A stretch of 15,468 nt of DNA from an uncultured Bdellovibrio sp. Lineage in GTDB: Bacteria; Bdellovibrionota; Bdellovibrionia; Bdellovibrionales; Bdellovibrionaceae. The notes below the pieces were generated by a model. It was given only the letters and a program-made list of their open reading frames with translations, ran no database searches and was not told where the DNA came from. Both the position numbers and the translations under genes were made by a program. This document shows, in pieces, positions 1 to 15,468 of the stretch. Position 1 is the first letter of the stretch; each line of letters opens with the position of its first letter. The stretch covers positions 1 to 15,468 of the forward strand of contig CAWVRN010000047.1 of the NCBI GenBank assembly GCA_963932905.1. Direction: 5' to 3'.

Positions 1-594
1 TCGGGGGAAATCGTAAACTTTGTCAGACCGACTACGAAATTTTCACCGCACTCCATACCTATGTCGCGATTTGACGTAATAATTTTAGATCGCTTACTAC
101 AAGGCAAAGATTCTAGAACACTACTAAGTAAGATTAAATACTGCTTTTCCGACGCGAAAATACTTATTTTGTCAGCTATAAATACACCATCCGAAAAAGC
201 CCTTTTACTTGATAGCGGCGCCGACGACTATCTTGCAAAGCCCTTCGACGGCGAGGAATTGGTTGCCCGAGTGCGAGCGCTATTGAGAAGAAACTATCAC
301 TCTATTAAGTTAGGGGATATCTCGTTAAATTCAATAAGTAGAACAATGACCGTAAATCATAATGAAATTTCACTAACAAATAAAGAATTCGATTTATTAA
401 AAACGCTGAGTCAAGCGCCTGGCAAGATTTTCAATAAATCATTTCTAAATTCGCAAGTTTGGGAAGTTTCTTCTGATGTCGACAGCAATGCTGTTGAAAC
501 AACTATTACAAAACTGCGTAGAAAGTTAGCTGACGCTGGCTCTTCAGTATCAATTAGAAATATTCGGAATCGAGGCTACTGGATTGAGGAATAG
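1..594 (+). CDS. OmpR/PhoB-family two-component response regulator (5' end probably outside the window)
   Basis: Receiver motifs DVIILD (phosphoacceptor Asp), LSA and GADDYLAKPF; winged-helix output domain (LTNKEFDLL, VETTITKLRRKL, IRNRGY). The frame is open from base 1 and the ORF from ATG61 lacks the first receiver strand, so the true start is likely upstream. Confidence 0.92.
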   Translation, partial: SGEIVNFVRPTTKFSPHSIPMSRFDVIILDRLLQGKDSRTLLSKIKYCFSDAKILILSAINTPSEKALLLDSGADDYLAKPFDGEELVARVRALLRRNYHSIKLGDISLNSISRTMTVNHNEISLTNKEFDLLKTLSQAPGKIFNKSFLNSQVWEVSSDVDSNAVETTITKLRRKLADAGSSVSIRNIRNRGYWIEE

Positions 595-1942
595 ATTTTT
601 CTTTATTATTCTTTCGACACTTGTTTTTTCAGCCATCGGTATAAATTTGGTTCATGTAAAATTTTTCAAGAGTCAGCGATTGAAACTAATCGACAAGCAA
701 ATTATGGAAAGCTCGACGGCGTTATTGGAGTCGTCAGAATTCAAAAATTCAGTTAATAACGTCGATACCATTGAAGATACCATTTCCGCCGTATTAAAAG
801 GTGCACGAATCGGCAAAATTTTTGTTCTTAGAAATCCAAAAGCTGAGATCGTCTATCAAAGCTTTAATGTTGGATTGCTACAAACTGACATTCCAATTCA
901 AAATGAATGGGTCGCAGTCGAGACCGAAAATGAATACGTTCGGGTAAGAAATATAGCTTTATCCGATGCCTCTCCGTTCATTTTGCAAGTGGGCCTGGTA
1001 TTGGATAGAAATTTCCTAAATTGGGAAATTATTGATAGTCGAGTCATTGGATACGTTTCAGGAATCGTGGCTGTACTCTTTCTAGCATCTGTACTTCTAA
1101 CTTTAATTCTACTTTCTCCTCTAAGGTTACTAGTAACACATTTGCAAGAGTCCACGGCCCATTTGATTTATAGAAGAGATATTCATCAACTTCCCAATCG
1201 TCTACTCAAGTATACCGCCGGATTCTGGGCTAAGTCGGATGAATTTTCTGATCTCTTAAGCACAATTCGAAAACTAATTGATAGAATAAATCTAAATCAC
1301 AAAATGACAAAATCGTGGACACTTCAGATGGCTCATGAATTAAAAACTCCTCTTGCCCTAATGAAAGTAGACACGGAGACAAAGAAAAAAGAAAATTTAC
1401 TGCCCACTCAATACGCGAACGACGCAATTGAGGAAATTGGCAAAGTTTCAGAAATCATCACTCAATTTTTAGATTGGGCCGAAGTGGAAAACTCTCCGCT
1501 TCAAAATGATATTCATGCTCTTAGGCTGAATTTAGTAATTAAGGAGATAGCTACCCGATTGGATAAAATTGGACATGGCAGAATTCAACTTGATCTCAAC
1601 TCCGATCTTACTGTATTCGCAAATCCAACCCATCTAGATCAATTAATATCAAACCTTGTAACTAATGCCTTGAAGTTTTCTTCCGAAGATAAAAAAATAA
1701 TTCTAATATTGGGAAATGACTATCTTATCGTAAAAGATTTCGGCACCGGAATTCCAAAAGAAGTTAGAGACCGGCTAGGTGAGCCCTTCAATGTCGGTTC
1801 AAGTAAAAACAAAAAAGGCAACGGCCTTGGACTTGCTTGGGTGGTCACGATTTCAAAACTCTACGAATGGAACCTTGCAATTAGAACCGACACTGAAGGA
1901 ACAGAAATAGAGATCCGCTTCCCAAAGGAAGAAATTAGCTAA
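584..1942 (+). CDS. Membrane sensor histidine kinase
   Basis: Two TM segments flanking a periplasmic region; H-box MAHELKTPL, N-box NLVTNALKF, G1 DFGTGI, G2 GNGLGL. The TTG start overlaps the response regulator end by 11 nt. Confidence 0.93.
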   Translation: MRNRFFFIILSTLVFSAIGINLVHVKFFKSQRLKLIDKQIMESSTALLESSEFKNSVNNVDTIEDTISAVLKGARIGKIFVLRNPKAEIVYQSFNVGLLQTDIPIQNEWVAVETENEYVRVRNIALSDASPFILQVGLVLDRNFLNWEIIDSRVIGYVSGIVAVLFLASVLLTLILLSPLRLLVTHLQESTAHLIYRRDIHQLPNRLLKYTAGFWAKSDEFSDLLSTIRKLIDRINLNHKMTKSWTLQMAHELKTPLALMKVDTETKKKENLLPTQYANDAIEEIGKVSEIITQFLDWAEVENSPLQNDIHALRLNLVIKEIATRLDKIGHGRIQLDLNSDLTVFANPTHLDQLISNLVTNALKFSSEDKKIILILGNDYLIVKDFGTGIPKEVRDRLGEPFNVGSSKNKKGNGLGLAWVVTISKLYEWNLAIRTDTEGTEIEIRFPKEEIS

Positions 1943-1953
1943 ATAGCCCACAA

Positions 1954-3090
1954 TTAAATGTTAGTCCACTCGGGAGTATCCGTTAAGTTCTCCCTCACCA
2001 AATGCCGAATGATATTTTCAAAATCATTATTAAAATGATCTCTTTGTCTTTTGTAGCTCGGGCCATTTTTAATAACGATATCCAGATAACTAAAAAACTT
2101 ATTATAATCAAACTCATCTGCGATGTGCTCTAAGGACCTAACCAAATCTGCCCAAATTTGATTAAAAGGAAATGAGTTTCCGTTGAGATCGTTAATCAAA
2201 TCACATTGAACCCCGTGACGAGACGCTCGCCATTTGTTTTCGCGTAAAATCCATTCGGGAGGGGGTGAAAACTTTCTACCAAGACTAAGCTCTCTATCAA
2301 TAAAAACAGCCAAAGAATGAATGAGGGCTACCAATGCTTCTACTTCCTTCATCGTGGGAGGACAATCTGCAATTCTAACTTCGATAGTTCCATACTCTAA
2401 GTTAGGCCGAATGTCCCACCACAAATCCTTAATTGACTGAATCGATTTAGAGTAGATCAACTTTTCCACTAGAACTTCAAACTCGCTCCAACTATTTACT
2501 AGGCACGGATGGCCACCGGTTGGAATCGCTTCGAAAAAGGTAATCCTACTAGATGCTAACCCTGTATCCTGCCGATGCCAAAATGGCGAACTGGCCGATA
2601 TAGCCAGCAGAATGGGTAAATAATGGCAGAGGGCATTGTTCATCAAAATGGCGTGCTCTCCATTTTTCATCCCCAAATGCACATGGAGTCCAAAAATTTG
2701 TAGTCTGCGCGTGATCCACTTATTTCTATCAACAAGCGAAAAATACCGACTACTGGGGGTCAGGAGGCGTTCTGTATAATGAGCAAACGGGTGAGTTCCC
2801 GCCATCATAACTTCGGCATCATGTAGTGTTGCCGACGATCTTACTTTATCGAGTGAAGCTCGAAGTGAAGCTCCGACTTGACTTGCATTATCGCAAATTG
2901 GGGTATCGATTTCTAACATACTTTGAAAAATTTCTGACTTTATATGAACAGCATCTTTGTCATTTTTTAGAGCCTCTAAAATGACCGGACCTACCGGCTT
3001 AAGATCTCCTGATGTTGGATCTATTAATTGTATTTCGACCTCGACACCGAGACGAATTGATTTATTTTCATTAAAAATTAGTTCTGCCAT
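1954..3090 (-). CDS. ybdK: YbdK-family carboxylate-amine ligase (glutamate--cysteine ligase 2, GCS2)
   Basis: Family motifs LGVEVEIQL, AGTHPF, GLHVHLG, SASSPFW, TGLASSR, WWDIRP, GTIEVRIAD, ENKWRASRHG; 378 aa. Confidence 0.9.
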   Translation of the reverse strand: MAELIFNENKSIRLGVEVEIQLIDPTSGDLKPVGPVILEALKNDKDAVHIKSEIFQSMLEIDTPICDNASQVGASLRASLDKVRSSATLHDAEVMMAGTHPFAHYTERLLTPSSRYFSLVDRNKWITRRLQIFGLHVHLGMKNGEHAILMNNALCHYLPILLAISASSPFWHRQDTGLASSRITFFEAIPTGGHPCLVNSWSEFEVLVEKLIYSKSIQSIKDLWWDIRPNLEYGTIEVRIADCPPTMKEVEALVALIHSLAVFIDRELSLGRKFSPPPEWILRENKWRASRHGVQCDLINDLNGNSFPFNQIWADLVRSLEHIADEFDYNKFFSYLDIVIKNGPSYKRQRDHFNNDFENIIRHLVRENLTDTPEWTNI

Positions 3091-3103
3091 AGGTCAACCT
3101 TAC

Positions 3104-3157
3104 TAGTGGCGACCCTACCAACTAAATACTTTTGAGATCAAATTATCTCAAAACCCA
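3104..3157 (-). ncRNA. Riboswitch-like cis-regulatory RNA, copy 1 (ybdK leader), nhaA-I-like
   Basis: - strand: TGGG-TTTTGAGAT/AATTTG/ATCTCAAAA-GT-ATT-TAG(T)T-GGTAGGGTCGCC-ACTA. Core 12-mer at 3108-3119, 17 nt before the ybdK ATG. Confidence 0.72.
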
Positions 3158-3408
3158 AATGATAACATTAAAATGTTGATAATACTGAAAAACAGTCACT
3201 AAAATAGTTCATTTCTGAAATTTGATAAAGTCTTGTTTTCTAAAGAACTATAGCTATAAGTCTTTCACACTTTACTTTGAGTACAAATGAAAATATGCTA
3301 AATCTATGTATGTATCTGAATTTTCTCCATCATTCCGATCAAAAATGATACATTCTAACGCATTTAAAGCACTTCAAGTTCCAATAAACTATAGCCGGCA
3401 GCGTAGTC

Positions 3409-3819
3409 GTGGATGATTCAAAGATTCCAGAACAAGTTAGGCATTTTATTTATAAGTACATTGATTCAGTTGAGATTCTAGAAATTTTGCTATTTCTACG
3501 TTCGCATCCGGAAGAATGGAATTCAGCAGAACAAATTAATGCCGAATTAAAGACTCAAGCCTCTTCAATTGCCAAGAAATTAATAATTTTAAAATCATTC
3601 GGCTTTCTAGAAGAAGACCCTGCAACCGTAGGTAAATATAAATTTGCGCCAACAACAGGAGAAATTGAGATAAGTATTGGTCTCCTGGCAGAGGAATATA
3701 AAATAAGACGTTACCGAGTTTATGAATTAATTTTTTCTCAGAAAAATCATATTAAAAATTTCGCTGACGCTTTTATAATAGTGAACAACAAAAACAAAAA
3801 GGATGATGAAAGTGGCTGA
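3409..3819 (+). CDS. Hypothetical protein, winged-helix-like, of the type usually found upstream of DUF5985 gene pairs
   Basis: 136 aa ORF with GTG start. The pattern IPEQVRHFI..IDSVEILEILLFL and the C-terminal IKNFADAF resemble this family as I recall it. Overlaps the next gene. Confidence 0.7.
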   Translation: MDDSKIPEQVRHFIYKYIDSVEILEILLFLRSHPEEWNSAEQINAELKTQASSIAKKLIILKSFGFLEEDPATVGKYKFAPTTGEIEISIGLLAEEYKIRRYRVYELIFSQKNHIKNFADAFIIVNNKNKKDDESG

Positions 3820-4075
3820 GATAGTATATGCATTATGTTTTTTCTTAAGCGTTTTATGTGCATTTTTATTATTCCGCAAATATCTCAATTCCAAATTAAG
3901 CTTATTGTTATGGACAGGACTTTCTTTTTTCTTTATCGCTATCAATAATCTTATTCTATTTGTTGATCTGGTAATTTATCCCGAATTAGATTTTAGCGGC
4001 GGGCTATTAAGAGTCCTTAGCGGCGCAATAGGTGGATGCATTCTTTTATTCGGCCTAATATGGGAGGCAAAATGA
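3812..4075 (+). CDS. DUF5985-like small membrane protein (about 3 TM)
   Basis: MAEIVYALC...LLLWTGLSF...INNLILFVDLVIYP...LLFGLIWE fits the DUF5985 pattern. GTG3812 is preferred over ATG3803 because AGGA lies 8 nt upstream. Confidence 0.75.
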   Translation: MAEIVYALCFFLSVLCAFLLFRKYLNSKLSLLLWTGLSFFFIAINNLILFVDLVIYPELDFSGGLLRVLSGAIGGCILLFGLIWEAK

Positions 4076-4362
4076 ACTTCATAGGCTTCCTTTCTGGTAT
4101 TTATATGATATCTTTTGCCGCTTCCGGCCTCATTTTCCTTAACTTTTTCAAATCCACCGGTGATCGATTTTTTAAGTATTTTTGCTATGCCTGCTGGATG
4201 CTATCAATTGAGCGATTCGCTTTATTTTTAATTGCAAATCCACTACCTGCGCAGCCAAATGTCGTTTCGGAAACGGAAACTTGGGTTTATTTGTTCCGCC
4301 TATTTGCATTTTTGATAATTCTCTACGCGATTGTCGACAAAAATAGAAAGTCAAAATCGTAA
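4072..4362 (+). CDS. DUF5985-like small membrane protein, second member of the pair
   Basis: FFKSTGDRFF...VYLFRLFAFLIILYAIVDKNR pattern. ATG4072 overlaps the upstream TGA (ATGA), with SD GGAGG at 4063-4067. Confidence 0.75.
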   Translation: MNFIGFLSGIYMISFAASGLIFLNFFKSTGDRFFKYFCYACWMLSIERFALFLIANPLPAQPNVVSETETWVYLFRLFAFLIILYAIVDKNRKSKS

Positions 4363-4439
4363 CAAATTAATTAACGCCATTATTCTCGCCATCACTCGCC
4401 CAAAACTTAAGTTAAATTATTAATTTCATTTCAACTAGC

Positions 4440-4541
4440 TTATTTTCGACGTCTCTCTAAATAAAACAGTCCTACTAAAACCACGACAGGAACAAGAACA
4501 AAAGTAAGGTCGACTAACTTGTTAGCGACGTCATCAGACAT
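4440..4541 (-). CDS. Small single-TM membrane protein, 33 aa (MSDDVANKLVDLTFVLVPVVVLVGLFYLERRRK), not in the ORF track
   Basis: Translated by hand. SD GGAG 5 nt before the ATG; hydrophobic stretch followed by a basic tail; downstream of motif copy 2; paralogous to 4681-4806. Confidence 0.72.
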   Translation of the reverse strand: MSDDVANKLVDLTFVLVPVVVLVGLFYLERRRK

Positions 4542-4555
4542 AAAAACTCCATTAA

Positions 4556-4582
4556 GTTAAATGGCGACCCTACCATTTGAAC
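4556..4582 (-). ncRNA. Riboswitch-like element, copy 2 (partial: second hairpin only)
   Basis: - strand GTT(C)AAAT-GGTAGGGTCGCC-ATTTAAC. Core at 4563-4574, 21 nt before ATG4541. No upstream TGGG-hairpin found. Confidence 0.55.
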
Positions 4583-4618
4583 AATAACTCTTTACTATAA
4601 CTTCTATTTTTTAACAAA

Positions 4619-4646
4619 ATTATATGTCATGTGATCATTTTAGCAA
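4619..4646 (-). promoter_or_regulatory. Putative sigma70 promoter for the 33-aa small ORF
   Basis: TTGCTA (4646-4641), 16-nt spacer, TATAAT (4624-4619) on the - strand. Confidence 0.45.
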
Positions 4647-4680
4647 CTCTTCACTGTCCGTTTTGCTTTACATCACAGTA

Positions 4681-4806
4681 TTAATCATCTTTCGTTTTCT
4701 TTTTTTTCTGTCTTTTTTCCCATATAACTATTCCAACAATGATGAAAGCTAACGGAATAATAAAGTAAGCAATTTCTGTAAATTTAGCGGCCCATGGTCC
4801 AGACAT
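4681..4806 (-). CDS. Small single-TM membrane protein, 41 aa (MSGPWAAKFTEIAYFIIPLAFIIVGIVIWEKRQKKKKTKDD), not in the ORF track
   Basis: Translated by hand. SD GGAG 4 nt before the ATG; TM segment followed by a polybasic tail; downstream of motif copy 3; paralogous to 4440-4541. Confidence 0.75.
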   Translation of the reverse strand: MSGPWAAKFTEIAYFIIPLAFIIVGIVIWEKRQKKKKTKDD

Positions 4807-4825
4807 AGTACTCCATTTTATTATT

Positions 4826-4879
4826 AAATGGCGACCCTACCATTTCAAAACTTTCACTCAATCTGCTAAGCGAAACCCA
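4826..4879 (-). ncRNA. Riboswitch-like cis-regulatory RNA, copy 3 (41-aa small ORF leader), nhaA-I-like
   Basis: - strand: TGGG-TTTCGCTTAG/CAGA/TTGAGTGAAA-GT-TTTG-AAAT-GGTAGGGTCGCC-ATTT. Core at 4830-4841, 23 nt before ATG4806. Confidence 0.72.
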
Positions 4880-4922
4880 TTCAATTTATTAATTCACTTT
4901 TATGTTTATACGTTTGATTATA

Positions 4923-6194
4923 TCACAAAAACCAAAAACAAATCGCGGCAATTAAAGTCGGAACCAATGCATTTTTAAAAAGTAAAATTGGACTAATACC
5001 ATCTTTATCGAAAGCAGGATTTAGAGTGCTGTACCCTGCAGGATTTGGCGCATTCGCAATTACTGTTAATCCACCACCCACAACACTACCAGCTACAAGC
5101 GCATATTTCGAAAAATCAGATAATCCTTCAACTTGACTGCCGAGATAAGTAATCGCAGCATTGTCCGTAAAAGCAGTAAGGCCCATCGCGCCCAAATAAA
5201 GTGGTAAGGCTGATAGTTTGGAAAGAATGGGTTCTAGCCACCAATTTTGATATCCCCCCAACACCACTAACCCACCAAGAAAAAATCCCACTAACAAAGC
5301 TTCTTTGATCCTTATTTCGTCCTGATACTCGCGCGTGACAGTAGTAACTCCCATGAAAAACAAAAACAAACCCATGAATAAGACAGTATAATGTGATGAC
5401 AACACAGTTCCTACTAAGAATAACAAATGCAGTACAGTGACCCAAATAGGAATCTTCAAATTCGTTTTCTCTTCAACATTTTGCGGAACCTGCGATATTT
5501 CCTTTCGGAAACGATAGGTCACTAGCGATGCAGATAAAAACACTGCAAAAAAGGCTTTCCAACCAAAGTTAGTAAGCATAAAGCTCAGATCCCAATTCCA
5601 TTTGGAAGCAACCATTAATACTGGAGGCGCCGCAAATGGCGTTAGTGTCCCTCCAATTGAAACATTAACAAATAGAAGTCCAAGGGTCGCATACTTTAGT
5701 TCATTAGAAATATTTTTCTGATAAAATGCTTTTAGTAAAATCAGTGCGGTTACCGTCATCGCGGCAGGTTCCGTAATAAAACTTCCCAAGAGTGGACCTA
5801 TGGTCAATGTCGCAAAATAAAATCCCACGGAAGACTGCAAAGGCAACAATTTACCTACTAGACGAATCAGCTTTTCGCTGAGTTGTAAAATGGGTCGAGT
5901 CGCACAAATCGTCATGATTACGAAAACAAACATGGGCTCGGTAAAATTTCGGGTTTGAAGATATTCAAGCGGTTTTTCAAATCCGCCGACACCCATAAAA
6001 AATAAAATGAATAGTCCAGCCCATATACCAAAAACCACTTCGACTTCTCCTAAAAGATGAAAAAAATTTTCACCAGCGGAACCCTCAGGAAACTTGTGCG
6101 CGATTTCTTGAAAAAACTTTACTGAAAAAGTGTGAAGGACGGCCAAGGCGAAAAACAAACTTGCGCCGTAAGATATAAATTGATGTTCAGACAT
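4923..6194 (-). CDS. Putative Na+/H+ antiporter (DUF1504 / Na_H_antiport_3 family, IT superfamily)
   Basis: 423 aa polytopic membrane protein with motifs HLLGEVEVVFGIW, GSFITEPAAMT, NVSIGGTLTPFAAPPVLMVA, DNAAITYL, GGGLTVIANAPNPAG. Confidence 0.88.
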   Translation of the reverse strand: MSEHQFISYGASLFFALAVLHTFSVKFFQEIAHKFPEGSAGENFFHLLGEVEVVFGIWAGLFILFFMGVGGFEKPLEYLQTRNFTEPMFVFVIMTICATRPILQLSEKLIRLVGKLLPLQSSVGFYFATLTIGPLLGSFITEPAAMTVTALILLKAFYQKNISNELKYATLGLLFVNVSIGGTLTPFAAPPVLMVASKWNWDLSFMLTNFGWKAFFAVFLSASLVTYRFRKEISQVPQNVEEKTNLKIPIWVTVLHLLFLVGTVLSSHYTVLFMGLFLFFMGVTTVTREYQDEIRIKEALLVGFFLGGLVVLGGYQNWWLEPILSKLSALPLYLGAMGLTAFTDNAAITYLGSQVEGLSDFSKYALVAGSVVGGGLTVIANAPNPAGYSTLNPAFDKDGISPILLFKNALVPTLIAAICFWFL

Positions 6195-6207
6195 AGGGTA
6201 CCCTCTG

Positions 6208-6264
6208 TTAACGGCGACCCTACCGTTTAAAACTCCTCAAGTAGGAAATCTACCTAAGGACCCA
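6208..6264 (-). ncRNA. Riboswitch-like cis-regulatory RNA, copy 4 (antiporter leader), nhaA-I-like
   Basis: - strand: TGGG-TCCTTAGGTAG/ATTTC/CTACTTGAGGA-GT-TTTA-AAC-GGTAGGGTCGCC-GTTAA. Core at 6213-6224, 18 nt before the antiporter ATG. Confidence 0.78.
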
Positions 6265-6360
6265 TCATAGAACAATCTCTTCGTTTACCTTACCTTCCAC
6301 ATTAAAGTCACTGCAAGTAGAAAAATTCGTTTCTGCTTTTTTTTAGCTTCAGCCTAAAAT

Positions 6361-6385
6361 ATTTTTCTGCCGCCGGCGGAAAAAT
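6361..6385. terminator. Hairpin, possible intrinsic terminator downstream of the 6547-7632 gene
   Basis: ATTTTTCTGCC-GCC-GGCGGAAAAAT inverted repeat with one wobble/mismatch. Only a short T tract follows on the - strand. Confidence 0.3.
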
Positions 6386-6546
6386 TTGAGAGTCTTTTGT
6401 GCTTCTCCTTTGGTGCAGTTGGCGTAATCTTACGAGGTGCTGGCAAGGCTCTAGCTTTACCATCCGAACAAAGAGTAAAAATTCTATTTAAATCAGATTC
6501 AGGAGTTGAATATAAGTCTTTATCACTATTCTGATTTCGCAGCGAT

Positions 6547-7632
6547 CTATAATGCCCACGATTGATATTCGCATACATTATTTAAACAACGGAATTTGGT
6601 TCTATTGCAAGTTACTTCATATGTGATCGGTGTGGACAAATTTTTTGTGACCAATCCAACTGCGAATTTAGTTTTACCCGAACTCGCATTCCACTTTCGG
6701 AGTGACATAAACAAATTGCCGTCAAAAATAGACTCGGAAATTCTGGACGTTAGCCCGCTAGAAAAGAATCCCGACGACAGCGGAACTAGAGGTGAAATCT
6801 CATCGCTTATGTTGTGAGTTGTTTTAGAGAGCAGGAATTTTCCATGCATCCACAAAAATTGCAACGTCCAAAATCCTAACTCGTTTTTATAAACTGCAAA
6901 TGTATATTTAGGATCGGTTTCGTTCGACGTGCCACAAATAACAGTCTCACTAAAAGTATCAACCTTTTTTACAATGCCTTCTAATACATACTTGAATTGA
7001 GTTCCAGCAAAACCATGTCCAACAGCTAGTCTCACTCGATCGGAATTTGTCTCGCCCTGATTTCGAAGTAGTTCATAAAGACCCTCATGGACTAGCAAAG
7101 CAGCCTTGCTTACATTATCAAAAGCATCCCAAATTTCTTTTACGACTTGAACTTCTAAACTTGTATCATAGTAAATGGCAACCTGTTCAATCTCGCAATG
7201 GCTTGGGCGAACGATTGGATTTGAATCATCTATTGGGTTAAGGCCCGCATCAGGGATCAGATTCATCCCCCTAATCACCTGATATATTGCCGTCTTTAAT
7301 CGACCCATGTGAAAAGTTGGAAGTATACCAAAATGATGTAACTTGATATTTGAAATTGGAGTTAGGTCGAATCCAAGGCCGCCAATTTCAATTCGCCCAG
7401 CTACTTCATAGGCAAGATCTTCGTAGGTTTTTGACTGATCATTGGATAGCAGCTTAAGTTTATAAATCTTCTCGGCTTCAAACAAATCGAGCATAACCGC
7501 AGATTTGATATTTTTATTTGAATCGCGACAAACCACAGCTTGTCCCCCTCCCCTGTCCTGACCAGTGGCAAAGGCAAATAAAGGCAATTGCTGAAGGACA
7601 ACCGCTATAAGAATAATTTTTTTCATAATCAT
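6547..7632 (-). CDS. Secreted hypothetical protein of a type common in Bdellovibrionota
   Basis: Signal peptide (MKKIILIAVVL...AFA), then GQDRGGG, VVCRD, LDLFEA, a HEGLY motif and several Cys. ATGA overlap with the upstream regulator; the start could also be the in-frame ATG two codons later. Confidence 0.75.
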   Translation of the reverse strand: MIMKKIILIAVVLQQLPLFAFATGQDRGGGQAVVCRDSNKNIKSAVMLDLFEAEKIYKLKLLSNDQSKTYEDLAYEVAGRIEIGGLGFDLTPISNIKLHHFGILPTFHMGRLKTAIYQVIRGMNLIPDAGLNPIDDSNPIVRPSHCEIEQVAIYYDTSLEVQVVKEIWDAFDNVSKAALLVHEGLYELLRNQGETNSDRVRLAVGHGFAGTQFKYVLEGIVKKVDTFSETVICGTSNETDPKYTFAVYKNELGFWTLQFLWMHGKFLLSKTTHNISDEISPLVPLSSGFFSSGLTSRISESIFDGNLFMSLRKWNASSGKTKFAVGLVTKNLSTPITYEVTCNRTKFRCLNNVCEYQSWAL

Positions 7633-8366
7633 TTTCCTTTTTTCAATGGAAATAAAGAGACCTGTAATTGATAAACTTCGTCAAAATTTTCCTGATCAAC
7701 CTGTAGCAATGCTGACAATTTATGCCTAAAATCTTTAATAACTTTTTTTGCTTTAGGAAGATCACTTTTTCTAATGGCCATTGTCGTCGAAGTGTGGTCG
7801 CGATCAGCTCGGTCGACTATTTCCAAAGCTTCAATAGATTTTTCTAAAATTGATTTTTGGTATTTCCGCATCGCCGCCGAGGTCTTCTCGTGACTAGAAA
7901 GATTAGTAGAATTCGCATGAACTATTTCATATCCATCTTTATTTTTCTTAAGAAGTTTAAGTCGCAGTAGAGTTTCAACCGCGATTGAAGCCTGCGGTTC
8001 GCTAATTCCCAAAAACCGGCCAATATTGGATGGATTAAAGTCGAACGACTTAACTTTTGATAGTTCTAGAATCGCATCAAAATACCATTCTGATATTCGG
8101 TTAAAAACATCTTCTTCAATAAGCTCATGACGAGGCAGTTTAAAATTATTTTCTTTACTAAAATTATCAGGAAACAATCCTAGCTTTAAGGACAATGAAC
8201 TTATTGCCTTATTAGTTATAGCACGCTTGCCTGACAATAAGCCGGAAAGAGTGCTGTGATGAATTCCTAAAAATTTAGCATAACCACGCAAAGAATAATT
8301 AGGATTTTTAGATCCTCTTCGTAAAAACTCTTGCTGAAGTATATTTCTAAAGCTTTCTGCATTCAC
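7629..8366 (-). CDS. TIGR02147-family protein (N-terminal HTH plus DUF4423), probable transcriptional regulator
   Basis: NPNYSLRGYAKFLGI..STLSGLLSGKR (XRE-like HTH), WYFDAILEL, C-terminal EVYQLQVSLFPL; GTG start. Confidence 0.85.
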   Translation of the reverse strand: MNAESFRNILQQEFLRRGSKNPNYSLRGYAKFLGIHHSTLSGLLSGKRAITNKAISSLSLKLGLFPDNFSKENNFKLPRHELIEEDVFNRISEWYFDAILELSKVKSFDFNPSNIGRFLGISEPQASIAVETLLRLKLLKKNKDGYEIVHANSTNLSSHEKTSAAMRKYQKSILEKSIEALEIVDRADRDHTSTTMAIRKSDLPKAKKVIKDFRHKLSALLQVDQENFDEVYQLQVSLFPLKKGK

Positions 8367-8409
8367 AAATCTAGAGATAGATCTTTGTGTAATTCAAATC
8401 AATCTTTTT

Positions 8410-8439
8410 TGCACCAAAGTGGTGCAGAAAATTGCACCA
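8410..8439. promoter_or_regulatory. Palindromic operator-like site TGCACCA-AAG-TGGTGCA plus an extra TGCACCA half-site
   Basis: Perfect 7-3-7 inverted repeat at 8410-8426 and a half-site at 8433-8439, about 45 bp upstream of the TIGR02147 start. Confidence 0.5.
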
Positions 8440-8610
8440 GTCCCTTTCTAAGCGGATCGCATAAAGGTCAATATGAAATAGGCGTGCAAAGTCTCCGGAT
8501 TAACTTTTCAACGTTTTTTATTGGGGGCAGTCAAATTTAGGCACTTTTTACGTCTAATTTTAATCTGATTTAAAACGTATACGCTATATGCTGGCAGCCA
8601 ATTCTTGGGT

Positions 8611-10980
8611 CTACATAGAAATTATAGTGGGTACTAATTTGTTAACTGTTGATCGATCGCCAAGCTTGGAATCAGCGTTATCACCCCAACATTTGTATAT
8701 TCCAGATTTAGTTTGAGCGCACGTATAGCCGGCACCACTCACAACATCTAAATACGTTTCGGTCGGGTCAACATGGTATAGGGAATTGACCTCGTTATTA
8801 TTAGTACCATTCCCAATATTTCCCGCGTCGTTGTCGCCCCAACAATAAAGATGATCAGACTCTGAAATCGCGCAAGCGTGAGTCACTGAAACAGAAACGT
8901 GTTTGAACTTTGTGCCGGGTTTAACCAGCTCGGGCACCTGAGCCGGACTTGAAGATCTATTATTAATATAACTTCGTCCCCAACATTTTAAATCGGCATC
9001 AGTTGTAATAGCACAACCGAATCCCCCCAAGGAAACAGACTTGTATTTAATTCCGACATCAATTTGTTTGGGTGTCGGAATATTACTTAGTGTACCATCT
9101 CCCAGTTGGTAGTCATCGTTGCGTCCCCAACATTTTAAATCTCCGCTAACTGTGATACCGCAATTAGAATCGTCGGCAGACACGACACTCGCATACAATT
9201 CACTGGAATCGATGCTTACGGGCGAAAATGATTCATCCGTTTCCCCATTGCCAAGATTATAATCGTTATTTTTCCCCCAACATTTCAATAAGCCCGAATC
9301 AGTTATCGCGCAGGCATGATTATTTCCTGCCGATAGATCTTTAAATTCTAAACCCACTTCGACTTGACTTGGATAATTTAGCTGATCTGAATGCCCCAAG
9401 CCCAACTCTCCATTAGAGTTACCACCCCAGCAATAAATTTTACTTTCCTTTGTAAGACCACATTGGAAAAAAGTTCCGTAAGAAAACTTAACAAAGTTCC
9501 ATGGATTCGAAATTTCAAATGGAGTGTTGTAATAATCAACAAGCCCTAAACCGCGAGAGAAAAGACTTCCGTTCCAGCATTTTAAACTGCCCGTAGTAGT
9601 GATCCCGCAATATACGTGTCCTAAATTCACCGATTGATAACTTGCCCCAGAATCGATAGTTACCGGGGTTGCTCGCGTGACCGTTGTACCGTCACCTACT
9701 GAACCACCATAGTTGTGTCCCCAACACTTTAAAACACCTGTCGTTGTAACACCACAGCTGTTATATTCTGATTGATGGATGGATTGGTATTGTACTCCAG
9801 AATCAATTATTGCCGGGGAAGTCGTGTTTGTCAGAGATGCATTTCCCACCAAACTCCAAAGCGGTCCACCCCAACATTTTAGGATACTGTTCGTCGTTAT
9901 TCCGCAAGTTGCCGTGCTAGATTTTACTACTCGAATATAGCTCACTGCCGAATCTACTACGACGGGCGATAACCTTACCGTTGTCGTCCCATCACCCAAT
10001 TGTCCATACTGATTTTGGCCCCAGCATTTAAGCATACCTGTTGTGGTAATGGCGCAAGCAGAATTAGTGGACAAACTCACAGTTGAATAAGTTGTACCTG
10101 AGTCAACAACGACAGGAGATGATCTATCCGTAGTACTACCGTCCCCCACAATCCCGTTATAATTGACACCCCAACATTTTAATATTCCCGTCGAAGTAAT
10201 ACCGCACGCAGAAGCTCCTCCAAGTGCTATTTTTTGATAATTTGCCCCGGCATCAATAATGGTCGGGCTCACTTTATCTAGTGAGGTTCCATCTCCAACA
10301 AGCCCATTATTATTTTCTCCCCAGCATTTTAGTTTCGCCGAAGTAGTAATACCACAAACCGTGTATCCAGAAATTTTAAGCTCGGAATACGTTTCGGACG
10401 TATCAATCGCAGTCGGTGTAGAACGTAACGTTGTAGAGCCATCACCAATCTGCCCACTTCCGTTGTAACCCCAACATTTTATTTTTCCTGATGTGGTTAT
10501 TCCGCAGGTAAAATAGTGCGAGGCCTCGATTTTTGAGTAACTTTCATTACTATCCACGGCCACTGGACCGTTTTGAGCCGTACTATTTGAAAAACCCAAT
10601 TGCCCATATTGATTACTTCCCCAACAATATAATCGATTTAAATTGGAAATAGCACACGTATGATTTAGCCCCGAGGAAACAGATAGGAACGTGGTTCCTT
10701 CAGAAACGACACGAGGTATTTCTTGGACTGAGGCATCTAAAAAATTATTGAAATCGATTGATCGCGGCCCCCAACACTTCATACGTCCATTTGTCAAATA
10801 AGCACATGTCGACGAATCGCCCTCAAATGGATTTGCAAACAAACGAGCTCTTTCAGTCGCTAGGTCTTGTTGAGGCCCAACTACTTCAGGACTTTTATTA
10901 TCTTCCGTAGAAAAACTTGAAGAACACGATACAAGAATAAAGTAGCCAAAAAATAACAGGAAAATACTGACTAGTTTCAT
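8611..10980 (-). CDS. RCC1/BLIP-II-repeat beta-propeller lipoprotein (about 789 aa)
   Basis: About 15 repeats of roughly 50 aa (C-[GA]-I-T..G.LKCWG.N..G.[LV]G.G). ATG10980 gives a lipoprotein signal MKLVSIFLLFFGYFILVS-C, so it is preferred over TTG11007. Confidence 0.9.
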   Translation of the reverse strand: MKLVSIFLLFFGYFILVSCSSSFSTEDNKSPEVVGPQQDLATERARLFANPFEGDSSTCAYLTNGRMKCWGPRSIDFNNFLDASVQEIPRVVSEGTTFLSVSSGLNHTCAISNLNRLYCWGSNQYGQLGFSNSTAQNGPVAVDSNESYSKIEASHYFTCGITTSGKIKCWGYNGSGQIGDGSTTLRSTPTAIDTSETYSELKISGYTVCGITTSAKLKCWGENNNGLVGDGTSLDKVSPTIIDAGANYQKIALGGASACGITSTGILKCWGVNYNGIVGDGSTTDRSSPVVVDSGTTYSTVSLSTNSACAITTTGMLKCWGQNQYGQLGDGTTTVRLSPVVVDSAVSYIRVVKSSTATCGITTNSILKCWGGPLWSLVGNASLTNTTSPAIIDSGVQYQSIHQSEYNSCGVTTTGVLKCWGHNYGGSVGDGTTVTRATPVTIDSGASYQSVNLGHVYCGITTTGSLKCWNGSLFSRGLGLVDYYNTPFEISNPWNFVKFSYGTFFQCGLTKESKIYCWGGNSNGELGLGHSDQLNYPSQVEVGLEFKDLSAGNNHACAITDSGLLKCWGKNNDYNLGNGETDESFSPVSIDSSELYASVVSADDSNCGITVSGDLKCWGRNDDYQLGDGTLSNIPTPKQIDVGIKYKSVSLGGFGCAITTDADLKCWGRSYINNRSSSPAQVPELVKPGTKFKHVSVSVTHACAISESDHLYCWGDNDAGNIGNGTNNNEVNSLYHVDPTETYLDVVSGAGYTCAQTKSGIYKCWGDNADSKLGDRSTVNKLVPTIISM

Positions 10981-10987
10981 AGTCAAA

Positions 10988-11014
10988 CTATCGACATTTG
11001 AGGGCAAATCTTTA
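10988..11014 (-). promoter_or_regulatory. Putative sigma28 (FliA) promoter of the RCC1 lipoprotein gene
   Basis: TAAA (11014-11011), 15-nt spacer, GTCGATAG (10995-10988), versus consensus TAAA-N15-GCCGATAA. Confidence 0.55.
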
Positions 11015-11204
11015 GTTGGCCCATGGAGGCCTATAAATTTATGTGTCGAAATGGCACGAGCGGATAGTTCTTTAGAAAATCTTTAGTAAAGAGAGACCGC
11101 CAGCGGAGGGTACAATTCAAATCGATTCGATATAAGACTAATACTGTCTCAAATAGATATTCTATTTTTAAAACCATCTATTCATATTAAAATGAATATC
11201 TAGC

Positions 11205-11232
11205 TCAACTACGTTTTTACTTTTGCCGATTC
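11205..11232 (+). promoter_or_regulatory. Putative sigma28 (FliA) promoter of the DUF1592/DUF1552 operon
   Basis: TCAA (11205-11208), 16-nt spacer, GCCGATTC (11225-11232); followed by a G-rich SD and ATG11254. Confidence 0.5.
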
Positions 11233-11253
11233 ACGTTACGAGGGGGATATTGC

Positions 11254-13203
11254 ATGCAAAGACGAATGATACTAGATAAGTCTTTGCTTATCGTCGTTAG
11301 CATTTTTTGCATCATTTTATTTCAAAACTGCGGGCAAAATTTCAAAATCCTCGAAGACGGACAGGCCGGTTTGAGTTCTAGTCAGCCAGAATCAGATATC
11401 TTATTCGCTGAAAAAAATATTTACGCCAATAAATGTGCAACTTGCCACGGCTCATTCGCAATATCGAATTTAAAAAATCGTATCATCACGAAAGAAAAAA
11501 TAACGAATGCAACTAATTCTATTACGGCTATGCGATTTTTAAAAGGAGCTCTTTCCGAAGATCAGCTGGCCGCGATAGAACGCCTCTTTGCTCAACCGCC
11601 TACGTCGTCTCCGTTGATTTCATCTTTTGAATGCACTTCGCCGGAAGAAGAAAAAAATAGCTCCATTGATTTAATTAGATTATCTGGAAAAGAATTAATT
11701 AATACCTATAAAACCCTTATTCCTTCCACTATTTGGAGCAACCTAAGCCCGTATACCTATCTGCTACCCACCGACAGCTTTAGTAACAAAATCTCAACGG
11801 CACTGTCTTCCTACAGTCAGTCACAAATCACAAGGGTTTCTGAATTTAATGACAAGCTCTCCAGCGAAATCACCTCAACCACTAGTAAAATCGCTGCTTT
11901 TTTCGGTTCGTGCGCCTCCACGACAAGTTTCACAAAATCCTGCTTCGATAGTTTCATGAATGCAAAGGCAAGTCGCATCTACCGATCGGCGCTTGCAACC
12001 GATGAGCTTTCTACCACGTGGGATGCGATATCTACGTTATCACCCGTCAACGATCAATTAAAAACATTAATACAAATTCTATTTAATGATCCTCGCTTCC
12101 TATATCATCTGGAAATCGGTGACGGTTCACCGACTACAAACGGTCTTTACCCGCTTTCCTCATACGAAATTGCCAATCGAATTTCATACGGAATGCTTGA
12201 GTCCCCACCCGATGATGCTCTCTGGAATGATGCCGTTGCCGGTCGCCTTAAATCGTTGCCAACCATTTCCGCACATGTGGATAGAATGGCCAATTCACAA
12301 TCGTTCCAAGCACGTATCATACAATTTATGAAATTTTATATTGGAAAATCACCCACTAATCCTCCAGCTAGTGCTGAATTTTTAAATGGCTTGAACACCA
12401 GTACTCTAGGCGCTGATCTTGAAACCGAGTTTGAAGACTTTATTAGGTACATCGTTTTTACGAAAAAAGGAAATTTATCTGAACTATTTACCTCGCCGGC
12501 AGCTTTTCCCAAAACGTCGGCCGTCGCATCTATATTTGGCACCTCGACTACATCTTCAAGCACACCGGTAGAAGCGCCCAACCATTCTGGAATTATAACT
12601 CGTCCATTCTTTGTGCTGGCAACGTCACCCAACGTAAAATCCGTTCAGCGTGGACGAGCTATCCGCATGAATATGCTGTGCACGGATATCCCTCAACCAT
12701 CCGCAGAAGACTTAGCGGCACGCCCTACGTTGACTGAAAGTGACCTACTGTCCTTAAGCAGTCGTCATTATATCGACAAGGCTACATTGGCAGCTCCTAG
12801 CTGTATCGTATGTCATTCCAAAATGAATCAGCTGGGATTCACCTTGGGTCACTATGATTCCGTAGGTCGCTTCATGACAGTCGAAGGTATCTACAATTCC
12901 AGCGGTACCAAGGTCGCTAACCACGTAATTGATTCTACGACCAAGCCGATGATCACCGAAATCGACAATAGTCAATTTGCGGGGGCTATGGATTTTCAAA
13001 ATTCCCTCTACCGTTCTGATGTCCTTCAACAATGTATGACAACAAAAGCATTTGAGTTCTTTTCTCGCCAAGTCGCGAACGTAAGCATGGATTCGTGTCG
13101 TTTAAATAAAATGGACAATGCCATTAAAAGCGGAAAATCACTTTTTGATTTCTTTAATGAAAACTTTAAGCAGCCAAGTATTCTCTACCGAAGGGGTAAC
13201 TAG
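11254..13203 (+). CDS. DUF1595/DUF1592/DUF1588/DUF1585-type lipoprotein with c-type heme motifs
   Basis: Lipoprotein signal ending LFQNC; CxxCH motifs CATCH (11434-11448) and CIVCH (12802-12816); family motifs PRFLYHLE, LSSYEIANRISY..ESPPDDAL, VQRG..IR..MLC, LGFTLGHYDSVGRF. Confidence 0.85.
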   Translation: MQRRMILDKSLLIVVSIFCIILFQNCGQNFKILEDGQAGLSSSQPESDILFAEKNIYANKCATCHGSFAISNLKNRIITKEKITNATNSITAMRFLKGALSEDQLAAIERLFAQPPTSSPLISSFECTSPEEEKNSSIDLIRLSGKELINTYKTLIPSTIWSNLSPYTYLLPTDSFSNKISTALSSYSQSQITRVSEFNDKLSSEITSTTSKIAAFFGSCASTTSFTKSCFDSFMNAKASRIYRSALATDELSTTWDAISTLSPVNDQLKTLIQILFNDPRFLYHLEIGDGSPTTNGLYPLSSYEIANRISYGMLESPPDDALWNDAVAGRLKSLPTISAHVDRMANSQSFQARIIQFMKFYIGKSPTNPPASAEFLNGLNTSTLGADLETEFEDFIRYIVFTKKGNLSELFTSPAAFPKTSAVASIFGTSTTSSSTPVEAPNHSGIITRPFFVLATSPNVKSVQRGRAIRMNMLCTDIPQPSAEDLAARPTLTESDLLSLSSRHYIDKATLAAPSCIVCHSKMNQLGFTLGHYDSVGRFMTVEGIYNSSGTKVANHVIDSTTKPMITEIDNSQFAGAMDFQNSLYRSDVLQQCMTTKAFEFFSRQVANVSMDSCRLNKMDNAIKSGKSLFDFFNENFKQPSILYRRGN

Positions 13204-13204
13204 T

Positions 13205-14692
13205 ATGAATCAAAACAGAAGAAATTTTATCAAATCGGGTTCATTACTGTTTACGATTCCGTTTGTTGAAGCCCTGCCGAGTCTAGGCTTTGCCGCCAGT
13301 GCCAGTGGATCTCTAAAACGAGTTCTATTTTTTAACTTGAGCCAGTCCTGGGCACAAGATCAGATTTTCCCTACAGCTACTAACTATTCCGTAGGTCCCG
13401 AAGGAGTCCGCTACATTCCGTTAAACTCGTTTAGCGGCGACATATCAAAACTTTTTACCGCCTCTAAGTACGCTGGCATTAAAAGCAAAATGAATATTAT
13501 GAGAGGCTTCGACTGCGTAAAAACAGACATTCTAGGTGGCGGTGGACACAACAAAGGCCTGGCTATGAGCGCGTGTTTTGAAAATGCGTCGAATATGCAG
13601 TTGAAAACAATTGATCACGTTATTGCCGAATCGCCAGGGTTTTACCCAACAACTCCCCATCGAAAAGTATTTAGCGCCATCGCTGCGAAAGGGAATTTTT
13701 CCTGGAGGTACAGTAATTCATTTAACCTCACCAAGCCTATCGCTGATTTGATCGGCGCCGGTGCGTGCTACACCAATGCAGAAGGAACGAAGGAAATATT
13801 TTCAGATCTTTTTTCAACCCCGCTACCTAGCGGTAGCACCGCCCCGGTCGATTCCAATCTATCGCGACGTATAGCCTTGAACAATGCGCTTAGCAAATTA
13901 AACCTTTTATCAAAAAATACAAAAATTTCAAAACATGGACAGCAGACATTCACTCAACACGCTGATTTTATCAATCAAATTTTACCCTCGATTGCGCCCC
14001 CATCTGGCTCGTCGTCAGGACTTTCAGGCACCTGCTTAAAACCCACACTAGACACAGCTATCAACGATTCCGAACTATCGACATCCAACAATGGCAAACG
14101 CTTGCGGGCATGTTTAGACATGATTTACATGGCTTTTAATTGTCAGCTGACGAATGTCGTTTCCTTTTTTCCAATGATCGCAGCCGACAACGAAAATGCA
14201 GCGATGGGAGACGACGTCGGCATCTATCACGAAAATGTCGGGCATAAATATAATCCGGAATATTACCTCGCCCATAAAGGATTTTTATTTGATAACTTGA
14301 TGTACTTAGTGAACTTGATGGACTCCACAAAAGAGAGCAACGGTTTATCCATGTTAGATAATAGTTTAATTGTCGTAGTTTCCGATGATGGCTGTGCCAC
14401 TCATAGCTATCGTGATCTTGGCGCCATTACATTTGGTTCTTTAGGCGGTACGATCAAAACGGGAAATTTTATTAACTTTCAGCGAACCGATGCTCCGCTT
14501 ATTGATGGTGGGTCTGATAACGGCCGCTATTTTTATAATTTAGGCCGTCCTTATAATTCTCTGTTCACTACTATCCTGAATGCTTTGAAAATTTCAAATT
14601 CAGGTTTCGGTATATACCCCACATCATCGACTAATTATGCGCCTTTCATAACGGCCTCCGCGAAGGCAGCGAGTCTACCGATTTTGAGTTAG
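13205..14692 (+). CDS. DUF1552-family protein with Tat signal (about 495 aa)
   Basis: ATG13205, 1 nt after the upstream stop, gives MNQNRRNFIK (twin-arginine) plus IPFVEAL. Motifs TIDHVIA, AFNCQLTNV, E.NG.SMLDNSLI, HS, FGSLGG.IKTG. Usual partner of DUF1592 genes. Confidence 0.85.
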   Translation: MNQNRRNFIKSGSLLFTIPFVEALPSLGFAASASGSLKRVLFFNLSQSWAQDQIFPTATNYSVGPEGVRYIPLNSFSGDISKLFTASKYAGIKSKMNIMRGFDCVKTDILGGGGHNKGLAMSACFENASNMQLKTIDHVIAESPGFYPTTPHRKVFSAIAAKGNFSWRYSNSFNLTKPIADLIGAGACYTNAEGTKEIFSDLFSTPLPSGSTAPVDSNLSRRIALNNALSKLNLLSKNTKISKHGQQTFTQHADFINQILPSIAPPSGSSSGLSGTCLKPTLDTAINDSELSTSNNGKRLRACLDMIYMAFNCQLTNVVSFFPMIAADNENAAMGDDVGIYHENVGHKYNPEYYLAHKGFLFDNLMYLVNLMDSTKESNGLSMLDNSLIVVVSDDGCATHSYRDLGAITFGSLGGTIKTGNFINFQRTDAPLIDGGSDNGRYFYNLGRPYNSLFTTILNALKISNSGFGIYPTSSTNYAPFITASAKAASLPILS

Positions 14693-14699
14693 AAATAAT

Positions 14700-15446
14700 T
14701 TGGCAACTGAGCACCCACCCACAGAATTCCCAGCCATCCTTTTTCAGGATGAGGATATTTTGGTCTTGCATAAACCGGCGAGCTGGTTTGTGTATCCTCC
14801 CGATTATAAGTTTAAAGGTCGCACGCCGATGCTGCCTACTGTGACGAAGTGGCTTCTTCAGAAGCATGATTTACGAGCCTTTCCAGCTCACCGTTTGGAT
14901 GCCGCCACCGAAGGTGTGATGATATTTGGCCTGACGAAGGAGGCCACGGCCACTATCAATCATCAGTTTAAAACTCGACAGGTAAAAAAAACATATTACG
15001 CCGCCATTCGCGGCTGGATGCCCGAAGCCAACGGGTTGATTGAAAAATCTTTGCCGATAGCTTCAACCGGCGAGATCGCTGATTCAATCACACAGTATCG
15101 AACATTGTCCCAAATTGAATTGCCTTATAAAATAAATAGCCCACACCCAACCAGTCGCTATGCTTGGCTTGAAGTTTCCCCGCACACGGGACGATGGCAT
15201 CAGATTCGTCGCCATTTTGATATGTGCGCCCATCCATTGGTGGGAGACCGCGAGCATGGAGACTCCCACCACAATCGATTTTTTCGCGATCAACTGGGAA
15301 TTAACGGACTTTGCTTATTTGCGGCAGAGCTACGATTGGTTCACCCGACGTCAAAGAAGGATTTGGTATTAACGGGAGTAAAGACGGAGCGGTTTAAAAA
15401 ACTGGAAGAGCTTTTTTTAAGAACTGGCCCCTTAGTGTGCAGCTAA
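14700..15446 (+). CDS. truC: RluA-family pseudouridine synthase, TruC-like (tRNA pseudouridine 65)
   Basis: HKP, HRLD (catalytic Asp), KTYYA, SRY...PHTGRWHQIRRH...HPLVGD.HGD..NR; no S4 domain; TTG start. Confidence 0.8.
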   Translation: MATEHPPTEFPAILFQDEDILVLHKPASWFVYPPDYKFKGRTPMLPTVTKWLLQKHDLRAFPAHRLDAATEGVMIFGLTKEATATINHQFKTRQVKKTYYAAIRGWMPEANGLIEKSLPIASTGEIADSITQYRTLSQIELPYKINSPHPTSRYAWLEVSPHTGRWHQIRRHFDMCAHPLVGDREHGDSHHNRFFRDQLGINGLCLFAAELRLVHPTSKKDLVLTGVKTERFKKLEELFLRTGPLVCS

Positions 15447-15468
15447 GGGGAGATTTAATTTCTTTAAA

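Follow-up and report, generated by a model that had tools for sequence, protein, structure and literature searches.

The window analysed here, 15,468 nt of an uncultured Bdellovibrio sp., carries a 12-mer, GGTAGGGTCGCC, that recurs four times inside 3.1 kb and that is the apex of hairpin P2, with the loop UAGGGUCG, of a conserved 5'-leader RNA. The motif of about 55-60 nt consists of 5'-GGGU, a first hairpin (P1) of 5-11 bp and free sequence, AGU, a U/A-rich linker and P2, in which 3-4 variable pairs and then G-C, G-C and U.G close the invariant loop AGGGUC. As the architecture of nhaA-I is kept but the conserved core differs, we favour the view that the element is a distinct, uncatalogued consensus class within the nhaA-I (Li+-I / Na+-II) superfamily of alkali-cation riboswitches, working as a putative ON switch.

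A search of the window finds the exact 12-mer on the - strand at 3108-3119 (17 nt from the ATG at 3090), 4563-4574 (21 nt, ATG at 4541), 4830-4841 (23 nt, ATG at 4806) and 6213-6224 (18 nt, ATG at 6194), always intergenic and in sense orientation, reproducing the coordinates and distances of an earlier sequence-only reading of this DNA. Tolerating up to 2 mismatches added zero matches in the window; 0.36 matches are expected, and 0 of 200 dinucleotide shuffles gave four. The whole genome (4,552,505 bases) holds only five exact copies, the fifth 19 nt before an ATG on contig C22, and since each of the five is a sense copy with an ATG 17-23 nt downstream, the 12-mer is no scattered REP-like repeat, a possibility that the earlier reading had itself raised. 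The closing stems it described, TAGT(T)/ACTA, AAAT/ATTT and AAC/GTT, are present, and so is, in the copies at 3108, 4830 and 6213, a GGG(U), followed by a hairpin of 9-11 bp whose sequence varies from copy to copy, and then GT. The 4563 copy is without this half, as the earlier reading had noted, and consists of P2 only (Table 1).

Table 1 Elements in the window, their expression platforms and downstream genes (R1 is the covariance model of the element, 59 positions)
Feature	Position	Strand	Evidence
Copy 1, complete aptamer; GGGU at 3156-3153, P2 with bulged U	3100..3158	-	R1 69.3 bits, E 5.7e-15
Copy 1 expression platform, GGUUGACCU plus ATG; predicted to pair with aptamer GGGUCGCC	3088..3099	-	MFE -19.6 with sequestor vs -14.1 with P2 forced
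Copy 1 target, 378-aa YbdK/GCS2-family carboxylate-amine ligase	1954..3090	-	PF04107 E 2.4e-49; TIGR02050 276 bits (cut-off 176.4)
Copy 2, truncated; P2 and loop, without 5' GGGU and canonical P1	4560..4581	-	R1 27.7 bits, model positions 33-54 of 59; weak sequestor
ORF after copy 2, 33-aa single-TM peptide	4440..4541	-	Homologous to other motif-associated peptides
Copy 3, complete aptamer; GGGU at 4878-4875	4822..4880	-	R1 64.4 bits
ORF after copy 3, 41-aa single-TM peptide	4681..4806	-	No Pfam or NCBIfam family
Copy 4, complete aptamer; GGGU at 6263-6260, 11-bp P1, AGU, linker, P2 with loop UAGGGUCG	6205..6265	-	R1 63.7 bits, E 1.3e-13
Copy 4 expression platform; GAGGGU (SD-like), ACCCU abutting ATG 6194-6192	6192..6212	-	Predicted sequestor hairpin with aptamer 3' half (UAGGGU...)
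Copy 4 target, 423-aa putative Na+/H+ antiporter	4923..6194	-	PF07399 Na_H_antiport_3 E 1.2e-176; weak PF07854 DUF1646 match

Strong covariation in both helices bears out the proposal that this is an RNA structure rather than a DNA operator or repeat. Across 37 matches to the model, in alignments of related genomes that are fitted to the model and so biased toward structure, 93.1% of cells are paired, whereas shuffles give 72.6% and 0 of 500 attain the observed value. Both sides change in 12 of 13 pairs, and a covariation score of 0.641 compares with 0.09-0.21 when the partners are slid. Covariation values were similar in a second alignment set; set A5 was additionally chosen by the exact 12-mer. 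The GG/CC of the 12-mer covaries too, becoming GA/UC or AG/CU. An alignment-free scripted filter gave 69 candidate stretches with 67 distinct cores, reduced to 64 once 3 doubtful ones were dropped, and in all 64 a hairpin of 5-11 bp spans exactly GGGU to GU, at least 5 P1 pairs being required by the filter. Given a plain MAFFT alignment, RNAalifold found P2 alone (6 pairs) and not P1.

The covariance model, whose construction and search in Bdellovibrionota the sequence-only reading had suggested, identifies six elements in the source genome, five complete and one the truncated copy 2, and one of the complete elements lies on another contig, 15 nt ahead of a genuine NhaA gene (TIGR00773, 415 bits). 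Within the same family the model matched 32 of 151 genomes, representing 11 of 41 genera; of 151 genomes sampled across the phylum, 11 matched. Named records with a match come from Bdellovibrio bacteriovorus, Bacteriovoracaceae, Oligoflexia, seven Verrucomicrobiota loci and one each in Cloacimonadota, Pirellula and Syntrophales. The element is more than a local expansion over four genes: it also stands at nhaA elsewhere in the genome, and its class is widely distributed among Bdellovibrionota and found in other phyla too. A histidine kinase gene precedes it in B. bacteriovorus-type loci. In one Opitutaceae genome the variant (L116) coexists with a distinct nhaA-I-like element (L189, 23 bits).

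The likeness to nhaA-I/Li+-I RNAs (RF03057; Weinberg et al. 2017, PMC5737381; White et al. 2022, PMC9646797) extends to the 5' GGGU abutting P1, the two hairpins, the short U-rich linker, a P2 whose 6-nt loop, with central GGG, is closed by GGU...GCC, the location in 5' leaders, be it of nhaA, of other Na+/H+ antiporter genes or at times of small hypothetical genes, and the proposed ON control via the ribosome-binding site. The Rfam RF03057 consensus, GGGU-P1-AGGU-linker-GaUGGU CGGGCC GCCAuC, agrees, as do the published constructs in the PMC9646797 supplement, with the core that the earlier reading had given (5' GGGU; GGUCGGGCCGCC), from which the 12-mer does differ at 2 positions. The element has the architecture of nhaA-I (5' GGGU, P1, purine-GU junction, U-rich linker, P2 with GGU/GCC closing its 6-nt loop), and the validated Li+-I and Na+-II constructs in the same supplement share this layout. 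It is a variant, as that reading proposed, and one that the canonical models miss, but the differences are not confined to two bases of the 12-mer. The junction reads AGU where nhaA-I has AGGU, the hexaloop is AGGGUC in place of CGGGCC, and P1 starts from Y-R pairs (U-A or C-G) instead of G-C then C-G. A peptide of about 30-50 aa is the main target, and the taxa are Bdellovibrionota and Verrucomicrobiota.

When the Rfam nhaA-I and Sodium models were run on copies 1 and 4 and 12 related loci there was no match at E<=10, nor did any Rfam family match at that threshold; R1 in turn does not match the nhaA-I-like sequences L186 and L189. RF03071 gave six weak matches in the source genome (best 16.2 bits), none at the motif. 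With no significant profile score either way, homology to nhaA-I rests on architecture and short motifs. Na+-II RNAs, rare nhaA-I variants (Desulfobulbus propionicus; section 8 and supplementary Table II of PMC9646797), also have GGGU, a P1 that can start CC...GG, a place ahead of small or hypothetical genes of former Deltaproteobacteria and a terminator or sequestor built from the P2 3' half, a terminator design that Syntrophales locus L089 matches. They are defined by a loop-closing C (AGC CGGGCC GCU) and keep AGGU and CGGGCC, where the element has U, AGU and AGGGUC; most members of the class described here appear to have a translational platform and not a terminator. Na+-I RNAs (DUF1646 motif, RF03071 'Sodium'; White et al. 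2022, PMC9337991) share the two-hairpin layout, which their authors call nhaA-I-like, and overlap with the element in gene set (DUF1646-like or Na_H_antiport_3 transporters, dapB, osmotic and sodium-use genes), but the GG-UUGGGC... start and UUUCAA-GA junction of the RF03071 consensus are both absent from the element. According to PMC9646797, construct M2, with the junction GG changed to AA, fails to respond; given the single junction G of the element against GG in nhaA-I and Na+-II, the pocket may differ substantially or bind no ion.

Because the aptamer 3' half can alternatively pair with the ribosome-binding site and start region, we propose a translational ON switch. Pairing of this half within P2 and pairing with the start region are mutually exclusive. 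At least 4 pairs between it and the last 18 nt up to and including the start are found in 56 of 59 representatives (mean z -2.85 against shuffles; z < -1 in 46 of 59), and the P2 3' strand binds its own SD region at -5.25 kcal/mol, compared with -4.32 +/- 0.18 kcal/mol for permuted partners (0 of 300 permutations as low). CCU abuts the start codon in 28 of the 59 representatives versus 31 of 1643 SD-preceded ORFs of the source genome; copies 2 and 3 are without this box. Predicted folds of the window copies favour the sequestor over the P2 state by 3-6 kcal/mol, the sequestor of copy 2 being weak; the MFE structure of copy 4 (-29.6, against -23.9 with P2 forced) contains it, and in copy 3 the SD segment AAAUGGAG of the 41-aa ORF is able to pair with the P2 3' strand CCAUUU.

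In the absence of ligand, the aptamer 3' half (loop and P2 3' strand, UAGGGUCGCCAUU...) would pair with the SD-to-start segment, for instance AAUGGUGGCCU-AUG or GAGGGUACCCU-AUG, and the resulting hairpin would mask the ribosome-binding site; binding of a cation would stabilise the P1/P2 aptamer and retain the 3' strand, so that translation could begin. In the Syntrophales representative, where L089 reads GGGUCGCCA...UGGCGGCC and then U7, the equivalent strand would instead form an intrinsic terminator. The ON direction is inferred from these modelled folds. The element would bind a ligand, most likely a monovalent cation; among the putative ligands, and in approximate terms, Na+ is the leading candidate at somewhat under an even chance, something else is a weaker prospect and Li+ a slightly weaker one again.

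It is possible, if rather unlikely, that the RNA is a divergent Li+-I (nhaA-I) lineage with the same Li+ ligand and function, missed by the Rfam model only because its seed lacks these phyla, and that it adds extra members and nothing more. Layout and several invariant bases (GGGU, GGU..GCC, central loop GGG) are identical, one element precedes nhaA, the signature gene of Li+-I, locus L059 is intermediate (AGGU junction with GGC AGGGGC GCC), and such variants could be included in the 171 'hypothetical' associations that the supplementary table of White et al. gives for 944 nhaA-I RNAs. Against this, junction AGU, loop AGGGUC and P1 base all differ consistently across phyla; the authors of PMC9646797 separate the Na+-I consensus from nhaA-I by lower P1 and P2 loop, and a single-base core change (C54U) alters specificity. 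A search with RF03057 at E<=0.1 matched 0 of the 151 phylum genomes, yet the element is in five other sampled genomes besides the source genome, and the Opitutaceae genome holds both L116 and L189. A Na+-coupled nucleoside importer and DapB-like genes also fit Na+ use or adaptation better than Li+ detoxification.

Less probable still is a ligand-free structured leader, either a site for an RNA-binding protein or small RNA or a sensor of pH, ionic strength or temperature that opens the sequestor. Protein contacts could equally account for the invariant 8-nt loop and the GGGU, any factor could shift the sequestor/P2 equilibrium, and a histidine kinase gene precedes the element in some loci; however, the core is kept in at least four phyla with unrelated neighbours, the usual pattern for self-contained riboswitches, no conserved gene for a protein partner adjoins the element, and the closest architectural relatives treated in PMC9646797 bind ions directly. 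A leader-peptide attenuator is very improbable: P2 5' strands ending AAUGG or GAUGG in many copies do place an AUG in frame with the loop (AUG GUA GGG UCG CCA, M-V-G-S-P), but this AUG is not conserved (AACGG in copy 4, GUUGG in copy 1, elsewhere AGUGG, AGCGG and CCGGUGG), the changes keep pairing and not coding, and no SD lies ahead of it. The identical 12-mer within 3.1 kb could suggest a REP-like repeat or transcription-factor operator acting as DNA, which we regard as hardly credible given five sense copies in 4.55 Mb at a fixed distance from start codons, helices that covary without sequence conservation and a motif that, unlike usual DNA operators, is not palindromic.

Among the downstream genes, about 22 tiny single-TM peptides are the commonest target, followed by 7 GCS2, 6 Na_H_antiport_3 and 3 NhaA genes, 2 Na+-dependent nucleoside transporters (PF01773), 2 DapB-like genes and one weak MrpA-like N-terminus. 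The 41-aa peptide downstream of copy 3 had no Pfam or NCBIfam family in a profile search, and we know of no established sodium link for GCS2. Copy 4 does precede a putative Na+/H+ antiporter, as the sequence-only reading had it, and its idea of a cation regulon is right as regards the cation-related genes downstream, but not as regards the commonest target, which is a tiny membrane peptide and no antiporter. Associations with dapB and antiporters are among those described for Na+-I riboswitches in PMC9337991. In Bdellovibrio-like bacteria, the probable role of the element is to turn on sodium-related genes and tiny membrane peptides.

The sequence-only reading had described an exact 12-mer at four intergenic sites, in sense orientation and just 5' of an ATG, and had named genome-wide scatter of a REP-like repeat as one observation that would overturn it. 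An exact search of the window located GGTAGGGTCGCC at these four sites (copies 1 to 4) against a chance expectation of 0.36 matches, with 0 of 200 shuffles containing four, and from the sequence and ORF list all four copies are intergenic and in sense, lying 17, 21, 23 and 18 nt respectively 5' of their ATGs. In the whole genome (4,552,505 bases, 58 contigs, 40.7% GC) only one further exact copy was found, in sense before a 49-aa ORF on contig C22. With this single extra copy the element is not a dispersed repeat and the reading as a REP sequence or DNA operator was rejected; a leader-peptide reading was also weighed and rejected. The exact 12-mer is present in 10 of 36 same-family genomes and in none of 24 genomes from other families of the same order. 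Eight of the 11 exact matches in other genomes carry the full architecture, and those at loci L009, L011 and L012 are chance matches in which the upstream half is absent.

Copies 1, 3 and 4, like the C22 copy, are laid out as GGGU, a P1 hairpin of 9-11 bp whose sequence differs from copy to copy, AGU, a U/A-rich linker and a short P2. The 12-mer is the top of P2, where G-C, G-C and U.G pairs close the loop AGGGUC. Copy 2 consists of P2 only and is aligned at positions 33-54 of the 59 positions of R1, a covariance model of the element built from 12 sequences. In the R1 alignment GGGU, AGU and UAGGGUCG are invariant and the lowest P1 pairs are Y-R. The junction reads AGU in complete elements of both this alignment and the filtered stretches described below, the sole exception being an intermediate form with AGGU (locus L059). 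Of the 37 aligned R1 matches, 34 have the loop AGGGUC, among them truncated copy 2; the copy preceding nhaA on C22 has AGGGGC, and one row (L043) retains AGGGUC but with an A-U closing pair. The R1 match at L053, where the loop is missing, was taken to be a false positive.

The element is a real, conserved and structured leader RNA. Fixed loop and junction bases combined with variable paired stems, as proposed from the four copies, were borne out in the first pair-count set of 37 family-level R1 matches, a model-fitted alignment of related genomes, in which 93.1% of cells formed a standard pair against 72.6% in shuffles (0 of 500 as high), 12 of 13 pairs changed on both sides and the covariation score was 0.641 compared with 0.267 in shuffles (reached by 0 of 500) and 0.09-0.21 for slid partners. 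A cross-phylum set, likewise model-fitted and chosen by the exact 12-mer, gave 95.2% paired cells, a covariation score of 0.614 and double changes in 10 of 13 pairs. The GG/CC of the 12-mer also covary in the R1 alignment (GA/UC, AG/CU). Given a plain MAFFT alignment, RNAalifold predicted P2 and did not recover P1. An alignment-free script filter requiring at least 5 P1 pairs returned 69 candidate stretches with 67 distinct cores, of which L068, L135 and L181 were left out as doubtful, and all 64 kept stretches have a hairpin of 5-11 bp exactly between GGGU and GU. Covarying structure together with invariant unpaired bases, as looked for in riboswitches generally, is thereby present in the element.

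A second feature of riboswitches, an aptamer overlapping a mutually exclusive expression platform, was found by computation throughout. Of 59 representatives, 28 have CCU immediately 5' of the start codon, against 31 of 1643 SD-preceded ORFs (1.9%) in the genome itself. The loop and P2 3' strand (UAGGGUCGCCAUU...) can be computed to pair with the SD-to-start segment as one extended hairpin, so that the CCU is part of this hairpin and not a separate feature. The sequestor hairpin is in the predicted MFE structure of 56 of 59 representatives; when the downstream part is shuffled for comparison, the mean z is -2.85 and 46 of 59 have z < -1. Pairing of the P2 3' strand with its own SD region averages -5.25 kcal/mol, compared with -4.32 +/- 0.18 kcal/mol for the SD regions of other representatives (0 of 300 permutations as low). 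For three of the window copies (1, 3 and 4) and for the copy before the peptide gene on C22, the state with P1 and the sequestor is predicted to be more stable than the P2 state by 3-6 kcal/mol. In the nhaA copy the computed energies of these states nearly coincide, and the sequestor of copy 2 is weak. If ligand binding stabilised P2, the anti-SD strand would be withheld and the ribosome-binding site left free, from which we infer that the element would act as an ON switch. Among the members only a Syntrophales element (L089), with a longer linker, has a terminator platform in place of the SD sequestor, consisting of the hairpin GGGUCGCCA...UGGCGGCC followed by U7. A terminator formed in this way from the P2 3' strand has been reported for Na+-II, the rare nhaA-I variant, whose platform is an intrinsic terminator, in contrast to the predicted SD/start sequestor of the window copies and nearly all representatives.

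The covariance model and Bdellovibrionota search proposed in the sequence-only reading were run, and they showed more than an expansion local to four genes. R1 identified 6 elements in the genome itself, 5 complete plus truncated copy 2, and matches in 32 of 151 same-family genomes (11 of 41 genera) and in 11 of 151 phylum-sampled genomes, three further families among them. Scanning for the pattern in a single genome of each species gave at least 121 loci, and R1 matches at least 38 stretches in the first 80 of these and at least 22 in the remaining 41, with a few matches at the weak end that are partial or doubtful; many high-GC pattern matches from Actinomycetota and others were dropped as they had no R1 score. 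Good R1 matches among those listed include Bdellovibrio bacteriovorus s4 and Bd5, Bdellovibrio sp. HCB117 and HCB337, many Bdellovibrionales, Pseudobdellovibrionaceae, Bacteriovoracaceae and Oligoflexia assemblies, at least 7 Verrucomicrobiota loci and at least one locus each from Cloacimonadota, Pirellula and Syntrophales.

Elements, the genes that follow them and neighbouring features. Positions are those of the window unless a locus (L) is named; copies 1 to 4 are placed by the 12-mer.
Feature	Position	Strand	Remarks
Copy 1	3108	-	
GCS2/YbdK-type ligase, 378 aa	1954-3090	-	after copy 1; Pfam
Copy 2	4563	-	
33-aa ORF	4440-4541	-	after copy 2; single-TM peptide family
Copy 3	4830	-	
41-aa ORF	4681-4806	-	after copy 3; single-TM peptide family
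Copy 4	6213	-	
Na_H_antiport_3 protein, 423 aa	4923-6194	-	after copy 4; Pfam
Sixth element	L007:1606-1668	+	contig C22, own genome; 15 nt 5' of the NhaA ORF
NhaA ORF	L007:1684-2895		TIGR00773, 415 bits
Peptide family member	L007:2929-3078	-	C22, own genome
Syntrophales element	L089:401-490	+	terminator platform
Intermediate element	L059:1501-1564	+	AGGU junction
B. bacteriovorus-type locus	L026:1636-3048	-	element and peptide come after a histidine kinase gene
OmpR-type response regulator and histidine kinase	1-1942	+	adjoining the GCS2 gene
136-aa ORF without family; a pair of small DUF5985 (PF19447) membrane proteins that overlap	3409-4362	+	between copies 2 and 1
RCC1-repeat protein, 798 aa	8611-11007	-	
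DUF1592/DUF1588/cytochrome-like and DUF1552 gene pair	11254-14692	+	

The Na+/H+ antiporter that had been read downstream of copy 4 was confirmed by Pfam. Across 64 representatives the genes following the element were homologous single-TM peptides of about 29-67 aa (about 22), GCS2 (7), Na_H_antiport_3 (6), NhaA (3), a Na+-dependent nucleoside transporter (PF01773; 2), DapB-like proteins (2) and, in Pirellula, one Proton_antipo_N match (MrpA-like N-terminus) just below the cut-off, the remainder having a downstream gene of no assigned kind. Four Opitutae-type loci have the element some 100 nt 5' of a conserved ORF of no assigned kind. The sixth element of the genome precedes a bona fide NhaA and is convergent with a peptide-controlling copy on C22. 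The peptide family is the commonest gene after the element and the sole such gene in B. bacteriovorus-type genomes. Its members, mostly of 29-51 aa with some reaching 67 aa, start with MS or ME, have a hydrophobic stretch before LEKRRK and share the motif ...K(L/F)(V/L)(D/N)L..I.P...FF.LEKRRK; neither Pfam nor NCBIfam has a family for them, and the best score of a Protein Atlas search with the peptide (0.82) was below the level of more than a lead. Within the window copy 3 starts about 40 nt past the antiporter stop (4923 to 4880) and copy 2 follows the 41-aa ORF, a spacing by which the antiporter and two peptide genes may be carried on a single transcript that has translational switches inside it. 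In a promoter and terminator scan the promoter-like sites numbered 9, compared with 11.0 +/- 3.4 for shuffled sequence, and so give no evidence for transcription starts.

The suggested membership of nhaA-I stood in its layout and failed in its Rfam profile. Rfam 15 found no family at the motif at gathering thresholds in the window, nor at E<=10 in region 2900-6500, around copy 4 (6185-6300) and copy 1 (3085-3165), or in 12 related loci and the L059 intermediate; the matches that did come up (SNORA43, CopA, UPD-PKb and others) are chance. RF03057 (nhaA-I, or Li+-I; gathering threshold 37 bits) recovered its positive control in Caulobacter vibrioides above the cut-off. It had no match in the genome itself and none at E<=0.1 in the 151 phylum-sampled genomes, though 5 other sampled genomes bear the element, only sub-threshold matches in 5 genomes reached via the loci and none at E<=1e-4 in 41 genomes of a Caulobacteraceae-type family. 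RF03071 (Na+-I, the DUF1646 motif; threshold 40.5 bits) gave 6 weak matches of at most 16.2 bits in the genome itself, none at the motif, and R1 did not match the nhaA-I-like loci L186 and L189. As canonical nhaA-I examples were scarce, the consensus used for comparison was taken from the sub-threshold alignment, GGGU-[GC...GC]-AGGU-uuaugc-GaUGGU CGGGCC GCCAuC, and from the PMC9646797 supplement, whose Table II gives the validated Li+-I constructs and the D. propionicus Na+-II construct on the same plan.

The element resembles nhaA-I in its 5' GGGU, P1, linker, P2 closed by GGU/GCC and 6-nt loop, and is likewise found in the 5' leaders of nhaA and cation transporter genes, with tiny peptides being what members most often precede. 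It differs in a junction with one G fewer (AGU, not AGGU), in the hexaloop (AGGGUC, not CGGGCC) and in lowest P1 pairs that are Y-R whereas the RF03057 consensus has GC...GC. Lower P1 and the P2 loop are the positions that sort Na+-I from nhaA-I (White et al., PMC9646797, section 5), a single C/U difference beside the loop alters Li+/Na+ selectivity (section 8), and the M2 construct of the same article, in which the GG of AGGU is changed to AA, gives no response. These three core differences are consistent, and by the criteria in use in the field the element counts, judged from sequence, as a consensus type of its own within the nhaA-I fold. Assignment to Na+-II would require C at the loop-closing position (C54 in D. 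propionicus, AGC CGGGCC GCU), where the element has U (GGU AGGGUC GCC), and the Na+-I consensus GG-UUGGGC...UUUCAA-GA is unlike it. The L059 intermediate joins the AGGU junction to a GGC AGGGGC GCC top, and lies upstream of an 84-aa protein whose C-terminus is peptide-like. One Opitutaceae-type genome has both the element (L116) and the nhaA-I-like L189 (RF03057, 23 bits), which reads GGC CGGGCC GCC with C at the Na+-II position; this co-occurrence is a hint that neither type simply duplicates the other. No description of the variant was found in the freely accessible literature searched, nor in the accessible text of PMC11109978. Some members may sit unremarked among the 171 'hypothetical' gene associations of 944 nhaA-I RNAs in the supplementary table of White et al. 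(PMC9646797).

As to the ligand, the gene themes of Na+ riboswitches also comprise antiporters, sodium-coupled transport and dapB, as given in the accessible text of PMC9337991. A sodium-coupled importer fits Na+ sensing better than Li+ detoxification, favouring Na+ over Li+. Na+ is accordingly our putative ligand with a probability approaching an even chance, and Li+ is an unlikely one. Tentatively, and with rather more doubt than belief, we consider that the element may constitute a further alkali-cation class ('AGU junction / AGGGUC loop') derived from nhaA-I with its own specificity (Na+, or an unassigned ion or condition such as K+, NH4+ or alkaline pH), the primary target of which across Bdellovibrionota, cultured Bdellovibrio bacteriovorus included, would be the conserved unannotated single-pass membrane peptide of 30-50 aa.

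To our knowledge the classes of RNA that sense alkali metal ions are few, namely Na+-I, Na+-II, Li+-I and Li+-II. The element, natural and widespread, adds a third version of the core to the nhaA-I fold, one in which the junction has lost a G and the loop has two changes, and it allows direct comparison of the ways in which such small RNAs discriminate between ions. It would extend cation riboswitches to the predatory Bdellovibrionota and to Verrucomicrobiota, which are blank in current Rfam models, and marks the tiny membrane peptides, the GCS2 ligase and the DapB-like enzyme as probable parts of a salt response. Were the element a class of its own specificity with the peptide as its target, this would point to a small-protein part of sodium or pH homeostasis that has so far gone unrecognised.

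Follow-up and report, generated by a model that had tools for sequence, protein, structure and literature searches.

Predicted membrane micropeptides behind a leader RNA resembling alkali-ion riboswitches in the Bdellovibrionaceae

Several small membrane proteins of fewer than 50 amino acids with a single membrane pass, including KdpF, AcrZ, MgtS and MntS, are associated with transporters. Proteins of this kind are induced by the very stress that the transporter answers, and one of their genes, kdpF, is encoded directly before the transporter gene kdpA.

Among the leader RNAs that sense alkali ions, the closest described counterparts of the element considered here are those of the nhaA-I type, the Li+-I and Na+-II riboswitches (RF03057). 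According to the consulted portions of White et al. 2022 (PMC9646797), 356 of 944 nhaA-I RNAs precede nhaA and others precede further antiporter genes or otsA, 171 of the 944 precede genes labelled “hypothetical”, and control of the ribosome-binding site is proposed for most members. The Na+-II variants are given there as confined to the Deltaproteobacteria, ahead of genes of unknown function. The word “Bdellovibrio” is absent from the text and two supplement files of that report, though the published alignment may still include Bdellovibrio members. A second class, Na+-I (the DUF1646 motif, RF03071), has an overall model that the consulted part of PMC9337991 calls similar to nhaA-I.

Transporter-tuning small membrane proteins and ion-sensing riboswitches are both known, and a full-text literature search found no report joining the two. 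The same search returned nothing on the RNA or the peptides described below in Bdellovibrio, and no riboswitch-like leader in print that has a micropeptide as its commonest output.

The locus and its micropeptide family

The window is the whole stretch of DNA analysed here, 15,468 nucleotides from an uncultured Bdellovibrio sp. (contig CAWVRN010000047.1). A sequence-only reading of it had claimed two small ORFs, each with a GGAG Shine-Dalgarno sequence, directly downstream of an antiporter gene, and both the ORFs and their position stand. The ORFs lie on the minus strand at 4806-4681 and 4541-4440 (stop codons included) and encode peptides of 41 and 33 residues, with GGAG placed 4 nt and 5 nt, respectively, ahead of the ATG; they are preceded by a gene at 6194-4923 (minus strand) coding for a 423-aa putative Na+/H+ antiporter of the PF07399 (Na_H_antiport_3) family (Pfam, E 1.2e-176). 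The minus strand also carries, at 1954-3090, the gene for a GCS2-family (PF04107) carboxylate-amine ligase (Pfam, E 2.4e-49), which belongs to the same leader-RNA regulon and has the leader motif 13 nt 5' of its ATG. Both micropeptide ORFs are the last genes ahead of convergent genes. Convergent with the 33-aa gene are two overlapping tandem DUF5985 (PF19447) genes on the plus strand (3803-4075 and 4036-4362), and ahead of this pair lies a 136-aa ORF without a Pfam match (3409-3819). Elsewhere in the window, and unrelated to the micropeptides, are a gene for a 798-aa RCC1-repeat protein (8611-11007, minus strand) and, beside it, a gene pair with DUF1592/DUF1588/DUF1585 domains and a DUF1552 domain (11254-14692, plus strand).

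The two ORFs had further been read as paralogous single-pass membrane micropeptides, a reading borne out by matches to a family profile, invariant K and P residues, hydropathy and a basic C-side. The 41-aa peptide scores 54.3 bits (E 7.3e-14 per genome) and falls in an “IFWE”-type subgroup, and the 33-aa peptide scores 48.6 bits (E 4.5e-12 per genome) and falls in a short “LE-basic” subgroup. In the family alignment the former keeps K8, P18 and E30; the two peptides are 24% identical, with the family's K, P and post-helix acidic residue kept in both. In each, a 19-residue window reaches a Kyte-Doolittle hydropathy of about 2.4, and the net charge on the C-side is +3 or +4.

Across 35 aligned sequences K-x9-P is invariant and the tail is basic, and in all 21 rows of one alignment, read by eye, an acidic residue follows the P by 11-12 positions, giving a family signature of K-x9-P-x11/12-[E/D] to which both window peptides conform. 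All 35 peptides have a 19-residue hydropathy window of at least 2.17, and their median net charge is 0 on the N-side and +4 on the C-side. Seven database representatives carry, by eye, an apparent N-terminal signal peptide ahead of the K...P...E module. This distribution of charge, together with the apparent signal peptides, predicts an N-out, C-in topology with the basic tail inside. The signal-peptide-like subgroup, as judged by eye, comprises P0019, P0026, P0027, P0029, P0030, P0034, P0049 and the copy at L025:1421-1600 (genome G087), which meets a stop after 36 aa and looks truncated.

Codon-level conservation, which the sequence-only reading had named as a check on the two genes, is found in the family: the reading frames are conserved, and dN/dS is 0.26, 0.16 and 0.17 in the three least saturated orthologue pairs, all from genus g9 and not from the window's own genus. 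An exhaustive profile search of 1.84 billion representative proteins recovered 42 clusters at E<=1e-3, all of 32-97 aa. A word-indexed search returned 19 relatives of 33-76 aa, including Bdt_0704, and the HD100 protein CAE78695.1 is a relative too; none has a Pfam domain, and the sole name they bear is “hypothetical protein” of Bdellovibrio. A public collection of predicted proteins already contains both window peptides, of 41 and 33 residues, with identical sequences. Nothing relevant was matched by three of the peptides in Pfam at E<=10, NCBIfam gave no match above its cut-off (weak compositional ones only), and the best scores of the 41-aa peptide in the ESM Atlas, 0.77-0.78, fell on unnamed clusters that offer no lead.

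A six-frame profile search of 151 genomes of the family Bdellovibrionaceae gave 22 matches in 20 genomes, spread over 8 of 41 genera, and a phylum-wide search of 301 genomes gave peptide matches of at least 48 bits in the Bdellovibrionaceae alone. Partial matches of 21-25 bits outside the family were rejected as chance transmembrane likeness, most of them lying inside long open frames. By profile, alignment and hydropathy, this is a conserved and previously uncharacterised family of predicted single-pass membrane peptides of 29-56 aa, and there is little reason to doubt that both window ORFs would be expressed genes belonging to it.

A two-hairpin leader RNA resembling the nhaA-I plan

A block of 22 nt had been reported as common to the leaders of both ORFs. 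The window holds exactly two copies of it, at 4557-4578 and 4824-4845 (minus strand); shuffling 200 times yielded no match with three or fewer mismatches, and a third copy, 80% identical, stands at 6207-6231, 5' of the antiporter gene. As a regulatory element of the leaders, the block forms a hairpin, P2, with the stem AARYGG/CCRYUU and the loop UAGGGUCG, which recurs in nearly all copies with few single-base variants. The full leader consists, in order, of an invariant GGGU, a variable hairpin P1, AGU(U), a linker and P2. A core regular expression finds seven sites in the genome, six of which are in sense orientation at most about 25 nt 5' of a start codon; these six precede the PF07399 antiporter gene, the 41-aa ORF, the 33-aa ORF, the GCS2 ligase gene and, on contig C22, an NhaA-type antiporter gene and a 49-aa paralogue of the micropeptides. 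The seventh, on contig C8, is without a nearby start codon.

Twenty-one copies drawn from several genera were aligned, and from this alignment and its RNAalifold consensus, in which 7 of the 11 pairs are changed on both sides, we built a covariance model, R1. In the 46 R1 matches (44 distinct rows), aligned by fitting to the model, 98.1% of cells are paired, as against 84.1% after shuffling, and compensatory changes occur in 9 of the 11 pairs of that same fitted alignment. None of 500 shuffles reaches any of five measures, and controls in which the partner was slid pair in 36-67%. P1 differs among copies in both sequence and length with its pairing kept, and every copy read has the sense orientation and places the 3' arm of P2 no more than about 30 nt 5' of the start codon. 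We consider it highly probable that the leader acts in cis as a structured regulatory RNA.

R1 detects five complete copies in the window's genome, ahead of the genes for the PF07399 antiporter, NhaA, the GCS2 ligase and two micropeptides. Those in the window lie on the minus strand at 6206-6265 (antiporter, 46.5 bits), 4823-4880 (41-aa gene, 63.4 bits, model positions 1-58) and 3101-3158 (ligase, 56.7 bits). The genome also has a half match ahead of the 33-aa gene and two further weak matches (E 0.04 and 0.19). The earlier claim that each micropeptide stands behind its own copy of the motif is therefore right for the 41-aa ORF, which has the full motif, but only half right for the 33-aa ORF, whose leader at 4560-4581 (minus strand, 27.6 bits) consists of the P2 hairpin alone, positions 33-54 of the 58 in the model, with P1 and GGGU absent.

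The element is not recognised by existing models. At E<=1 no family of Rfam 15 matches any leader copy in the whole window, and two leaders searched singly at E<=10 likewise gave no match. RF03057 (nhaA-I), searched across the genome at E<=10, missed all copies, nothing reaching its gathering threshold of 37 bits; at E<=0.01 it matched none of 151 genomes of the phylum, and it gave 0 matches in five other genomes reached through loci with the P2-core pattern. RF03071 (Sodium) at E<=10 matched no leader copy; its six matches in the genome are all weak (E 1.5-7) and lie at other sites. This RNA variant is missing from Rfam.

The likeness to Li+-I/Na+-II (RF03057) is one of layout, and was judged by eye against the constructs printed in the consulted portions of PMC9646797. 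By eye, both appear to have two hairpins, GGGU 5' of P1 and A-G(G)-U-U 3' of it, and a P2 closed by GG/CC with an 8-nt loop N-N-GGG-N-CG. The loop reads GG-UAGGGUCG-CC here, as against UCGGGCCG in Li+-I and CCGGGCCG in Na+-II of D. propionicus as printed there. By the same comparison two loop positions are changed here, with 10 of 12 core positions the same as in the printed constructs, and AGU(U) after P1 has one G fewer than the published AGGUU; a further difference is that no terminator follows the leader here. Na+-I (RF03071) is alike in being an alkali-ion sensing leader before Na+-related genes, but the P2 region of its construct, as printed in the consulted part of PMC9337991, is by eye unlike P2 here. 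Because the construct plan is shared (GGGU, P1, linker and GG/CC-closed P2), and despite the lack of an Rfam match, we read the leader as a putative diverged variant of the nhaA-I-type alkali-ion riboswitch, a likeness judged by eye, and the balance leans towards its sensing an alkali cation.

To examine the expression platform we computed minimum-energy folds of six leaders, namely those of the PF07399 antiporter, the GCS2 ligase, the 41-aa and 33-aa copies, and loci L069 and L056. In five of the six P1 forms, and P2 is replaced by a helix of its loop and 3' arm with the Shine-Dalgarno and AUG region; the z-scores of these five are -2.7, -2.5, -1.4, -1.6 and -3.5. The antiporter leader (z-score -2.7) sequesters the Shine-Dalgarno sequence and the A of the AUG. 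For the 41-aa gene the platform is the GGAG spacer at 4807-4822 (minus strand), which in the minimum-energy fold is able to pair with the 3' arm of P2: CCAUUU pairs with AAAUGG, and AUGGUA with UACUAU at the start codon. The start codon lies within CCUAUG in 25 of 41 copies, and CCUA can pair with UAGG of the loop; the window's two peptide copies have ACUAUG and UUUAUG instead. Such folds would suit a switch that turns translation ON when P2 is stabilised and the ribosome site thereby freed, the direction of switching being our interpretation of the models. As the fold of the 33-aa leader retains P2 and has no unusual stability (z-score -0.6), this copy, with its P1 half lost, may escape ligand control and be constitutive. 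A scan for promoters and terminators gave counts equal to shuffle expectation, and a TTGCTA-16-TATAAT site 5' of the 33-aa leader is for this reason a hint at most.

The resemblance of the two leaders had suggested a tandem duplication of leader plus ORF, which the comparison does not uphold: the units hardly align outside a 25-nt P2 block, and the peptides belong to different subgroups. The nhaA-operon peptide of L069, from another genus, shares 53% identity with the 33-aa peptide and 21% with the 41-aa peptide; the 41-aa peptide is instead 34-49% identical to the “IFWE” subgroup, which includes the 49-aa paralogue. With the 24% identity of the peptides, the alignment limited to the P2 block and the separate subgroups, we reject a recent duplication; as judged from these alignments the window peptides are old paralogues of two subgroups, and the identical P2 block may result from constraint or gene conversion.

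The P2 hairpin has also left its mark on annotation. The sequence ATGGTAGGGTCGCCATTT translates as MVGSPF, and the public gene calls of P0016, P0022, P0026 and P0034 start with MVGSPF or MVGSPS; gene callers thus appear to have started inside the leader RNA, and these starts are probably wrong.

Linkage of leader, peptide and antiporter across genomes

We searched the 151 family genomes with R1 at E<=0.001 under strict filters, which left 36 candidates scored per genome. The matches fall in 30 of the 151 genomes and 11 of the 41 genera. Of these 36 matches, 23 precede a micropeptide, 21 of them intact and 2 truncated by eye (L060, 20 aa, and L025, a shortened form bearing an apparent signal peptide); PF07399 antiporter genes follow in 5 cases, GCS2 ligase genes in 3, NhaA genes in 2 and other genes in 3. 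Conversely, judged by coordinates, all 22 peptide matches in the 151 genomes stand directly downstream of an R1 match, the window's 33-aa copy being behind its half motif. The link of homologues to the RNA motif, on which the sequence-only reading had made its proposal depend, is thus present for all 22 peptide genes. Most genomes of genus g9 have the peptide gene alone under R1 control and no antiporter gene close to it. A weak second R1 match (26 bits) was seen at L055:2122-2173 (G050), between a 173-aa gene with a strong leader and a DapB-like gene.

In location too the leader is like Li+-I: it precedes genes for NhaA (2) and PF07399 antiporters (5 in the family and 2 more in the phylum), and an ORF neighbouring an Mrp-type gene. 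The last case is an in-family locus (L073:1501-3062, G043) in which a leader with the loop variant CAGGGGCG is followed by an 84-aa ORF and then by the gene for a Proton_antipo_M (Mrp/Nuo-type) subunit; the Mrp-type antiporter is another antiporter type in the regulon. In the phylum, R1 matches 11 of 151 genomes, five of them outside the family, ahead of PF07399 genes (L077 and L078) and of other or unclear genes (L079, L080 and L081). A scan of genome contigs with an unspecific pattern, the P2 core plus ACT, gave a sole convincing R1 match among the 80 matches listed, L142:694-751 from an Opitutia MAG outside the phylum (40.1 bits); two more among those listed are borderline (18-19 bits).

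We then compared the surroundings of 23 peptide loci over 1.5 kb on each side, scanning the longest non-overlapping ORFs and dropping shorter overlapping ones. Eleven of the 23 adjoin an antiporter gene, 7 of them nhaA and 4 PF07399. Going by the first in-frame start, the peptide ORF lies directly upstream of nhaA at L068, L069 and L070 (3-6 nt) and at L074 (50 nt); at L060 the peptide is downstream of nhaA, and in G000 (contig C22) and G033 peptide and nhaA are convergent, with a leader for each gene. The PF07399-adjoining loci are the window's two, L044 (peptide after PF07399) and L065 (peptide before it). At the remaining 12 loci the flanking 1.5 kb contain no antiporter gene, and nine of these loci belong to genus g9; 7 of the 8 peptide-bearing genera have at least one antiporter-adjacent copy. 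A search of metagenome contigs with a narrower alignment found one locus, L224, which repeats the arrangement of a convergent NhaA (recognised by likeness) and 49-aa peptide, with two R1 matches. The association with antiporters proposed from the window therefore holds in the form of a shared leader RNA and of synteny in 11 of the 23 loci, but does not extend to the 12 loci without an antiporter within 1.5 kb. The antiporters next to the peptide genes come from two families without relation to each other (NhaA and PF07399), a pattern more in keeping with co-regulation than with a single dedicated subunit.

Other neighbours were noted. At L057, L058 and L059 (genus g9) leader and peptide follow, on the same strand, the gene for a HAMP-HisKA-HATPase sensor kinase. 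Immediately upstream of the leader, peptide and PF07399 gene of L065 (G143) stands, at 1663-3066, a GCS2 ligase that is joined to a Peptidase_C26 (gamma-glutamyl hydrolase-like) piece, and at L044 a trehalose-phosphatase gene is beside the peptide; these two loci hint at osmolyte genes near the regulon.

Possible roles and relation to known systems

Since the same leader stands ahead of the genes for NhaA, the PF07399 antiporter and the GCS2 ligase, we regard the peptides as outputs of a cation- or salt-stress regulon, and they probably belong to the salt-stress response. In the mechanism that we favour, a two-hairpin leader RNA, built like Li+-I/Na+-II (nhaA-I type), would control translation of the peptide. 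With the presumed ligand, an alkali cation, present, P2 would form and the ribosome site would be freed; with the ligand absent, the region of the Shine-Dalgarno sequence and the start codon would be taken up in pairing with the P2 loop and 3' arm. The peptides would then be regulon outputs, and in most relatives the sole output found, and they would most likely influence Na+/H+ antiport from within the membrane, binding or tuning NhaA, the PF07399 transporter or both. To this reading as a whole (a real family, riboswitch-like control, a place in the regulon and action on antiport) we assign a probability of roughly 60%. A direct action of the peptide on NhaA, on the PF07399 transporter or on both, as opposed to some other membrane target, is a more tentative proposition, which we place somewhat below even odds. 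A stronger version is doubtful: the micropeptide would be the principal effector of an unrecognised variant class of alkali-ion riboswitch, such that a rise in Na+ or Li+ yields a peptide of 30-50 aa that binds NhaA or the PF07399 protein directly and tunes antiport, or itself forms a cation-conducting oligomer. A complex prediction for the NhaA and operon peptide of L069 returned a score of 0.00, “no answer”, and speaks neither way.

The alternative that survives best, though we think it unlikely, accepts the peptides and their leader RNA as real but gives them a target other than an antiporter, such as a block on Na+ entry, the tuning of a sensor kinase or a pore, the adjacency to antiporters reflecting a shared regulon. 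MgrB tunes a sensor kinase in this manner, and the three g9 loci in which the peptide follows a histidine-kinase gene would suit such a role, as would the g9 genomes with the peptide as sole R1-controlled gene and the split of the neighbouring antiporters between two unrelated families. Against it, the three peptide ORFs that end 3-6 nt before nhaA have a spacing typical of co-made partners, and an antiporter-adjacent copy occurs in nearly all of the peptide-bearing genera.

The same tight spacing at three loci, and the very short length of the ORFs, could also indicate that they serve mainly as translated leaders, linking the RNA switch to the genes that follow, and that the peptide product is itself functionless. 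This is very improbable: more than half of the loci have no antiporter within 1.5 kb, the window ORFs are the last before convergent genes, K, P and the acidic residue are conserved across genera with dN/dS well below one, and forms with an apparent signal peptide occur. About as improbable is a role of the element as a DNA operator bound by a dimeric transcription factor, or as the site of an RNA-binding protein, in place of a ligand-sensing RNA. P2 is indeed an inverted repeat and the Rfam riboswitch models do not match; however, P1 varies in sequence and length and still pairs, all copies read share the sense orientation and have the P2 3' arm close to the start codon, the element is complementary to the Shine-Dalgarno and AUG region, and its layout matches, by eye, the validated Li+/Na+ aptamers in the consulted portions of PMC9646797. 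A protein partner on the RNA may exist all the same. That the ORFs are chance open frames in an AT-rich spacer, where short ORFs are common, is already contradicted by their conservation (profile matches of 48-54 bits per genome, homologues in 8 of 41 genera and 42 clusters, and purifying selection in the family) and can practically be set aside.

The gene most often seen behind this ion-riboswitch-like leader in the family codes for a micropeptide and not for a transporter, and in the model predator genus the micropeptide is the only gene found behind the leader. The system offers a handle on the function of the “hypothetical” genes behind Li+/Na+ riboswitches and on the modulation of NhaA-type antiport, and it adds an RNA variant uncaptured by Rfam and a gene family that annotation pipelines give wrong starts.

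Like KdpF, AcrZ and MgtS, the window peptides are shorter than about 50 aa and have, by hydropathy and alignment, a single predicted transmembrane helix, and some peptides of the family are encoded directly before a transporter gene. They differ from KdpF, AcrZ, MgtS and MntS in showing no sequence relation to them (three peptides against Pfam at E<=10, and NCBIfam), in their riboswitch-like RNA control and in standing alone at half of their loci. If the peptide is indeed the effector, this would be the first riboswitch with a regulatory membrane micropeptide as its main output.
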